This document shows, one piece after another, positions 1-64,000 of a stretch of 64,000 nt of DNA (its first letter is position 1; every line of letters begins with the position of its first letter). The notes below the pieces were generated by a model that had not been told where the DNA came from, made no database searches, and was given only the letters and a program-made list of their open reading frames with translations. The position numbers and the translations under genes were made by a program. Source of the stretch: Poseidonia sp. (GTDB lineage Archaea; Thermoplasmatota; Poseidoniia; Poseidoniales; Poseidoniaceae). The stretch lies in the NCBI GenBank assembly GCA_965661285.1, contig CBFIDD010000002.1, positions 32,001-96,000 on the forward strand, in the 5' to 3' direction.

Positions 1-15
1 CGTCGATGGGCGATT

Positions 16-1146
16 GTGCTTGGGCAAGACGCAGGTGGTGCGGTTGGTGGTCCGAGAATCATCATTCACTGCGACTTGGATGCGTTTTTTGCAGCGGTTG
101 AAACCCTTCACCACGGCTTTGACCGCGATGTACCTTTGATCATCGGTTCAGATCCGAAACAGGGACGGGGTCGCGGCATCGTTTCTACCTGTAATTACGC
201 GGCGCGCGTCTACGGAATACGTTCGGCCATGCCCGTTTCCGAGGCGTGGCGCCGGTGCCCTGCAGCGCCGTTTGGCCCGGCCATCTTCATCCGAGGAACA
301 CGTGGCCTCTACAGCCGAGCGAGTCGAAAAGTCATGGCGGTTCTTTCGGAAATGGCGGACCTGTTTGAAAAGGCGAGCATCGATGAGGCCTATCTCGATG
401 TGACGGAGCGAGTAAACGGGGATTGGGATGCAGCACTCGCCCTTGCAAATATTCTGCAGCAGCGTATCTTTGAAGCGGTCGAGTTGACGGCTTCTTTTGG
501 CATCGGGCCAACTCGTCTCGTGGCCAAGATGGCGAGTGAGGTGAACAAACCCAACGGAATCTTTCGTGTTATGCCTGACGAACTGCAGTCGTTTTTCGAG
601 GGTCGCTCTCTCCGAGATATCCCGGGGATTGGACCAAAACGCGCAACCCAGTTGGCAGAGTGGGGCTACACAACGGCCGACGAGCTTTACGGTTTGGGTG
701 AACTTTCCCTTGCAAGGCTCGCAGGTGAGCGATTTGCTGCTTGGTTTGTGCGAGTTGTTGATGGAGAAAGCAGTTCGGTTGTCAGTCCTCTGCGGAGTCG
801 GAAATCCATTGGGAAAGAGCACACGTTTGAACGCGACCAAGAGGACCATCAACACGTGGTGGAGCGCCTCGAACAATTGGTATCGTTGGTCATGGAACGG
901 GCTGCACATCTCGGTGTGTCTGGTCGGTTGGCTGAAGTCAAAATTCGCTACACGGGATTTGAAACCCATACCGCTGGCCGGAGCATACCGGTGGCGATGG
1001 ACGAAACGTCGGTGTTCAAGCGGCTGGCGAACGGGTTGTTTGCCACCAGTGTTCGCCCGGATTCAACCGTGCGCCTCATCGGGTTTCGTTTGGGGCAGTT
1101 AGAGATGCCAGCATTCCGTCAGTCCACGCTGTTTGAGGAAGAATAG
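16..1146 (+). CDS. dinB: DNA polymerase IV (Y-family, DinB/Dpo4)
   Basis: Motifs IIHCDLDAFFAAVE, STCNYAARVYGIRSAMP, SIDEAYLD, AKMASEVNKPNG, IPGIG and KSIGKEHTF. The frame is open to the window edge, so the start is uncertain. Confidence 0.95.
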   Translation: MLGQDAGGAVGGPRIIIHCDLDAFFAAVETLHHGFDRDVPLIIGSDPKQGRGRGIVSTCNYAARVYGIRSAMPVSEAWRRCPAAPFGPAIFIRGTRGLYSRASRKVMAVLSEMADLFEKASIDEAYLDVTERVNGDWDAALALANILQQRIFEAVELTASFGIGPTRLVAKMASEVNKPNGIFRVMPDELQSFFEGRSLRDIPGIGPKRATQLAEWGYTTADELYGLGELSLARLAGERFAAWFVRVVDGESSSVVSPLRSRKSIGKEHTFERDQEDHQHVVERLEQLVSLVMERAAHLGVSGRLAEVKIRYTGFETHTAGRSIPVAMDETSVFKRLANGLFATSVRPDSTVRLIGFRLGQLEMPAFRQSTLFEEE

Positions 1147-1148
1147 TT

Positions 1149-3641
1149 TCATTCCAACTTGTGCATGCGCGTCAGTGTTGCCGAGAACTCTCCCAGCAAT
1201 TCCGGGACAGGCGTGTCGGAGATGGGCTGGTTGAGCGAGATACCGGCTTCTTTCTTTTTGGCCCACACGTGCCCGTTGAATTCCTGCAGTGCGTGCGAGA
1301 GGCTACAGAGCCGTTCACTTTCGTCGGTGCCAAAGGCCACATCCTCGAGCGCAGGTGAAGGGAAGGCATCAACATCCACGGCCGATGTTCCGTAAACGGT
1401 GCTGGTGATGTGGTGGGTAAAGAAGGGGCAGACCGGGCTGAATGCCGCCATGAAATCACGGACAATACGGTGAAGGGTCCAAGCCGCTGCCTTGTCCTCA
1501 TCGTAAAGTCTTGATTTGACCATTTCGAGGTAGTGGCTTGGCAACAGCCCGGTTCCAAAGGTTTTGAGCGCCTGCGTCGCCGTATAGATGTCAAGATTGG
1601 ACCACGCATCGTTCACGGTGTTCATCGTGTGATGGAACTCGGCGAGGATCCAGCGGTCCTCCGAAGCGAAGGATGCGGGAGGCGTTTCAAGGTCGTCGGG
1701 AACTTCAAATTGGGACGCAAATCGGGCAACGTTGAACAATTTCGTCAACACACCGAAGTATTTCTTTTCGATTTCTTCGGGGTTGATATGGAAATCATCG
1801 CCAACTTGGGCATCACAGGCCTTCCAAAGACGGAAACATTCACTCCCGATTTTGTTTGCTCGCAGTTTCACGGAGCCATCGGGGCCCTTGACTTGCCATG
1901 CGCCGGTCCGGCCGCCAGCTCCGCACTCGAGAACCGAATCAGCATCGATGCCGTTGCCGAGGGATTTGCTCATTTTTCGTCCCCAAGGGTCCATGCCGAG
2001 GCCATCGATCCAAACGTGTTGGAATCCAGGTTGGTCGAGCACAAGTGTTGATTTTAGGAGTGTGTAGTAGAGCCAAGTCCTGACGATTTCTTTGCCTTGA
2101 GGGCGTAAGGCTGTTGGAAAGGCATTCTCAAAGATATCTGGGTGGTTGAGATAACCGCTGACAAAGAGGTTTGAGTTGGATGAATCCATCCATGTGTCAA
2201 ACACTTTTTCCTCGCCCCTGATCTGCCCGAGAGTCTCGGCGATGTCCGCAAAAGCACCCAAATCTTCTCTCGAATCTCTGTCCAGCACTCGGCTGCCCTT
2301 CGGCGGCATGTCCTTCCAGGGTTGCACGTAGGTTCCGGAGGGCGGAACGACGACCTTTGTTTCGTCTTCACTGTACCAAATTGGAATCTCAGTATGGTAC
2401 CATCGACGTCGGCTGATCGGCCAATCAATGCTGATGTTGTCCATCCAGTCGAGTAAAAATTGGCGATTGCGCACCGGATGGAAATTGATGGATTCAATGT
2501 GCTCACGCATGCGGTCTTGGATGTGGGTTTGGCGCACATACCACTCCTTGAGGAGGATGATTTCAACGGGGTTTTTTCCTCGCTCTGACACCGGGATATC
2601 CTGGTCTCGCTCAACGGCTTGAACCAGACGCCCTTCCTCTTGGAGCAGTTCGATCGCCTTTGTGCGTGCTTCGAGGACCGAAAGGCCGTGGAGAGGACCG
2701 GATACCTCCGTCATTTTGCCATCCAAATCAATGGCTTGGAACGGTGTTAATCCCAGTTCACGGAAGACGGCAACATCGTTTTGATCGCCGAATGAACACA
2801 CCATCAAGACGCCGGTTCCGAAATCTGATTTGACCGAGGGATGCTCCTGTATTGATACGGTCGTTCCGCGATCGCTGACGCCCAGTGGGAGGGTAATTTC
2901 CTGACCCACAAGGTGCTTGTAGCGAGCGTCATCCGGGTGCACGACCACCACGCCGCAGGCGCAGATCAACTCCGGCCGTGTGGTGGATATCACCAAATCC
3001 GTTCCGTCTTTGCATGTCCAACGGACATCGACAAGCTTTGTTTTTCGTGGCAAACGTTCGACCTCAGCATCTGCGATGGTGGTCCCTTCGACGGGGTCAT
3101 AGATGTTGGGGCGAAGGTCTTCGATAATGTCACCTTTCTTGAACAGGTCCACGAAAATAGACTGTGTCACGCTGCGGTAGTCTGGAGCGTCGGTCAGGTA
3201 TTCCCGAGAGAAGTCACAGGAAAGGCCGACTCGTTTTGCCGTGTTTCGCATCGCTTGTGTGAAGGATTCGATGGTGGTTTCACACAGTTGGAGGAATTCT
3301 TCCCGGTCATAGGTCTTCATTTTCCGTTTGGTGTTCTTTTCCACCGTGAACTCGATATTGATCCCGTTGCGGTCCACGCCCCACGGGAAATAGACTTCCT
3401 TGCCAAGCAAACGCTGACTCCGAGCAAGGACATCGATCATGGAATACTGGGCTACGGCACCGATGTGCCATGTGCCTGAAGGATAGGGTGGGGGGGTGTC
3501 GATGACAAACAGTTCCTTCTCACTCTCGGGGTTGAAGGCGTAGCGTCCACTGTAGGCTGCATCATCAGCGTAGTGGGCTTCTTGGATGGTCTTTTCAAGG
3601 TCAATGGACCATCGTTTTTCTGGTATTTTTGGGGCTGGCAT
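1149..3641 (-). CDS. valS: Valyl-tRNA synthetase, archaeal type
   Basis: IDTPPPYPSG..HIGA (HIGH variant), STTRPE, WPISRRR, DTWMDS, KMSKSLGN. Start moved to ATG 3641 behind a GGTGA SD. Confidence 0.93.
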   Translation of the reverse strand: MPAPKIPEKRWSIDLEKTIQEAHYADDAAYSGRYAFNPESEKELFVIDTPPPYPSGTWHIGAVAQYSMIDVLARSQRLLGKEVYFPWGVDRNGINIEFTVEKNTKRKMKTYDREEFLQLCETTIESFTQAMRNTAKRVGLSCDFSREYLTDAPDYRSVTQSIFVDLFKKGDIIEDLRPNIYDPVEGTTIADAEVERLPRKTKLVDVRWTCKDGTDLVISTTRPELICACGVVVVHPDDARYKHLVGQEITLPLGVSDRGTTVSIQEHPSVKSDFGTGVLMVCSFGDQNDVAVFRELGLTPFQAIDLDGKMTEVSGPLHGLSVLEARTKAIELLQEEGRLVQAVERDQDIPVSERGKNPVEIILLKEWYVRQTHIQDRMREHIESINFHPVRNRQFLLDWMDNISIDWPISRRRWYHTEIPIWYSEDETKVVVPPSGTYVQPWKDMPPKGSRVLDRDSREDLGAFADIAETLGQIRGEEKVFDTWMDSSNSNLFVSGYLNHPDIFENAFPTALRPQGKEIVRTWLYYTLLKSTLVLDQPGFQHVWIDGLGMDPWGRKMSKSLGNGIDADSVLECGAGGRTGAWQVKGPDGSVKLRANKIGSECFRLWKACDAQVGDDFHINPEEIEKKYFGVLTKLFNVARFASQFEVPDDLETPPASFASEDRWILAEFHHTMNTVNDAWSNLDIYTATQALKTFGTGLLPSHYLEMVKSRLYDEDKAAAWTLHRIVRDFMAAFSPVCPFFTHHITSTVYGTSAVDVDAFPSPALEDVAFGTDESERLCSLSHALQEFNGHVWAKKKEAGISLNQPISDTPVPELLGEFSATLTRMHKLE

Positions 3642-3804
3642 GTGCCTCACCTGGCCCCTCCTCGGTCACTGAGGGGGGTCCAATCCGTCGGATGTGGGGC
3701 ATCATTTCAACCCGTCGGCTCAATCATGAAAGACAACCGTCAAACGTCCATGGCGAAGGTAAGCCTTTGAAGGTCAATGGTTTCGGTGTCGTTGAGGTGG
3801 TGTC

Positions 3805-6800
3805 GTGGCTTCGGTGGATGATGCTTCAAAAACCCAGCCTCCTCAAGATACAGGTGCGACCTCTGTAGGGAATCGTCGCCTCAACGCCATCACCGAAAAG
3901 AGCCGTGCTGTGAGGAACCAACTCACTGGTCAAATGAAGGCCATTGACTCGAAGCGTACACTTGATGCGGTTCTTGAAGCCCCAAAACGTTTCAAGCGAG
4001 AATGGCAGAAAACAGGTGCGACCGGCGCCATTACCAAATTTCCGATACCCACCATCCTCGTCTTCCTCTTGCTAACAGTGTACTTTGTTTCACAGTCTGG
4101 CTTCCTCGACGGTACGCAGTTCGATGACGACCCCGATAATCCAGCGCTGAACGTCAACGGGGACTTGGAGGTCTACCTCCCGGACGGGAGCCGTGTTGCT
4201 GAATTGATCGGAAAAGTGGAGGAGGATTGGTCCACCAACGTGATGGTTGTCTACATTGAGTCGGACAAAAACAACATTACAGACCAGCGGATTCTCCAAG
4301 AGATCAGCTATGTCGAGAACATTCTCAATCCCTATCTTTCTGATGACTCCGACGACGTGATCTACATTCTTTCCCTCTCCACGGTCCTCAAAGAAGTCAA
4401 TTCAAGCGCCCCTCGCATTCGAGAAGCTGTCATCACCGAAGTTGGAGAACTTGGCTGCTCAAACAACCCCGAAGACAATTGCCCCTCGAGGGAATTTGCC
4501 AAGGAGATGAACGATGCCTTTGCACTTACCGATGACCAATTTGGTGGCTCATACGAAATTCCGAGTCAAACCACCATCGACCTTGTCGTGGGTGAGATGT
4601 ATTCGGATGAAGGCCAACCCTCAGCCGGCATGAACAAGCTTGCTCGAGATATTGAGGGCGGTGAAGACGGCGGTCCCGACGGATTGCTCGACCGTGCCAT
4701 CATGGCGATTGCAGTGACCGAAGACCGTCCTGCAAAGGACATCATTGCTGACACACAAGAAGTTCTCGACACCATCGCTTCGATGGAGCGAGCCTGCTTG
4801 TATGACGCCAACGGAAATCCGGTGGAGTCAGAGGGCATGTGCACCTGGGAAGACCTTGGGATTTCGATGGTTCTCACCGGGCCTGTCCCCATCACCAACG
4901 CCGTCACAGAATTTTCGTTCAAGTTGTTCTGGGACATCTTCCCCAAAGCGGTCGTCCTGGTTGCCCTGGGGTTGTTTGTTTTCCACTCTGACCTTCTCCA
5001 AGCCGGTTTGACGGGTATTCGCCCTCTCCAAGGTTTCAAAGTCATCGTCATTGCTGGTTTACCAACGCTCTGTGCGGTGTTTTGGACGCTGGGTCTCATC
5101 GGGGCGACGAATTACGAAGTAACGATGACGGTGATTATTGTCGGGCCCATTTTACTCGCGCTGGGCGTATCGTACGGATTACACATCACCAATCGCTACG
5201 CGGAAGAGGAGGGGACTAAGAGCGAGAAAATGCGGGCTTCGTTAAGCTCGACAGGTCGGGCTGTCTTCCTTTCGGCAGTGACCACGGTGATCGGTTTCAT
5301 CTCCCTTGTGTTCACACCGATGGCGCCCATACAAACGGTGGGAATCGCCCTTTCTGGGGGCATTGTCATCGTCTATTTCCTCACCATGTTCATGGTTCCG
5401 AATCTAACGCTCATCTTGGATTTGAAAAAGCCCAAACATCCTCCGCTGAAGGCTTTCGACGTGTTGGTTGATGTCCCGGTGAAACGTAACAAAGGGGTCA
5501 TTGGCGTCTTTGTTTTGATGATTTTACTCTCCGCAACCATCGGCCAGGCCAATGTTGAGGAAAACATTGACCTGCTCGGCATGGCGCCCGAGGGCGAATC
5601 CCCGGTCGTCAAGATGAAGCAATACAGCCGCGAATTTGAAGCCGGCCAGGTTGGTATGATCCTCGTCAACGCCAACGTGAGCGGCGATTTCAATGACGAG
5701 GATAACTCCAACGATGACCCTGTGGAAATTCTTCAAAAAATTGACAATTTGGAAGCCTCCCTCAACACCGTAGAAAACACCACGGCGGTTTCGGTTGTGT
5801 TCTTGATGAAAGCCTCAGGTGTCCAAATCACGGTCTCCGGCGAGGGCTTGAACGAATTGTTTCAACTCATTCCGTGTGCCGGTAATGAACAGTGCGAGGA
5901 TGTGAAAACCACCGCAAATGTGCTCCTGAATCAGAGCCAAGCCCTCGACGGTTCGTTTTGGGACTTGTTGAACGACCCCGATGCTTTCGGTCTTCCGGGT
6001 TCCCAACAAAGCCAAATTTTCCTTTTGGACGTCTTTTACGCCTCACTGACAAAAGAAACTCGTGAAATCTTCGTGAGCGAGGACTTCAGTCGCTCTCTGA
6101 TTTACGTTGACATGCCGTTCATCCCTGTTGCCGATACTGCGAAAAGTGTGGATTCGGTCAACGACAAGGCGGCCACGTTCCAGGGTCGTTATGGGGAATC
6201 AGCTGAAGAACTGACAGGTGTGGCCGCAACAGCCATTGAAGTCAACGAACTCATTGTCGGGTCGCAGTGGACATCGCTTGGCTTTGCCATTATTTTGACC
6301 CTCATCACGCTCGCCATCGTGTTCAGAGACATTCGCTATTCAATTTGGACAACGTCACCCGTTATTGCTACCGTGGCTCTCCAATGGTTGGTCATGTGGC
6401 GGATGGACGTCCCACTCTCGTTGGTCACGGTCATGATCGGCTCTATTTTGGTCGGCGTGGGTGTTGACTTCTCAATCCACATTGCCAACCGTATACGCGA
6501 GTTGGGTGGGGGCATACAGGCCATTCGAAGTGCGGCCGTCGGCACGGGGATGTCGTTGTTTGAAGCAGCCGTGGTAACATCGCTCGGTATGTTTACCGCC
6601 TATGATATTCCGATTCCGGAAATCACACCGTTCATCACGGTGATTCTCATCCTGCTGTGGGTCGCTGCTGCCAGTGCACTGATCCTCCTACCTGCCATCT
6701 TCATCACCCTCGAAAAGATGGGTATCGGTGCGGTCAGTGGCGGCAATAACATGGCGAAAAAATTGGGTCTCATCCGCGCCAATACGGCTGCTGAAGACGT

Positions 6801-6843
6801 GATGGACGCCGCTTTGGTTGAGGATGTGGTCGACGCGTGGTAA
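3805..6843 (+). CDS. RND/MMPL family transporter
   Basis: Two repeats of 1 TM + large extracellular loop + 5 TM; LGVSYGLHITNRY and GVGVDFSIHIANR motifs. Confidence 0.88.
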   Translation: MASVDDASKTQPPQDTGATSVGNRRLNAITEKSRAVRNQLTGQMKAIDSKRTLDAVLEAPKRFKREWQKTGATGAITKFPIPTILVFLLLTVYFVSQSGFLDGTQFDDDPDNPALNVNGDLEVYLPDGSRVAELIGKVEEDWSTNVMVVYIESDKNNITDQRILQEISYVENILNPYLSDDSDDVIYILSLSTVLKEVNSSAPRIREAVITEVGELGCSNNPEDNCPSREFAKEMNDAFALTDDQFGGSYEIPSQTTIDLVVGEMYSDEGQPSAGMNKLARDIEGGEDGGPDGLLDRAIMAIAVTEDRPAKDIIADTQEVLDTIASMERACLYDANGNPVESEGMCTWEDLGISMVLTGPVPITNAVTEFSFKLFWDIFPKAVVLVALGLFVFHSDLLQAGLTGIRPLQGFKVIVIAGLPTLCAVFWTLGLIGATNYEVTMTVIIVGPILLALGVSYGLHITNRYAEEEGTKSEKMRASLSSTGRAVFLSAVTTVIGFISLVFTPMAPIQTVGIALSGGIVIVYFLTMFMVPNLTLILDLKKPKHPPLKAFDVLVDVPVKRNKGVIGVFVLMILLSATIGQANVEENIDLLGMAPEGESPVVKMKQYSREFEAGQVGMILVNANVSGDFNDEDNSNDDPVEILQKIDNLEASLNTVENTTAVSVVFLMKASGVQITVSGEGLNELFQLIPCAGNEQCEDVKTTANVLLNQSQALDGSFWDLLNDPDAFGLPGSQQSQIFLLDVFYASLTKETREIFVSEDFSRSLIYVDMPFIPVADTAKSVDSVNDKAATFQGRYGESAEELTGVAATAIEVNELIVGSQWTSLGFAIILTLITLAIVFRDIRYSIWTTSPVIATVALQWLVMWRMDVPLSLVTVMIGSILVGVGVDFSIHIANRIRELGGGIQAIRSAAVGTGMSLFEAAVVTSLGMFTAYDIPIPEITPFITVILILLWVAAASALILLPAIFITLEKMGIGAVSGGNNMAKKLGLIRANTAAEDVMDAALVEDVVDAW

Positions 6844-6881
6844 GCGTTGAGTCCATAGACCCCTTTCGTCTCCCCACAACC

Positions 6882-7352
6882 ATGAACCACTGGTTGATGA
6901 AATCCGAGCTGGATGTTTACCCATATTCTCAACTTGTTGATGACGGTTGGACACACTGGGACGGGGTGCGAAATTATCAGGCACGTAACATGATGCGAGA
7001 CGACATGAAGGTCGGCGATCTTGTTCTGTTCTACCACTCCAACACCAAACCGCCTCACGTTGCGGGTGTTGCGAGGGTCCGACGTGAGGGCTATGGCGAT
7101 TTTACGTCGTGGGATACCACAAGCAAGTATCATGATGAGAAATCGACCTCAGAGAATCCTCGTTGGTTTATGGTTGACATTGAACCGGTACGGGAACTGA
7201 CCATGGTCCCCCTTCAGGACATGAAAGAAAATCCGAATCTGGATGGCATGCCGCTTTTGCGACGAGGGCAACGCCTCTCGGTGCAACCGGTGAGCGAGGA
7301 GCATTTTGCTGAAGTTCTACGAATGGCTGGCGTTGATGCATCGACATTGTGA
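6882..7352 (+). CDS. EVE domain protein (THYN1-like)
   Basis: MNHWLMKSE, WDGVRNYQARNMMR, MKVGDLVLFYHSN, RLSVQPV. Confidence 0.93.
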   Translation: MNHWLMKSELDVYPYSQLVDDGWTHWDGVRNYQARNMMRDDMKVGDLVLFYHSNTKPPHVAGVARVRREGYGDFTSWDTTSKYHDEKSTSENPRWFMVDIEPVRELTMVPLQDMKENPNLDGMPLLRRGQRLSVQPVSEEHFAEVLRMAGVDASTL

Positions 7353-7365
7353 ATGAGGTGCTTGA

Positions 7366-8592
7366 ATGACCAATCCCGTCCCGGTGTCTTCTCGAGCGGC
7401 CAACATTGAGTACGCCATACGGGATGTTGTCGTGCCGGCTGTTGAACTTGAGGCACAGGGTCACAACATCATCAAACTGAACATCGGCGACCCTATTGCC
7501 TATCCTGGTTTGCCGACCCCGCCCCACATGGTTGATGCTTACGTTCAGGCCTTGAAGAGCGGCCATAACGGGTATTCACCGTCCTATGGATTGCCTCAAC
7601 TCCGTCAGGCCATTGCCGAGGATGAGCGCCGGAAAGGGTGGGATGCGACGCCCGACGATATCTATGTCTGCCACGGCGTCACAGAAGCCCTACAACTCCT
7701 CTTCGCTGCCGTGCTTGAGGAGGGCTCCAAAGTATTGGCTCCAGGCCCCCACTATCCGCCGTACATGGCCTATCCTCAAATGTACGGAGGTGAGACCGTT
7801 GAATACAAACTTCAGCAAAAGGACGGCTGGAAACCGGATTTTTCCGACATCGCCTCAAAGATGGACGATGATGTTCGTTTGTTGGTCCTCATCAATCCCA
7901 ACAATCCTTGCGGGACGGTGTGTGGCCCTGAGGATGTGGACGCCCTCTTGACCATCGCCAGCGAGTATCCAAACTGTATCGTCGTCGCTGATGAGATCTA
8001 CGACGGTCTTGACTTCACGGGCCGGCATGTCTCGGTTGCGAGCCGGAGTTCTGAGGTTCCAGTGATTGCGCTCAACGGTGTATCGAAGGTCTACTATGCC
8101 CCCGGGTGGCGTATTGGATACATGGCGCTCCACGATCCAGCGGGGAGACTCGGTCTGGTCAGGGACGGGCTTGAACGATTACTTCGCTCTCGATTGTGTG
8201 CTTCAACACCTGCCCAGCTGGGGTATCTAGCAGGTTTGAACGGGGACCGGTCGTGGATGGAAACCTACGCTCGGAAAGTGAAGAACCAACGCGACCACTG
8301 TATGAAGCGAATTTCCCAGATCGATGGATTGGAAGTGGAGCAACCCGGTGGAGCTTTCTACATGTTCATCCGGTTGACGGACAACCAGTGGGCTTCGGAC
8401 GACAAAGCGTTTGTCTTGCGCTTGCTTCACGAGGAGCATGTTTTGTTGGTTCACGGCAGTGGTTTCTCACCAGAATTGGGCCGGGGCCATGTTCGTTTGG
8501 TCTATCTTGCCGATGTTGACGTGCTCGACGAAGCCTTCGACCGCATGGATCGGTTTTTGCGAAAGCACCGTTTGAACGGGGCAGTGTCGTAG
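7366..8592 (+). CDS. PLP-dependent class I/II aminotransferase (alanine aminotransferase AlaA-like)
   Basis: IEYAIRD, LNIGDP, INPNNPCG, ADEIYD, SKVYYAPGWRIG (PLP Lys). Confidence 0.9.
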   Translation: MTNPVPVSSRAANIEYAIRDVVVPAVELEAQGHNIIKLNIGDPIAYPGLPTPPHMVDAYVQALKSGHNGYSPSYGLPQLRQAIAEDERRKGWDATPDDIYVCHGVTEALQLLFAAVLEEGSKVLAPGPHYPPYMAYPQMYGGETVEYKLQQKDGWKPDFSDIASKMDDDVRLLVLINPNNPCGTVCGPEDVDALLTIASEYPNCIVVADEIYDGLDFTGRHVSVASRSSEVPVIALNGVSKVYYAPGWRIGYMALHDPAGRLGLVRDGLERLLRSRLCASTPAQLGYLAGLNGDRSWMETYARKVKNQRDHCMKRISQIDGLEVEQPGGAFYMFIRLTDNQWASDDKAFVLRLLHEEHVLLVHGSGFSPELGRGHVRLVYLADVDVLDEAFDRMDRFLRKHRLNGAVS

Positions 8593-8600
8593 GAGATTTC

Positions 8601-11600
8601 ATGAATCCTTGTTGCGAGGGTTGGTCCATGAGCCGCCTTTCATGGCTTGCACTCACAGGTGTTTTGGGGGTGGTGAACCTTGCCACTGCCTCGGCCGCCA
8701 CGGTGTCGACATCGTCCGGTTTCACGACGTCGATGCTCGTGCCCTTGCTGAGTGCGCTCCTGATCGCCTTCTTTGTACGGCGGTGGTTCATCCCTCAGCA
8801 GTTGAAAAATTTGCAGGTCGCCTTTGAAATTGACGATGACCTCTACGAAGTTCATCGACTCACACGGACGCTGCGAGACTCGAGACGCTTGTTGAACACC
8901 GGTCGAGTTGGCTACGGTGTTCTGTTGTACATGATGGGGCTCACCGGCGTCCTCATTCTCATCGCAGAACTGTTGTTTGACGCCGCCGTATTTTCGCAAT
9001 TTAACCTCTACATTGTTGCGGTTTTGATCCTGATTCCCGTGGTCATTTCACCCTGGGAAACGCTGAACAGTCAACTTTCAGGTCGGAATAGAGAAGTGCG
9101 GTCTTCACTGACTGCAGATCTAATTCGGCGCCTCTTTACCTTGGCGTTCTTGGGCATTACGACCGTCCTGGTCTTGGCATATGGATATCGACTCAACGGC
9201 ACCCTCACGCCGACGTGGATTGCCTTTGCCATGTTGACCTTTATGTCCCCCACCATCTTCGCCTACGGTCGTATCATGGGCGCCTCTTGGAACATGCTTT
9301 TGATCAATAAATGGCGCACCGCCCGTGGGAGGAAAAATCCAATCGATCCGGATAAGAACGGATTTATCGGGCGATTGTTTTCCTTCCTCCTCGTTCTCTT
9401 CCTCATGACCATGCCCATCACGGCGTTGAACGGCATTTTGACCGTTGTCTACGTCATGATCAACAATCCTCCCAATGCGGAAGAAGTTCTCAATTACGGC
9501 GGAATTATCGGATATTCGCTCTTTTTGCGGATTGATGCGATATCAGAATTTCTCTTTCACTGGGAGTTCATCAAATCGCTCCCGCAATTCCTTTCCCTTT
9601 ATCTTACAATGAACATTGCCATCGTTGGATTAGCGTTCATTTTCGAACTGACGCGCAACTTGATTCTCGGTGGACAATCCTTCGGCGGAATGTTCGGTGT
9701 TACGCTTGATACGCCCCGTGAAATACGGGCAGAAAAAAATGCGCAAGCGCGTCAACTCACCTTTGCTTTTGCCGGATTTTCGGGATACACCGTCTTGCTT
9801 TTGATCTTGGTATGTTACAAAGAATTTGGTGGGCTCATGCCCCTCACCGCAACGCTCGAAGCCAATGATTTCGATGAAGGCATGCGTCTGTTGACCGTTT
9901 GGCTCTTTATTGCCGTTGGCCAATTGGTTTTCTTGATGACCTGGCTCGTCTCCATCAGCCGCTTTGGCCACCTAAAAAATCTCCGATTTGACTTGAATCC
10001 CGACGAGCGCCGTGAAGGTGCTGTCCGTCTCGCGGGTGGAGACAAACTCCAAAATCTTGTGGAAAACGCTGCCTTCAACGAGGATTTGGACATGCTCTTA
10101 CGCATCCAAACACACGATTTCCCGGGTGATCAAGCCCTCATTCGGCAAGAGCAATCACGTGCATCCATGTGGGAGAAAGCCCTGCGTGGACTTTGGCCTC
10201 AGGCCATTGAGGAGAGTCGCAAACTCTTGGCGCAGACGGGTGGAGATAACGATGAGGCGAGGATGATCATCGCCACGGGCTACATGGCACTGCGTCGCCT
10301 TGATGCCGCACGGGAAGCCCTTCACGGTCTGCAACAACCCGAGGGCTACGACGAACCTGAAATTTTGTCATTTATTTGTGAATGGCTTGACCCCTGGAAC
10401 GGTTCGGTGTCTGAGGATGACTTGTGGGATTGGGAAAACAATTCGGCCATCGATCATCTGCAAGTCCTCCAAAACATGATGCGAACTTGGAAGCCCCGGC
10501 CCAAGGAAATGATGGTGCACAACGACAAACTCTCTCAAACGGGCCAACTTTCAATGGTGGCCTTGTTGAGGGCTCAGCGTCGATACGATGAAGCGCTTGA
10601 ACTTGCGTTGTCATTGGTCCGCTCGGATCCCATAGGTGTCCGCCCGCGGGTTGCCGTGGCTCTCTGCCTCATTGATACGGGGCAGTGGCACGATGCGAAA
10701 ACGATTCTTGACGAACTCATGAAAAGCGATGGCAAAGACCCTAGGGTTCTCGCCTTGGCCGTCATCTTTGGATACGGCACAAAAGGCCGGGAGCACATGG
10801 AAGTCTCCTTGGTTTTTGATGATGCCAAGGATACGAAAAAATGGATGGATGCTGCCCCCGTGAATGCCTATGCTGCACTTCTCCAGAACGGTGGATTGGA
10901 CGAGGCTATGAATGCCAACGTCATGATTGCAGCCCATGAAGCAACACGTCGAGCGATGCCGCCGAGGTTTTCTGCTGGTATTCTCTCCAACATTTTCCAG
11001 TACCTTGTGCTCATTCCAATGTGGTTTGTTATCGGAATTCTTACCTTTCAGGAAGTGGGTCAAACAGAGGGGTTGTCGGTATTGGGTGGGCTTCTCTTCC
11101 TGCACTTTTCATACCGCCGCATCATGCGGCAACAGGAACATCAAATCAAACATCGAGATCAGCGTGGAATGATCAAATATGCACGACGACTTCGCAGATT
11201 CAAAGCGACTCCAGACGCCAGCAACATCCCCATTGGGAATCATTTGCTTCTCGGGGGCATCTTGGTCACTGTCAACGGCGTCGTTCTGGACATTGGCTTC
11301 CCCGCATGGCTTTTTGAACGGCTTCCAAAAGAGTCGGACAAAAAAATCCGAAGCAAACTTCGTCGGCGTAGCCTGCGTTTGGAAAAGGGACGCACGCCTC
11401 GGGTATCTACGCTTGGCAAAGCATGGTGGTTAAAGCGACCCAAAGAACATGCAGAGTCCGGTCCCATGCTTGAACGAACCATCGGTCCCGTGGCTTATCG
11501 CGGCCGGACCAATTACATCCGAAAGAAAGAGGCCCAATCGCTCAACGACGCAGCACAAGGGAAAGAGACACCGCTGCAAAAGCGGTTTATCCCTCGCAAC

Positions 11601-11624
11601 ACCATTCGAAGCGAGCGGTCCTGA
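8601..11624 (+). CDS. Large polytopic membrane protein with TPR-like helical region, function unknown
   Basis: 1007-aa ORF with about 11 N-terminal hydrophobic segments, TPR-like helices (EALELALSLVRSDP..RVAVALCLIDTGQWHDAKTILDEL), 2 late TMs and a basic C-terminus. Alternative start at 8628. Confidence 0.75.
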   Translation: MNPCCEGWSMSRLSWLALTGVLGVVNLATASAATVSTSSGFTTSMLVPLLSALLIAFFVRRWFIPQQLKNLQVAFEIDDDLYEVHRLTRTLRDSRRLLNTGRVGYGVLLYMMGLTGVLILIAELLFDAAVFSQFNLYIVAVLILIPVVISPWETLNSQLSGRNREVRSSLTADLIRRLFTLAFLGITTVLVLAYGYRLNGTLTPTWIAFAMLTFMSPTIFAYGRIMGASWNMLLINKWRTARGRKNPIDPDKNGFIGRLFSFLLVLFLMTMPITALNGILTVVYVMINNPPNAEEVLNYGGIIGYSLFLRIDAISEFLFHWEFIKSLPQFLSLYLTMNIAIVGLAFIFELTRNLILGGQSFGGMFGVTLDTPREIRAEKNAQARQLTFAFAGFSGYTVLLLILVCYKEFGGLMPLTATLEANDFDEGMRLLTVWLFIAVGQLVFLMTWLVSISRFGHLKNLRFDLNPDERREGAVRLAGGDKLQNLVENAAFNEDLDMLLRIQTHDFPGDQALIRQEQSRASMWEKALRGLWPQAIEESRKLLAQTGGDNDEARMIIATGYMALRRLDAAREALHGLQQPEGYDEPEILSFICEWLDPWNGSVSEDDLWDWENNSAIDHLQVLQNMMRTWKPRPKEMMVHNDKLSQTGQLSMVALLRAQRRYDEALELALSLVRSDPIGVRPRVAVALCLIDTGQWHDAKTILDELMKSDGKDPRVLALAVIFGYGTKGREHMEVSLVFDDAKDTKKWMDAAPVNAYAALLQNGGLDEAMNANVMIAAHEATRRAMPPRFSAGILSNIFQYLVLIPMWFVIGILTFQEVGQTEGLSVLGGLLFLHFSYRRIMRQQEHQIKHRDQRGMIKYARRLRRFKATPDASNIPIGNHLLLGGILVTVNGVVLDIGFPAWLFERLPKESDKKIRSKLRRRSLRLEKGRTPRVSTLGKAWWLKRPKEHAESGPMLERTIGPVAYRGRTNYIRKKEAQSLNDAAQGKETPLQKRFIPRNTIRSERS

Positions 11625-11687
11625 GCCTACGCTTTCTCTTCTGGTCGTTGACGAGAGTTCAAGGACTGCCACCCGGATAACTACCCC

Positions 11688-13001
11688 ATGAGCAACACAC
11701 CCGGTGCTTGGAGTGCATCCGAACAGAACCTGCGTTTGGCTGAGGAAATCAGTAAAGCCGTTGATGCAAGTGGGGCACTGTACCGTCATGGACTGGGGAT
11801 GATCGCCTCCGAGAACATCATCTCGCCCGCTGTGAGCGACATCGTCGGAAGTGACTTGCACGGGCGATATGCCGAGGGGTTGCCCGGTAAGCGCTACTAC
11901 CAAGGTTGCGAGGATTTCGATACCATTGAGGCCCTCGGGATTGAACTGGCACAGGAGGTTTTCCAAGCTTCGTTCGCGAACATCCAGTCGGTCTCAGGCA
12001 CGGTTTCCAACATCGCAGCGCTCAAGGTGCTCGCGAAACCGGGTGACGACATCACCGCAGTGTCAACAGCCGACGGAGGCCACATCTCCCATGCACGCAT
12101 GGGCGCCGTTGGCTTGCGGGACCTCAATCTCACGACCTACCCCTGGAACGAGGAACGAATGGAACCCGACATTGACGCTGCGTGCAAGACCATTCGTGAG
12201 GTTCAACCCAAGGTTGCGCTTTTTGGCCAGTCGGTGTTTCTCTTCCCCACGCCACTTGAAGAAATGGCTGCCGCTGCCAAAGAGGTCGGTGCATCGGTCA
12301 TGTACGATGGAGCACATGTGTTGGGCCTCATCGCTGGAGGCCAATTCCAAGACCCTCTTCGAGAAGGGGCGGATTTGATGACCGGTTCAAGTCACAAAAC
12401 CTTCCCGGGGCCACAAGGCGGTTTTCTGCTTTCATCTTCGGAGGACCCTGCTTTCCAACGCCGCCTGAACACGGCGATGTTCCCCGGCGTGTGTTCATCC
12501 TACCACCTTCATCACGTCGCAGGTAAGGTGATGGCACTTGCTGAGTTCAAGGAATACGGCGAGGCCTATGCCCGTGATACGGTCGCCAATGCACAGGCCT
12601 TCGCTGGAGCACTCGCAAGCGAGGGCTTTGATGTGCTGGCGGAAAGTCGAGGCTACACTGCTTCCCATCAGGTGCTCACACGCCACGGTGAACTCGATTC
12701 GGGAGCCGGTGCGAAAGCTGCGAAGCGGTTGGAGGACGCAGGCATCATCACCAACATGAACATGCTCCCAGGTGACACCAAGGCCCTCGCACCCTCCGGT
12801 CTTCGTTTGGGTGTTCAGGAACTAACGCGTGTTGGCTTCACCCGAGACGACATGGAAGAAGTCGCTCGCATGTACGCCCGGGTCTTGCTCCACGACGAGG
12901 ACCCTAGCACCGTGAAAAACGATGTCAAAGCCCTCAAAGCCAATCATCAAACAATCCGTTATTGTTTCAACCAAGATGGAAGGTCAGGCTACCCGGAGTA
13001 G
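11688..13001 (+). CDS. glyA: Serine hydroxymethyltransferase
   Basis: MIASEN, RYAEGLPGKRYYQGC, GGHISH, SSHKTFPGPQGG, SGLRLG. Confidence 0.97.
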   Translation: MSNTPGAWSASEQNLRLAEEISKAVDASGALYRHGLGMIASENIISPAVSDIVGSDLHGRYAEGLPGKRYYQGCEDFDTIEALGIELAQEVFQASFANIQSVSGTVSNIAALKVLAKPGDDITAVSTADGGHISHARMGAVGLRDLNLTTYPWNEERMEPDIDAACKTIREVQPKVALFGQSVFLFPTPLEEMAAAAKEVGASVMYDGAHVLGLIAGGQFQDPLREGADLMTGSSHKTFPGPQGGFLLSSSEDPAFQRRLNTAMFPGVCSSYHLHHVAGKVMALAEFKEYGEAYARDTVANAQAFAGALASEGFDVLAESRGYTASHQVLTRHGELDSGAGAKAAKRLEDAGIITNMNMLPGDTKALAPSGLRLGVQELTRVGFTRDDMEEVARMYARVLLHDEDPSTVKNDVKALKANHQTIRYCFNQDGRSGYPE

Positions 13002-13013
13002 GCAGGGGACAGG

Positions 13014-14045
13014 ATGGCAGCCACCCACAACGCAGACCACGCTTCGTTTATGTTGGGTGCGAACGGTGTTTTTCTTGACGCCTTCGGCGATCGATGCGTC
13101 TTGATTGGAAGCATTGAATTCACGGAATTTTGTCATCGATTGGACGCCATGTTTGAGGCACCCCTGGGTCGTAAATTGATTTACGCCGCCACCGATGCTG
13201 AGGAACGTCTCCTTTCGCACCACCCATCTGCGAAATTTGGACGCTGGTTCGGAAAATCAAACGTAAAGTCTCGCCTTCGCCAACGGGCCGCTGACATGGG
13301 GTGGGGGTTGTTTGGTGATGGGCAGATTATCGGCCCGGTGCATGATGCCATGACGGTTGGTTTTTCCCTCGCACATCACGAGCACATGAACCAAGAAAGG
13401 GCCACCATCGAATGGAAGCAAGCCACTTCTGAACTCATTCACCTCGTTTATTCCCATAAAGCCGAATTTCTGGAGATCGTATCTCCTCCACGCCGACTCC
13501 CATGGTTTGGCGAACTTCATGCATCGTCCCCAACACGGACGTTCACGACCGATTTTGACCATCGAGTGTACGGTTTTTTCCACGGTGAGGAACGTTCATT
13601 CTTTCTCTCTGTTCAGGTCTTTTTGTACATGTTTGAATCCATTCTTGGACGACCGCTTTCGCAAGATTTGGTGCCATCATTTTCCCTCGAAGTTCATGGT
13701 GTTTCAGAGCATGAACAGACGTTTCGAACCCTTGTCCACGCTGCTTGTGCAGCCTTTGAGCAAAACAACCGACCGGTGTACGTTCAAACCAAAGAGGACT
13801 GGGGTGGCCATTTGGACAAATTCTTCACCGAGCGGGGTTTTGGTCGGGTGCTTGTGCAGGAAAGCATTCTCGATGGTGTACCTCGTTCGATATTCACCGT
13901 GCATTCACCCATCACTCCGTACAGCGTTGGGGTCCTCGTTGGCATGTGGCAGCGCGCCCACGGAACGCTCGGTGATGTCGAGGTCACGCTGGACGGTGAA
14001 AAGTGCAGCGTTAGCCTCTCACCGCGCCGAGTGGATTACGTCTGA
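13014..14045 (+). CDS. Hypothetical protein with two V4R-like domains
   Basis: Two similar halves containing DMGWG and ERGFGRV, each followed by helix plus beta strands. 12 nt after glyA. Confidence 0.55.
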   Translation: MAATHNADHASFMLGANGVFLDAFGDRCVLIGSIEFTEFCHRLDAMFEAPLGRKLIYAATDAEERLLSHHPSAKFGRWFGKSNVKSRLRQRAADMGWGLFGDGQIIGPVHDAMTVGFSLAHHEHMNQERATIEWKQATSELIHLVYSHKAEFLEIVSPPRRLPWFGELHASSPTRTFTTDFDHRVYGFFHGEERSFFLSVQVFLYMFESILGRPLSQDLVPSFSLEVHGVSEHEQTFRTLVHAACAAFEQNNRPVYVQTKEDWGGHLDKFFTERGFGRVLVQESILDGVPRSIFTVHSPITPYSVGVLVGMWQRAHGTLGDVEVTLDGEKCSVSLSPRRVDYV

Positions 14046-14082
14046 ACGAGCCATACATTCGGGCTCGTGCGTCGTATTTTTC
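14046..14082 (+). terminator. Hairpin plus T-tract, possible terminator
   Basis: ACGAGCC (14046-52) pairs with GGCTCGT (14062-68), followed by TATTTTT, immediately after a stop codon. Confidence 0.35.
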
Positions 14083-14156
14083 TGCTCAACTGTGGTCAAG
14101 GTTCATAACCGAATCAACGCCTCGGTTGGCTTGCACAGCGGTGCCGGGTGTTACAC

Positions 14157-17100
14157 ATGAGTCTTAACCACAACCAAATGGCGTATGTAGCCATCGTTTC
14201 GACCTTGATTTTTGGGTCCCTTTTCGTAGGTGTCTCCGGCTTCTTCCAAACCAATGAAGATATTGGAGGTTTTGAGAGCGCTGTTGAAGAAGATATTCGT
14301 GGTGAATCCGAGCTGACGGCTGCCGCCCTTGACACCGACGGCGATGGTCTTTCTGACAAACTCGAAGAAACCCAATACGGTACGGATGTCAATGACCCCG
14401 ATACCGATAATGACGGGATGAGCGACGGCTGGGAAGTGCAGCACGGGCTCAATCCCCTGGACAACGGAGAATCAGAAGATTTGGAAGTTGACCCCACACA
14501 AAATCAAGATTCCAGTGACGCACAAGTTGAGAACGAAACCGATTCGTGGCCTGACCCCAGTCAAGGCCCAACAGGGGACCCCGACCGAGACGGCTTGACC
14601 AATCAGGCTGAGCAGGAACTCGGGACCGACCCACAACGGGCAGACACCGACAACGACGGATTGAACGACCGCTGGGAATCGCTCTACACCACCAGCGTCC
14701 AAACCCCCGGTGGAGAGGTTGTTCTCTTCAATCCACTCGACGGAAATTGGGACTGTTTGCTTCTCGACCAGGCCATGGTGGATGCACTTGAAACCCGCTT
14801 CAATGGCGAAAACGGCATGGCGGAATGGGACGATTTGGCTTCAAACGGCCAGCATTCCTGCGACATGGTGCTGGATACGGATGATGACGGCCTCGCAAAT
14901 TTTGAGGAGGAGATCTTCGGTACGAATCCCACCGCCCGAGATTCAGACATGGATTTGATTGACGATATCGTCGAGGTTGCCAACGAGAGCCTTGCCCTCT
15001 ATGCTGGTTTGGGTGAAAACTGCAACGAACCCCTTCTCAATCCACTCCCGCACATCGGTCCGTTCTACGGTGTTGAGCGCAATTGGTTCATGATGGACAT
15101 GGACGGCGATGGCCTCCTCAACGGTCCCTCCGACTGGGACACCGACGGTGATGGCATGCCCGATGGTTTCGAATTCTGCTATTCAGATGTATCCATGGCG
15201 CCCAATGCCGCCTACGTGTTGAATCCCGCTAACGCCTCCGACGGGTACGGCGACTGGGATGAAGATGGAATGAACAACCTTGAGGAGTATCAGGTCGCCC
15301 AACTCTTCGGAGAGGGCAATTTCACTTCGCCTTGGCTAGAGGACACCGATCAGGATGAAATGCCTGACCAATGGGAGGCTGCCAACGGACTCCACCCTCG
15401 CTCAGCGCTCAATCGGGATCAAGACCCTGATATGGACGGATATGACCTCGACGCCGACGGCGATGTCATGTACAGCGAGCTTGAGAACACCGCCATCGTT
15501 CACACCGTGGACGTCGCTCTCGGTCAGCAGGTTTCTGCAAACCAGCAGGTGGCCTCGGCCCGTATTACCCTCGCTGGTGGCAACCAACAGGTCGTCCCTC
15601 TGCGAGCACCCGTTGACGGCTATGTGTACGAACTCAACGTCGTGCTCGGTCAGAGCATTGAATCTCGATTGTTCAGTTGGATGAATATCGTCGAGGAAGA
15701 AGAACGGTTCACCAACGTTATGGAATACAAAGCCAACGACCGAGACCAAGACGGAATTCTCGATGGCCGAAGCACCAACCCGTTGAACGCCGATACCGAT
15801 TCGGACGGCCTCATCGACGGCATTGAGGTCATGGGTTGGGAAATCTTGGTCGTGAATCGTGGCGTTCAACCCACGTGGGTCACCTCCGACCCGGGTCTGT
15901 ACGATACCGATGCTGACGGGCTTTCCGACTTCGAAGAATTCTCGTCAACGTGCAATCTTGGGGGCTCGAATGCCTCCAATCCCGATACCGATTCGGACGG
16001 CTTGACCGATTTGGAAGAAGCCGGTGACAACTTCATGTGGGAAGGAGAAACCTACTCGACCAGCCCTTGTATGTTCGATACGGACAACGATGGCCTTGAA
16101 GATGGCGAGGAAGTCATCGCTGGTGCTGACAACTTCTTGACCCACGCCAACAACTCTGACACGGACGATGACGGACTCATCGACGGGCAAGAAGTGCTCT
16201 TCGTTCCACGGCCGTTCCAAAACCCAACCAACCCGCTCCTCAATGATACGGATGCTGATGGCATGCTCGATGGTTGGGAGATGCAGGTCAAGTCTGCAGA
16301 AGACAACACCAACACCCACAGTCTCTGGGTCGTCACCTCCACGTGGGAACGACCGGGCTGTGAATCCACCCAAACGAACTCATGTACGATGCAACCCGGT
16401 GGCTATGTTTGGTTGAATTGGCTCGGTGGGTTTGAACTTGAACCGAAATTCCAGGTCAGCGAAATGAACCTGACGGGTTTCCAAATGCCATCCAGCGCAC
16501 TCTGCGATGGATGTAACGGCCGATGGGCCCTGGACCCTTCGCTGAGTTCCTTGAAGGATGATACCTTTGACATTGATAACGACACGCTGCCCAACGGCAT
16601 GGAAGCACCCGACCGATGGGACACCAATCCTGTTGACGATGACACAGACGGTGACCTCCTACCGGACGGATGGGAGGTGTACTACTCGCAACTCGCCTTT
16701 GAGATTGGCTTGGCCGACAACGAAACCGTTGGTGTTTACGGCGCTCGTGGTGTTATGGACCCAGCCATGCCCGACAGTGATTTGGATGGCATTGAGGACG
16801 GATATGAAGACCCAGACAACGATGGTCTCAACCGAACCGGTTTGATCAAGCGGTATTGTCCGGGTTACAATGACAGCACCAATTCGGAGTGCAACATTGA
16901 CCCGAACACACCAGATGGAGAACGGTTCTATGACAATCTCGAGAATTACACGAACTTCGAGGAGATGCAGAACGGAACCAACCCCATCACGAACGATACT
17001 GACGGTGACGACTGGAACGACGGTCCCGAGGTCTACTACCAGGACCACGACGACGATGGCATGGCAACCGGTTGGGAATATCATTTCCAATTCGATCCGT

Positions 17101-17237
17101 TCGATGGAGCCGACCGAATGGTTGACACCGACGGTGACGGGCATGTCAATTTCTGCGAATACAAGTGGGACACCAACCCGAGAAATCCTGTTTCTTACCC
17201 CGGCCAAGGGGAACTGTGTGACCCGTTTACTGATTGA
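14157..17237 (+). CDS. Membrane-anchored acidic surface protein with many DxDxDG (TSP3-like Ca-binding) repeats
   Basis: N-terminal TM and more than 20 D-T-D-x-D-G-L/M-x-D-x-x-E ... T-D/N-P units. Confidence 0.85.
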   Translation: MSLNHNQMAYVAIVSTLIFGSLFVGVSGFFQTNEDIGGFESAVEEDIRGESELTAAALDTDGDGLSDKLEETQYGTDVNDPDTDNDGMSDGWEVQHGLNPLDNGESEDLEVDPTQNQDSSDAQVENETDSWPDPSQGPTGDPDRDGLTNQAEQELGTDPQRADTDNDGLNDRWESLYTTSVQTPGGEVVLFNPLDGNWDCLLLDQAMVDALETRFNGENGMAEWDDLASNGQHSCDMVLDTDDDGLANFEEEIFGTNPTARDSDMDLIDDIVEVANESLALYAGLGENCNEPLLNPLPHIGPFYGVERNWFMMDMDGDGLLNGPSDWDTDGDGMPDGFEFCYSDVSMAPNAAYVLNPANASDGYGDWDEDGMNNLEEYQVAQLFGEGNFTSPWLEDTDQDEMPDQWEAANGLHPRSALNRDQDPDMDGYDLDADGDVMYSELENTAIVHTVDVALGQQVSANQQVASARITLAGGNQQVVPLRAPVDGYVYELNVVLGQSIESRLFSWMNIVEEEERFTNVMEYKANDRDQDGILDGRSTNPLNADTDSDGLIDGIEVMGWEILVVNRGVQPTWVTSDPGLYDTDADGLSDFEEFSSTCNLGGSNASNPDTDSDGLTDLEEAGDNFMWEGETYSTSPCMFDTDNDGLEDGEEVIAGADNFLTHANNSDTDDDGLIDGQEVLFVPRPFQNPTNPLLNDTDADGMLDGWEMQVKSAEDNTNTHSLWVVTSTWERPGCESTQTNSCTMQPGGYVWLNWLGGFELEPKFQVSEMNLTGFQMPSSALCDGCNGRWALDPSLSSLKDDTFDIDNDTLPNGMEAPDRWDTNPVDDDTDGDLLPDGWEVYYSQLAFEIGLADNETVGVYGARGVMDPAMPDSDLDGIEDGYEDPDNDGLNRTGLIKRYCPGYNDSTNSECNIDPNTPDGERFYDNLENYTNFEEMQNGTNPITNDTDGDDWNDGPEVYYQDHDDDGMATGWEYHFQFDPFDGADRMVDTDGDGHVNFCEYKWDTNPRNPVSYPGQGELCDPFTD
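14331..17190 (+). repeat. Degenerate intragenic DTDxDG coding repeats
   Basis: Recurrent GAY-ACN-GAY-NNN-GAY-GGN units within the 14157 CDS. Confidence 0.7.
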
Positions 17238-17242
17238 TCAGA

Positions 17243-18817
17243 ATGCCCGAGATGGCTGTCTGGAACCGTAGCGTGGCTCACCTCATGGTGTGCCTTGTCG
17301 TGCTGAGCGTACTGTCTCTTCACGTTCAAGCCACCCACACGACCGGAGCTTTACCAACCGGTATGCTCGAGTTTGATGATGAGAACGGCGCTCAATTTTC
17401 GGACACGCTTTCCCTGAACGGTACCTCAACTTTCCCGCTGCGAAACGCCAGTTGGACCGTTGTCAACATTTCTGGCATGACGCCCACGACCTTGATGAGT
17501 GGGCCGTTTTTGAGCTCTGTTGAACCCGTGTCAGAAGATCTCTTTTCCTGGCAACTGGTCGTTGATGTCGCATCGCATGATTGCACGTGCTATGTTGAAC
17601 TGACCGTGAACAAGAAACATGGCCCCGATTTTTCATCACGATTAATCGTTTTTCTCGGAGACCAACATCATCGGCCGGTCCTTCCGCAGGACTTCACTTC
17701 GTGGGGCAATGAAGTCTCATCAGGAGGTGCGATGGAGGACGAAGGGCATCCTGTCCTCCTCCGCTCGTCTCACAACATCACCCTTCCGTTGGTCACGGCA
17801 CCAAGCAGCGGCGACATCGTCCGTGTCAACGCTCTCGTTTGTCCAGCGCCAAACGGCGTTTGTACCACCGCTCCCACACAGGTTGAACTTCCCTTCTCAG
17901 CATCAGCAAGCCATCTCGAAATCACGGTCGACCCGGGCGCCCTTGAACTCGGAGAAGGTATTTGGCAGTTTGATTTTTCAGCGACCGACACGTTGCTGAG
18001 AACCACAAATCCAGCGCGTGCTGCCTTTATCCACGATACACAGCCACCAACCGTAGCGCTGAATCTACCTCCAACGGTGAACGAGGGTGAATCCTTCCAT
18101 GTCTACGCCAGCGTTGACGATGGCTATGATGGCGCTCAGTACGTAGCAACCTGGTCAATCATACAGGCAAATGGTGACCGTCGTGCACCCTCGGAGAGCG
18201 AAACGGTGAGCCAGGACCATCTGCTGCTGAACTTCACCAAACAAGGTGAATACGCGCTCAACGTCTCGGTCCGTGACAGTTCAGGCCAGGTTTCACATCA
18301 CGAGCAGAGGGTGACGGTTCTCAACCTCCCACCGACGGCAAAAATATCGGTTGACGGTTTGGTGCTCGATGACATGGGGCTGTTGACCTTCGGGCCACAA
18401 GACCTCTGGGAATTGAACGCCAGCGAGAGTTTTGACAACGAGGCCGTCGATTACCTCTGGGTCATTGACGATAACAGGTCGGTACGTGGAACCTCGACGC
18501 TTTCCTCTGACCAATTCCATGGACCGGATCTCCACCGGATCGAACTGATCGTCTTCGACGATGATGGCGCTACGCATTCGACGGTTGTTGAAATTGAAAT
18601 CCTGCCTGAGGAATCTGTCGAACAACAGCGGACCTCACTTCTGGCCATCCTCCTCCTTGTGGCCCTCCTGTTGGTCGGATTTATGCTTCAACGGGGTTCT
18701 TCCACAACAGAAGATCTGCCAAAATGGACCGCTCAGGAATCGAAGGAACGGCCTCACAATCCACCCTCAAATCAGCGCATTGATGCAACGGTTGAAGAAG
18801 ACGAACCTCGAGGATGA
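17243..18817 (+). CDS. Secreted PKD/Ig-like domain protein with C-terminal TM anchor
   Basis: Signal peptide; PKD-like NLPPTAKI..LNASESFD..YLW..IELIVFDDDGA; C-terminal TM. Confidence 0.72.
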   Translation: MPEMAVWNRSVAHLMVCLVVLSVLSLHVQATHTTGALPTGMLEFDDENGAQFSDTLSLNGTSTFPLRNASWTVVNISGMTPTTLMSGPFLSSVEPVSEDLFSWQLVVDVASHDCTCYVELTVNKKHGPDFSSRLIVFLGDQHHRPVLPQDFTSWGNEVSSGGAMEDEGHPVLLRSSHNITLPLVTAPSSGDIVRVNALVCPAPNGVCTTAPTQVELPFSASASHLEITVDPGALELGEGIWQFDFSATDTLLRTTNPARAAFIHDTQPPTVALNLPPTVNEGESFHVYASVDDGYDGAQYVATWSIIQANGDRRAPSESETVSQDHLLLNFTKQGEYALNVSVRDSSGQVSHHEQRVTVLNLPPTAKISVDGLVLDDMGLLTFGPQDLWELNASESFDNEAVDYLWVIDDNRSVRGTSTLSSDQFHGPDLHRIELIVFDDDGATHSTVVEIEILPEESVEQQRTSLLAILLLVALLLVGFMLQRGSSTTEDLPKWTAQESKERPHNPPSNQRIDATVEEDEPRG

Positions 18818-18820
18818 ATC

Positions 18821-20194
18821 ATGTTCGCAGAAGCCATGGCGCGATTGCCATCTCGTCCAGCAGCGACAAGCAAGGAAGAATTCCGTGACCGGCAAATGCG
18901 ATTGACCTCACAATTTCGAAACGACGATGTCCTCATCCTTGCATCCCCCCCGTTTGCTGTTCACTCCAACGATGTTGAGTATCGCTATCGGACTTCAAGC
19001 GACCTGCTGTATTTGACGGGCTGGACCGAACCAGAATCCGTGTTCGTCTTGAGGCACGACGGTTCATCATGGTCATCAGCGCTCTTCGTCCAGCCACAGG
19101 ATACACTCAAGGAAATATGGGAAGGTCGTCGCCCTGGCGTGAAGGGTGCACTGGCAGACTTTTCGGTTGACGAGGCTTACAACAACGACGAACTTGAGGT
19201 AAAACTCAGTGAATGGCTGACCGACGCTCGTCGCGTTTTTCATCGGGGTGGGTTCCATGCCGGCGTGGATGGTCTCGTAGAAGCGGCTATTCGTCGACGA
19301 GACCGCGCTCGCCAGCATTTTGGCACAGGCCCTGTCGCTATGGAGGATCCCTCGGGTCTGCTCGCAGAGTTGCGACTGCGAAAATCAGATTCAGAGGTTG
19401 AACAAATGGTCTATGCCAGTAAGGTCGCTGCCATCGCCCACGAACTGGCCATGCGACACAGCAGGGACGGCATCACGGAATACCAACTGCAATCCGTCAT
19501 CGAAGGCTTCTTTTCATACGCTGGAGCCTCAGGTTGGTCGTATCCTTCGATTGTAGGCTGCGGAGAAAATGCGACGATTCTTCACTACACGACCAATCAA
19601 GATGTGTGCGGTTCCGACGAGGTTATTTTGATCGATGCCGGTGCTGAATTCCGTGGCTATGCCAGCGACATCACCCGTTCATGGCCCATATCCGGTTCGT
19701 TTTCCGAAGCACAGCGAGAAATCTACCAAGTCGTTCTTGATGCCCAACTTGCTGCCATTGAAGCCTGTCAAGTTGGTATGCCTTACACGGCTCCACATGA
19801 TGCTGCTCGAAAGGTTCTCGCAGAAGGCCTGATTTCATTGGGTGTAATTTCACAAACCGTGGACGAAGCCCTTGATTTGGAGACGGGAGAACTGCGCCGT
19901 TGGTACATGCACAACACCAGCCACTGGATTGGTTTGGATGTCCATGATGCGGGCGTCTACAAACCAGGGGGAGAACCTCGTCTGCTTGAAGCTGGCATGT
20001 GTTTGACCGTTGAGCCAGGTTTGTACTTTGGTGCTTGGCGACCCGATGTTGATTGTCCTGAACGCTATGCAAACATTGGTATTCGAATCGAAGACGATGT
20101 GCTCATCACAAACGATGGCCCCGTCGTCTTGACCGAAGATTGTCCGAAGACCATCGAAGACATTGAGCGCATCGTCGGCAAAGGCCTCGACTGA
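18821..20194 (+). CDS. pepP: Xaa-Pro aminopeptidase P (M24B)
   Basis: LHY, IDAGAE..GYASDITRSWP, HWIGLDVHD, TVEPGLY, GIRIEDDVLIT. Confidence 0.95.
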   Translation: MFAEAMARLPSRPAATSKEEFRDRQMRLTSQFRNDDVLILASPPFAVHSNDVEYRYRTSSDLLYLTGWTEPESVFVLRHDGSSWSSALFVQPQDTLKEIWEGRRPGVKGALADFSVDEAYNNDELEVKLSEWLTDARRVFHRGGFHAGVDGLVEAAIRRRDRARQHFGTGPVAMEDPSGLLAELRLRKSDSEVEQMVYASKVAAIAHELAMRHSRDGITEYQLQSVIEGFFSYAGASGWSYPSIVGCGENATILHYTTNQDVCGSDEVILIDAGAEFRGYASDITRSWPISGSFSEAQREIYQVVLDAQLAAIEACQVGMPYTAPHDAARKVLAEGLISLGVISQTVDEALDLETGELRRWYMHNTSHWIGLDVHDAGVYKPGGEPRLLEAGMCLTVEPGLYFGAWRPDVDCPERYANIGIRIEDDVLITNDGPVVLTEDCPKTIEDIERIVGKGLD

Positions 20195-20197
20195 GGT

Positions 20198-21391
20198 GTG
20201 AACGTGGTGTGGAAGGAAATTCTTGCACGGCAGTCCTCTTGGACACGTGGCGCATCATCGACGCTGCGAATGACCACCGAGGATGCCGTTGTCCTCTACA
20301 ACGATGCACCTCTCCATGAATTGATGCAAGCCGCACACCAACGACGGATGGCCATGCACCCGGACGGCAAGGTCACCTACCTCGTAGACCGGAACATCAA
20401 CTACACCAACGTCTGCACCATCAACTGTCAATTTTGTTCGTTTTACAGACCACCCGGTCATGAAGAAACGTACACGCAAACCTACCAGGAAATCTCGGCG
20501 AGGGTGCGTGAGTTGGAACAGATCGGTGGTTCACGCATTCTCATGCAGGGTGGTGTCAATCCTGCTCTACCATTTTCGTGGTACACTGATCTCCTTCAGC
20601 ACCTTCGCAAGGAACATCCGACCATTGATCTTGATTGTTTCAGCCCGATTGAAATCGAGGGGCTTGCAGAAGTGTGTGGAATGAGCACACTTGACGTCCT
20701 CATCCACCTGAAAGAGGCTGGCATGCACGGGTTGCCGGGTGGTGGAGCAGAAATGCTCGTCGATGATGTACGAAAGGATGTGTCTCCCAAAAAAGGGTCC
20801 CCTGCGAATTGGCTTCGAGTCATGGGTGAGGCCCAATCCTTGGGCTTGACCACCAGTGCCACCAACGTCATTGGATTTGGAGAAGGTTCAGACGAGCGTG
20901 TGGAACACATGCTTCGCATTCGTGAACTCCAAGACCGCTCACTGCGAGACCACGGGCATGGGTTCACATCCTTCATCGCTTGGCCTGTTCAGCTTGAAGT
21001 CAATTCTTTCGGTCGACGAAATCGCGGTCAGAACAAACACGTCTTGGGTGCAGGTTCGTCAGAATATCTGCGTCACGTTGCGGTATCTCGCCTGTTCCTC
21101 GATAATGTTGAGCACATCCAAGCCTCATGGCCAACGATGGGCATACATGTGGCCCAGATGGCCCTGCTCGCAGGTGCAGATGACGCCGGGTCGACCATGA
21201 TGGAGGAAAACGTCGTTTCTGCCTCGGGGACCAGCAAGTTGGATGCGACCGAGCATGAACTCCAATCCTCTATTCGCCGAGCAGGCTTTTTCCCTCAACG
21301 GCGGGACAGCGACTACACGCATCTCAAGACAAAACCCTTGGTTGAAGAGAATTTGAGCCTCGCTTCGCCCCCGCCCTCGCTTACGTCGTAG
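20198..21391 (+). CDS. mqnC: CofH/MqnC-family radical SAM enzyme, probably cyclic dehypoxanthine futalosine synthase
   Basis: VTYLVDRNINYTNVCTINCQFC, ILMQGG, PGGGAEML, IQASW, GSTMMEENVV. Confidence 0.8.
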   Translation: MNVVWKEILARQSSWTRGASSTLRMTTEDAVVLYNDAPLHELMQAAHQRRMAMHPDGKVTYLVDRNINYTNVCTINCQFCSFYRPPGHEETYTQTYQEISARVRELEQIGGSRILMQGGVNPALPFSWYTDLLQHLRKEHPTIDLDCFSPIEIEGLAEVCGMSTLDVLIHLKEAGMHGLPGGGAEMLVDDVRKDVSPKKGSPANWLRVMGEAQSLGLTTSATNVIGFGEGSDERVEHMLRIRELQDRSLRDHGHGFTSFIAWPVQLEVNSFGRRNRGQNKHVLGAGSSEYLRHVAVSRLFLDNVEHIQASWPTMGIHVAQMALLAGADDAGSTMMEENVVSASGTSKLDATEHELQSSIRRAGFFPQRRDSDYTHLKTKPLVEENLSLASPPPSLTS

Positions 21392-24300
21392 GGCCATAGA
21401 ACACAACCCACACCACGGCACGGATGTTTCGTTGTCCGTTACCGATACCGTCTGAAGGAACGTATTCAGCACCGTTGTAATAGCCTCTGTAGACCAGGTG
21501 ATTGGTGTTGTTGGTACCGTTATCGACCCAATCCGTGATGTCGTAGGTCCACTGCTTCACGTCTTGACCAGCGCACCATCCCGCTCGTCCGAACGGCCAC
21601 GAACCGAATTGGTTCGCCACGACTCCGTTGTTGACCTCTTTTTCACACCCTTCGTTATCGTACACGATCGGATGCCATTCGTATGTTTGGTGCTCTCCCA
21701 TGGTGTAGTAGTGTTGGTGGTCGCAGAATTCGGCACAATTGGCCGAATCCTTGTTGAATCCGTGGCCGGTGATGGTTGCCACAATTTCAACACTCGTGGC
21801 ATACGAAGGTACGCTGAAGTTGAGTTGTCGAACGTAGCGAGATTCGTTGTTGTAGGTTCCATCAAATTGACCACCGCTGAAGGCGTAAGTGGCGTTGACA
21901 GCACGTGAACCGCTTCCCCAATTGCTGAACAGGAAGGTGACGGTCAAGTCGCCTTTATTGGCGCCAGCGTATTTGAAACGCCGGTCTTCTCCGTCGTTCA
22001 ACATGAAGAGATAGGGCGAGATGTCGGTCAACCACATCCCTTCACGACCGTACGTGGTGATCCATCGGACCGATTCCGTGTTACATATCGTGTCGTTATC
22101 TCGGTCACAGATGAACATGTAGGCCAGGTAGTCCCATTCGTGACATCCACCGTACGAACCGTCGGATTTTTGATAGCGATTCGTTCGCTCAAAGCACGCA
22201 TGTTCGTGGTAAACTTCCAACGTGTCGTAACTCGTGAGGTCATTGGGGAGGTCGAAGGTGGCGTTTGAGAAGGAGGAATATCCAGAACCCCAACCTCCTG
22301 AGTGCCGTTGGAAATCCATGATTTGAACGGCATGCACGGCCGGGTCTTGTTCTCGGATTTTGGTTGGGAATTCTGCCACCCACTGGTTCGGCTCAAATGA
22401 AAGGTGGAACGGGTCATTTGATTGGCTCGTCCATGCATAGAGTGAACCGGTTTCCCGGGAGAGTTGGAATCGGTCAATCCCCATAAAGAAGGGGTTGTTG
22501 AAGGATGATATCATCGACCCAATGCCACCACCGAGGTTGCTCGCATCGACGTCAATGTAGTGAATTCGGTCGTCCCAGTATGCTTCCTCGCTGTTGGTCA
22601 ACCCAGCGAGCACAGCGTTTCGTTGCTGAATGACATCGTTGTGGTAACTGTTGTCAAAGGACCCGTAGAAAAGGTGTGTGTTGGCAGGGAGGTTCCGGAT
22701 GAATTTCCCTGGGTTTTGTCCCCATGTCGCACCGTTGTTGTTTCCGCTGGAATCGGTGTACTTGAACATGAAGAAGTAGACATCATCTCCAGTCCATCGG
22801 TCTTTGAAATTGAAGGTGCCGTTCAAGGTTGGAAACGAAAATTGCGGCACGGTTTGCATCGGGCCGTTGAGACTTGTCGCATCCGTCCACGGGACCGGTA
22901 ATTGGACCACAGCACAACCGTTCACATCCACACTCCAACGGTCGGGTGAGGATGCGCAATCATCGACATTCGCAAAGACGCCGTCCCCATCGATGTCGGC
23001 ACATCCCGCAGCATTGACCATGAGGCCGGCGGGCGTTCCCTCACATTCGTCGAGCAAGTCATTCACGCCGTCGCTATCGGTATCTCGCTCTAGCGCCGCA
23101 CACCCAACATCGTTGACGTCGGTGGCGTTCAGTGGCGTCCGAGGACACAGGTCAAGTTGATCACCGGTCGCATTGACATCATTGACGCCGTCATTGTCGT
23201 CGTCGTCGTCTTCGGTTGCGTCCTGGCATCCATCGTTGTCCCAATCGGTGGTGTTGTCTGAGAGCCAGTTGGCGACACCTTTGGCACACGCATCGTTGAG
23301 ATCGTTGTGGTCATCGTTGTCATCGTTATCGTCCTCATCAAGATCCGAACATCCGTCATTGTCCCAGTCGCTGTACCGGTTAGAATACCACCCCTTTCGT
23401 CCAACGGGACACAGGTCGTTGACATCATCGACCCCATCGTTGTCATCATCTTCATCCTCATTGGCGTCATGACACCCATCGTAATCGTAATCTGCGGACG
23501 GTGTGCTGACCCAGCCGTAGGATGCAGCACAAAGGTCGTAGGTGTCCGGTATCCCATCGTTGTCGTCATCCTCGTCTTCGTCGTTGTCCCTGCATCCGTC
23601 TTGGTCGCCATCCGTAGCCGTGGTTGATTCCCACCCTTCGTTGGCACCGATTCCCGACGGACACCGATCATAGATGTCCTGGACCCCGTCACCATCTTCG
23701 TCATCCCCTGCGCCCTCGATAATCACCTGTGTCGTAGCCGTGTCGCTTGACACACTGTAGCGACCGCAATTGGCATTGGAGGTGATGGTATGTGAGGAAA
23801 TCGATTCGGTAAAATCCATCAAGATTTTCCATCCACCGTTTTCGTTAAGCGCAACGGTACCTTCGTTCCCGTCGGTCACGGTATACGACACCGCACACGA
23901 GTCAACATAGAGGTGGCTTACGCTCCCCTCAAACCACACCACGTTTGGTTGTTCCAAGACGAGACGGTTGGGAACACTCAACACCGGGGCCGGTTCATCC
24001 GGCGCATTGATGTTCACCACCAGCACCAAAGGTTGGACGGATGGATTGAGTTGCGAGTCACCTGTGTTTTCAATGGTGATGGAAACGATATGTTCGCCGG
24101 TAGAGACCGGCGTGAATTTGAGTTGGTAACCGGTGTCCGTTTGCTCCCAAGTACGCTCGGATACCGGTGAAAAGTTTGGCTGAAGAACCGAGGCCTCGAT
24201 GCTCCACTCGCCGGTACCTTCCTGGGTAATGCCAAGAATATACGTGAGCTCATCACCGAGTTGGGCTTCGGTTGGAGCGAGAATCCAATTTGTGTTCAAA

Positions 24301-24416
24301 CTGTAGGTTGAGGCTGCTGGCTCCTCCTCCACAAGGGCGGGTTCGGTCGCCCCCATACACCCTGCAAGGGTCATGAGAGAGACGAGAATCAGAGCGGACC
24401 AACGTCGAGCATCCAT
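21381..24416 (-). CDS. Lipoprotein with TSP3 repeats and C-terminal peptide-N-glycosidase F-like domain
   Basis: Lipobox LAGC; DxDxDG..D.C repeats; HEWDY, RWITTYG, TGHG..CAEFC, GSWPFGRAGWCAG. Confidence 0.8.
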   Translation of the reverse strand: MDARRWSALILVSLMTLAGCMGATEPALVEEEPAASTYSLNTNWILAPTEAQLGDELTYILGITQEGTGEWSIEASVLQPNFSPVSERTWEQTDTGYQLKFTPVSTGEHIVSITIENTGDSQLNPSVQPLVLVVNINAPDEPAPVLSVPNRLVLEQPNVVWFEGSVSHLYVDSCAVSYTVTDGNEGTVALNENGGWKILMDFTESISSHTITSNANCGRYSVSSDTATTQVIIEGAGDDEDGDGVQDIYDRCPSGIGANEGWESTTATDGDQDGCRDNDEDEDDDNDGIPDTYDLCAASYGWVSTPSADYDYDGCHDANEDEDDDNDGVDDVNDLCPVGRKGWYSNRYSDWDNDGCSDLDEDDNDDNDDHNDLNDACAKGVANWLSDNTTDWDNDGCQDATEDDDDDNDGVNDVNATGDQLDLCPRTPLNATDVNDVGCAALERDTDSDGVNDLLDECEGTPAGLMVNAAGCADIDGDGVFANVDDCASSPDRWSVDVNGCAVVQLPVPWTDATSLNGPMQTVPQFSFPTLNGTFNFKDRWTGDDVYFFMFKYTDSSGNNNGATWGQNPGKFIRNLPANTHLFYGSFDNSYHNDVIQQRNAVLAGLTNSEEAYWDDRIHYIDVDASNLGGGIGSMISSFNNPFFMGIDRFQLSRETGSLYAWTSQSNDPFHLSFEPNQWVAEFPTKIREQDPAVHAVQIMDFQRHSGGWGSGYSSFSNATFDLPNDLTSYDTLEVYHEHACFERTNRYQKSDGSYGGCHEWDYLAYMFICDRDNDTICNTESVRWITTYGREGMWLTDISPYLFMLNDGEDRRFKYAGANKGDLTVTFLFSNWGSGSRAVNATYAFSGGQFDGTYNNESRYVRQLNFSVPSYATSVEIVATITGHGFNKDSANCAEFCDHQHYYTMGEHQTYEWHPIVYDNEGCEKEVNNGVVANQFGSWPFGRAGWCAGQDVKQWTYDITDWVDNGTNNTNHLVYRGYYNGAEYVPSDGIGNGQRNIRAVVWVVFYGPTT
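22900..23712 (-). repeat. Thrombospondin type-3-like coding repeats (D-x-D-x-D-G-C-x-D ... D-D-D-N-D-G)
   Basis: Four ~39-aa units followed by shorter D-x-C-P-x-T-P units. Confidence 0.8.
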
Positions 24417-24453
24417 GCCTGTTGCTTGGCTGGGCTGTCTTTCAATGTGTTGT

Positions 24454-25596
24454 TCAACTGATGTCGAGTTCGGAGCGGCCGTCGTGAAGCGGCAGTGATG
24501 CTAACGCCACCTTTCCGCTTCCGTGAGCGACCTTGAGCGGTTGTACCCAGAGCAGTGCGCCTCCCTTTTTCCTATCGATTCTCAAAATACACTCCCAATG
24601 GATGCGCAAGAGGTCGGTGTTGACTGACCCTGGCCATGCTGGCTGTGGCGGTTCAAGAACGAGAGGTTTTCCATCCTCCCACCGTTGTGGTTCATTTTGG
24701 ACCATCACTCGCATCGGACGAAGATAGAGGCCACCTTTTACTTCCTTGAGTTCCATCGGGGCGTCCTCGCCTCCTGCCGTCCCATCATCCAAACCGACTT
24801 CCCAATGATGAGGTAGTTCCGTCGATAACCCGGGTGGAGGCTGACGTTTTGGGTCTCGATCAAGGGTTTCGAGCAGCACTTCCCGTGAGGGCGGAAGAAC
24901 ACCAACCCGGAGAATGGCATCGACATGGTTCCACGAGTCATCCCACTCAGGGAACGTGACATTGAACTCCAAGGATTCATGCGCTACACTGGGTTTTGAA
25001 AATTCTATGACGGGTGTCTGAAGGTTTCGTTTCAAGAAAAGGTTTTGGCGCCGTAACTCGATCAAATTGGCAACGACTCTGAGGACCAGCGGTGCGAAAA
25101 TGAGCGGGACGACAAAAACTGCCAGAGCAGGATAATCAAGCAAGCCCCAGCGTACGGTTTCAAGCCCGTATACGGGGAGGTTGAGAAGGAGAAGGACCGG
25201 TGAGATGAACAGGTAGAAAAGACAAGCGAGAAGAACGACCACAACACCATTGATAAACGTGCGAAGGACATTGTGAATCGGATTGGGAATCAGATACCAA
25301 CCACGGCGTTGTCGTTTGATCAAACGCACATAGGGCTCGTTTTCTAAATGGGGGCTGGAAGGTGTATGTTGTAGACGCTCCTCGCCGAATATGTAGGTTC
25401 GCTCAATCAGCCACGACTGCTCATCACCGAGTTGAAATTCCGGACTGCGCTCCTTGATCACTTCCAGTGCTTCATCTTGCTCTTCATACTCACCAATCAG
25501 CGTGCGATGCGTTGCGATGGGGAGGGCTTCTGCTTCCCAACGTGCCGCTTCAAACGGCGGGTATCGAACCCGATGCTGTTCGTAGAGACGCTTCAC
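24454..25596 (-). CDS. Hypothetical membrane protein (2 TM)
   Basis: GTG 25596 behind a GAGGTG SD, just after the GGR stop; two hydrophobic segments. Confidence 0.7.
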   Translation of the reverse strand: MKRLYEQHRVRYPPFEAARWEAEALPIATHRTLIGEYEEQDEALEVIKERSPEFQLGDEQSWLIERTYIFGEERLQHTPSSPHLENEPYVRLIKRQRRGWYLIPNPIHNVLRTFINGVVVVLLACLFYLFISPVLLLLNLPVYGLETVRWGLLDYPALAVFVVPLIFAPLVLRVVANLIELRRQNLFLKRNLQTPVIEFSKPSVAHESLEFNVTFPEWDDSWNHVDAILRVGVLPPSREVLLETLDRDPKRQPPPGLSTELPHHWEVGLDDGTAGGEDAPMELKEVKGGLYLRPMRVMVQNEPQRWEDGKPLVLEPPQPAWPGSVNTDLLRIHWECILRIDRKKGGALLWVQPLKVAHGSGKVALASLPLHDGRSELDIS

Positions 25597-25606
25597 GTCG
25601 AGCACC

Positions 25607-26821
25607 TCAGGACAACAACAATCGAACGCCTGCTTTGAGTGCAAGTGGGCGGAACGCTGGTACTTGCTTGAGCAAGGCCATACCAAGGGGGACTGGCTTT
25701 TCGATGTCCCCTATAGCGTTGATGAGTTGAAGCGTATCCGGGTGTGCGAAATTTGTGAAATGTTTGTCCAGTACGTCGTCCGAGCAATCACTCACGAGGA
25801 GATTGCGCAACGTTCGAGCCCTGTCCTGCTCTTTTTTCATGGCGGCCCACGGTTTCTTGGTGATGGACTTGAGCGTCACCTCGTCTAGCGTGTTGGCCCG
25901 GATGGCTTCGCTGAGCGGCTCGATAATGCATTGAATTTGATGGAAGCCTGGTCCGAGTCCTCCGCCCGTGGTTGGCTTGGCCATGCCGGCTGCGTCGCCA
26001 AGTAACATGACTCTGTTTTTGACTGGCTTTTTCACCATACCCGAAGGTACTGGTCCGCAATACCGGGCGATTTCTGAGGTGTTCGCGAACCGTTCTTTCC
26101 ACAACGGATGGTCCATCAAATCCTGATAACACGATTCAATACTGCGTCCGTTGAGACGGTCGGCCGTCGACCACAACCCAATTCGATGGGTTCCAAATCC
26201 GGAAGGAATGACCCAAGCGAAGAATCCCGGTGCGATACTGGAACCGCTGTACATCTCGAGCCAGCGTTCCCGACCTTCGTAGCCCACGACTTCTGTTTGA
26301 AAACCGATCATCAATTCCTTCGGACGGCCCATTTTGAACGTCCGTCGAGTCCAGCTGTGGGCACCGTCTGCACCGATGAGGAGTTTGCAGTGGAGGTGGT
26401 GAATCTCGCCGGATTTACGCACGGTTACCTCAACGCCATCGTCGTTTGCCTGTGCGTTGAGTGGAACACTGTCCAGCCACAGGGTGGCACCTGCTTCCAT
26501 GCCTTGCTGCACAATGAACTGGTCAAATCGCTTGCGACACACAACATAGGTGCGTAGGACACCCTCTGTACCGACCGGTACCAACGTTCCACTTGGCCCG
26601 TGTATGAGGGCACCATCGACTTCTTCCAGAACGGTTTCATGACCGCCTACCACGTTCATTGCCGAGGGTGTGACCAAGCCTGCGCATTGAAACGGACGGC
26701 CAATTTCGGTGTGTTCCTCGAGCATGAGGACACGAAATCCTTGCTCACTGAGGAGCGTTGCTGCCCGTCCCCCTACAGGGCCTGCGCCGACGATGACGAC
26801 ATCAAAGCCGACCGTGTCCAT
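25607..26821 (-). CDS. Geranylgeranyl reductase family FAD oxidoreductase (DGGGPL reductase-like)
   Basis: VVIVGAGPVG, PFQCAG, GADG, PGFFAWVIP, LLGDAAGMAKPTTGGG. Confidence 0.92.
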   Translation of the reverse strand: MDTVGFDVVIVGAGPVGGRAATLLSEQGFRVLMLEEHTEIGRPFQCAGLVTPSAMNVVGGHETVLEEVDGALIHGPSGTLVPVGTEGVLRTYVVCRKRFDQFIVQQGMEAGATLWLDSVPLNAQANDDGVEVTVRKSGEIHHLHCKLLIGADGAHSWTRRTFKMGRPKELMIGFQTEVVGYEGRERWLEMYSGSSIAPGFFAWVIPSGFGTHRIGLWSTADRLNGRSIESCYQDLMDHPLWKERFANTSEIARYCGPVPSGMVKKPVKNRVMLLGDAAGMAKPTTGGGLGPGFHQIQCIIEPLSEAIRANTLDEVTLKSITKKPWAAMKKEQDRARTLRNLLVSDCSDDVLDKHFTNFAHPDTLQLINAIGDIEKPVPLGMALLKQVPAFRPLALKAGVRLLLS

Positions 26822-26875
26822 GTTTTCGCCTGGGGAAGGTATTGTTTCAACCTTCCTTCACTCATGGCCTTTCGG

Positions 26876-29617
26876 TTAGCGTTTGGCGAATTTGTATCCA
26901 ACGGATTGGTTCTTTTTCAGATAAAGCGTTGCAGAGAAGGGATTGTTGGTTTTCTTTGAAACAAAATCGTCAAACGGGCCCAACGAACCGGTCTCGATGA
27001 GTGTTTTCGCTTCCTCGCGGGTGATGTCCCGTTTTGAGATGCAACGAGAGATGTGGATCTTGCAGTTGGTGGATTTGTCTTCTGCAGTATAGTGTGTTTC
27101 CGTTTCGATGATGTTCGCTTTCGATTTGGGACAAACCGCAACCACGCCCGGCTCAACCGGGAATTTCTTGGCGTCCGCTGCGGGGGCTCGCGGTGGGAAA
27201 TCAAAGGAAACACGATTTTTGTCGAGCATCAGGAAGGCGCTAAAGGGGCGGTTTCGGCGTGACGTGAAATCTTCGAGCAGAAGTGATTTTCCTTCCGTGA
27301 AGATTGGTTTCGCCTCCTCGGGCGTGATGGTGCGCTTGCACATCACGTTCTGCATGCCACGGAATTTGCAGTCGGGATTGTCGCAGTTGTAGGCGGATGG
27401 CGTGATTCTGATGTTGCCGTGGTCGCATACCGGGCAAGGACACAGGACTTCGTCATCATCGCTGGTCCCACCTCCTGCGGCTCCTTTGCTTGCGACCTTT
27501 CCGTCTTTTGCAAGGACAACGGATGTTTCGTACCCCTCAGCAGATTGTGAAAAGAAGCCGTGGAGGTCATTGAGTTCTCCCGAAGCCAACAACCTCGTGG
27601 CCGTGGTGCGATCGAACCACCGACCCGATGTGTCTTTCCAAAACACGAACGAACATCCTTTGTTTCGTCCTTCATTGTGTTCGCATTGGTAGGCCAGTGT
27701 GTTTTCTTTCACCTCTCCACCGCATGCTGGACAAGCACCAAGACTCGGCTCCTCAAGGTAGAGTTGCTTGCGGTCATGGTCCCGAATAAGTTCCACCATG
27801 GATTGTGTTTGTTGGATGATTTTGTTCATGTAGGATTCCATGGGCTCTTCGCCGCGTTGAACAGCGAGGAGCGATGCTTCCATCTCTCCTGTCAGTTCAG
27901 GGGATGTAATCCACTCGACCGGGATTCTTCGTAAGACATCAATCATTCGAATGCCGTGAGGCGAGGCACTGATGGTTCCATTGCGGGAGCGTCGGATGTA
28001 ATTTCGACTGAGAAGTTTCTCAATGGTGTCGGCACGTGTTGCTGGGGTTCCCAAGCCCTTCTCTTTCATCGCTTCTGCGAGTTCATCATCCTCGATGTTC
28101 TTGCCAGCATGTTCCATGAGTTGCAGGAGGCTCGCTTCTTTGAGGCGATTTTTTGGCTTGCTTTTTTCTTCAGAAAATTCATGCGAATCGAGGGTTGCGT
28201 CGCATGGATTGGCTGGGAGTTTCCCCCAGCCCTCCGGGACCTTGTCCTTCTTCGGGACAACTGCCCGCCAACCGGATATGGCCAACCGTTCCACTTGCTT
28301 GATGAATTGGTGCCCTTCTTTTGAGGTGATTCGCTTCGTAACCGTCCATTCAGACGCAGGGTGCCACGATGCCAAGAAATTACGAACAATCAAATCGTAG
28401 AGTTTCGCATGGTCGCCGCCGAAATTGGTCGGTGGTGTCTGACCCGTGGGAACGATGGCATAGTGATCTGAAACCTTCGCATTGTTGTAATTCCGTTTGA
28501 CGTTGGCCAAACCCTCCGATTGCAGACGCTTGGTATGTTCGCTGTAGTCTGATTGTTTACCGATGTTGTCCAGTGTTTTGGCGACGGTTTCGTGCATGTC
28601 TTCGGGGAGATATTTTGAATCTGTTCTCGGGTAGGTGGTCAATTTGAATTTGTCATAGAGGTCTTGTGCGACGCCCAGCGTACGCTTTGCTGACCAAGAC
28701 CACAAACTGTTCGCTCGCTTCTGGAGTGTGGTCAAGTCAAAGTTGAGCGGTGGCTGTTCTTTCTTGGTTCGGTCTGTTTCTTCCGTAGAAAAGCCATTCT
28801 GTTCGGCCAAGATGGTTTCAATGGCATCTTTTTCAGCCGGGTCAATAATTCGGTGGGCTTTGAATTCGGGCCGCTCAGCATCGTCCTTGTGATTTGTCCG
28901 TTCCCAACGCGCTGTCCATGTCGCATCGCCTGCTGAAAAGGTTGCATTCAGTTGCCAGTACGGCACAGGAATGTGCGACAAGACCTCGAGTTCATGGTCA
29001 ACGACAAGTGCCAGTGTTGCCGTTTGTACTCGACCAAGAGAGTTCGCCGAACGGTCTCGGTTCTGAGGGAGGCGTGTGGCGACACGAGAACCGTTCATTC
29101 CGATGATCCAATCTGCTCTGGACCGGGAATACGCCGCGTCGCTCAAGGCCTGATAGGCCTCGCCCTGTTCTCGGTTCTCAAAGGCTTGCAGCATAGCGTC
29201 GTAGGTCATTGATTGCATCCACATTCGAGAGGTGGGTGTTTTTACTTTGGTGTGCTGCACGATGGTGCGGAAAATCAATTCGCCTTCTCTTGCAGCATCG
29301 CAGGCGTTGACGATCTCTGTCACGGACTTGTCTTTGACGAGTTTCATGATGGCTGACAACTGCTTTTTCGCACGCCCACCTTTTGGTTTGTATTGAAAGG
29401 ATTCGGGAATGTAGGGGAGACGGTCAATGGTTTTCCTCCAATTCTTGAACGCCTCATCATAGTCGTCCATGTATTTCAGTTCGAGAAGATGTCCAATGGC
29501 CCACGTGATGATGATATCATCGCTGTGCCAGTGTGTTTCTGTTTTTTTCCCGACGCCGAGAACATTTGCCAAGTCCTCGGCAACACTGGGTTTCTCAGCA
29601 ATGATGACGATGGACAT
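26876..29617 (-). CDS. topB: Type IA DNA topoisomerase, TopB (topo III)-like, with C-terminal Zn-ribbon and repeat domains
   Basis: IIAEKPSVA, NACDAAREGELIF, TYPRTDS (catalytic Tyr), GLGTPATRA; C-terminal CPxC plus F.S+...F.A repeats. Confidence 0.9.
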   Translation of the reverse strand: MSIVIIAEKPSVAEDLANVLGVGKKTETHWHSDDIIITWAIGHLLELKYMDDYDEAFKNWRKTIDRLPYIPESFQYKPKGGRAKKQLSAIMKLVKDKSVTEIVNACDAAREGELIFRTIVQHTKVKTPTSRMWMQSMTYDAMLQAFENREQGEAYQALSDAAYSRSRADWIIGMNGSRVATRLPQNRDRSANSLGRVQTATLALVVDHELEVLSHIPVPYWQLNATFSAGDATWTARWERTNHKDDAERPEFKAHRIIDPAEKDAIETILAEQNGFSTEETDRTKKEQPPLNFDLTTLQKRANSLWSWSAKRTLGVAQDLYDKFKLTTYPRTDSKYLPEDMHETVAKTLDNIGKQSDYSEHTKRLQSEGLANVKRNYNNAKVSDHYAIVPTGQTPPTNFGGDHAKLYDLIVRNFLASWHPASEWTVTKRITSKEGHQFIKQVERLAISGWRAVVPKKDKVPEGWGKLPANPCDATLDSHEFSEEKSKPKNRLKEASLLQLMEHAGKNIEDDELAEAMKEKGLGTPATRADTIEKLLSRNYIRRSRNGTISASPHGIRMIDVLRRIPVEWITSPELTGEMEASLLAVQRGEEPMESYMNKIIQQTQSMVELIRDHDRKQLYLEEPSLGACPACGGEVKENTLAYQCEHNEGRNKGCSFVFWKDTSGRWFDRTTATRLLASGELNDLHGFFSQSAEGYETSVVLAKDGKVASKGAAGGGTSDDDEVLCPCPVCDHGNIRITPSAYNCDNPDCKFRGMQNVMCKRTITPEEAKPIFTEGKSLLLEDFTSRRNRPFSAFLMLDKNRVSFDFPPRAPAADAKKFPVEPGVVAVCPKSKANIIETETHYTAEDKSTNCKIHISRCISKRDITREEAKTLIETGSLGPFDDFVSKKTNNPFSATLYLKKNQSVGYKFAKR

Positions 29618-29709
29618 ATGATGATTGCGCACCGATGACCGTACTTGAACCCTCCTTTGAGGGCGAGATGCAATCGGTCACGCACATGAAATGTCTCATT
29701 TCATGAGGT

Positions 29710-30138
29710 TCAATCATCTCGGTTTTGCATCTTTTTCCGACTCGCATGTTCGTCCCAATCATCTTCTGTATGTGGGCCACCGCAACCCAGGCATCCCGGA
29801 TACCCTGCATCCAAGAGGTCGCCCATGACCGCTGCTATAGATTGCCAACCTGATTCCACATCCATGGGCACCCAGACCGTTTCAAGCGGCGGTTCTCCTT
29901 CACAACAAACGGCCAGTGTGCTTGACTGATGCGGCAGGTTGAGCTCGATCGAGCCATCATTCATTGGGGTGAATTCCAGAAAATTCGTTCGCGAGGGTTG
30001 GACATCACCCAGTCGTATGTTCAACGCATGGAGAAGTGGTTCCAGCCACGTCGGGCCGCTCACCACCAACCCTTCGGTTCTCAAGAGGATTCGTCCAAAC
30101 TCTCGAACCGCAGGCCAGCGAGGGTCCGTTATTCGCAT
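29710..30138 (-). CDS. Hypothetical protein with C-terminal CxxC (GYPGCLGCGG)
   Basis: ATG 30138 fills the gap between topB and pyrD; TTCAAG box 25-30 nt upstream. Confidence 0.65.
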   Translation of the reverse strand: MRITDPRWPAVREFGRILLRTEGLVVSGPTWLEPLLHALNIRLGDVQPSRTNFLEFTPMNDGSIELNLPHQSSTLAVCCEGEPPLETVWVPMDVESGWQSIAAVMGDLLDAGYPGCLGCGGPHTEDDWDEHASRKKMQNRDD

Positions 30139-30162
30139 GTTTTCTTCCAAGCAGAGGCAAGT

Positions 30163-30169
30163 CTTGAAG
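30163..30169. promoter_or_regulatory. Putative bidirectional TATA-like box CTTGAAG
   Basis: Near-palindrome 24-30 nt from both divergent ATGs (30138 on minus, 30193 on plus). Confidence 0.5.
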
Positions 30170-30192
30170 GATGGCGTGCCAAACCACCACTC

Positions 30193-31329
30193 ATGGGCGT
30201 TGGCTATCGTTGGTTTGGACGCCCATTGTTGCGTTTTCAAGACTCCGAAAGAGCGCACGCACGCTCGTTATCACTTCTACGCCTCTTTTCCACAAACCCG
30301 CTTACACGAGTGGCTTTGAAAATCCTATACAAACCACGTCGCTCTCTCCCCGTTGAATTATTCGGCCACACCTACACCCATCCCTTTGGCCTTGCAGCAG
30401 GCATGGACAAGAACGCCAAAGCTCTCCTGGGTTGGGAAGCAACGGGTTTGGCCTTTGTCGAAATCGGTGGTGTTACGATGTTGGAACAAACCGGCAACCC
30501 CAAACCGAGAATGTTTCGAGCGCCAAAGGCTCAAGCGCTTGTCAATCGGATGGGGTTCAACAACGATGGAAGTGAAAAAATTCAATCGGCACTCAGGCGT
30601 CATTTCGAACGACACGGCCGCCCAGGAATCCCTCTTTGGGTCAATCTTGGCAAATCCAAAGTGACACCCCTTGATGAGGCGCCTGCCGATTATGCCACCA
30701 CCATGGAGCGACTTTGGGAGTATGGGGACGTGTTTGTCATCAATGTCTCTTCCCCCAACACACCAAATCTCCGGGAACTTCAGGGTGACGAGGGGCTCAA
30801 AACGATTCTTTTGGCTTGCCATGGCGTCAACAATCGTCGTTCTGAGGAAACGAATGCGGACAAGAAGCCTGTGCTGGTCAAAGTTGCCCCCGACATGACG
30901 GCGCAGCAACTCGTTCACATCGCAAGAACCGCGAAAGAAAACGGAGCAGACGGCATCGTTGTCTCCAACACCACGGTCGAGCGCCCGACGGCAACACATG
31001 GTCGAGACAAGGCGGTTTTTTCTCAGAAAGGAGGCTTGAGCGGTCAGCCCCTCAAGGAACGCTCTACGGCCATGATTCGAACGGTCAGAGAGGCCACAGG
31101 ACCGGAATGGCCCATCATCGGCGTTGGTGGTATTGCTTCTGCAGATGATGCCTGGGAAAAATTAGAGGCTGGGGCCACCCTTCTCCAAGCCTATAGCGGG
31201 TTTGTGTTTGAGGGCCCAGCCTTGACCAAAAGCGTCGTTCATGGACTTCACAAGCGGCTTGAAGCGTCGACCCACGAGACTGTAGCCGATGTGGTCGGGT
31301 CCTCAGTACGAACAAAAGAGGATTTGTAA
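30193..31329 (+). CDS. pyrD: Quinone-dependent dihydroorotate dehydrogenase (class 2)
   Basis: PFGLAAGMDKN, QTGNPKPRMFR, NRMGFNN, NVSSPNTPNLR, KVAPD, SNTT, GGLSG. Confidence 0.96.
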   Translation: MGVGYRWFGRPLLRFQDSERAHARSLSLLRLFSTNPLTRVALKILYKPRRSLPVELFGHTYTHPFGLAAGMDKNAKALLGWEATGLAFVEIGGVTMLEQTGNPKPRMFRAPKAQALVNRMGFNNDGSEKIQSALRRHFERHGRPGIPLWVNLGKSKVTPLDEAPADYATTMERLWEYGDVFVINVSSPNTPNLRELQGDEGLKTILLACHGVNNRRSEETNADKKPVLVKVAPDMTAQQLVHIARTAKENGADGIVVSNTTVERPTATHGRDKAVFSQKGGLSGQPLKERSTAMIRTVREATGPEWPIIGVGGIASADDAWEKLEAGATLLQAYSGFVFEGPALTKSVVHGLHKRLEASTHETVADVVGSSVRTKEDL

Positions 31330-31351
31330 GGGTTCAACGGTTGGGAACATC

Positions 31352-31750
31352 GTGTGGGCAAGGCGTACTCGGATTCTTGCCATTGGTGCTCTGCTGACCG
31401 TTGGTTTACTCGCAACCGTACTGCTGCAGTCTCCGGCCCCGACACAAACAGTGGATGAGTTGATGCGCTCACCTTCCGAACACCTCGACCAAGACGTAGC
31501 GGTTCGAGGTGAGGTGATGGATGGAACCATCGACAATTCCACCATGACCTTTGTTTTGGAGGGAGCAACGTCCACGTTGACGGTTCGATTTACCGATGCC
31601 ATGGTATCCAACGGTCTGGATGATAACAGAACCGTCTACGCTGAAGGCGTCTTGCGGTACGAAGACGGATCGTACGTCTTTGATGCCAATGTCATCAAGA
31701 CATCATGCCCCTCAAAATACGAAGAAGCGGCGGAAGACGAGGGCGAATGA
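31352..31750 (+). CDS. ccmE: Cytochrome c maturation heme chaperone CcmE, CxxxY type
   Basis: N-terminal TM, OB-fold VAVRGEVMDGTI..VYAEG, C-terminal KTSCPSKY. Confidence 0.85.
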   Translation: MWARRTRILAIGALLTVGLLATVLLQSPAPTQTVDELMRSPSEHLDQDVAVRGEVMDGTIDNSTMTFVLEGATSTLTVRFTDAMVSNGLDDNRTVYAEGVLRYEDGSYVFDANVIKTSCPSKYEEAAEDEGE

Positions 31751-31762
31751 CGCTGCGTTGGC

Positions 31763-31772
31763 TTCATATAGG
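31763..31772 (+). promoter_or_regulatory. TATA box of SRP RNA (TTCATATAGG)
   Basis: Lies about 15-25 nt upstream of the predicted RNA 5' end; the same 10-mer occurs at 54348-54357. Confidence 0.5.
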
Positions 31773-31786
31773 CTGAGCACCGGCCC

Positions 31787-32078
31787 GTGGATGGGATAGG
31801 TGGGGAGCTCGGCGTACCCTGTATCACAAATCGTCGTTATGGTGGACCGAACGCCTTGGGGCGGCGAAAGCGGCCGTGGGGTTCCCGTAGGCGGACGTTG
31901 ATGTCTCGCCCCCACATGACTCGGGTGTCATGAACCGTCTCCGGAAGGAAACGGTGAGTGAATAACCGGGGGACTAGGTCAGGCCGGGAACGGAGCAGCC
32001 CTACCTGGGGCCATGGGTGCTGTGGGGATTCGGGATGGAGGAAGCTTGCGGATTTGGCCTTGCGAAGCGCACGTCCAC
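31787..32078 (+). ncRNA. ffs: Archaeal signal recognition particle RNA (7S)
   Basis: Helix 8 GGTCAGG-CCG-GGAA-CGG-AGCAGCC (31977-32000); Alu-like 5' part TAGGTGGGGAGCTCGGCGTACCCTGTA; terminal pairing GTGGATG/CGTCCAC; about 290-nt intergenic span. Confidence 0.92.
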
Positions 32079-32094
32079 CCTTGGCACTCCCACC

Positions 32095-32589
32095 TCAAAT
32101 GTCGAAGACAACATCAGCGTACCAGCCCGGGCCTTCGAAATCAGGAACATCTTCCCAGCGACTGACAACCTGTTCGCCACCGCTGACTTCAGCTACAACA
32201 AGGTTGTGGGTTGTCACGGCTTTGATTTCTATTTCCCGTTCAATATGGTTGGCTTCAACCCATGAGACATGGGCCACAGCAAGGAGGCCGTGATCATCGT
32301 GTTCAATCCTTACAAGACCGTCAACATACCACTCCGCATGCACTTCTGCGCGATACAGAATCTCATCCAACCATGCCAAGTAGAGAAAATGCGGGTCTGT
32401 TGGATGGTGTTGCGAACGGACACGCCATTCTCCTGAGTGGCGCACATGTCGATTGATACTTTTGGCGGCGTTCTCGCTCATAAGGTAGGTTTGCACACCG
32501 TGAGCCGCTTCGCTTAACAAACTTGCAAGGTCTTTGGCGTACACACGCATGCCGATATCGGCGGTGGTCGGCCATAACCATGCACTCAT
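32095..32589 (-). CDS. Archease (RtcB tRNA ligase cofactor)
   Basis: TTADIGMRV, WLDEILY, EIKAVTTHNL, VVFDI terminus. Confidence 0.9.
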   Translation of the reverse strand: MSAWLWPTTADIGMRVYAKDLASLLSEAAHGVQTYLMSENAAKSINRHVRHSGEWRVRSQHHPTDPHFLYLAWLDEILYRAEVHAEWYVDGLVRIEHDDHGLLAVAHVSWVEANHIEREIEIKAVTTHNLVVAEVSGGEQVVSRWEDVPDFEGPGWYADVVFDI

Positions 32590-32598
32590 GGATTCACC

Positions 32599-33660
32599 TT
32601 ATCGTTTGGAGACTTGGAGATTCCATACATGCTCACCGACGCGATGAACCAAATCATCTCGGCTCAAGACAAAGGCATCTGTTCGCTCTGCTGCGAGGAT
32701 GCATTCGCAGGCTGCATTGGCAAGCAGAGCCGTGGAATGGACATCCAAGTTTCGAGATAAAGAAAAGGCGATGGCTACGGCGGCGGCGTCAATCAAACCG
32801 ATCATCTGGCGCAGGTCGACCAAACCACACGGTGCATGAACGGTTTCTTCTTCAGCGGAATAGATGGTGACGCCTGCTTCACCTGACAGCACCACAAGAT
32901 GATTCCACTTGTATTGGGCAATCAATTTCTCTGCAGCCTCTGCGCCGGTGCTTGCTCCTACTCTTCGCCTCATCAACTCGAGGCCTTGTGATTGGAATAA
33001 AATCCAGTCCACGCCTTCCGTGCGGTGGAGGCCGGTTAATTTTGGGTCGGCGATGACCGGTATTCCCTGCTCTCTTGCGGCAGCGAACAATACTGCAGCT
33101 CCTTTGTCGGTGATGACGCCCTGACCGTAATCTGATGCGATGAGGGCGGAGGCGCCCTCCAAATCATCGATCGCTTGTTCATACAAGGCTTCGGAGGCTT
33201 CCAAGGGGACGGGGTCGTCCTCTTCGATGTCCCACCGAAGCAAGAGTTGTTCATCGCGAATGAGGCTTTCACGTGATGCGAGCATGCGGGTTTTGACCGT
33301 GGTTGTGCGCTCTTCAACGATGGCGATGCCGTGGGTGGTGACGCCCTCGTTTTCAAGCGATTCAATGATGCTTAACCCCGCTCCATCGTCGCCAACCACG
33401 CCGAAGAGGTGGCTTTCTAACCCCATAGACCTCAACCCTCTGGCAACGTGCGCTGCTGCTCCGACATCTTCCTCCCGTGATGTCTCACGAAGCACCGGGA
33501 CAGGAGCACGGGAATTCAGGTTGTTCGCGTAGCCGTGAATGTAGCAATCCATCATGACATCGCCGATCAAGACAATTTTCGCCGTATCCTCGGAGCGGAG
33601 GTGTCGTTTCAAATCAGAGAGTGTGTCGTGCAATGTTGCTTCTTCATCGGTCATTCCCAT
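32599..33660 (-). CDS. PfkB-family HldE/RfaE kinase-like protein with degenerate active-site signature
   Basis: LIGDVMMDCYIHG, APVPV, GVVGDD, TTVKTR, SDYGQG, ADPK; GAGD is replaced by GLID. Confidence 0.8.
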   Translation of the reverse strand: MGMTDEEATLHDTLSDLKRHLRSEDTAKIVLIGDVMMDCYIHGYANNLNSRAPVPVLRETSREEDVGAAAHVARGLRSMGLESHLFGVVGDDGAGLSIIESLENEGVTTHGIAIVEERTTTVKTRMLASRESLIRDEQLLLRWDIEEDDPVPLEASEALYEQAIDDLEGASALIASDYGQGVITDKGAAVLFAAAREQGIPVIADPKLTGLHRTEGVDWILFQSQGLELMRRRVGASTGAEAAEKLIAQYKWNHLVVLSGEAGVTIYSAEEETVHAPCGLVDLRQMIGLIDAAAVAIAFSLSRNLDVHSTALLANAACECILAAERTDAFVLSRDDLVHRVGEHVWNLQVSKR

Positions 33661-33665
33661 GTGCT

Positions 33666-34628
33666 TCACCTCTGGTGTTCGTCTCTCAAATCTTCCATGA
33701 TTCGTTCGTGCTCTGCTTCGGAAATTCCCAACGTTCCACGCAGTGTTCGCAAGATGGCGTGTTCATCTGCCGTAATGACTCGGTCTTGCATGGCTGTGCG
33801 AACAGCGGCAGCGTAGGTGTGGTATTGTTCGGAAACTACCGGGGTGTTGCGTGCCCGCTCAAGGAGGGTGTTATGGGTAAACTGGTCAATGCCGAAATGA
33901 ACCCGAAAAGTGTTGAGCAGGTCAATTTCCTCTTGGACGATCTCACCATCATCCAGGGCTTGGAGGATCATATCGTAATACACCTCCTCTGGCGGGGGTA
34001 TTTTGAGCGCCTTTCGCGCTTCTGTGGACAAACGGCGCACACGTTCCGGGTGCATGCCGAGGAATTCAACGACCTCGTTGAGCAGGGACTGTTCATCTCT
34101 TGTGATCTTCCCATCCTCCCATGCCCTCGCAAACATTCTCTGAACCAGCTGCTCGCCGTACTGTGCATCGAGGGACGCTACGCCTTCCGGATTTGACACC
34201 GGAGAGACCAGGGCGGATGAATGGAAGTTCATGCCCTCATCAACATGCGACAACAGCTCAAGAATCGGTTGGGGAGATGTCCACAGCGATTGCAATTTGA
34301 CCGTCGTGTCGATATGCTGAACCTGCTTTGCTAGAATCCCGTCCTTGAGGGATTCTGCTCGCTCACGACCGATGGCTGTGAGCGTGTAGACTCGTTTTCG
34401 TTGCTTTCCACCGGGTATGTGCCGTTGGGCCACATCGAGCAGACCGTTTCTTTCCATTCGCTTCAGTGTACGAGGAATGTGTTTGCGTTGAACGTGGACT
34501 GCAGCCGATATCCCGGCTTGCGTCAAAATGGCGGGGGCTTCCCACCCGCCGCTAGGCAATTGTTGGTTGATGAGGTGGAGAAGCGTACGCTCCTCGGTGG
34601 TGAGTGTACCGAGAAACCCATCCACCAT
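33666..34628 (-). CDS. MarR-like winged-helix protein with three TerB-like repeats
   Basis: LTQAGISAAVHVQRKHIPRTLKRME..RVYTLTAIG; repeats DGKITRDE, DGEIVQEE, DRVITADE. Confidence 0.72.
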   Translation of the reverse strand: MVDGFLGTLTTEERTLLHLINQQLPSGGWEAPAILTQAGISAAVHVQRKHIPRTLKRMERNGLLDVAQRHIPGGKQRKRVYTLTAIGRERAESLKDGILAKQVQHIDTTVKLQSLWTSPQPILELLSHVDEGMNFHSSALVSPVSNPEGVASLDAQYGEQLVQRMFARAWEDGKITRDEQSLLNEVVEFLGMHPERVRRLSTEARKALKIPPPEEVYYDMILQALDDGEIVQEEIDLLNTFRVHFGIDQFTHNTLLERARNTPVVSEQYHTYAAAVRTAMQDRVITADEHAILRTLRGTLGISEAEHERIMEDLRDEHQR

Positions 34629-34709
34629 GATGCTGGGGCTGAGAAGGTAGCACATAGGACAATCGGTTTCGTGCGACGGAATCAAAAGCGCAGGAGCCGT
34701 GGGGAAACC

Positions 34710-35792
34710 ATGGCAGGTCGAGAGCGTAACTACACGCCTCGAGCACGCACGACGCGTCCGATTGGTGAGCCTCGAACGTCCAACACCCCTCCGGGAATAC
34801 CTCTCGACTCTCCCACAGAGAAGGATGGATTTTGGTTTATCAGTGAGCCACTTTCGCATCGCTTACACGAGAAAAGTGCACTCGGGCAGCAAACCAAAGG
34901 CGGTATTCTTCTCAGCCCCGAGGAGGTCATGTTTTGCCACTGGTATCGCCACGTACCACTCCCAGGAGGGTCGGCGTGGTTTCATGGTCAACTGATGGAA
35001 GATGACCAAATTGCCAAACGTATCATTGCACTGGATGTTTTGCGAAACGGCGGTGAACGCGTGGTGCCCGTCGTTCATTTGCAACATCGGTTTCCGTCGC
35101 TTCCCAAGAGCACGTGGGCCATTCGCTGGGAGCGGCACGAGCGTTGGATGTCACACGAAGGGTACAGTCAGGTTCGACTGCAACGCACGCACGACCAGCT
35201 GGATTGGAATGAACTCCGTACGTGGGTATTGGACGTTCAAGCCTCTGGCCATGTTGCTGAACTCTGTGTGATTGATGAGGAATTTGACACGACGATTTAC
35301 CATCTTTCCATGGTAGAGCCGTCTGGCTCGCATCACGTTCGGGAGGATTTGGACGAACACGCCCTTTCTCAATTGACCGATTCGTGTCGGCAAGCAACGT
35401 CCGTTGAGGGTGGATATTTTGTTTCACACGATGGTTCTTGGCCGCTACCTGCTATCGGCTTGCCCCATTTTTCCGGTCGCTATCTGCGTGGCGAAGAGTA
35501 CCGGGTGCTCATGGACAGTACAATGCCTGATGACGCTCTCTACCAGGAGTTGGTCGCCCTTGGTCTTCTGCTCCGTCCAGGTTTCAAGTACGGCTGTCGT
35601 TGGCGGGCCTATGAAGATGGCATTGACGTGGCTCACGCCCCTTGGTTGGTTCAACCCTTGAGTGAAGCACCGCAGAACTGGGAAGAGGTCTGCTTAGCGA
35701 TTCGGTTAGCTGAAGGCGTGAACAAGCAGTGGATTTGTGCCCTTGAAAATCAGGCCTCACATTCCTTCATCAACATCCGGCGTTACGGATAA
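34710..35792 (+). CDS. endA: tRNA-intron (splicing) endonuclease
   Basis: C-terminal LLRPGFKYGCRWRAY..HAPWLV..AEGVNK keeps the Tyr/His/Lys triad; N-terminal LSPEE unit. Confidence 0.85.
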   Translation: MAGRERNYTPRARTTRPIGEPRTSNTPPGIPLDSPTEKDGFWFISEPLSHRLHEKSALGQQTKGGILLSPEEVMFCHWYRHVPLPGGSAWFHGQLMEDDQIAKRIIALDVLRNGGERVVPVVHLQHRFPSLPKSTWAIRWERHERWMSHEGYSQVRLQRTHDQLDWNELRTWVLDVQASGHVAELCVIDEEFDTTIYHLSMVEPSGSHHVREDLDEHALSQLTDSCRQATSVEGGYFVSHDGSWPLPAIGLPHFSGRYLRGEEYRVLMDSTMPDDALYQELVALGLLLRPGFKYGCRWRAYEDGIDVAHAPWLVQPLSEAPQNWEEVCLAIRLAEGVNKQWICALENQASHSFINIRRYG

Positions 35793-37877
35793 CGAAGATG
35801 CATCAATGGGTCGCCCCCAAGCATCTGTTTCCACCGGCTTTGCCTCCATTTGCGGAGCTGGAGAGGTCGAATGTTCCCCTGCCTTTTTTGCTGCGGAAGT
35901 CGTACGGGTGAAGACGGACATAAACGCTGACAAGCCTACGATGGTCAGCATCAATCCAACGATTCTGCCGGGTTCAGTCCAGGGTGTCAACCATGTTTCG
36001 TCCGTGCTGGTTGCTTCCAAGGCCACATCAATGGTCCAGACCATGCCCTCCTCTGTCATCAACTTCAGACTGCCATAGACCAACATGTTCTCGGTGAGCA
36101 AACCGTTTGGTTCAATGTCGAGTATGTAGGCCGAATCATCGGCCAACACGATGAACTCATCTCCGGAAGCTACTCTTGAAAGCGGCCCGTCAGTCAAAAC
36201 AGACAAGCGTTGTTCACCGGATCCAACAGAGGAAATCGGAATCTCAAGACGTGTTGGGGTGGAAGGGTGAACCTGGGCCTCAAAGGATGTGGGTTCGGGT
36301 ATTCGCTGCATGATATGAATGTCATAAAGGAGGTCAACGGTACGACCATCACACGAAATGGAGCCTTTAACGGTGACGAAGGAGTTGGCCACGCCTTCTC
36401 GAGAGAACTCCAGCCGATGTCCAGATGCATCGCTCACGAGAAAGACACCCCGTCCATCCGATGAGAGAAGTGAACTTGAGCAATTGTCAACCTTTCCACG
36501 AAGCGTCACGTTCAAACTTTGGTCGAAGAGCAACGTGGCTCCATGGTCGGGCAGGTCCACGTCAAAGGATGGCGTGCATTCCGTAGCGGTGAAGGAGACG
36601 GTGAGATTTTCATCTCCCGATACCGATGCGACCCACGGAACGAGGAAACCATCGTGTGTACGGATCTCCACGCCTTGTGCGCCAAACGTGGTACCGTTGA
36701 GGAAGAGGTCACTTTGCTCGCCTTGATTCGAACCGCGCACGAGGTCGTCTCTCATGTCCGCTTCAATGACCTTCAACCAGGGTTGATTTGGGTTCGTGTT
36801 GACTTCATTACGTTCAAAATCACCAACGCTGAGGTCTTGATACGTCACAAGAAGCCCATGACCGGGCAGCCGACTGTCATAGCCCGAGTCGGCCCGATGT
36901 TCAATGAACACCGATTCTTCGTCAGTGAGGGGAATTTTCAGGATGGTTCCGCCTTGTGTAACGCCATCGAGTTGAATCGATGGACCGATACAAGGAGCGC
37001 TTGCCGTAGCTGGCCATACCAATTCCAGGGTTTCAATCCGTTCGGCCCGCACCAGTTCTGTATTGGCGCCTGTAGGCATGGCAGGCCAGCGTCCGCCGCC
37101 GTTCCAATTTCCGCTGGCCATGATGTCCCAATCCCCGGGACCCTTCCATGGTTGCGAACTGACCTCGTCGTGAACTGGATAAAGGTCAACGGCACCCATC
37201 TGATGCAGCATTTCGTGGATCATGGTTCCGACGCCGCTGGAACCGGTTTGCAAACTCGCCATCGTATAGTGTTCAATCACCAGTCCATCCGGTAAATCGA
37301 GCGGACGTTCAAACTGTGTGAAATGGCTCCATATACGATTCACAATGCCGGGATTCTCCTCCTGTCCTTTCGTACTGTGGAGAACGAGGAAACGGTCAAC
37401 ATGTTGGTCATTGTTGAGGTCAAACATGCTCCAGTTTACTTCACTTCGCACTGCAGCAACGGCCTCCTCTGCGAGCTGTGCTGGTAGAAAACGACCGTCT
37501 GCATCCGTGTCTTTTCCAGCGGCATCTCGCCCGTAATCCTCCATGGCGCTACTGGCCCTTACCACCGTTGGATGAACGGTGACCTGGAGCGACGAAGTGT
37601 TTCCTGACAGTTGCTCAACATAGGGAACAATCGCTTGGTTCAGCAGGTTCTCGGCTTCATCGACCCCCCACCCGTTTCCGGCAGGAGCAGATTCGAAGTC
37701 AACCACAACGATGAGCCACTGCTCGTTGTCTTGAAGCGGCACGAGGGAGATGCTGTCCTCTTGTTCGGTGACAAGTTGCCCCCTCAACCAAGATTCTACG
37801 GTCGCTTCGTTCATGAATGTCCAGGCTGCGGAGGCCAAGAAGACCAGTGCGATGAGCCCCGCAACCGTCCGCCTCAT
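35757..37877 (-). CDS. M6 (immune inhibitor A-like) metalloprotease, membrane anchored
   Basis: IWSH, GTMIHEMLHQMGAVDLY (HExxH), WDIMASGNWNG, signal/TM at both ends. Confidence 0.88.
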   Translation of the reverse strand: MRRTVAGLIALVFLASAAWTFMNEATVESWLRGQLVTEQEDSISLVPLQDNEQWLIVVVDFESAPAGNGWGVDEAENLLNQAIVPYVEQLSGNTSSLQVTVHPTVVRASSAMEDYGRDAAGKDTDADGRFLPAQLAEEAVAAVRSEVNWSMFDLNNDQHVDRFLVLHSTKGQEENPGIVNRIWSHFTQFERPLDLPDGLVIEHYTMASLQTGSSGVGTMIHEMLHQMGAVDLYPVHDEVSSQPWKGPGDWDIMASGNWNGGGRWPAMPTGANTELVRAERIETLELVWPATASAPCIGPSIQLDGVTQGGTILKIPLTDEESVFIEHRADSGYDSRLPGHGLLVTYQDLSVGDFERNEVNTNPNQPWLKVIEADMRDDLVRGSNQGEQSDLFLNGTTFGAQGVEIRTHDGFLVPWVASVSGDENLTVSFTATECTPSFDVDLPDHGATLLFDQSLNVTLRGKVDNCSSSLLSSDGRGVFLVSDASGHRLEFSREGVANSFVTVKGSISCDGRTVDLLYDIHIMQRIPEPTSFEAQVHPSTPTRLEIPISSVGSGEQRLSVLTDGPLSRVASGDEFIVLADDSAYILDIEPNGLLTENMLVYGSLKLMTEEGMVWTIDVALEATSTDETWLTPWTEPGRIVGLMLTIVGLSAFMSVFTRTTSAAKKAGEHSTSPAPQMEAKPVETDAWGRPIDASSLSVTPDVDEGM

Positions 37878-37941
37878 ACCGTGTTCTCGTTGTTTCACCG
37901 TTTGAACCTTGGCCGCTTGTGTTGGGCAACACGGATGTTGT

Positions 37942-39216
37942 TCACAGGGCCGTCGTTTGTACGGGGGGGAGCACGAGCCCTTCCGTAGAATGATTGGTAC
38001 TCCATGTCGGTGGTGTCTCATGCTTGACCACAGGGAGTGTTCGGTGCAGCCACGCCTTCTTCTCGATCAGATTCCTTAACATGTTCTCGTGTAGATGTTG
38101 CGGAAAAAGGGTTGGGAGGGTGAGAAAAGCCGCATGGACATCAAGGTCAGGATGAGGGGAATCGACCCGTATATTTTGGAGGCTCATGAGGTTCAATCCG
38201 TGGACGGTAATGTTGAGGTTCTTCATGTTCCCAAGAAATTGCGATGGGCAGGCCTTGGTGTCGCACCCGGTGATGACGACGTCCGTGATGGCAGACTGCA
38301 GTGCATGTTCAATGAGTCTTGTCCGACTTTCACCATCCGTGCACAAACTCCTCACATCGACGGTTGAACATCCCGGCACGAGGGCGTGTCCATGATGTGT
38401 ATTGGCGCCTTCACAAGAGCAATCGACCATCGCAACTTTTCTGCGGCGTCCTTCGCCGTCCAGACGAACCGATGGCGAGCCGAAAACAGCGACCTCTCGC
38501 AGGTACCAGCGCTGTCCGATGAGTTCACTCGTGGTCCAATACGTGGCCAAAAGTGGCAACAGCAGGGAGGCTGCATGTTCGGGAATGCTCAAGACAAGAA
38601 GGAGGCTTCCAAGGCCATAAATCCTTAACCGCCAGTAATCGGCGGTGTCGGCATTGAGGATGTTGAAAAAACCGAGCAACGCGATGGCGTTCCATGTGGC
38701 AATGAAGACAAAAAAACCCCAAATGCAGAAGGCTGCCACCAACAACATGTCTACAGCGCTGTACTGGGCGGACAATCCTGCCGCTCGATGTTGCTGGAAC
38801 CCGAATTCATACAGCATCGGTAGCCCATCGGCGATGAGCAAGAAGGTCCCACCGCCAAGCACAAAGGTCGTGATGGTGAGCCACCTTTTGAATGCGGTAT
38901 ACTCTGATGGCAGCATGCCGGGCTTTGAAAATTTCAGGAGTTGAACAAGCACCAACGGAAGTGCCGAAAACACGCCGAGGATCACGCACGTAAGCCATCG
39001 AACAGCACTCCACTGAGCAGGGTCGTAGACATTCAAGCAATCACCAACACAAGGTTGGAGCGTTGTGAGAAGAGTGTTCAGTACTTCATCAACGTACATT
39101 GACCAGACCAGTGTGAAGACGGCGACCGTAGCAAAGATGAGGGTCGTGCGCCACGTGAGTTCGTCAAGATGCGACTGGAGCGTTCGTGTGCTGTCGTGCT
39201 CAAGCAGAACCGACAT
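37942..39216 (-). CDS. TatC-like protein fused to a C-terminal Cys-rich domain
   Basis: HLDELTWR and FSKPGMLPSE TatC motifs, about 6 TMs, then DCSC..LC..TGC..AC. Confidence 0.72.
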   Translation of the reverse strand: MSVLLEHDSTRTLQSHLDELTWRTTLIFATVAVFTLVWSMYVDEVLNTLLTTLQPCVGDCLNVYDPAQWSAVRWLTCVILGVFSALPLVLVQLLKFSKPGMLPSEYTAFKRWLTITTFVLGGGTFLLIADGLPMLYEFGFQQHRAAGLSAQYSAVDMLLVAAFCIWGFFVFIATWNAIALLGFFNILNADTADYWRLRIYGLGSLLLVLSIPEHAASLLLPLLATYWTTSELIGQRWYLREVAVFGSPSVRLDGEGRRRKVAMVDCSCEGANTHHGHALVPGCSTVDVRSLCTDGESRTRLIEHALQSAITDVVITGCDTKACPSQFLGNMKNLNITVHGLNLMSLQNIRVDSPHPDLDVHAAFLTLPTLFPQHLHENMLRNLIEKKAWLHRTLPVVKHETPPTWSTNHSTEGLVLPPVQTTAL

Positions 39217-39226
39217 GCCGCTTCAC

Positions 39227-40183
39227 TCACACGAGGTCAGTGTATTGCTTTGGAGCACGTGCTTGGACGATGGTTCGGTAAACGCCGTATATTGCCCAGA
39301 GCGTGAGCATACCGGTGACCAAGGCGTATCCCCATGGTTGGCCGCTGTCAACCATGTAGGCAAAGAGAACCGCCAAACCTGCGGCGAGGACACCACGGCG
39401 TAGGCCTTGAGGAACGGCGAGGCTCTTGTCGAGGTGGGTGGGGCCACCACCAAACCGTCGTTCGTAGAATTCTCCCTGGATGACGGCTGCGACGATGATG
39501 AGCGACAACGTTGTCCAGTAGTAGAGGTTCCCGTTGGTGAAGAAATCGTCTGCAATTCCTTCTTGACGCTCGGCTTCAATCGCTTCGGGGTCTTCTTCTG
39601 CTACGAAGAGGGACTCATAATCGCCAACGCTGATGGTTCGCAGTGATACATCCTCATCCGTAGCGATTTCTGTTGCGCCGGGTGCGCTCACGGTGAAGGT
39701 GAGGATGTTCCATTTGTCGCCCTCGTCGAAATTGCCGTTGCCGTTCACGGCGTTGCCAACGAGTTGGAAGTTTGCCGGTCCAGCATCCTCATCGGGGGCC
39801 GTCCACTGAACGACCCAGTCGTTGCCGGGTTCCGATTGTGAAAGCGCTCCTGGCTTGTCGGGAACGGTCTGACTCCCTTCACCGGCAATGAGCGTGCCGA
39901 TGTCCCCGTCCCAGAACAGGAATCCACCGCCGTCGTTTGATGCGTGTTGCAGACTGATCACGAATTCATATGTCTCGCTAAGGTTGTAAGCACGAGGAAC
40001 GCCGGATACCGAAACCACAACTTCGGTTGATGGCGCACCACCGCCGTGGCAGGTACATCCTGTTTCGATGACCAGGTTTCCACCGTTGTCCCAAGGTGGA
40101 CCGTTGGGGTTCCCAAGGACGGGAGCGACCAGCATCAAAGAGAGAACAACCATCAACGAAAAGTTACGGAAGTTGCGTCGCAT
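39227..40183 (-). CDS. Reeler / choice-of-anchor V-like secreted protein with CxCH and C-terminal TMs
   Basis: Signal MRRNF..; GCTCHGG; WVVQWTAP..GNAVNGNG..D.W; 3 C-terminal TMs. Confidence 0.7.
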   Translation of the reverse strand: MRRNFRNFSLMVVLSLMLVAPVLGNPNGPPWDNGGNLVIETGCTCHGGGAPSTEVVVSVSGVPRAYNLSETYEFVISLQHASNDGGGFLFWDGDIGTLIAGEGSQTVPDKPGALSQSEPGNDWVVQWTAPDEDAGPANFQLVGNAVNGNGNFDEGDKWNILTFTVSAPGATEIATDEDVSLRTISVGDYESLFVAEEDPEAIEAERQEGIADDFFTNGNLYYWTTLSLIIVAAVIQGEFYERRFGGGPTHLDKSLAVPQGLRRGVLAAGLAVLFAYMVDSGQPWGYALVTGMLTLWAIYGVYRTIVQARAPKQYTDLV

Positions 40184-40255
40184 GAACTCACCTGTCTTTT
40201 TCCACCAGCCCCCGCTCTTTGAATGTTGCTTCAAATTGCGGAATCAAGGCCTGGT

Positions 40256-41674
40256 TCAAATTTCCTTGATGGCGTTGTTCAAGCCGGTCATCATGGCCTT
40301 ACCGTCTCCGAACAGCATCATGGTCTTGTCCTCGTAGAAGAGGTCGTTGTCCACTCCAGCGTACCCTACGGAGAGGGAGCGCTTGATGATGACGACCGTT
40401 CGGGCTTGGTCGGCGTCAATGATGGGCATGCCGGCAAGCGGCCCCTCACCAGAACGAGCGGCAGGATTGCAGGTGTCGTTTGCACCGATGACGACGGCGA
40501 CATCGCACTCTGGGAATTCTGGATTGATTTCGTCCATCTCGATGAGTTGCTCATAAGGCACATTGGCTTCAGCGAGAAGCACGTTCATGTGTCCGGGCAT
40601 CCGTCCTGCGACCGGGTGGATGGCATACTTGACTTCCGTGCCGAATTTTTCTTCGAGCAGGTCTCCAAATTCCTTGACTTGGTGTTGACACTGGGAGACG
40701 GCCATGCCGTATCCAGGGACGATGATGACCTTTTGAGCCCCATCCACCATCATGGCGACCTCGTCTGGATCCGACCCGACCTTGGTGCGTGTGACGGTTT
40801 CCTTGGTGGAGCCACCGAAGGACTTGAACAACACATCGGGGAGGGTTCGGTTCATCGCTTTGCACATGATGAAGGTAAGGATGAGACCCGAGGCACCAAC
40901 AAGCGAACCGGCCACAATAAGGACAGGATTGCTGATGATGAAGCCGGTGAATGCAGCTGCGATCCCTGAAAGCGAATTGAGCAAGGAAACAACCACAGGC
41001 ATGTCTGCACCTCCGATTGGCAGGACCAGCACAATACCCAGCAAGCAGGATATGCCAATGATGGCCCACAAGTAGCCGGTGTTGGTGGGCTCGTTGATCG
41101 ACACCACGATGAGCCCTAGAACGCTGATGGTCAACAGCACCTTCACGGGGTTGAGCCACGTAGGGCCCCATGTGGGCGTGCTGAACCACTTTCCGAAAAT
41201 CTCCACACCGCCCTTCAGTTTGAACATGGCGAGAATGGACCCGGTGAGCGTCATCCAGCCGACCAGTGCAGAAAGACCGGCGGCGAGCATGATCACCTGC
41301 AAGGTCAGTCCCGTAGGCACCGTAGCGGAGCCTTCGATGTACTTCCATGTCTCCGAAAGGGCCACAAGGGCTGATGCTGCTCCGCCAAATCCGTTGAAGA
41401 GTGCGACAAGTTCCGGCATTCCCGTCATTTCGACCTTTACAGCCATGATGATGCCGATGATGGAACCAACGATGAGGCCCGCCACGATCAACTCAAGGTT
41501 GAGTCCCCCTGAGGAGAGCTGCATGTCAACCACGGTTGTGATGACGGCAACCAGCATACCCATGGCACCGTATTGGTTTCCACGAGGAGCGGTCCTTGGA
41601 TGTCCGAGTTTCTTCAACCCGAAAATAAAGAGAGCGGCCGAGAGCAAATATCCGAGCGGAATCCACGCTTCCAT
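40256..41674 (-). CDS. pntB: NAD(P) transhydrogenase beta subunit
   Basis: MPELVALFNGFGG, GGADMPVVVSLLNS, IHPVAGRMPGHMNVLLAEA, GAND. Confidence 0.97.
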   Translation of the reverse strand: MEAWIPLGYLLSAALFIFGLKKLGHPRTAPRGNQYGAMGMLVAVITTVVDMQLSSGGLNLELIVAGLIVGSIIGIIMAVKVEMTGMPELVALFNGFGGAASALVALSETWKYIEGSATVPTGLTLQVIMLAAGLSALVGWMTLTGSILAMFKLKGGVEIFGKWFSTPTWGPTWLNPVKVLLTISVLGLIVVSINEPTNTGYLWAIIGISCLLGIVLVLPIGGADMPVVVSLLNSLSGIAAAFTGFIISNPVLIVAGSLVGASGLILTFIMCKAMNRTLPDVLFKSFGGSTKETVTRTKVGSDPDEVAMMVDGAQKVIIVPGYGMAVSQCQHQVKEFGDLLEEKFGTEVKYAIHPVAGRMPGHMNVLLAEANVPYEQLIEMDEINPEFPECDVAVVIGANDTCNPAARSGEGPLAGMPIIDADQARTVVIIKRSLSVGYAGVDNDLFYEDKTMMLFGDGKAMMTGLNNAIKEI

Positions 41675-41675
41675 C

Positions 41676-41987
41676 TCAAGCCCTCCTGTTCTTGCCTGCA
41701 ATCATGTTGAGCATGCGATTGGTGACGGCAAAACCACCAACGACGTTGATCATGGCCAACACCAGAGCGACGAACGCCAACAATCCTGAAACCAGTGTTT
41801 CACCACCAGCGTAGGCAACATTTGCACCAAGGAGGGCACCTACGACACTGATGCCTGAAATCGCATTTGCACCGCTCATCAGCGGCGTGTGCAGTGTTGC
41901 TGGGACCTTGGTAATGAGTTCAAACCCGAGGAAAATAGCCAACATAAAGAGCGTCAAGTTTGCAATAAGTGATGTTTCCGTAATCAT
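41676..41987 (-). CDS. pntAB: NAD(P) transhydrogenase alpha-2 (membrane) subunit
   Basis: VPATLHTPLMSGANAISGI, INVVGGFAVTNRML. Confidence 0.95.
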   Translation of the reverse strand: MITETSLIANLTLFMLAIFLGFELITKVPATLHTPLMSGANAISGISVVGALLGANVAYAGGETLVSGLLAFVALVLAMINVVGGFAVTNRMLNMIAGKNRRA

Positions 41988-43153
41988 TCGACCACCCCTG
42001 CGAGTCGGGTTTGTTTTGGATGAATGGCGCCGTCTTTGCATATGAGCACGCCGCCCATGCCGTTGACGTAGAAATCAGAGCCTTCGGGGGCACCGACCAG
42101 GATATCGTCATCGTCGGAGATGATGACCGCCTTGGTCTCTTTGTCCACCAGCGAGGTGAAGAACGTCGTCAGGTTGTTGGAGTACAGCATCGAAGCCGTG
42201 TTGGCAAGTGTGCCTGGAAGGTTGGATGTTCCCACGATGATCACGCCGTTTTCGGTCGTGGTGATTTCTCCTTGAACCGTATCTTCACAGTTTCCTCCGA
42301 CGTCAGCGTTCATGTCAACAACAACGGCTCCGGATTTGAAATTGGCTACCGCAGACGAAGGCACCGTGATGGGTGCGGGTCGTCCGAAAATACGGGCGGT
42401 GGTCACGATGATGTCGGCATCGGCGGCCACACCGCACACCGTATCGTTTACTTTTTGGATAAATTCAGGCGTGAGCGGTTTGGCATATCCCGATTCGTCT
42501 TCGAAATCGTCCATGCCGTCCACCTCGATGAAGCGACCGCCAACGGATTCGATTTGTTCTGCAGCTGATTTTCGCACGTCAGAAGCGAATACGATGGCTC
42601 CGAGGCGTTTGGCCGTCGCAATCGCTTGCAGACCCGCAACACCGCTGCCCATGATCACAACTTTTGCTGGACGAATTGTACCGGCAGATGTCGTCATCAT
42701 CGGTATGCCTTTGGGTACATGAGCCGCACCGAGCAGGACGGCTTTGTAGCCTGCAAGGTTGTCTTGGCTGGAGTTGACGTCCATCGACTGTGCGCGTGAG
42801 AGTCGGCGGGGAATCATGTCCATTGAAAGCAAGGTGATGTTCGCATCCATGCAGGCTTTCACGTAATCGGGATGTCGAAACGGGTCAGAGACACAAGCCA
42901 AGTTGGTGCCTTCCGCAATGCCCTCAACCCCCGGGAATCGAATGCAAACAATGTTCTCACATGCAAGCGCTTCTTCTCTGGATACGATGGTTGCGCCGGC
43001 TTCCTCATACGCTGCGTCGTGATAATTCGCGGCGAGGCCTGCACCGGCTTCGATGTGGACTTCAAATCCAGCTTTTGCGAGTTTCTTCATGCTGGACGGC
43101 ACGATGCCAACCCTCGTCTCACCTTCTGGCTCTTTTGGGACACCTAATTTCAT
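41984..43153 (-). CDS. pntAA: NAD(P) transhydrogenase alpha-1 (NAD-binding) subunit
   Basis: GVPKE..ETRV, RAQSMD, AGYKAV, GSGVAGLQAIATAKRLGA, GGNCE. Confidence 0.95.
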   Translation of the reverse strand: MKLGVPKEPEGETRVGIVPSSMKKLAKAGFEVHIEAGAGLAANYHDAAYEEAGATIVSREEALACENIVCIRFPGVEGIAEGTNLACVSDPFRHPDYVKACMDANITLLSMDMIPRRLSRAQSMDVNSSQDNLAGYKAVLLGAAHVPKGIPMMTTSAGTIRPAKVVIMGSGVAGLQAIATAKRLGAIVFASDVRKSAAEQIESVGGRFIEVDGMDDFEDESGYAKPLTPEFIQKVNDTVCGVAADADIIVTTARIFGRPAPITVPSSAVANFKSGAVVVDMNADVGGNCEDTVQGEITTTENGVIIVGTSNLPGTLANTASMLYSNNLTTFFTSLVDKETKAVIISDDDDILVGAPEGSDFYVNGMGGVLICKDGAIHPKQTRLAGVVE

Positions 43154-43339
43154 GCGTTCACCTGCCGAATGCACCACCGAAAGGGTAGGTGCAATTTGCC
43201 CACTTGAAGGAGGTTTTTAGACTCCACGCCCCGAACCATTGCGGGCTTCTGTCCGGTTTTTGACCGCAATGAGTAGAAAGGACCTCACCATCGGACTTAT
43301 GGACTGGCCGCATCAGGTTCAGAATGAAAGGTGAACACC

Positions 43340-44278
43340 ATGGCAAGCGGTCGTCGAAAAATTGCGGTAATTGGAGCAGGGAATGTTGGAGCAACGTGTG
43401 CTTTTGTCCTCGCACAAATGAAAATCGCTGATATTTTTCTCCTCGACATCTATGAGGGTTTCGCGAAAGGTAAGGCCCTTGACATGTCCCAGAACGCCAA
43501 TGTCTTGAACTACAACGGTACCATCACGGGGACGTCGGATTACCAAGACATTGCGGGAGCAGAAGTTGTTGTTGTCACATCGGGTTTCCCTCGCCAACCG
43601 GGTATGACCCGAGAAGACCTGATCGGCAAAAATGCCGATATTGTCTCTCAGGTTGGAACAGGTATCAAGGACCACGCACCCGATGCCGTGGTCATCGTGG
43701 TCACCAACCCGCTTGACTTGATGACGTACCACATGCAGCAAGTAACGGGTTTTCCGCCTGAACGCGTCATCGGACAAGCAGGTGTTCTCGACAGTGCACG
43801 AATGGCTCACTTCATTGCGTTGGAGTTGAATTGTGCAGAGGAGGATGTTTCTCCTATGGTCTTGGGTGGGCACGGCGATACCATGGTGCCGCTGCCAAGG
43901 TACACCACCGTTGGTGGGATTCCAATTACGCAGTTGATGGACCAAGACCGAATTGATGCCATCAGTGCCAGAACGGCGAGCGGTGGTGGAGAAATCGTCA
44001 AGCTCCTTGAGCGAGGTTCAGCGTTCTACGCACCCGGTTCGGCGGCTGCCATCATGGCGGAATCGGTGTTAAACGACCGCCGTCGCCTCATACCCGCCTC
44101 CTGTCTTCTCACGGGACAGTACGGACTCAGCGATGTCTACATCGGTGTTCCGTGCATCATAGGTGCGAACGGTGTCGAACAAATCTTTGAATTGGAGTTG
44201 ACCGATGATGAACTTCAATCGCTGCAGGGCTCCGGTGAATTCTACAAAGGTCAACTCAAGGATGTCCTCGGCTACTGA
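43340..44278 (+). CDS. mdh: Malate dehydrogenase (LDH-like)
   Basis: IGAGNVG, PRQPGMTREDL, VTNPLD, LDSAR, GGHGD, GSAFYAP. Confidence 0.96.
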   Translation: MASGRRKIAVIGAGNVGATCAFVLAQMKIADIFLLDIYEGFAKGKALDMSQNANVLNYNGTITGTSDYQDIAGAEVVVVTSGFPRQPGMTREDLIGKNADIVSQVGTGIKDHAPDAVVIVVTNPLDLMTYHMQQVTGFPPERVIGQAGVLDSARMAHFIALELNCAEEDVSPMVLGGHGDTMVPLPRYTTVGGIPITQLMDQDRIDAISARTASGGGEIVKLLERGSAFYAPGSAAAIMAESVLNDRRRLIPASCLLTGQYGLSDVYIGVPCIIGANGVEQIFELELTDDELQSLQGSGEFYKGQLKDVLGY

Positions 44279-44925
44279 GCCCTGACGATGCAAAGGCTTC
44301 GGTCTTTGCCTCGGGTGGTGGCGTCTTCGACAGGATTATCCTGAACGACGAGTTTGTGCCCTTGCTTTCCTCGGCTTCGCATTCGTGTGAGGACTTCCTG
44401 ACCGATATAGCAGCCTTTCTGCGGATGGACCAGTTCATCAAGTCCACACGCAAGTGGGTGCCATTTGGCTGTGATTTCGTGGCCGTAATACGGAATGGAA
44501 CGGTCAATACGGTACTCATCCCACACTGCCTTGTCCACCGTGGGCTCGATGTTGTGTTTCACCGGTACGACGTACATGGTGCCGAAAAAGGAGGGATGGA
44601 TCGTTGCGTCGGGCGGTTGAATTTCATCACCAAGCCCGATAAAAACGTCGTTGAGTTCGCTGATATCGCTGATCGTGATGGATTGGCCAAGGATGCGCTC
44701 GGTGAGGTGAGCGATGAGGTCGGATTTGTTTTCCTCATGTCCGACCAGAGCGATTCGTTCGCCAACAGGTATGACATCACAGACATCGATGATCTTTGCG
44801 GCTCTCGTTGTAAATACGGTAGTACAGGGGCCGTTGACATGATTGGTGGATAGTCCGTCGAGGAACGGAAGGAGTTGTTCACCTTGCAACAAGAGAACGG
44901 AGGCCTCGTGGCGCACCAGCCCCAT
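44272..44925 (-). CDS. YgfZ/Iba57-family folate-binding Fe-S maturation protein (compact)
   Basis: KGCYIGQEVLTR signature; N-terminal FLDGLSTN. Confidence 0.85.
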   Translation of the reverse strand: MGLVRHEASVLLLQGEQLLPFLDGLSTNHVNGPCTTVFTTRAAKIIDVCDVIPVGERIALVGHEENKSDLIAHLTERILGQSITISDISELNDVFIGLGDEIQPPDATIHPSFFGTMYVVPVKHNIEPTVDKAVWDEYRIDRSIPYYGHEITAKWHPLACGLDELVHPQKGCYIGQEVLTRMRSRGKQGHKLVVQDNPVEDATTRGKDRSLCIVRAQ

Positions 44926-44934
44926 AAAGCGACC

Positions 44935-45315
44935 TCAAGAGAACGATTCGCCGCATCCGCACGAGGAACTTGCGTTTGGGTTGTTGATTTTGAAGCCGCC
45001 ACCCATGAGGCGGTCAACGTAGTCAATTTCAATGCCGTCGAGAAGATGGCTCGAGGCTGAAGGGACCAGTACTCGGAAACCGTTGATGTTGAGTTCCTGA
45101 CATGGGGTTTCGGTTGATTCCACGATTTGCAGGTCGTACATGTATCCCGAGCAACCACCGCTCAGTACCCCGACCAAGAGCGCATGACTTCGGTCATCGC
45201 CAAAAGCATCCTCAAGCATGGATGTTGCCTTGTCCGTGAGCGTGAGGTTCACGTCAACCTCTTCGGGTCGGTGCACCTCAAGGGGTGTTGCAGATTCGCA
45301 GGTACCGCAGTCCAT
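44935..45315 (-). CDS. A-type Fe-S carrier (HesB/IscA/ErpA)
   Basis: GGCSGYMY, IDYVD..GGGFKINNPNASSSCGCGESF. Confidence 0.95.
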   Translation of the reverse strand: MDCGTCESATPLEVHRPEEVDVNLTLTDKATSMLEDAFGDDRSHALLVGVLSGGCSGYMYDLQIVESTETPCQELNINGFRVLVPSASSHLLDGIEIDYVDRLMGGGFKINNPNASSSCGCGESFS

Positions 45316-45366
45316 GGTACCCCCAATCCTCCACCGTTTTTGAACTTGACCGCGTTTGGGTGGCCG

Positions 45367-47676
45367 TCATCGCTTCTTACGTTTCTTGTCCAACGCTTTT
45401 TGGAGGATGTTGCACCGGCGAATTTGGTCCTTTGCACGGCGCTTGGCTTCGTCATTTAATCCTCTCGGCATCGCCTGTTGGAAGCATTTGATAGCATCGT
45501 TGTATCGCTCCATTTCGGCGTAAGCTGTCCCCATGTTGTACAACGTTTCCCCGCGAACTTCTGTCGGACGAATCAACATCGCTTGATGGTAGGATTCTAC
45601 GCACTTGGGATAGTCTTCGAGAAAATAATAGGCGTTCCCTCTGTTGTTCAGGATACGAATGATCATAGCATCATCACCGGCAAATGCAGGGAGTGCTCGG
45701 TCAAAACACGACAGTGCCTCTCTGTATTTTTTGTCCTCAATCAATTGCACACCTTGGTTGAACCAAGCGACATCTTGGTTTGAGATGGCATTGCTGGTGG
45801 TGGATTGCGGGGTGTTGACAGCAACGGTTTGAACTGCATCCAGGGCAGCTTTCGCCAAGTCAACTTGTGGCTGTGGCGTGGATTCAACGGCCTTTGGTTT
45901 TGGTTCGACAGGGGTCAACAGCATGGCCGCATCCATGGTTGCTGCTTGCGTTTCTTGCGCCTGCAGTGTGGGCACTGGTTCGCTGACCGCAGGTTGCGGT
46001 GTGAGAAGAACATCTGCCTGAGCGACCGTTTCATGGACGGGTTCTTCCACCATCTGTGAAGCGGGTGTTGGTGCTACAGATGACGGCGTAGCCGCTCCCA
46101 TACTCGCAGCCTTCGCATGACATTTCTGTGCGGTGTCATAATCTCCTGCCTGTTCGAGGGAGCGAGCCAAGCCGGTCCAGTGCGACGGGTCCGATGGCTC
46201 CTGTTGAATCAGGGTTTTCCACATCAGGACAGCATCGCTGTGTTGTTGACTCAACGAGAGCGCCGTGGCGCGTTGAGGAGAAGGACCATCGTCCATCAAG
46301 GACAATGCTTCTTTGGCCATTTCCGGTCCGGCAGGGAGGGTCGGTGGGAGGCCAGCAACGTTGTCCATGACGGCGGTCTCACCTTGCGCGAGTTGGATGA
46401 GCATGGAGGTGAATTCGCCCTTTATCGGATGGGTGCTGCTCATCGCGATGAGGGCTCGTGCTGCCTCCATGAACGATTCCATCATGCCTTCAGATTTGGC
46501 AAGTTCTGCCCATTTTTCAGCCGCTTTTTCGTAGCCATCATCGGCTTCAATCGCCCGTTGATAACTGTTGATCGCTTCATTTGTCATGCCGCTTCGTTGC
46601 TGAACCGAACCAAGGTTAAACCAGCCAGGAGCATGCGATGGCTCAAGATTTTGGGCGTGCGTCATCGCTGCGATGGCGTGGTTGTCCAAGTCCAATCGGG
46701 CCATGGCACCGCCGGCAATTCGCCATGCACCAGCGTGCTGGGCTCCGATGGTTTTGAGGTGCGGTTTTAGCATGGCAAGGGCATCTTTTGGGTTCCCTTC
46801 TTTGATGAGCGCCGTTGCTTCCTCGACGAGACGGTCAAGGTCAATGCTCGGTTCGGGTTTCGGTTCGTCAACGACCACCGTTTCCGGTTCAGGTGCGACC
46901 TCATCCAACACCACTTGCTGAGCCACGACCACTTCAGCAGCGCTCTGCAATTCTTCAACGCTAAGGGTTGCATCTTCATCGTGGTCGTGATGAACGGCTT
47001 CTTGAAGCAGCATGGCTGGGTCTTCGATACCGGCTTCTTCGGCGATTTCCTCCACCACTTTCATGTCCACGTCTTGGGTGACTTCAAGCGATGGCTGCAT
47101 CGATTCCATGGCGACCGAAAGCCCACTGTCTTTGCACCGTTCTCTGAGTTGAATCAGGGCTGGATGTCCGGGGAAGAAGCCCAATGCCTTCTCTGCAGTG
47201 GTGTAGGCGCCCTCAAGGTCGCCAATCCGCTCGAGCAGGATGGCAAGATTGGCCGTAGCTGGTGCATGGTTTTCATTCAAATCCAAGCAGATCTGGAAGG
47301 ATTGCCGGGCGCCACGTGCGTCCTGTTGGGCTTCCAGCAGTACGCCGCGATTGAACCAAGCCATATCGCAAGACGGGTCCAAAGCAATGGCTTTGTTGAA
47401 GGCCGCAAGTGCACCTTTGACATCGTTTCGACGACTACGCTCTTCTCCCACGGTCAAGAGGACATCAATCATCTCTTGTGGGTCCTCAACATCATCCAGT
47501 TCTGGAATGATATTTCGGGGTGGTTGTGGAGGTGGTGTGGTCGGGGTGTCGGATACTTCAGTTTCTTCGTTTTCAACCGCATCGAGCGCATCGTTGACGG
47601 AGGCTAAGGCAACATCATCGAGTCCGTCCGATGCTTCTTGCGGCGCGTCGCTGGATTCGTCATCGCCGCTTGGCAT
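45367..47676 (-). CDS. Tetratricopeptide repeat protein
   Basis: Three or four TPR clusters (AWFNRG, GWFNLG, LNNRGNAY, LYNMGTAY) separated by acidic/Pro-rich linkers. Confidence 0.88.
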   Translation of the reverse strand: MPSGDDESSDAPQEASDGLDDVALASVNDALDAVENEETEVSDTPTTPPPQPPRNIIPELDDVEDPQEMIDVLLTVGEERSRRNDVKGALAAFNKAIALDPSCDMAWFNRGVLLEAQQDARGARQSFQICLDLNENHAPATANLAILLERIGDLEGAYTTAEKALGFFPGHPALIQLRERCKDSGLSVAMESMQPSLEVTQDVDMKVVEEIAEEAGIEDPAMLLQEAVHHDHDEDATLSVEELQSAAEVVVAQQVVLDEVAPEPETVVVDEPKPEPSIDLDRLVEEATALIKEGNPKDALAMLKPHLKTIGAQHAGAWRIAGGAMARLDLDNHAIAAMTHAQNLEPSHAPGWFNLGSVQQRSGMTNEAINSYQRAIEADDGYEKAAEKWAELAKSEGMMESFMEAARALIAMSSTHPIKGEFTSMLIQLAQGETAVMDNVAGLPPTLPAGPEMAKEALSLMDDGPSPQRATALSLSQQHSDAVLMWKTLIQQEPSDPSHWTGLARSLEQAGDYDTAQKCHAKAASMGAATPSSVAPTPASQMVEEPVHETVAQADVLLTPQPAVSEPVPTLQAQETQAATMDAAMLLTPVEPKPKAVESTPQPQVDLAKAALDAVQTVAVNTPQSTTSNAISNQDVAWFNQGVQLIEDKKYREALSCFDRALPAFAGDDAMIIRILNNRGNAYYFLEDYPKCVESYHQAMLIRPTEVRGETLYNMGTAYAEMERYNDAIKCFQQAMPRGLNDEAKRRAKDQIRRCNILQKALDKKRKKR

Positions 47677-47781
47677 ATCGTCACCGGATTGTTACCAAAC
47701 ACGGTGCATGAATAAGCATTGCTTCTCTGTGTCTATCGGACGAATCCCTACATTCAAGGGCCGGTGCATGGTGGGGAGTGC

Positions 47782-48330
47782 ATGGGAGATGCTCCACTCA
47801 AGATTATGGGCCTTGCCGGCGAATACCGTTCATCATCGAAGTCAGGCATGCTCGTCAATGCAGCCTTGGACATCGCCTCGAAAAACGGTGCAGATGTTGT
47901 GTTCTGGGATCTTGCCGAACAACCACTTCCGTTGGTCGGTGAAGAGGGATGTTGGTCGCACCCCAATGTGAAGGCGTTCCAGGCACTTCTTGAAGAATCG
48001 GACGCCTTCTTTCTCGCCTCTCCCGAGTACCACGGAACCATGTCCGGCGTGATGAAGAACACCATGGATTGGATGTACGACAAACATGTTGGCGGCAAAG
48101 TCTTCGGTCTCATGTCCACCCTTGGTGGTGTGACCAATGCAAACACGCTCAATCACATGCGGATTGCGCTTCGGTGGCTGCACGGATGGCCTGTTCCGGA
48201 ACAACTCGCCGTCGGACACGTAAAGGAAGCCTTTGACGAGAACGGGCAACTTGTGGAAGCATCGTTGCAAGAACGTCTTGAGAAGTTGGTGAAAGCCGTC
48301 CTCTCTGCGTCGTCAAAATTGAGTGCATGA
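47782..48330 (+). CDS. NADPH-dependent FMN reductase
   Basis: ASPEYHGTMSGVMKNTMDW, flavodoxin-like. Confidence 0.9.
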   Translation: MGDAPLKIMGLAGEYRSSSKSGMLVNAALDIASKNGADVVFWDLAEQPLPLVGEEGCWSHPNVKAFQALLEESDAFFLASPEYHGTMSGVMKNTMDWMYDKHVGGKVFGLMSTLGGVTNANTLNHMRIALRWLHGWPVPEQLAVGHVKEAFDENGQLVEASLQERLEKLVKAVLSASSKLSA

Positions 48331-49136
48331 CCATGGATGCTGGCTCAGAAACCCCCTCGTTTGCCGATGCATACGGGTCGACATACCGACTCGTATCTCC
48401 AGGCCACTTTGTGTTGGGTGACGAACACAAAACAGGAAATCCGAACGAACAGCCAGCATGTCCTGTGGACATTACACAGCCGTTCTTCCTCGGTGAACGC
48501 CACGTCACACAGGCGTTTTGGACGGACGTCATGGGTGAGAATCCCTCAAAATTCCAAGAGGGTTGGAGTGCTGGTCTCCGCCCGGTTGAGCAAATCAACA
48601 TGGACGATATCGAGGTCTTTCTCACTCGGCTCAACCGGCGAGATGCAGATGTCATGTATCTGGGCTTGGTAGGCGAATGGCGTCTTCCTTCGGAGGCTGA
48701 ATGGGAGTATGCTGCCAGGGCCGGTACACGAGGCCGGTGGTTCTTTGGAGACAAAGATATTGATCTGGATGAATATGGATGGCACGCAGGCAATTCCGGA
48801 GGAACCACACGAGAGGTGGGATTGAAAAAAGCAAATCCGTGGGGTTTTTTCGACATGCACGGTCTTGTCCAAGAATGGTGTGCTGACCACTACGAGAGAA
48901 CCTACGGCGACGCTCGGCATCAGACGCCACTGCATCGCCAAGACGGTGAGAAGCACGTTGTTCGCGGTGGCGCATGGTTCACCGAGAGTGACTCAACACG
49001 GTCCAGTGCTCGGTCCTTTGCCGACCGGAAGAAAAGAAGTGATGGATTGGGCGTACGACTCGTCTGGGCTCCACTCGACGAGCAACCGCCCCCATCCAGT
49101 CAGGGAGCCTCACCCTCCAACATGGACCAGTCATAG
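48327..49136 (+). CDS. FGE-sulfatase (SUMF1/C-lectin fold) family protein
   Basis: PVEQI, RLPSEAEWEYAARAG, NPWGFFDMHG, VVRGGAW, GVRLV; ATGA overlap with the upstream gene. Confidence 0.9.
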   Translation: MTMDAGSETPSFADAYGSTYRLVSPGHFVLGDEHKTGNPNEQPACPVDITQPFFLGERHVTQAFWTDVMGENPSKFQEGWSAGLRPVEQINMDDIEVFLTRLNRRDADVMYLGLVGEWRLPSEAEWEYAARAGTRGRWFFGDKDIDLDEYGWHAGNSGGTTREVGLKKANPWGFFDMHGLVQEWCADHYERTYGDARHQTPLHRQDGEKHVVRGGAWFTESDSTRSSARSFADRKKRSDGLGVRLVWAPLDEQPPPSSQGASPSNMDQS

Positions 49137-49606
49137 ATGCGGTCGTCGGGCAAATCTTCGAGCGTTTGGTGTTCGGGTGTTTTGCCCGGGCCGATGAACC
49201 AACGAGCATTCAGCGGTTCTTCAAGCACCAGCATCAAGTTGTTGTTTTTCAGTTGTTGAATCGCGGCCGCGGTGCGCTGCATGACAGGGGCGATGTCTTC
49301 TCTGAACACGTCGTTCATCACCTTGCAGAGTTCACCAAATGTTCGACTCCCGTCTGCCAACTCCCAAAGCAGGCTGTTCATGTCATCAAGCGGTCGCTTG
49401 AGTTCGGTTGGTGCTCTGAGAAAGGCGGCGATTTTCCCTTCGATTCGACCAAATTGCTTCGGTATTCTCAACACCACACGACGACCACTGACACCACGAA
49501 GGCCCGGGTCTTTGCGGACTTCGCCCGTTCGTGCCCACCACACTGGCGTGCGGCACGGATACTGGTCAACAAGGGGATGATGGTCAATACCAGCGATTTC
49601 CTCCAC
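49100..49606 (-). CDS. PqqD/RRE-like protein
   Basis: LDDMNSLLWELADGSRTFGELC..F.E..RTAAAIQQLKNNNLM; GTG 49606 behind an AGGAGG SD. Confidence 0.72.
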   Translation of the reverse strand: MEEIAGIDHHPLVDQYPCRTPVWWARTGEVRKDPGLRGVSGRRVVLRIPKQFGRIEGKIAAFLRAPTELKRPLDDMNSLLWELADGSRTFGELCKVMNDVFREDIAPVMQRTAAAIQQLKNNNLMLVLEEPLNARWFIGPGKTPEHQTLEDLPDDRIYDWSMLEGEAP

Positions 49607-49617
49607 AACGATTCCTC

Positions 49618-49791
49618 CTAGAATTCCATCCATGTCCACACAAGCAAGGTGAGCATCGACGCCGTTCCGACCAACGCCATCGTCCGTGTCGCTTGTACGC
49701 GCTCGGTAAAATTCCGAAGGTACCACGTTCCAACGCCGCATGCCGCAACCATAAACCAAAGCGCATACCATGCCGAGGGATAGGTCTCCAC
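49618..49791 (-). CDS. Unannotated 57-aa two-TM membrane protein
   Basis: Hand translation METYPSAWYALWFMVAACGVGTWYLRNFTERVQATRTMALVGTASMLTLLVWTWMEF*; fills the gap between two co-oriented genes almost exactly. Confidence 0.7.
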   Translation of the reverse strand: METYPSAWYALWFMVAACGVGTWYLRNFTERVQATRTMALVGTASMLTLLVWTWMEF

Positions 49792-49803
49792 GCCTCTTGG
49801 TCA

Positions 49804-52800
49804 TCAAAGGGTTCCATCAAGGTATTGCTGACCGTAGTATTCCCACTGCTCTTGCGTCCAACCGGGCGGAAGTCCACCTTCAGGAAGGGGCGGGCCCCGA
49901 TTGGATGGCGGCGCATTCGATGCTGGTGATCCTGGATTAACCGATGATGCTGGTTCGACCTCGGGAACGACCTTTTCATGTCCTTCATCGCTGATGGGGG
50001 GTCCAGCATGGATCATCTCGGTGGCGTCAATCTCATCTGGTCCCGCAGGACGTCTTCTCATGAACACCACGAGGGCTGCGACCAGGACCAATCCACCAAA
50101 TCCGGTTCCGAGGAGGGCTTTCGTGGACATCGTTGAATCCGACGGCGGTGAGGCAAACGTGAGGTTGAGCGTCTCTGTTGTTTGAAGGAAGCCGTCGGTT
50201 GTTTTCGTTGCAATACGCAACTCACCTTCAAGCGGACCCGACATTCGGAGGACCTCGCAGCGAAGTTGAATGGATTGTGGCGTGATGTGGCCAGGTGAGA
50301 GCAGGCTTTCTACTCCTGATTCGTTGACCAATCGTTTGTTGCATGTGATCTGCCATCCTTCCGCACCCGTCAGGGTCGTCACAAGGGGTTCATTTGTGGT
50401 TGACGTCGATGTAAGGTTAATGGCGACCGGTGCAGAAGTTCCGTGAGGAATTGGGGCCTTCTGCATCACTCCTGTTTCCATTTCCACATTGCGCTGCTGA
50501 TTGAGCATGACGAGTGCTTCTGTGTTGAGCGTTCTTGGCAATCCTTCATCGTCCACGGCACCCATAACATCGAAACGAAGTACAAAACGTGTATTGAGCG
50601 GCGCCTCCTCTGGCACGAGAACATCCAGACGAAGCGTGAGTTCCCCACCCGCTGGGACCATAACGGGGACTTCACTTCCAGCGGTCCTGTCACCTCCATC
50701 CACGGTGAAGAATACCAAGAGACCAGGGACCGGTGGCGATGAGGAAACGGAGGCCTCGACGGCCAACCGGTTTTCGACAGCATTGCCCGTATTGATGAGG
50801 CGAGCCTCTGCAAACATGCTGCCCCCCGCCATGGTGGCCTCGGACTGACTGGAGAGTTCAATGGATGATATCCGAATTGAATCCGTGGCCATGACGAGTT
50901 CAATGGAATTATCCTCCGGCTTGAGGTCGTCTCCGCCCCCCTGATGCGCGGCCGTGATGTGGACGGTGTGCAGCTCACCGGCCGCTTCAGTCATCGGGAG
51001 CAACACCCACATGCTGATGTCTTCTTGATGCTCAAGATCGTACGAAACACTGAGGCTTATGGGTCCGGTGATGTTGCCTTCGTCCGAAGAAAGCCACCAA
51101 TCCCATGTTTCTGGGAAGTCCATGGGAGCCATGTCAACATCGGTGGGTCCATTGCCGTTATTGGTGATGCGCAATACGATCTCATTGGGGATACCGGGCG
51201 TCAATTTTGTCGGCGATGAGACGGCCTCAAGTTGAACATCGTGCGTGGTACTGACGCGCAATCCGTTGTAGGGTTCGCCTTGAATTTCCATGAGGCTGCG
51301 TTTTGATTCAATGACCGGTGTAATCGTTGGCCCTCTATCGTTGGCTTGTGCGTTGGCGGGCACATCCACCACGATTTCAAAGGTGGAACTGGTGCCTGCA
51401 TTCAAAACAGCATCCGGCCTTGTGGGTTGATGAACCGTCCATGTCCCTTCATTTTCAACATCAGCCCGCATCGAAAAGATGTCCTGACGCGTGGCGTTGT
51501 TCCATATTGTATACTTCAGGACAACTTGTGACCCCGCCTCTACATATTGATTCTGTGCGGCATCATGATTGGACAGGGCAACGTTCGCATTGCTGACCAT
51601 GGATGCGGAAACAGCCAATGTTTTCCGGTCAATTCTGTCTGAATCGTTTTGTGCTTGAAGAGTGAGGTCGAACTCTACCACAGCGTCTGGGGCTTCGTTG
51701 TTGGGCACGGTCATGGTGAACAGAGCCTGTACGGTTTCATTTGGACGAATCAACACGGAGGACGGTTGTGTCCATGCAAGACCTATTGTCCAGTCGCTGG
51801 GAACGGTTGACATGTCCATCTCGATGTCAAAGACATCGGTCGCTCCGCCTTGATTGGACAAACCAACCTCGAAAGTGCAGGTGTAGGACGGGGGGCAACT
51901 TGGGCGAACCGGTGCGGGAAGAATAACCGGTATACGGTCAGCTTTGACGAGGAATTGAACCGGAAGTACGGTGAAAATATCGGGGTATTGACTTGAAGTG
52001 ATGTTCACACTCATTTGTTGAAACCCAATCGAGGCATTTTGGTCGGGTTGGATGTTGATGGTGAATCCTGCAGGACTGCCAGGAAGCGCCACCAAGCCGG
52101 AGAGCGGGTCAAAACTCGTTCCGGACGGTCTTGAATAATACGCATTCCATGAAGCAGGCAGCCCTTCCAGTGTTGGAATGAATGTCTCGGAGATGTTCCC
52201 GGTGTTGATGATCTCTAGAGACACGCTGCCCCACGCTCCTGGTGTTGCCCCGTTGGTTGAGATGCCTTGAGCGGACACATTGTATTCCTCAGGTCGGACC
52301 TTTTGGTCGTAGACGATAACGATATCATCAATGTAGAATCCAATGTCGGTTCCCGAAGCGTCGGATGTGAATTCAAACTTGAACTGAGAGGTGCTGTGGA
52401 ACAAATCATCCGCGACTGGGATAAGCGGTGAATTGTGACCTTTGTTTGAAACACTGAATGTCTGCCAGTTCGCGCCGTCGGTGAAGACGTTGTCGATGGT
52501 TCCTGATATGGAACCAACTTCACTCCAAGCACCAAAGGCATTCCTGCCGTAAATGGTGAGTTTGTCGTTGGCAGCGGTGCTCCCTGTGTAAAAGAACGAC
52601 AGGCCACTCGTGCGACTGGGGTTCTTTACCGCATCTGAGAGATCCATGACCGGCGTGGTCAAAATGGACAGGGCATTGTTGTTGTAGTTGGAGGACTGTC
52701 CGTTCCCGGCGTGGCAGCTGCGACCTTGTGAAATTGATGTATCTGTGGAAACCTGCCACCCACTACCGAAACTCCAGACGTTTGACGCATCGCAGTTGAA

Positions 52801-53340
52801 GTATTCGTAACCAACCGTAAACGGTTGATTGCGCCGGTCGTTGCTGGGATTATCATCGGCAACCGTCGATGTGGCCTCAATTCGAAGCGTGTGGTTTCCT
52901 GCATAACTCGGTACGAGATTGACGTTGACGGTGTTTGAGGCTCCGCCGGCCAGCGAAGCCATCTGCACGGTTGAATTGCTGAACTCGAAATAGGTGTATT
53001 CGTCGTGAAGAAGGAGGACATTGACGTCAATAACGCCGGAGGGATTCGTACCGAGGTTCTCAACCGTGATGGTCAACGTGGCCGATATGTTCACCATCGC
53101 ATCGATGACAAAGAGTTCTGCAGGTCGATTAAATCCAAAGATTGGATGGTTTGATGAGAACATTTTGAAGGTGTTTTCATCGGCACTGTTGGTGTATTTG
53201 ACGCCCGTATCTACAACGCTCACGTCAACCCCGGTTGTCGGGCTGTGGCGCACAGTTGTCTCCTCAAGGGTTGTCGGCACGAGTGGCACAAGGGTTCCCA
53301 AAAGGAACAACACAACAAGGCCGGTTGCAGCGTACCTCAT
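49804..53340 (-). CDS. Large surface protein with CARDB/NEW3-type Ig repeats, C-terminal TM and Pro/Trp tail
   Basis: Signal peptide; repeated (I/L)xNxGN...F/W Ig units; GFYIDDI jelly-roll; TM; GPPLPEGGLPPGWTQEQWEYYG. Confidence 0.8.
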   Translation of the reverse strand: MRYAATGLVVLFLLGTLVPLVPTTLEETTVRHSPTTGVDVSVVDTGVKYTNSADENTFKMFSSNHPIFGFNRPAELFVIDAMVNISATLTITVENLGTNPSGVIDVNVLLLHDEYTYFEFSNSTVQMASLAGGASNTVNVNLVPSYAGNHTLRIEATSTVADDNPSNDRRNQPFTVGYEYFNCDASNVWSFGSGWQVSTDTSISQGRSCHAGNGQSSNYNNNALSILTTPVMDLSDAVKNPSRTSGLSFFYTGSTAANDKLTIYGRNAFGAWSEVGSISGTIDNVFTDGANWQTFSVSNKGHNSPLIPVADDLFHSTSQFKFEFTSDASGTDIGFYIDDIVIVYDQKVRPEEYNVSAQGISTNGATPGAWGSVSLEIINTGNISETFIPTLEGLPASWNAYYSRPSGTSFDPLSGLVALPGSPAGFTINIQPDQNASIGFQQMSVNITSSQYPDIFTVLPVQFLVKADRIPVILPAPVRPSCPPSYTCTFEVGLSNQGGATDVFDIEMDMSTVPSDWTIGLAWTQPSSVLIRPNETVQALFTMTVPNNEAPDAVVEFDLTLQAQNDSDRIDRKTLAVSASMVSNANVALSNHDAAQNQYVEAGSQVVLKYTIWNNATRQDIFSMRADVENEGTWTVHQPTRPDAVLNAGTSSTFEIVVDVPANAQANDRGPTITPVIESKRSLMEIQGEPYNGLRVSTTHDVQLEAVSSPTKLTPGIPNEIVLRITNNGNGPTDVDMAPMDFPETWDWWLSSDEGNITGPISLSVSYDLEHQEDISMWVLLPMTEAAGELHTVHITAAHQGGGDDLKPEDNSIELVMATDSIRISSIELSSQSEATMAGGSMFAEARLINTGNAVENRLAVEASVSSSPPVPGLLVFFTVDGGDRTAGSEVPVMVPAGGELTLRLDVLVPEEAPLNTRFVLRFDVMGAVDDEGLPRTLNTEALVMLNQQRNVEMETGVMQKAPIPHGTSAPVAINLTSTSTTNEPLVTTLTGAEGWQITCNKRLVNESGVESLLSPGHITPQSIQLRCEVLRMSGPLEGELRIATKTTDGFLQTTETLNLTFASPPSDSTMSTKALLGTGFGGLVLVAALVVFMRRRPAGPDEIDATEMIHAGPPISDEGHEKVVPEVEPASSVNPGSPASNAPPSNRGPPLPEGGLPPGWTQEQWEYYGQQYLDGTL

Positions 53341-53369
53341 ATCCCTCAAACGAGGCAAGATTCGGCTAT

Positions 53370-54251
53370 CTATTTAGTGGCAATGTCGCCTTCAGACGGT
53401 GTATCGTTGGTCTGAAGATGCACTTCGACTTCCTTTTGTGCAAGGGATAACTTTGCTTCGTCCCTCTTTTCTTTGGCCCTCGCTGCAAAATACACGGTGA
53501 ACGACGGGATAAGCACCATGGAAAAACATCCAACGACGGCAGCGAGCGCCCACAGAAACTCGGTCGTAGCATCGACGGAAAAGACGGCAATGCTACCGAA
53601 GGCTTCGTTGGTGGTCTCCACCGAGATGCTCGGCTCGGTGGTTCGGTTTCCGCTCTCGATGATTTCAATTCTCAGGATAGACGGCGTGTGCGTGTATTGG
53701 ATAGCGGCTCGCGCTTTCTCTTCAGCCTCAACAATGTCGCTTGCAAATACTGAACCGTTTGATCTTCGTGCCGGGTCCACGGACGTAAGGGCGTAGAATT
53801 CGACGGTACCTCCGTCCTCACTGATGCGCTCATGGGTTTCGGTGTGGTCGCACAAGTCGGCGCAGGAGAATTCTTCCTCCAGTGGATTCTCGAGCGTGTA
53901 GGTTGAACCGAGGAGTTCATGGCTGTACAATTTCGCTACGCTGGTCACCTTGAGAACGGCCCCGCTGGAGAGTTCGGTGGCGGTCACGTTGACCCAAGTG
54001 AGGTTTGCGTCGTCAGCGATGACCTGCCAAGCCCAAGTTGTGGTGTTGTCATCTGCGTCGTAGGAGCGTTGGACTTCCTCGTCAGCTGAAGAAGCGCTGT
54101 ATTCGTTCACGCTCGGCTCGGTTTGGTAGATGTAAACCGATGGCGAGACCGTGGCGCCGTAGACCGCGTAGGAGAGCATGAAAATGAGGGTCAAAGAGAG
54201 TCCGATGAGGGTCCGCAGAAGGTTGGGATTCTGGGCCAAGGCTTTCTTCAT
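53370..54251 (-). CDS. Hypothetical membrane protein (N- and C-terminal TM, extracellular middle)
   Basis: Long ORF with two hydrophobic segments; CTTGAAG box upstream of ATG 54251. Confidence 0.7.
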   Translation of the reverse strand: MKKALAQNPNLLRTLIGLSLTLIFMLSYAVYGATVSPSVYIYQTEPSVNEYSASSADEEVQRSYDADDNTTTWAWQVIADDANLTWVNVTATELSSGAVLKVTSVAKLYSHELLGSTYTLENPLEEEFSCADLCDHTETHERISEDGGTVEFYALTSVDPARRSNGSVFASDIVEAEEKARAAIQYTHTPSILRIEIIESGNRTTEPSISVETTNEAFGSIAVFSVDATTEFLWALAAVVGCFSMVLIPSFTVYFAARAKEKRDEAKLSLAQKEVEVHLQTNDTPSEGDIATK

Positions 54252-54347
54252 CAGCCACACCACCCGAGCGCTCTTCAAGAAGGCTTGTATTCAGCGTCTT
54301 GGCAGACAAATTTTGAGACCTCCTGAACGGGTGCTTGACCCGCTGTT

Positions 54348-54357
54348 TTCATATAGG
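54348..54357 (+). promoter_or_regulatory. TATA box of ribosomal protein operon (TTCATATAGG)
   Basis: 35-44 nt upstream of the rps19e ATG; identical to the SRP RNA upstream 10-mer. Confidence 0.5.
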
Positions 54358-54391
54358 GGCGGACGGTCGGCATCATGCTTGGTGCATCACG

Positions 54392-54883
54392 ATGACGACC
54401 GTCTATGACATCCCTGCTGACATTTTCAACCCTGCACTTGCTGCAGCAATGGAAGACCAAACGGCTGTTTCCACGCCTGATTGGGGCGAATACGTCAAGA
54501 CCGGCGTCGACCGAGAGCGACCCCCCACGCAAGAAAATTGGTGGTACCTGCGAACGGCTGCCATCTTGCGCAAGGTCGCTCGAAACGGGCCGATCGGTGT
54601 CACTCATCTCGCTCAAGCATTCGGTGGCAAGAAAGACAACGGCGCCATGCCAAACACACCTGGTGTGGCCTCCCGCCACATCATCCGCACCGCTCTTCAG
54701 CAACTCGAAGATGCAGGTCTCGTCGAGAAAGTCCCCACCAAGGAAGTGGAAACAGAAGACGGAAAGGTGCAACTCTACGCCGGTCGCCGCATTACCGCAG
54801 CCGGCCAGAAATTGGTTGACAACATCGCTCATTCGGTTCGTGAAGAAGCCGAAGCCCAGTACCCCGGTCTGGAAAAGTATTGA
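54392..54883 (+). CDS. rps19e: 30S ribosomal protein S19e
   Basis: MTTVYDIP, VKTG..ERPP..WWYLRTAAILRK, IIRTALQQLE, GRRIT. Confidence 0.97.
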   Translation: MTTVYDIPADIFNPALAAAMEDQTAVSTPDWGEYVKTGVDRERPPTQENWWYLRTAAILRKVARNGPIGVTHLAQAFGGKKDNGAMPNTPGVASRHIIRTALQQLEDAGLVEKVPTKEVETEDGKVQLYAGRRITAAGQKLVDNIAHSVREEAEAQYPGLEKY

Positions 54884-54909
54884 TTCGGGGATGTGTGAGA
54901 GTGTCAACC

Positions 54910-55269
54910 ATGAGCGCCAACCACGATGATGAGTTGGCCGCTCTACGTGCACAGCGCCTCAAGCAACTCCAAGACCAACTTCAACAGCAAGCATCCCAGC
55001 AATTACAAGCTGAAGAGCAAGCTCAGCAACAAGCGATCGAATCCGCAAACGTTGACGCAGTTCTCCGTCGCCACCTTTCACCCGATGCTCGAGCAAGACT
55101 CACACGAATTGGCCTGGTTGACCCAAAGCGGTCGAACGCCATCAAAGCCGACCTCGCTGCTATGCTTGAGCAAGGTTCCATTCCATCCCCCATGAGTGAT
55201 GTTGCCCTGAAGCAAGTCCTCGCCCAACTGTCCAAGAGCCGCAAAAATGCGTCCGTTAGGAGAATCTGA
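54910..55269 (+). CDS. PDCD5-like DNA-binding protein
   Basis: [31 protein letters not shown]; conserved position after rps19e. Confidence 0.9.
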
Positions 55270-55282
55270 GAAGGTGCTCGAA

Positions 55283-55438
55283 ATGTCAAAAAATAAACCA
55301 GCAGCAAAGAAAATACGCCTCTTGAAGGCAGGAAAGCAGAACCGGCGTGTCCCCGTTTGGGTCATGCTCAAGACCGACCGAAACACGGTGTCTCACCCAA
55401 AGCGACACCAATGGCGACGTAGCAAGTTGCAACGATAA
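55283..55438 (+). CDS. rpl39e: 50S ribosomal protein L39e
   Basis: [35 protein letters not shown]. Confidence 0.96.
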
Positions 55439-55448
55439 GGTGATTGAG

Positions 55449-55724
55449 ATGGCACGACCGAATGAATCTGAACTGATCGTTCCTCTGCGTAATGCATGGA
55501 ACATCACACGCTACAAGCGAGCCCCCCGAGCCATGCAAATCATCCGTGAACAGGTGATTCGCCACCTCAAGGTCCGAGAGGATGAAGAACTCTACATTGA
55601 CCCCGAGGTCAATGAACACATCTGGAAGCGAGGTATTGAAAACCCGCCCCGCAAAGTCCGTTTGCTGTGCATTCGCCACGATGAACCTGACTTCCCTGTT
55701 GAAGTAAAACTGATGAAGGAGTGA
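55449..55724 (+). CDS. rpl31e: 50S ribosomal protein L31e
   Basis: [33 protein letters not shown]. Confidence 0.96.
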
Positions 55725-55729
55725 AATGT

Positions 55730-55921
55730 ATGGGAAATATTCGTCCAAGTTTTATCAAAATCCGAGCCATCCGTCTCTGTGAGGAGCACGGTGAAAAATT
55801 CACCGAGGACTTCGACCACAACAAGCACATGGTCGCTGAACTGACCGACGTCAGTTCAAAGAAACTCCGCAACTGGATTGCGGGGTATGTCACTCGATAC
55901 CGACAACGTCGAACCGACTGA
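55730..55921 (+). CDS. rps17e: 30S ribosomal protein S17e
   Basis: [33 protein letters not shown]. Confidence 0.96.
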
Positions 55922-55931
55922 TGGTGTTTCT

Positions 55932-56150
55932 GTGCCGCTGTGGGTCGATTGGGATCGACAACCGGTGAGTGTTCACAGCGACGACCAGGAGCAACTTGAG
56001 GGCCTGATTCGCCACCTGAAATCCCAGCATAACGTGCGCAAGCGCTCGTTGGTGATGGCTGACCGAGAGAACGGCGGTTTCCTCTTTTTTCTGTATCAGT
56101 CATGCGATCCGCGATGGATAGCGGCCTTTGTGAACAACGACGGAGCGTGA
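55932..56150 (+). CDS. Small hypothetical protein in ribosomal operon
   Basis: GTG 55932 behind GGTG; fills the gap between rps17e and trmJ. Confidence 0.6.
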   Translation: MPLWVDWDRQPVSVHSDDQEQLEGLIRHLKSQHNVRKRSLVMADRENGGFLFFLYQSCDPRWIAAFVNNDGA

Positions 56151-56154
56151 TTCC

Positions 56155-56979
56155 TTGGGTGAACGACAAGACCTCCCTCTGCCTCGTGGTCGGTTTGACA
56201 TCGTCGTTGTATTGGTTGGCGTCAGCCACCCGGGCAATCTCGGTGCCATTTGTAGAAGCATGCTGAATTTTGGTTTTGATGACCTGCGCCTTGTTGACCC
56301 AAAATGCTCACCCGATGATGGCGAAACCCGTGCACGGGCCAAACACGCCTCCAGGCTTTTGGACTGCGTCCAAACCTATGGCAGTATATCGGAAGCTGCT
56401 CATGATTGTTCCACGGTTATCGGCACCTCGGGGAAACGTGAGGTCGGGGAGAAGACATTGTTCCGGCACTACCTCTACCCTTGGGGCATGGTCGAACGAT
56501 TGAATGAGAGCCGTGGAAAAGCCGCTCTTGTGTTCGGGGAGGAAGGAACGGGACTCTCTGCTGACGATCTCGGTGAATGCGATTATTTTGTGACGCTGCC
56601 GACATGGGAAGGGTATCCTATTGCGAACCTCAGCCACGCCGTCAGTTCTTTGCTCTATGAAGTCCAGCGCCATCGTGTTCAGTCCAGTCAGGGTGAAGAT
56701 CCTGGCCTGCCGGATATTGTCCCCCTTGAGTCCACGCTGGACCCGGCCGTGCGCGGAGCGCTCATCAAAGCCATTGAGCAATTCGCTCAACAAATTTCCT
56801 CGAATGCCGAGCGCCGTCAATCCATTGAACAAACGCTGCGGAGAACGTTGCTGAAGGGGACGCCTTCCACGGAGGAATCAACCCGTCTCATCGGAGCGTT
56901 CGTTGAGGCAACATCAGCGATGGAATTCGCTTCGGGCGATGATGCGTGGATGAAAGACCATCGGCGTAAACTACGCTGA
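56155..56979 (+). CDS. trmJ: SPOUT tRNA 2'-O-methyltransferase, TrmJ family
   Basis: PGNLGAICRSMLNFG, ALVFGEEGTGLS, YPIANLSHAV. Confidence 0.88.
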   Translation: MGERQDLPLPRGRFDIVVVLVGVSHPGNLGAICRSMLNFGFDDLRLVDPKCSPDDGETRARAKHASRLLDCVQTYGSISEAAHDCSTVIGTSGKREVGEKTLFRHYLYPWGMVERLNESRGKAALVFGEEGTGLSADDLGECDYFVTLPTWEGYPIANLSHAVSSLLYEVQRHRVQSSQGEDPGLPDIVPLESTLDPAVRGALIKAIEQFAQQISSNAERRQSIEQTLRRTLLKGTPSTEESTRLIGAFVEATSAMEFASGDDAWMKDHRRKLR

Positions 56980-57429
56980 TCAAGGTCGCCATGTGGCGAC
57001 AGATTTCGGTGTTTCTCGACAGTGCATGGCCACAAGGCGAAGACGGTTGCCATAGGTTGAGGAGATGTGCGGCGCCACTGCATCAAACGCCCATTTCGCA
57101 AGATTTTCTGCCGTCGGGATGAAGGTTACAATCACGGTTCTGTGCCCTTCGCCCATGCACATGCACGCTTTTTTCCCTTCTTCGTCGCCTTCGTAGATGA
57201 CGAACGCATGGTCAATGACATCGTGAACATGTTCCATCAACACCTTGCTGATATCAGAGAAATCCATCAACATCCCTTCGTCAGAAACACCAGAGACCTC
57301 AACCACGTCGCCTTCGATTTCTGCTTCAAACCTGTAACGATGTCCGTGAAGGTGCCTGCATTTTGACTTATGATTTGGCACCCTGTGGCCCGTGTCGGTC
57401 TCTACATAGCGTCGTATTGTGGTCGTCAA
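56980..57429 (-). CDS. queD: 6-carboxy-5,6,7,8-tetrahydropterin synthase
   Basis: GHRV..KCRHLHGHRY, MDF, DH, PTAENLA, ETP; TTGA overlap with queC-msrB. Confidence 0.93.
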   Translation of the reverse strand: MTTTIRRYVETDTGHRVPNHKSKCRHLHGHRYRFEAEIEGDVVEVSGVSDEGMLMDFSDISKVLMEHVHDVIDHAFVIYEGDEEGKKACMCMGEGHRTVIVTFIPTAENLAKWAFDAVAPHISSTYGNRLRLVAMHCRETPKSVATWRP

Positions 57430-58586
57430 TGTTCTTCCTCCTCGTCCAATTCAAACGAAAGTGAAGCGGAGTTGATGCAATAGCGCTCTCCGCCATAAGC
57501 TGCAGGGCCATCGTTGAACACGTGTCCAAGATGGGCATCACAAACACTGCACCTAACCTCAACACGAACCATCCCGTGCGTATAGTCGTCAATTCTGACA
57601 ATATTGGCTTCCCTATGTTCAGTATGGAACGATGGCCAACCGCACCCGGAATCAAATTTCATGGTCGAGGTGAACAAAAGCGTTGAACAGCATATACATC
57701 GATAATCTCCCGCTCGTTTCTCATTCCAATATTCGCCCGTAAATGCACGCTCTGTTCCCGATTGTCTCGTGACATGGTACTGAAGGTCAGTAAGGCGCTC
57801 TTTGTAATCCTCCTCTCGATGACGTCGTTGCGTTTCCAGGGCATCCTCAAGCACCTCGCGCCAGGGTTTGATGTAGTCAATGGGGTCCTGTCTTCCGATG
57901 GCGTGAAAGGCCAATATTCGTTCAACATCCGAGCCTGTACCACCGTGGGAACGCCCATCTGCATCTGGTGCATAGGAGGTAAGCGTCCTCGAAAAGACCT
58001 CATCGAAATCAAGACCTAGGGCGGCGATCGATGTTTCAGCATCTCGCAGAATACCGATTTTATCGCTCTCCAGATAGGGCAGGGTGAACGAAACGCGCTC
58101 ACTCTCCCAATTGCCGATGGCAAAAGCATGCTCCAGGGCCGTGTAAAATTCAGGGCGACAGTCGGGATAGATGGCGTGGTCGCCGCTGTGAACGCCGAGA
58201 ACAATTTCCGCCGTTGTATCGTGTTTGGTGGCCTGTGAGAGTGCAACGCCGTACAAAAGGGAGGAGAACAGGGCATTCCGGTTTGGCACAATGGTTGCTT
58301 TCATGTTCTCCTCTTCATAGTGTCCTTCTGGGACATCTTCGCCACCCTCAAGAAGATGGCTCTCAAACAGAGCAGTGGCCGACGAGAGGTCGGCAACGTG
58401 ATGATTGACATTAAACCCGTTTTCGGCCAAATAGGCCACCAGTGATGTTGCTCTTTCCAGTTCAATCGCGTGTTTTTGCCCGTAATTGAAGGAAATGGCG
58501 GTCACGGTGTAGTTTTCCCGTAGTAAGTGAAGAAGCAAGGAGGAAGAATCCATTCCCCCACTTAAGGCCATGACTGCGAGTTTCAT
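57426..58586 (-). CDS. queC: Fusion: 7-cyano-7-deazaguanine synthase QueC (N) + peptide methionine-R-sulfoxide reductase MsrB (C)
   Basis: SGGMDS, YGQKH..E, VPNRN, YPDCRPEF; then GTERAF, CICC, KFDSGCGWPSF, RVEVRCSVCDAHLGHVFNDGP, RYCINS in one frame. Confidence 0.92.
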   Translation of the reverse strand: MKLAVMALSGGMDSSSLLLHLLRENYTVTAISFNYGQKHAIELERATSLVAYLAENGFNVNHHVADLSSATALFESHLLEGGEDVPEGHYEEENMKATIVPNRNALFSSLLYGVALSQATKHDTTAEIVLGVHSGDHAIYPDCRPEFYTALEHAFAIGNWESERVSFTLPYLESDKIGILRDAETSIAALGLDFDEVFSRTLTSYAPDADGRSHGGTGSDVERILAFHAIGRQDPIDYIKPWREVLEDALETQRRHREEDYKERLTDLQYHVTRQSGTERAFTGEYWNEKRAGDYRCICCSTLLFTSTMKFDSGCGWPSFHTEHREANIVRIDDYTHGMVRVEVRCSVCDAHLGHVFNDGPAAYGGERYCINSASLSFELDEEEEH

Positions 58587-58598
58587 TGTATCATCTCC

Positions 58599-59258
58599 TT
58601 ACAGTATGCCCATCCATTTGTGGGTTTGTAATGACAATCGCCACGCCGGATTGTCCTTTACGACGGCCTCGGTAAGAGCAAAACCCCGCCCGTTTTCCTC
58701 TACTGTGGCTCCTTCATCGTAGCAGGGTTGAAGGAAAAGATGTGAAAAACCGTCCTTAAGGTCATCATACATTGAGAGCGATTGTCCAACATAAACGCAT
58801 TTGAGTTCGTCTCCCACACGTTGTTTAATTGAGACATTGGGGTACATCTGGTCTTTCGGTGAAATGCAAATCCAATCCAATAACCCATCGGGGATGGCTA
58901 CAGTACCGTTTGATTCCACTGAGAGATGGTAATTTTGCAGTTTCAGCATTCGAGCCAACGGCCAGAGGTCGTTGAGCATGGGCTCACCTCCCGTGAAAAT
59001 GATGTTTTTGCACGGGTACTCGTTCACCTTCTCCATGATCTGTTGAGCCGTCATGGCTTCGTATTCATCGAAATTGGTATCGCACCACTCGCAGCGTAGA
59101 TTGCATTTGCCAAACCGAATGAACACATGGGGTATGCCGCTTCGGAACCCTTCGCCTTGAACGGAATGAAAAATCTCGACGATATTGTAAACATAGGAAG
59201 GGTCGCTCTCCCGCACCTCAAGGCGGGGCCGCAGCACAACTTCACTCCTCTCCGGCAC
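58599..59258 (-). CDS. queE: 7-carboxy-7-deazaguanine synthase (radical SAM)
   Basis: EIFHSVQGEG, CNLRCEWCDT, TGGEP, ESNG, SPK, FLQP, WRLSLQTHK. Confidence 0.95.
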   Translation of the reverse strand: MPERSEVVLRPRLEVRESDPSYVYNIVEIFHSVQGEGFRSGIPHVFIRFGKCNLRCEWCDTNFDEYEAMTAQQIMEKVNEYPCKNIIFTGGEPMLNDLWPLARMLKLQNYHLSVESNGTVAIPDGLLDWICISPKDQMYPNVSIKQRVGDELKCVYVGQSLSMYDDLKDGFSHLFLQPCYDEGATVEENGRGFALTEAVVKDNPAWRLSLQTHKWMGIL

Positions 59259-59267
59259 GTTCTCACC

Positions 59268-59843
59268 TCAAAGGGGCGGTTGGTGAATCAATTGCATGAG
59301 CTCTTGTCGAGCTTCGGGGCGTTCAAAGAAGACACCGCGCATCGCAGATGTGGTCATAACAGCCTGTTGCTTTGCCACGCCGCGACATTGCATGCATCCG
59401 TGCGAAGCCTCGAGGATGACGGCTGCACCAAGGGGTTCCAGTTCGCGTTCGAGGTCGTCAGCGATGCCCTTCGTGATTCGTTCCTGATTTTGCAGTCGCC
59501 TGGCGTGCAATTCGAGGATTCGGGCCAATTTGCTAATGCCAACGATCCGCTCAACAGGTATGTAGGCAACGTGAGCGCGCCCTCGGAACGGCTGGAGATG
59601 GTGTTCGCAGGTTGAAGTGAATTCGATGTTGCGAAGCAAGACGATGCCATCATACCCCTCGCCGTTGAAGGTGGCTTGCAGAAGTTCACTGGCGTCCATG
59701 TCGTAGCCAGCGAATATCTCGCTCCACGACTCCACCACTCGCTTAGGGGTGTTTTTCAACCCTTCACGCTCGACATTGTCCGTGCCTTCGATGTAGCCCA
59801 ACAGCACGCGTACTGCCTCATGCGCTTCGTCTTCTGTTACCAT
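59268..59843 (-). CDS. folE: GTP cyclohydrolase I (type IA)
   Basis: REGLKNTPKRV, STCEHHLQPF, GISKLAR, RLQNQER, HGCMQCRG; GGAGGA SD before ATG 59843. Confidence 0.96.
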   Translation of the reverse strand: MVTEDEAHEAVRVLLGYIEGTDNVEREGLKNTPKRVVESWSEIFAGYDMDASELLQATFNGEGYDGIVLLRNIEFTSTCEHHLQPFRGRAHVAYIPVERIVGISKLARILELHARRLQNQERITKGIADDLERELEPLGAAVILEASHGCMQCRGVAKQQAVMTTSAMRGVFFERPEARQELMQLIHQPPL

Positions 59844-59844
59844 C

Positions 59845-60012
59845 TCAAATCCTCCTCCCGTGCATCTTGTCAATGGTGTCCAACTGGTCCAACAACTTTC
59901 GACACGCCGTTCGAATGGCATCTGCAAGACTGACAAACTTGTGGTCATCACCGACATGCAGTTTGAGGTCGTCGACCAATTCTTGTGGCATATCAAGTGA
60001 AACCTTGGGCAT
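59845..60012 (-). CDS. Unannotated 55-aa ribbon-helix-helix (CopG/Arc/MetJ-like) regulator
   Basis: Hand translation MPKVSLDMPQELVDDLKLHVGDDHKFVSLADAIRTACRKLLDQLDTIDKMHGRRI*; alternating beta strand, helix, S-x-x-D-A-I-R-x-A helix; stop lies 1 nt before the folE ATG. Confidence 0.82.
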   Translation of the reverse strand: MPKVSLDMPQELVDDLKLHVGDDHKFVSLADAIRTACRKLLDQLDTIDKMHGRRI

Positions 60013-60033
60013 GATGAGCGCTCACTGAGCATT

Positions 60034-60070
60034 GGATATAAGTATTCTTATAGTAATACTATAGGAATAC
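60034..60070. promoter_or_regulatory. TATA box (minus strand TTATAT 60041-60036) plus 14-bp inverted repeat, putative operator
   Basis: GTATTCTTATAGTA-A-TACTATAGGAATAC (60042-60070), 13/14 symmetric and very AT-rich. Confidence 0.72.
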
Positions 60071-60143
60071 CTCAGTCATTTTTCATGTGCTATGTTCACG
60101 GCATGGGCCAATGTTCAAAGGATACCTCGGCAGAAGGCGAACC

Positions 60144-61643
60144 ATGCAGACGGGAGTCACCAAGGACCATGTAGCCCTTCTTCACGAAATCCGTTCCAGT
60201 GTTGGGGACATCACCACACCCGGTCTCCACGACGAAGAGATTCGAGCCTTCCTCGCCCACGACCCCACGCTCGGTCAAGCCATTGACGAGGCATCGAAGC
60301 GCTTTCAAGCGATGGCGCAGGAATATCCCGACTTGTACTTGGATTCCAACGAATTGGAACTGATCACCAAACTCCAAGAAGGATTTGTCAATTTTTACAA
60401 CCCCGCAACGATCAATCCCTACATCGCCCTCGCGGCCCGAGGCCCATGGATCGTCTCCTCCCACGGCGCTGTTATCCACGACAACGGCGGCTACGGTATG
60501 TTGGGGGCCGGACACGGACCAACCGATGTTATTCGGTCCATGTCGGATAACTGGGTGATGGCCAATGTCATGACGGCCTCGTTTTCACAAAAGCGATTGG
60601 AAGAACGTCTTCGAGCCGAACTCGGCCACACACGCGGCTCGTGTCCTTTTGACAAGTTTATCTGCATGAACAGCGGTTCTGAATCGGTTACTGTAAGTCT
60701 GCGAATTGCTGACGTCAATGCGAAACTGATGACGCAGAAAGGCGGCAAACACGAAGGTAAGGACATCAAAATCATGGCTGTCGAGAAAGGTTTCCACGGC
60801 CGAACCGACCGTCCAGCACAAATGTCCCACTCCTGCAAAGGAAAGTATGACAAACACTTGGCGAGCTTCCAAAATCGGGACAACCTCATCCTTGTGCCCG
60901 CAAACGATGTTGAAGCGCTTCAACACGCGTTCACGCAGGCTGAACAGGACAACGTGTTCATTGAACTCCTCGCCATTGAACCCGTGCAAGGCGAAGGCAA
61001 TCCAGGCCAGTGCGTCTCCCGTGAATTTTACGATGCAGCCCGCCGTCTGACCTTGGAACATGACAGCATGCTTCTCGTCGATTCTATTCAAGCCGGTATT
61101 CGCGGCCAAGGCACGCTTTCTGTGGTTGACTACGCTGGGTTTCAGGATTGCGAGGCCCCAGATCTTGAGACATGGTCGAAAGCCATGAATGCAGGACAGT
61201 ATCCTCTCTCTGTGCTCGGGATGAACGAACGGGCATCGAACCTCTACGTCACGGGCATTTACGGAAACACGATGACGACAAACCCGCGAGCGCTTGAAAC
61301 GGCTGTTGCTGTTTTGGACGGCATCACACCTGAGTTGCGGCAAAATATACGAGACCGTGGCGAAGAGTTTGTTGAGAAATTCTCGGCACTCCAACAAGAA
61401 TTCCCTCATGTGATCACAAAAGTTCAGGGAACAGGATTACTCTGCAGCGCCGAACTGGAACCCACACAATTCCCTGTGGTCGGTATGGAGGCCGTAGAAC
61501 CCTGGTGCAGGCGGAGAGGCCTCGGTGTGATTCATGGAGGAGAAAATGCCCTTCGTTTCACGCCCCACTTCAACATCACATCCAAAGAGATCGACCTCCT
61601 TGTGGACATCGTCCGTGAGGCCATCATTGCATTTGGTGCCTAG
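60144..61643 (+). CDS. Class III PLP aminotransferase with N-terminal extension
   Basis: NSGSES, GFHGRT, EPVQGEG, DSIQAG, SKAMNAG, GNTM. Confidence 0.9.
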   Translation: MQTGVTKDHVALLHEIRSSVGDITTPGLHDEEIRAFLAHDPTLGQAIDEASKRFQAMAQEYPDLYLDSNELELITKLQEGFVNFYNPATINPYIALAARGPWIVSSHGAVIHDNGGYGMLGAGHGPTDVIRSMSDNWVMANVMTASFSQKRLEERLRAELGHTRGSCPFDKFICMNSGSESVTVSLRIADVNAKLMTQKGGKHEGKDIKIMAVEKGFHGRTDRPAQMSHSCKGKYDKHLASFQNRDNLILVPANDVEALQHAFTQAEQDNVFIELLAIEPVQGEGNPGQCVSREFYDAARRLTLEHDSMLLVDSIQAGIRGQGTLSVVDYAGFQDCEAPDLETWSKAMNAGQYPLSVLGMNERASNLYVTGIYGNTMTTNPRALETAVAVLDGITPELRQNIRDRGEEFVEKFSALQQEFPHVITKVQGTGLLCSAELEPTQFPVVGMEAVEPWCRRRGLGVIHGGENALRFTPHFNITSKEIDLLVDIVREAIIAFGA

Positions 61644-62857
61644 GAAAGACTCGTCACGATGTCTTCTCGCTTGAATTGGCGGGCTGCATAGTAGGCCGCA
61701 GCGAGCGCATACAGACTTGAAGAAACCAGCCATATGGCAACATGGCCGTACACAATTCTGTTCATCAGCAATTCCCTGAGGGCCAACAAGACATTGACCA
61801 CCGGGATGGCAAACCAGAAGGCCTCAATACCGTCGAGGTTGATGACCTGTGTGAACAATGCAGGAAACAAAATGATGAGGACGGCGGGGCCAAGTATCGA
61901 GCCAGCCTCCTTCACGCTATGAGATCGCATGGCAAGGGCAAGTTCGAACGCCACCACCATGATGGCGAATAACAAGACGGCCAAACACAGGAGCATGAGT
62001 GCCTGCAGCGATACGCTCGGCGTTGAAATGACATCGGATGTTGCCAAATAACCAATGGCAAAAAGCAAACCAGCCACTTGCAAGAGCACACCAACACCTG
62101 TAATGGTCGCCACAGCAAGCCATTTTCCGAGCAGCAACTCCATGCGCGTGCATGGGAGGCCCAGCAACGCCTCCAGTGTTCCCCGCTCCCGTTCCCCCGC
62201 TGTCATGTCAATCGAGGGCTGGATAGCGGATGAAAACGTCCAGACCGAAAGAACCAGTGGAATGAACAACGACAGGGCCATGCCAGCCTGCTCCCCTGAT
62301 GTTGCTGTATCGCTTTGTGAAACATCTCCGTCCCATTGGAGCGGGTCGAGTGTATCTTCCGGGTCAAGCCCTGCCGCTTCTATGCGACGCACGGTTTCGT
62401 TTTCCTCCCAAGTTGACAAAATATCGAATGTTCGGCTACGCGCTTCTATGCTCTGTTCGGACGTCGATAGATAGAGGACAGCGTATTCCAGTATGCTTTC
62501 GTTCATCCGCAACCGAAGAATGACGTCCGTTGACCCGTTCCTTAATCGGTCTTCATCCCCTCCAGATGCCGAGAGTGGGTCCACGGCAGGGAGCGGCTCA
62601 TACGTGATTTCTAACGTCGAATTGTTGAGCAGGAGACCGAGATCTTCCGGAATTTCATCTGCTTGAACCACGACCTCAACCGTGAGTGCATCCAGCTCTG
62701 CCGCCTCTGATGCAAGCAGTAACGGAAACAGAATGAACAGCAGTGGGAACATGAGGAGCGGAATCACCAGAATCGCCAAAATGGTGCGCCAATCGCGTAC
62801 GAACTCAACCAGTTCCTTCTTCGCAATGGCGCGAATTCGAAGGCTGGATTTACTCAT
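61640..62857 (-). CDS. ABC-2 exporter permease (NatB-like)
   Basis: IAKKELVEFVRD, AGERERGTLEALL, LLGKWL, SVKEA. Confidence 0.9.
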   Translation of the reverse strand: MSKSSLRIRAIAKKELVEFVRDWRTILAILVIPLLMFPLLFILFPLLLASEAAELDALTVEVVVQADEIPEDLGLLLNNSTLEITYEPLPAVDPLSASGGDEDRLRNGSTDVILRLRMNESILEYAVLYLSTSEQSIEARSRTFDILSTWEENETVRRIEAAGLDPEDTLDPLQWDGDVSQSDTATSGEQAGMALSLFIPLVLSVWTFSSAIQPSIDMTAGERERGTLEALLGLPCTRMELLLGKWLAVATITGVGVLLQVAGLLFAIGYLATSDVISTPSVSLQALMLLCLAVLLFAIMVVAFELALAMRSHSVKEAGSILGPAVLIILFPALFTQVINLDGIEAFWFAIPVVNVLLALRELLMNRIVYGHVAIWLVSSSLYALAAAYYAARQFKREDIVTSLS

Positions 62858-63674
62858 CCTCGCCCACCTCCTTCGGGGTCTTTGGTGTAAACAGTCCCCG
62901 CCACCATGACGACCATCGAGACAGCGGTTTGTCGTCTTCATGACGCGGTCGTGCTTCGTCCCCCGTCAGAGCCACATAGGCCTCTTCGAGATGTTGAGTT
63001 TGTGTGAGGGCAAGGAGTTCATCCGGGGTTCCATCTGCACGAACTTGCCCGTTGTGTATGATGACAATTCTATTGCAGACGCGTTGTGCTTCCTCCAGTT
63101 GGTGGGTTGAATAGATCACAGTGCCACCCTCTTCGCCGAGTTGATGGACGAGTTGGCGTACCGTTCTTGCACTCGTCACATCCAAACCTGCGGTTGGTTC
63201 GTCAAGCAGCAGTACTCTTGGAGCATGCACCAGCGCTCGGAGCAACGCTGTTTTTTGCCGCATACCGCGAGAAAATCCCTTGGTGTGTCGGCCCAATACA
63301 TCCGCCATGCCCAAATGCTGAGCGAAATACATGGTTCGCCTCCAAGCTTCATCATCGGCAATACCATGGATTCGAGCGTGATAGCGAATATTTTCCCATG
63401 CAGTGAGCCGCGAATACAGTCCTGTATTTTCCGGTACAACACCGAGTTGACTCCTCGCACGCTCAACCTCTGTCCCATCAGAGAGACGAACATCACCCGT
63501 TGTTGGTCGGTAAACCCCTGAAAGCAGTCGCAATAACGTGGTCTTGCCCGCACCGTTTGAACCTACCAGCCCGATGATTTCCCCTTCATGTATGTCCAAG
63601 TCAATGCTTTCCAGTGCTACGACGTCACCGAAGCGCTTGGAGGCACTCCGAACGGAGAGCAGTGCTGGCCTCAT
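62850..63674 (-). CDS. ABC exporter ATP-binding subunit (NatA-like)
   Basis: GSNGAGKTT, FSRGMRQK, LLDEPT, STH. Confidence 0.93.
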   Translation of the reverse strand: MRPALLSVRSASKRFGDVVALESIDLDIHEGEIIGLVGSNGAGKTTLLRLLSGVYRPTTGDVRLSDGTEVERARSQLGVVPENTGLYSRLTAWENIRYHARIHGIADDEAWRRTMYFAQHLGMADVLGRHTKGFSRGMRQKTALLRALVHAPRVLLLDEPTAGLDVTSARTVRQLVHQLGEEGGTVIYSTHQLEEAQRVCNRIVIIHNGQVRADGTPDELLALTQTQHLEEAYVALTGDEARPRHEDDKPLSRWSSWWRGLFTPKTPKEVGEDE

Positions 63675-63681
63675 CGCCAGC

Positions 63682-63990
63682 TCAACTCGCACGACCTGAT
63701 TCAACAGCCCAGTTTAGTCCCGGGTGTTTTGATTCTATTCGATTCGCTCGCATCAGTGTTGAGCGCAAGTGCTCTTGAATCTCGGCTTGGGGTACGCCCA
63801 TGTCGATCATGTTGGCGACCAGCTCAATCGCACCTTGAATCGCCCCTGCATCCAAGTAAGCTTCGTTGGAGATGGAGCGTTGAACTCGGAGTTCCTCCAA
63901 TCGACCAGCAAGGTAGTGAACTTCACCCTTCAGTTTTGGTGCATCAATGTAAGGCAGGGCTAGCAATTGGTCAATGCAGGTCCTCATCAT
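63682..63990 (-). CDS. Hypothetical helical protein
   Basis: 102-aa ORF co-oriented and 7 nt from the ABC ATPase start; at the window edge. Confidence 0.6.
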   Translation of the reverse strand: MMRTCIDQLLALPYIDAPKLKGEVHYLAGRLEELRVQRSISNEAYLDAGAIQGAIELVANMIDMGVPQAEIQEHLRSTLMRANRIESKHPGLNWAVESGRAS

Positions 63991-64000
63991 CCTACTTATG

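Follow-up and report, generated by a model that had tools for sequence, protein, structure and literature searches.

Archaeal proteins with an N-terminal adenylating (AANH) domain of the QueC type and a C-terminal MsrB domain, the architecture that we describe here for a preQ0 operon, have been catalogued by Maupin-Furlow (Antioxidants 2018, 7:124; PMC6211008) as 'AANH (QueC-type)-MsrB' proteins. Table S2 of that review comprises 62 such proteins, 61 from Euryarchaeota and one from Woesearchaeota, and its footnote assigns the domain to the QueC type (IPR018317); the 'AANH-MSRB' fusion is regarded there as apparently confined to archaea. In the main text, ThiI serves as the model for the N-terminal domain, the identity of the adenylated substrate is left open ('substrate X'), and conserved cysteines are given for the example UniProt A0A2D6JNB0 at positions 162 (AANH), 334 (MsrB CysR) and 389 (CysA). 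As far as the catalogue and the main-text passages on the fusion extend, the review presents it without operon context, lineage, evolutionary series or experiments. The first-pass annotation of the DNA studied here had assumed that no link between QueC and MsrB was described. This does not hold, since the architecture is in the review's catalogue, although in those passages it is not biochemically characterised; for the same reason the architecture as such adds little. A literature search under the enzyme names QueC and MsrB found no paper on the fusion, and the review uses the name 'AANH'.

Each half of the protein has solved counterparts. Canonical QueC (B. subtilis 3BL5, Pectobacterium 2PG3) shares with it the PP-loop ATP-pyrophosphatase fold, the motifs SGGxDS and YPDCR and the clustering with queD, queE and folE, but differs from it in the zinc site and in the C-terminus. 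MsrB of the zinc-binding two-cysteine type (E. coli 6SYM, human MsrB3 6Q9V) has both CxxC zinc pairs and the catalytic cysteine in RYCINS in common with the C-terminal half. In the MsrA-MsrB fusions (MsrAB/MsrBA; 3E0M, 7E43, 5FA9) MsrB is likewise joined to another enzyme, but there the partners share methionine sulfoxide as their substrate class, whereas here the partner comes from an unrelated pathway and msrA is unlinked. QueC, for its part, is also fused to an operon neighbour in the QueC-QueD protein P0188, and a GAT-QueC fusion occurs in Crenarchaeota. The partners in both of these belong to 7-deazaguanine metabolism, whereas MsrB does not.

The window, a stretch of 64,000 nucleotides from Poseidonia sp., contains the following features:

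56980-57429, minus strand: queD (6-carboxytetrahydropterin synthase); Pfam PTPS, with TIGR03367 at 82 bits not reaching its cut-off of 89
57426-58586, minus strand: queC::msrB fused gene, 386 aa plus stop; open reading frame, translation, Pfam QueC and SelR
57819-58586, minus strand: QueC half, residues 1-256; Pfam, TIGR00364, alignment with Cys-bearing QueCs, fold match
57429-57815, minus strand: MsrB half of the zinc-binding two-cysteine type, residues 258-386; TIGR00357, identity, fold, invariant residues
57795-57863, minus strand: junction, a predicted continuous helix, residues 242-264; AlphaFold2, junction alignment, bridging contigs
58599-59258, minus strand: queE (radical-SAM 7-carboxy-7-deazaguanine synthase); Pfam Radical_SAM, with queE_Cx14CxxC at 131 bits below its cut-off of 240
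59268-59843, minus strand: folE (GTP cyclohydrolase I); Pfam and NCBIfam over cut-off
59845-60012, minus strand: conserved ORF of 55 aa, first in the operon; tblastx to relatives

The genes are tightly packed in the order folE-queE-queC::msrB-queD. A gap of 12 nt separates queC from the upstream queE, for which queE_Cx14CxxC is the best NCBIfam match. At the other end, the TTG start of queD overlaps the TGA stop of the fused gene (57428-57426) as TTGA, and the overlap reads ATGA at the equivalent site in most relatives. Comparison of the folE region with relatives indicates that M64 of a 254-aa ORF is most likely the true start of folE. A 63-residue N-terminal extension was rejected, as the frame of residues 1-63 is stop-ridden in relatives while another frame holds the conserved 55-aa ORF. 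In this latter frame 47 of 50 tblastx matches to relatives are free of stops, with 68-96% identity among the eight matches listed. The 55-aa ORF has no Pfam match and only weak NCBIfam matches to CdrS (E 0.0068) and NikR (E 0.028), both far under the cut-offs; it is possibly a ribbon-helix-helix regulator.

The fused gene is a single open frame without interruption. The Pfam family QueC (PF06508) matches residues 4-227 (E 2.7e-38; 132 bits vs. a cut-off of 22) over profile positions 2-206 of 210, and SelR (PF01641) matches residues 265-379 (E 5.7e-49; 165 bits vs. 24.9), while the NCBIfam MsrB family TIGR00357 is exceeded with 170.6 bits at a cut-off of 113. In the QueC half, the PP-loop S9-G-G-M-D-S14 is invariant in 85 fused homologues and aligns with sggqds of 2PG3 and 3BL5, with methionine here in place of the glutamine of the solved QueCs. 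M12 of the PP-loop and M95 are both invariant in this QueC clade, and the YPDCR motif is conserved with the solved QueCs. The MsrB half, 53-56% identical to E. coli MsrB and MsrB3, is likewise invariant across the 85 fused homologues at the zinc pairs C297/C300 and C346/C349, the resolving C315 within G314-C315-G-W-P-S-F320 and the catalytic C370 within R368-Y-C370-I-N-S373. These cysteines align with those of solved MsrBs, the resolving cysteine lying in GCGWP as in E. coli MsrB. Compared by positions with A0A2D6JNB0, the example of PMC6211008, C143, C315 and C370 are equally spaced with a constant offset of 19. The uninterrupted 386-aa frame, the pairing of QueC with an intact MsrB that bears both zinc pairs, GCGWPSF and RYCINS, and the overlap of its stop with queD, all reported in the first-pass annotation, are therefore confirmed.

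Is the N-terminal half a working QueC? Against this stand its score for the QueC equivalog TIGR00364, which stays under the cut-off (131 vs. 150.3 bits), and the absence of the zinc site, since an alignment with Cys-bearing QueCs shows S204, H214, T217 and D220 at the places of all four canonical zinc-ligand cysteines. Together with the comparison to ThiI and the open substrate in the main text of PMC6211008, these features could indicate an adenylating (AANH) enzyme for some other substrate that cooperates with MsrB. We consider this very improbable. Table S2 of the same review itself calls the domain QueC-type. The genome (1.98 Mb, 93% complete) has folE, queD, queE and, elsewhere, one archaeosine-type TGT, and this half is its only QueC-family protein above the Pfam cut-off with full-length coverage, so that the fused gene encodes its sole true QueC as well as its sole SelR domain; a fragment of msrA is found at an unlinked place, cut by a contig end. 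Furthermore, all loci examined have the domain encoded between queE and queD, and its fold matches QueC structures in a Foldseek search (3bl5, TMt 0.76; 2pg3, TMt 0.71), with PP-loop and YPDCR as in the solved QueCs. Since the organism has no other QueC and this one is encoded between queE and queD, 7-carboxy-7-deazaguanine is very likely the 'substrate X' of the archaeal AANH-MsrB proteins.

The zinc cysteines are missing from all Poseidoniales loci examined, whether or not msrB is present, and from unfused homologues of other metagenomic sources. Their loss therefore predates the fusion and is unrelated to it. On the same grounds we rejected a substitution of the lost QueC zinc site by the zinc module of MsrB, the cysteines being absent in eight msrB-less loci and in the unfused homologues. 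A further trait of this QueC subfamily, again present in unfused members, is an extra C-terminal helix that starts at W242.

Two types of junction between the halves were found. The long type, to which the protein of the window belongs, retains the tail of QueC as well as the N-terminal helix of MsrB, while in the short type 14 alignment columns are missing and the QueC helix runs directly to the MsrB core. An AlphaFold2 model of the long type, calculated from an 85-sequence alignment, has a mean pLDDT of 90.2 and a pTM of 0.81. In this model residues 242-264 form one continuous helix over the junction (pLDDT about 89-95), in which the C-terminal helix of the QueC subfamily is joined to the N-terminal helix of MsrB. 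The MsrB half differs from 6SYM and 6Q9V in being tethered to QueC, with its N-terminal helix predicted to be continuous with that of QueC, and the charged linker of the first-pass annotation is predicted to be helical rather than a loose connection. The model of a short-type fusion (G049; pLDDT 86.4, pTM 0.84) also shows a continuous helix, at residues 241-259. The junction helix and the pTM values suggest a fixed arrangement of the domains over beads on a string. According to Foldseek, the C-terminal half resembles MsrB structures (3cez, 3cxk, 6q9v) with an rmsd of about 1.0 Å and TMt of 0.81-0.93, and no solved chain spans both halves. For the pair 6SYM and 6Q9V the rmsd is about 1-2 Å.

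A fused gene could be an artefact of assembly or annotation, produced by a frameshift, a chimeric join or a stop that was overlooked, and the first-pass annotation had proposed mapping over the junction. We compared contigs of four runs from four studies over 57300-58700. Two contigs span the whole region, one of them near-identical and possibly the source of this DNA, and two others bridge 57780-57860, where no indel, joint or stop occurs in the contigs of the four studies. The seven substitutions among them comprise four synonymous changes and L3P, V64I and I99V. Protein clusters in which both domains occur together number over 120 (NCBI, ENA, JGI and Logan; 73-99% identity) and are named MsrB or 7-cyano-7-deazaguanine synthase and attributed to Poseidonia sp. 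or Candidatus Poseidoniales archaeon. The open fused frame recurs, in addition, in 39 of 69 high-quality genomes (see below). Nothing was found in favour of an artefact, and this reading is refuted.

How the fusion is distributed was determined in a census with the MsrB half as query in 69 Poseidoniales genomes that are at least 90% complete, in which an open frame of at least 360 aa was defined as the fused state. The genomes fall into the following groups (genera denoted by g):

Fused: 39 of 69 genomes (g1 10, g17 19, g15 2, g25 1, g7 5, g5 2)
msrB as a separate gene: 20 of 69 genomes (g19, g8, g18, g2, g10, g24, g6)
msrB truncated at a contig end next to queD: 1 of 69 genomes (G048, g8)
Without msrB: 9 of 69 genomes (g20, g23, g3, g9, g4, g7, g11)

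The architecture search across the order that the first-pass annotation had called for, with absence from all relatives as the outcome that would tell against the fusion, therefore finds it to be widespread. Three states of the operon can be distinguished, with msrB absent, separate between queC and queD, or fused to queC. All 20 separate msrB genes lie between queC and queD, directly downstream of queC, so that msrB adjoins queC in all 59 cases in which its upstream side is readable (39 fused, 20 separate). In the 60th case, G048, the contig ends within msrB near queD, and for this reason a decayed msrB remnant was rejected for this genome. No second copy of msrB, and none away from the operon, was detected in the 69 genomes, and a family search found no SelR domain anywhere in five genomes (89-98% complete) with an msrB-less operon.

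Among 65 Poseidoniales loci compared by tblastn, the order folE-queE-queC-(msrB)-queD is kept in 62, the exceptions being two contigs that stop short of queD and G207, in which queD was not detectable behind msrB. The operon is usually followed by a SpoU methylase gene in convergent orientation. In g16 and g18, queC and msrB share one frame with a single stop between them and the msrB start one or two codons further on, and these loci are thus one mutation short of a fusion. Genuine in-frame junction stops are limited to these two genera. An internal TGA in matches from g17, which might have been a selenocysteine codon or a junction stop, proved to be the terminal stop read through.

The history of the fusion was followed in trees of 48 loci, from which the redundant g1 loci L011, L013, L015 and L016 were omitted. 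The MsrB tree groups the eight short-type fusions in a single clade (support 100/98) that is distinct from all long-type fusions and separate forms, while the long-type fusions are mixed with some separate genes in a poorly resolved group. The two junction types and the MsrB tree indicate that the fusion arose at least twice, and later fissions of the fused gene may have occurred. Short-type fusions are present in both families, in g15 (f1) and in g5, g7 and g26 (f3). The QueC tree is at odds with the assignment to families, and the operon may thus have been exchanged among members of the order.

The fusion was also searched for outside the order. Among the best 150 matches in 1.84 billion representative proteins, P0122 (65% identity) is the sole full-length protein with QueC and SelR, accompanied by fragments that span the junction. 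The remaining two-stretch matches in these 150 are intein-bearing QueCs and tandem SelR proteins, and among the long single-stretch matches are an HNH-QueC protein and a fusion of QueC with QueD. We also sampled 201 genomes of the phylum. MsrB was found in 79 of the 155 outside the order, and for 20 of these 79 the loci were fetched, namely the four from the sister order and the 16 whose open frames reach 298 aa or more. The fetched flanks of these 20 msrB loci contain no folE, queE, queC or queD. The usual fused form elsewhere in the phylum is MsrA-MsrB, which accounts for 13 of the 16 long frames, the other three being SelR alone.

Could the two enzymes be functionally coupled? In an aerobic archaeon with rhodopsin genes, MsrB, held rigidly on QueC or bound to it when separate, might keep QueC or the oxygen-sensitive QueE reduced, or might gate preQ0 synthesis by redox state. 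Several observations point toward some link between queC and msrB: msrB is locked in the preQ0 operon throughout the order, it was fused at least twice, with different junctions, one of which defines the strongly supported short-type clade, the junction helix is predicted to be continuous in both fusion types, and M12 and M95, candidate targets of such protection, are invariant. Selection for physical coupling could account for this and would argue against independent halves. If the coupling were real, a tRNA-modification pathway would be tied to protein oxidative repair.

The distribution of msrA, which is unlinked to the operon, bears directly on this question. Across the 69 genomes, both msrA and msrB are present in 56, neither in seven, msrB only in four and msrA only in two. 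The latter two genomes have no queC match either, so that in them the operon is probably unassembled. In all six high-quality genomes that keep folE-queE-queC-queD but have no msrB, msrA is gone too. Rhodopsin was found in none of the seven genomes without both msr genes and in 40 of 60 with msrB, a contrast that is a description and no test because the genomes are related.

We then compared six positions of QueC (M12, M95 and C143, plus three out of the four former zinc-ligand positions) between eight loci without msrB and 40 with it; M12 was readable in six of the eight and 27 of the 40, and M95, C143, S204 and D220 in all 48. No difference between operons with and without msrB was seen at the six positions, M12 and M95 included. 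The joint loss of msrB and msrA and the unchanged QueC imply that MsrB behaves like one half of a general Msr repair system and not like an accessory on which QueC relies. The evidence says that some lineages discard MsrB as part of this system and that QueC does not depend on it.

These results weigh against coupling, as does the finding that the junction helix characterises the zinc-free QueC subfamily and is present in unfused members. Moreover, no preQ0 gene lies near any of the 20 msrB loci fetched from outside the order, an operon gene without sign of its own promoter could remain trapped in place with no functional link to its neighbours, and pTM values alone do not demonstrate an interface. 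Functional coupling therefore appears rather unlikely to us. A more specific form of it, in which MsrB is a docked partner of the zinc-free QueC (through a rigid helix if fused, in a complex if separate) that repairs or senses oxidation of M12 and M95 and thereby ties the supply of the archaeosine precursor to oxidative stress in sunlit-ocean archaea, is speculative and decidedly improbable. The first-pass annotation had offered protection of QueE or QueC, a redox switch and plain co-expression as readings of the fusion; the last of these is favoured by our analysis, while the co-loss with msrA and the unchanged QueC positions leave the first two unsupported.

We consider it probable that the gene encodes a bifunctional protein that arose by loss of a stop codon between translationally coupled operon neighbours, with halves that work independently. 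A stop would have been lost between the adjacent queC and msrB of the preQ0 operon. The zinc-free QueC half would use ATP and ammonia to turn 7-carboxy-7-deazaguanine into preQ0, from which the archaeosine of tRNA is made, and the MsrB half would reduce protein methionine-R-sulfoxide, with thioredoxin or another thiol reductant regenerating the enzyme. The substrates of the two halves would be unrelated, and the fusion would bring about co-expression in equal amounts and no chemical coupling. The anatomy of the gene, its conservation, the three operon states and the joint loss of msrB and msrA are observed directly, and from them we infer both activities and their independence. This explanation is preferred because the catalytic residues are kept in both halves and both fold like their families, because the gene holds the only QueC and the only MsrB of a genome in which folE, queE and queD flank it and TGT is present, and because the operon occurs in three states, with g16 and g18 a single mutation away from fusion. 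It is preferred also because msrB tracks the unlinked msrA while the six QueC positions do not change, and because fusions of QueC to other neighbours exist, such as the QueC-QueD protein.

What is new beyond the catalogued architecture is the operon context, which points to the likely substrate, the order-wide series of three states, the finding that fusion took place two or more times, and the loss of msrB together with msrA. The order offers a clean natural series (no msrB, separate msrB, in-frame stop, two fusion types) in which the merging of operon neighbours in streamlined genomes can be studied. A larger set comprises 285 genomes that are at least 80% complete, 252 of which have a match. 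Among the 150 matches listed for this set, full-length matches with no junction stop are also found in g16, g21 and g26, and more than one state occurs within each of the genera g5, g12, g15 and g25.

The QueC half of the fused protein belongs to a subfamily in which all four zinc-ligand cysteines have been replaced and an extra C-terminal helix has been added.

57819-58586, minus strand: QueC half, with the replaced zinc-ligand cysteines within residues 204-220

Both traits, the cysteine replacement and the helix, are fixed throughout the Poseidoniales, and the zinc-cysteine-replaced form of QueC is shared by the unfused metagenomic homologues P0126, P0128, P0131, P0125 and P0123. Seven close homologues (P0124, P0127, P0132, P0150, P0160, P0168 and P0174; 420-734 aa) carry an intein within QueC after approximately residue 140. 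Two further homologues are fusions, P0137 (HNH-QueC) and P0188 (QueC-QueD).

At the head of the operon we found a short open reading frame, recognized by the conservation of its frame among relatives, which is absent from the ORF list because of its length, and which overlaps the upstream part of the listed folE ORF.

59845-60012, minus strand: 55-aa ORF
59844-60032, minus strand: residues 1-63 of folE as listed (254-aa ORF), in a frame rich in stops in relatives

In the frame of the 55-aa ORF, 47 of the 50 matches in relatives are free of stops, with identities of 68-96% in the eight matches printed. Residues 1-63 of the folE ORF lack conservation at the protein level, and the corresponding frame in relatives is full of stops. 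The true start of folE is most likely Met-64 (ATG, 59843-59841), and the 55-aa ORF ends 1 nt ahead of this probable start. Because its only family matches, all weak, are to ribbon-helix-helix regulators (CdrS, E = 0.0068; NikR, E = 0.028), the 55-aa ORF may encode a regulator of the operon.

In the QueC and MsrB trees, operon locus L048 (family f1, genus g15) pairs across families with L029 (f3, g7), and L050 (g25) pairs across genera with L054 (g12). The short-junction fusion is also found in both families. These observations hint that the operon was transferred within the order. The operon of genome G207 (L071, g24) is rearranged; queD is undetectable after msrB, and queE and folE are separated by 1.3 kb.

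Seven high-quality Poseidoniales genomes (G038, G040, G045, G046, G052, G057 and G194; genera g3, g4, g9, g11 and g23) lack msrA, msrB and rhodopsin alike, and this joint absence suggests that some lineages of the order abandoned the Msr system. The genome of the window (G000) has two rhodopsin genes and a single TGT, which lies within a 745-aa open frame that is long for an archaeosine TGT.

G000:C3:99248-99952: rhodopsin gene
G000:C4:173476-174147: rhodopsin gene
G000:C1:8375-9349: TGT, the only one in the genome

Follow-up and report, generated by a model that had tools for sequence, protein, structure and literature searches.

The first gene of the folE-queE-queC/msrB-queD operon of a Poseidonia sp. 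encodes a 55-aa ribbon-helix-helix (RHH) protein, which emerges from this study as a candidate for a conserved autoregulator of the archaeal preQ0 operon, with a well-defined candidate operator of three boxes. The compound preQ0 is 7-cyano-7-deazaguanine, the precursor of the tRNA modification archaeosine. The locus lies in a 64-kb stretch of DNA (64,000 nucleotides; hereafter the window, meaning the whole stretch), and its features are listed in Table 1. We consider it fairly probable, from gene order and promoter comparison, that the protein is a dedicated regulator of the operon it heads, with dimers that bind the three boxes and repress their own operon. Because the RHH gene comes first in the operon and three copies of the box lie on its promoter, the pathway is probably self-controlled.

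To our knowledge, the abundant archaea of Marine Group II are uncultured, and their gene regulation is almost uncharted. The result is a testable triple: a candidate regulator, three phased boxes as its candidate operator, and the preQ0 operon as its regulon. Since the same triple occurs in genetically tractable haloarchaea, bench tests are feasible with no need to culture Poseidoniales. Such a regulator would be the protein equivalent of the preQ1 riboswitch of bacteria; in the literature searched, most of it outside subscription journals, no described regulator of archaeal preQ0 or archaeosine genes was found.

Table 1. Features of the RHH-folE-que locus, in coordinates of the window.
Feature	Position	Strand	Remarks
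RHH gene	59845..60012	minus	55 aa; first gene of the operon
folE, GTP cyclohydrolase I (type I)	59268..59843	minus	PF01227 6.7e-64; TIGR00063 201.9 bits, cut-off 181.6
Shine-Dalgarno-like GGAGGAGG (internal GGAGG) for folE	59851..59858	minus	inside the last RHH codons
queE, 7-carboxy-7-deazaguanine synthase	58599..59258	minus	start uncertain; Radical_SAM 1.1e-11; TIGR04508 4.2e-38, below curated cut-off
queC-msrB fusion	57426..58586	minus	QueC 2.7e-38, residues 4-227; SelR 5.7e-49, residues 265-379
queD, 6-carboxytetrahydropterin synthase	56980..57429	minus	PTPS 2e-26; TIGR03367 2.6e-23, slightly below cut-off
TATA-box-like TTATAT	60036..60041	minus	24-29 nt upstream of the RHH ATG, 23 nt between
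Inverted repeat (box 3 + spacer + box 2 + spacer + box 1)	60042..60070	.	abuts TTATAT
Box 3, AGAATAC	60042..60048	minus	abuts the TATA box at the expected TFB-recognition position; third-position A in 80/80 promoters
Box 2, GTATTAC (with flank AGTATTA)	60053..60059	minus	G 63/80, T 77/80, A 80/80, W 80/80, T 78/80, A 66/80, C 62/80
Box 1, GTATTCC	60064..60070	minus	R 74/80, T 73/80, A 80/80, W 80/80, T 79/80; 11 bp from box 2
Divergent class-III aminotransferase gene	60111..61643	plus	PF00202 3.9e-42; start uncertain: 60087 GTG, 60111 ATG or 60144 ATG

The small RHH gene and its product

The RHH gene starts at the first start codon past an in-frame stop (TGA, 12 nt upstream of the ATG), and its product begins with MPKVSLDM and reads MPKVSLDMPQELVDDLKLHVGDDHKFVSLADAIRTACRKLLDQLDTIDKMHGRRI in full. 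Among 80 sequences, codons 2-53 showed a pS of 0.88 and a pN of 0.15 (pN/pS 0.17), and variation at codon positions 1, 2 and 3 was 0.19, 0.07 and 0.48, respectively. This third-position variation, together with the low pN, indicates that the gene is protein-coding and under purifying selection; judged by its substitution pattern, the 55-aa ORF is a real gene. A sequence search returned 1364 homologues at E<=0.01, and the best 120 of these are 80-95% identical and 49-91 aa long, mostly 55-60 aa. Where public records give them a name, it is CopG family, ribbon-helix-helix or Arc/MetJ-type regulator, and their source is Poseidoniales (Marine Group II); the ESM Atlas label for the protein is again "CopG family". 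An earlier note on this DNA had called the ORF hidden, which holds for the ORF track used there only, since public records already annotate the family as CopG/RHH. The family is narrow, because an exhaustive search of representatives at 50% identity gave 108 at E<=0.001. No match was found by tblastn of the protein against a phage collection, and thus there is no sign of viral copies in that collection. Median identity to the window's proteins is 81% for RHH, 75% for FolE, 69% for QueE, 63% for QueC-MsrB and 77% for QueD. In the family alignment, the 11-residue loop between the helices carries an invariant H19 and G21 and a near-invariant K25 and F26, and the proteins end in an RHGR tail, the conservation of which may be due partly to the folE ribosome-binding run in the same bases.

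An RHH-type fold and a homodimer are predicted for the 55-aa protein, as the RHH-like character ascribed to it in the earlier note would lead one to expect. The AlphaFold2 monomer, built from a 55-row alignment, reached a pLDDT of 91.5, with residues 1-9 extended, a helix at 10-17, the 11-residue loop, and a second helix at 29-50; this strand-helix-helix order fits the RHH fold. In a Foldseek search against the PDB, RHH proteins (NikR, ParD, PrpA and VapB) accounted for 7 of the 11 matches with TM scores of 0.53-0.66, NikR being the top match, and none of the PDB matches reached E<=0.001. Foldseek against the BFVD viral models likewise gave none at E<=0.001, with no aCcr1-like virus protein on top, and phmmer and profile searches of PDB sequences returned nothing useful. 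The two-copy model scored 0.44, against 0.00 for the best of three controls, and its runs agreed in at least 92% of contacts, with a partner pLDDT of at least 72. Contacts 4:5, 5:5 and 6:4 form an intermolecular antiparallel ribbon in the model, in addition to a helix-2 core. Of 30 proteins solved as one-chain pairs, 20 reached the homodimer mark, as did 1 of 23 solved as single chains; these counts apply here only roughly because our own alignment was used. Moreover, a pass means likeness rather than proof, since RHH dimers have already been solved.

Profile searches place the protein at the edge of known RHH models. The three best NCBIfam matches of the window's protein are all RHH models (CdrS at E 0.0068, NikR at 0.028 and YlcI/YnfO at 0.036), and no curated Pfam or NCBIfam threshold was passed. 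Pfam RHH_1 (PF01402) did not match the protein at E<=1; matches to DUF2767, GPIID_WHD and FDX-ACB were at chance level and were discarded. Among 26 diverse relatives, nine matched RHH_1 (best 3.5e-6), nine matched the NikR model, and four matched DUF7120 (PF23434; best 0.0027), to which the window's protein gave no match. No sensor domain and no metal- or ligand-binding domain was found in the RHH protein.

The preQ0 operon and the boxes at its promoter

The RHH stop codon (TGA, 59847-59845) is separated by one base from the folE ATG at 59843, which bears out the coupling to folE claimed earlier. With the in-frame folE start nearest the RHH stop taken in each case, all 81 sequences have a stop-to-start distance of -8 to +5 nt, preceded by purine-rich runs. 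Judging from this arrangement of stop, start and purine-rich run, folE is translationally coupled to the RHH gene. Further downstream, queD overlaps the queC-msrB stop by 4 nt. The accessible portion of one review describes the path from GTP to preQ0 via FolE, QueD, QueE and QueC, followed in archaea by ArcTGT, and states that most archaea use FolE2 rather than FolE (PMC5699537).

With the close-relative alignment as query, an RHH relative was detected in 520 species-representative genomes, and the best 80 of these 520 loci were analysed. All 80 belong to Poseidoniales, from both Poseidoniaceae and Thalassarchaeaceae. As far as the contigs allow, the order RHH-folE-queE-queC(-queD) is colinear on one strand in every one of them (80/80), in keeping with the position at the head of a folE-que operon that the earlier note had assigned to the ORF. 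The divergent aminotransferase gene, which the earlier note took as a possible further target of the system, is present in 44 of these best 80 loci, and the boxes are kept throughout; in the other loci an ABC-2 permease gene ends right at the promoter. On the aminotransferase side, close relatives share a conserved ATGTTCAAAGG; the search of that side of the boxes turned up no strongly conserved element, the sole feature being a slight A/T rise at a distance of 10-12 nt from box 1. None of the 49 ORFs of the window carries an FtsZ/tubulin domain at Pfam E<=1e-5.

The TTATAT sequence reported 24-29 nt before the RHH ATG (minus strand, 60041..60036) and the 13/14 inverted repeat abutting it (60042-60070) were both found as described. 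From the TTATAT-to-ATG spacing, we infer that the mRNA is leaderless. The repeat has 14-nt arms (60042-60055 and 60057-60070) that are 13/14 (93%) complementary, with 1 nt between them. It is the only one of its quality in the 64-kb window, quality being defined as 14-nt arms with at most one mismatch and a loop of at most 5, and 2 of 30 dinucleotide shuffles carried one such repeat (mean 0.07). A sigma-70 promoter and terminator scan was set aside, the organism being an archaeon.

Alignment of 80 promoters (79 loci plus the window, L029 being left out for its Ns) revealed three boxes, RTAWTAC, GTAWTAC and (C/G)(G/T)AATAC, with an 11-bp period, the third touching a TTATA-type box. The A at position 3 of every box never varies, and the T at position 5 hardly does. 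A T/A-rich TTATA consensus directly follows box 3 at positions 29-33 of the alignment, and the inner two positions of each spacer hold 0.1-0.3 bits of information. Because the spacers are unconserved in relatives, the conserved unit is the phased 7-bp box and not the long palindrome; the palindrome of the window consists of the three boxes together with spacers that happen to match in this sequence. The earlier note therefore located a conserved DNA element at the correct site but misjudged its form, which is three GTAWTAC boxes at 11 bp rather than a pair of 14-nt arms. Box 2 of the window reads TAGTATTACT, and the consensus pooled from 73 Poseidoniales arrays is AGTAATACT, with A or T at the centre in 50% each.

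The array is closely tied to the RHH promoter in both position and occurrence. In 73 of 80 promoters the distance from the end of box 3 to the ATG is 24-30 nt; the other 7 of 80 were parsed out of register. A triple-box score of at least 16/21 was reached by 70 of 79 promoters, as against 5 of 3950 shuffles. Scans for partial arrays, covering 8 kb on either side of each RHH gene and one 64-kb window, found 107 double boxes (at most two mismatches) at RHH promoters versus 11 elsewhere in 1.10 Mb, all 11 with two mismatches. Three of the 11, the look-alikes in L038, L063 and L076, were rejected as operators, as they lie inside a Kae1-like coding motif. Box 3 joined to a TATA box occurred 34 times at RHH promoters versus 5 times elsewhere in the 1.10 Mb, which holds 857 other TATA-like sites. 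The other exact GTAWTAC boxes of the window (15562, 33975 and 44485) were discarded, all being inside ORFs.

Haloarchaeal orthologues and the proposed mode of regulation

P0184, a distant representative, is a member of a haloarchaeal family whose RHH proteins are 56-87 aa long; many carry PF23434 (DUF7120) and PF01402 in precomputed annotation, and none is named CdrS. A tblastn search of plasmids with P0184 identified four haloarchaeal records. The RHH gene lies ahead of queD-queE-queC on the plasmid of Halococcus dombrowskii and behind these three genes on that of a Haloplanus sp.; in Halorubrum ezzemoulense it comes one gene behind them. In Halorubrum sp. BOL3-1, its immediate upstream neighbours are an ISH3 element and a queC remnant. 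These four orthologues are 60-66% identical to the window's protein over 53 ungapped residues, whereas haloarchaeal QueE, QueC and QueD are only 29-39% identical to the window's enzymes.

A double-box matrix derived from the 73 Poseidoniales arrays only was scanned on the four haloarchaeal loci. In L081 and L083, the top two matches lie at queD ATG-14 (16.2 and 14.5 bits) and at RHH ATG-24/-25 (15.8 and 13.0 bits), with next-best scores of about 2-3 bits. For L084, the best match is the RHH site (11.1 bits), and the queD site comes third (7.4 bits). The IS-damaged L082 has kept the RHH gene and shows no box at its promoter (-4.3 bits). Column-shuffled matrices matched the haloarchaeal site scores in 0-6 of 200 trials. 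By these matches, the RHH protein, the boxes and the que genes travel together in two archaeal classes, the second represented by the four plasmid records. The haloarchaeal boxes are located between TATA and ATG, versus upstream of TATA in Poseidoniales, and therefore the promoter geometry is not conserved.

A working model of autoregulation can be drawn from these observations. The operon would be transcribed from TTATAT as a leaderless mRNA, as the spacing suggests; RHH would be translated first, with folE coupled to it, as the sequence shows, across the 1-nt gap with the internal GGAGG. RHH homodimers would bind the three palindromic GTAWTAC boxes, and since these are one helical turn (11 bp) apart, up to three dimers could lie on one face of the DNA. 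Because box 3 touches TATA and sits where TFB would recognise the promoter, filling of all three boxes is expected to impede TFB/TBP and thereby to repress the operon, and the resulting negative autoregulation might keep preQ0 enzyme levels steady. The sign is the least certain step, because the boxes are upstream of TATA here but over the start region in haloarchaea; repression is also insecure in that archaeal activators, too, bind upstream of the TATA box. A possible co-repressor is unsupported. The earlier note had proposed a protein-based switch for preQ0/pterin synthesis: the RHH protein, the synteny and the boxes argue for protein-based control, but nothing points to a ligand-responsive "switch" in a protein that has no sensor domain.

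The RHH protein could instead be a global cell-cycle regulator of the CdrS/aCcr1 type with many targets, its place before folE being incidental or one of many, and we regard this as unlikely. A likeness to such regulators is visible in profiles: 17 of 26 family members match the CdrS model (best 4.9e-9), 9 of 26 match the aCcr1 model (best 2.6e-6), and hhalign aligns the family with SIRV2 ORF59b, of the aCcr1 clade, at a probability of 75% (E 2.5e-5). SIRV2 ORF59b is the 21st CDS, of 59 aa, which we take to be gp21. The scores are nevertheless far under the curated cut-offs (CdrS at 16.4 versus 100 bits), BLASTP against gp21 finds nothing, and the haloarchaeal orthologues form a separate family (PF23434/PF01402). 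The protein is also better conserved than the enzymes (81% versus 63-77% in the medians), in favour of this reading, and the core of its box equals the aCcr1 box in the accessible parts of two reports (PMC9976892, PMC9976878). Against this stands the company the gene keeps, since its neighbours are que genes, and not ftsZ, in all 80 of the Poseidoniales loci analysed and in all four haloarchaeal plasmid loci. The box scan, which covered the neighbourhoods of the gene and the 64-kb window, found no second box array in 1.10 Mb, and the three other exact boxes in the window lie inside ORFs.

If the protein does bind the boxes, it could also activate the operon by recruiting TFB/TBP to a weak promoter, giving positive autoregulation. 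The boxes lie upstream of TATA at about -30 to -58, the same zone as CdrS sites at -41 to -110 that were read as activating in the part of the source available (PMC8406309), and box 3 replaces the canonical TFB element. In haloarchaea, however, the boxes lie over the start region (queD ATG-14, RHH ATG-24), a repressor position like that described for aCcr1 in the accessible text of PMC9976878. In our judgement, activation is improbable. It also counts against activation that an RHH protein whose gene opens its own operon is, as a rule, a repressor.

We see very little chance that the boxes serve as common promoter elements or are bound by a different factor, with the small protein doing something else, for example as a FolE partner or an antitoxin. 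Tight translational coupling to folE would suit a FolE partner, some relatives are named ParD antitoxin in public records, and binding of the boxes by the RHH protein is deduced from sequence. But no toxin gene lies downstream, where folE is found in 80 of 80 loci; the combination of box 3 and TATA is almost unique to the RHH promoter by the counts given above; boxes and protein co-occur across two archaeal classes; and the predicted fold and dimer are of the RHH type. That the palindrome is an RNA element (a riboswitch or hairpin) controlling the que genes, like bacterial preQ1 riboswitches, is hardly credible: its sequence is self-complementary, but no Rfam family, the preQ1 riboswitch model included, matched at E<=1 on either strand of 56000-61000, the palindrome lies upstream of the TATA box and therefore outside the inferred transcript, and the boxes are conserved while the stem-forming spacers are not.

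Comparison with known systems

The preferred reading, a dedicated RHH autoregulator of the preQ0 operon, has counterparts of several kinds. The preQ1 riboswitch is a functional analogue only, as pathway-specific control at the head of que genes; it is an RNA, versus a protein here, an Rfam match is absent, and sensing of the pathway product is unsupported here. Arc, CopG, MetJ, the NikR N-domain and omega read the major groove with a dimeric beta-ribbon, and classical RHH repressors place several dimers on phased repeats and autoregulate. NikR is the top structural match and also an NCBIfam match; the window's protein has no metal- or ligand-binding domain. Unlike the operators of Arc, CopG, MetJ, NikR and omega, the candidate operator of the window belongs to an archaeal promoter with TATA and TFB elements, and unlike classical RHH repressors, the protein has the 11-residue loop with its invariant H19 and G21 and near-invariant K25 and F26.

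The haloarchaeal RHH protein CdrS is co-transcribed with ftsZ2 and has a palindromic motif defined by ChIP-seq, according to the available sections of two papers (PMC8406309, PMC7439475). Both CdrS and the window's protein are small, stand-alone archaeal RHH proteins encoded by the first gene of an operon, which in the case of CdrS comprises two genes. CdrS is the best NCBIfam match of the window's protein (E 0.0068), which at 16.4 bits falls short of the CdrS cut-off (NF058555, 100 bits). Unlike CdrS, the window's RHH gene precedes folE and not ftsZ2, both in the window and in 80 of 80 loci. Halobacteria have, apart from CdrS, a separate orthologue of the window's protein beside que genes, the 60-66% identical family described above.

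A further parallel is found in aCcr1 of Sulfolobales (SiRe_0197 / SiL_0190), a 58-aa RHH cell-cycle regulator. As far as the accessible text of the two reports goes, aCcr1 binds boxes of the AGTATTA / GTAATAC type in EMSA and ChIP-seq; its motif has the seed GTATTA and is also written A(T/G)G(A)TA(G)A(T/G)TACN; and its sites lie in core promoters, often in two copies, with cdvA being repressed (PMC9976892, PMC9976878). The same text includes the operon of the queuine/archaeosine tRNA-ribosyltransferase among its targets: SiRe_0018/0019 drop by 2.8-2.9 log2, and in EMSA aCcr1 binds the SiL_0019 promoter (PMC9976892, PMC9976878). Like aCcr1 and its viral homologues (SIRV2 gp21), the window's protein is a stand-alone RHH protein, all being 55-59 aa long. 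Box 2 of the window contains the exact aCcr1 motif AGTATTA as given in the available part of PMC9976892, and binding of the window's box by the RHH protein is predicted. The two proteins are alike at the superfamily level only: hhalign to SIRV2 ORF59b aligns at 21% identity, and the aCcr1 model (NF053762) did not match the window's protein at E<=1. Unlike aCcr1, the RHH gene of the window is fused into a biosynthetic operon with no cell-division gene nearby, and its sites are three boxes at 11 bp, upstream of TATA.

These parallels suggest, speculatively, an ancient archaeal link between a single lineage of tiny RHH proteins reading GTAWTAC/GTATTA boxes and the 7-deazaguanine (archaeosine) pathway, an idea we rate as doubtful. 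It is drawn from three observations: in Sulfolobales, as the accessible text on aCcr1 has it, aCcr1 binds and represses the tRNA-ribosyltransferase operon alongside cdvA; in Halobacteria, the orthologue neighbours queDEC, and both the queD and the RHH promoter carry boxes; and in Poseidoniales, the RHH gene is fused into the folE-queE-queC-queD operon. If the link is true, the supply of archaeosine and preQ0 would be tied to a cell-cycle RHH circuit, and the conservation of the RHH protein between classes (60-66%, versus 29-39% for the enzymes) would reflect a role wider than operon housekeeping. The box common to aCcr1 and the protein of the window hints at how DNA specificity may persist across very distant RHH proteins.

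Conservation of the RHH gene in haloarchaeal plasmids

The 55-aa ribbon-helix-helix (RHH) protein of the window shares 60–66% identity with its orthologs at four haloarchaeal plasmid loci (L081–L084), which is an extreme conservation; in the same comparison, the identities of the neighboring QueD, QueE, and QueC are 29–39%. Transfer of the RHH gene between Poseidoniales and Halobacteria is possible. ISH3 elements have disrupted the que clusters on these plasmids: queC is split in Halococcus (L081), and in Halorubrum BOL3-1 (L082) the queC beside the RHH gene is reduced to a remnant and the boxes have been lost from the RHH promoter.

Boundaries of the RHH gene

The final RHH codons, His-Gly-Arg-Arg (CAC GGG AGG AGG), also form the GGAGG ribosome-binding run for folE; comparable purine runs are present in nearly all relatives. 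Upstream, the predicted operator box 1, the farthest of three GTAWTAC-type boxes on the RHH promoter, overlaps with a gene in four Thalassarchaeaceae-type loci (L021, L032, L059, and L065), wherein the TAA stop of the upstream ABC-2 permease gene falls within box 1 (...TCGTAATCGCATAGTATTAC), approximately 50–60 nt 5' of the RHH ATG. In Poseidoniaceae-type loci, the divergent class III aminotransferase gene is inserted between the permease and RHH genes. Its start in the window is ambiguous; ATGTTCAAAGG at 60111 is kept in close relatives, and its distance to box 1 is 40–41 nt in the four loci counted (the window, L001, L003, and L004). Double boxes (GTAATACYCAAGT...) at three Poseidoniales loci were rejected as promoter sites because they lie within a conserved Kae1-like coding motif (SGGNTQVI).

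Coordinates of the features in the window and in related loci
Feature	Sequence	Position	Strand
RHH gene	window	59845-60012	-
Ribosome-binding run for folE	window	59848-59859	-
GTP cyclohydrolase	window	59268-59843	-
QueC-MsrB	window	57426-58586	-
Aminotransferase start region (GTG 60087 / ATG 60111 / ATG 60144)	window	60087-60150	+
SpoU-type RNA methyltransferase	window	56155-56979	+
tRNA-intron endonuclease	window	34401-35792	
Archease	window	32095-32589	
ISH3-damaged que cluster	L081	5561-7705	
ISH3-damaged que cluster	L082	2241-3901	
Rejected double box	L038	3593	
Rejected double box	L063	2274	
Rejected double box	L076	2024	

Enzymes of the operon and RNA-related genes of the window

A SelR/MsrB methionine-sulfoxide-reductase domain (residues 265–379) is fused onto QueC in the window. 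Among the 80 best of 520 related genomes, the MsrB part, whether fused or adjacent, was found at 60 loci and was missing from 9, with the remaining 11 cut by contig ends. The SpoU-type gene is convergent with queD, and their stop codons abut (56979/56980); genes for a tRNA-intron endonuclease and an archease also lie within the window. The GTP cyclohydrolase is a type I FolE (PF01227; TIGR00063 above cut-off); a review (PMC5699537) describes FolE2 as the enzyme that most archaea use instead.
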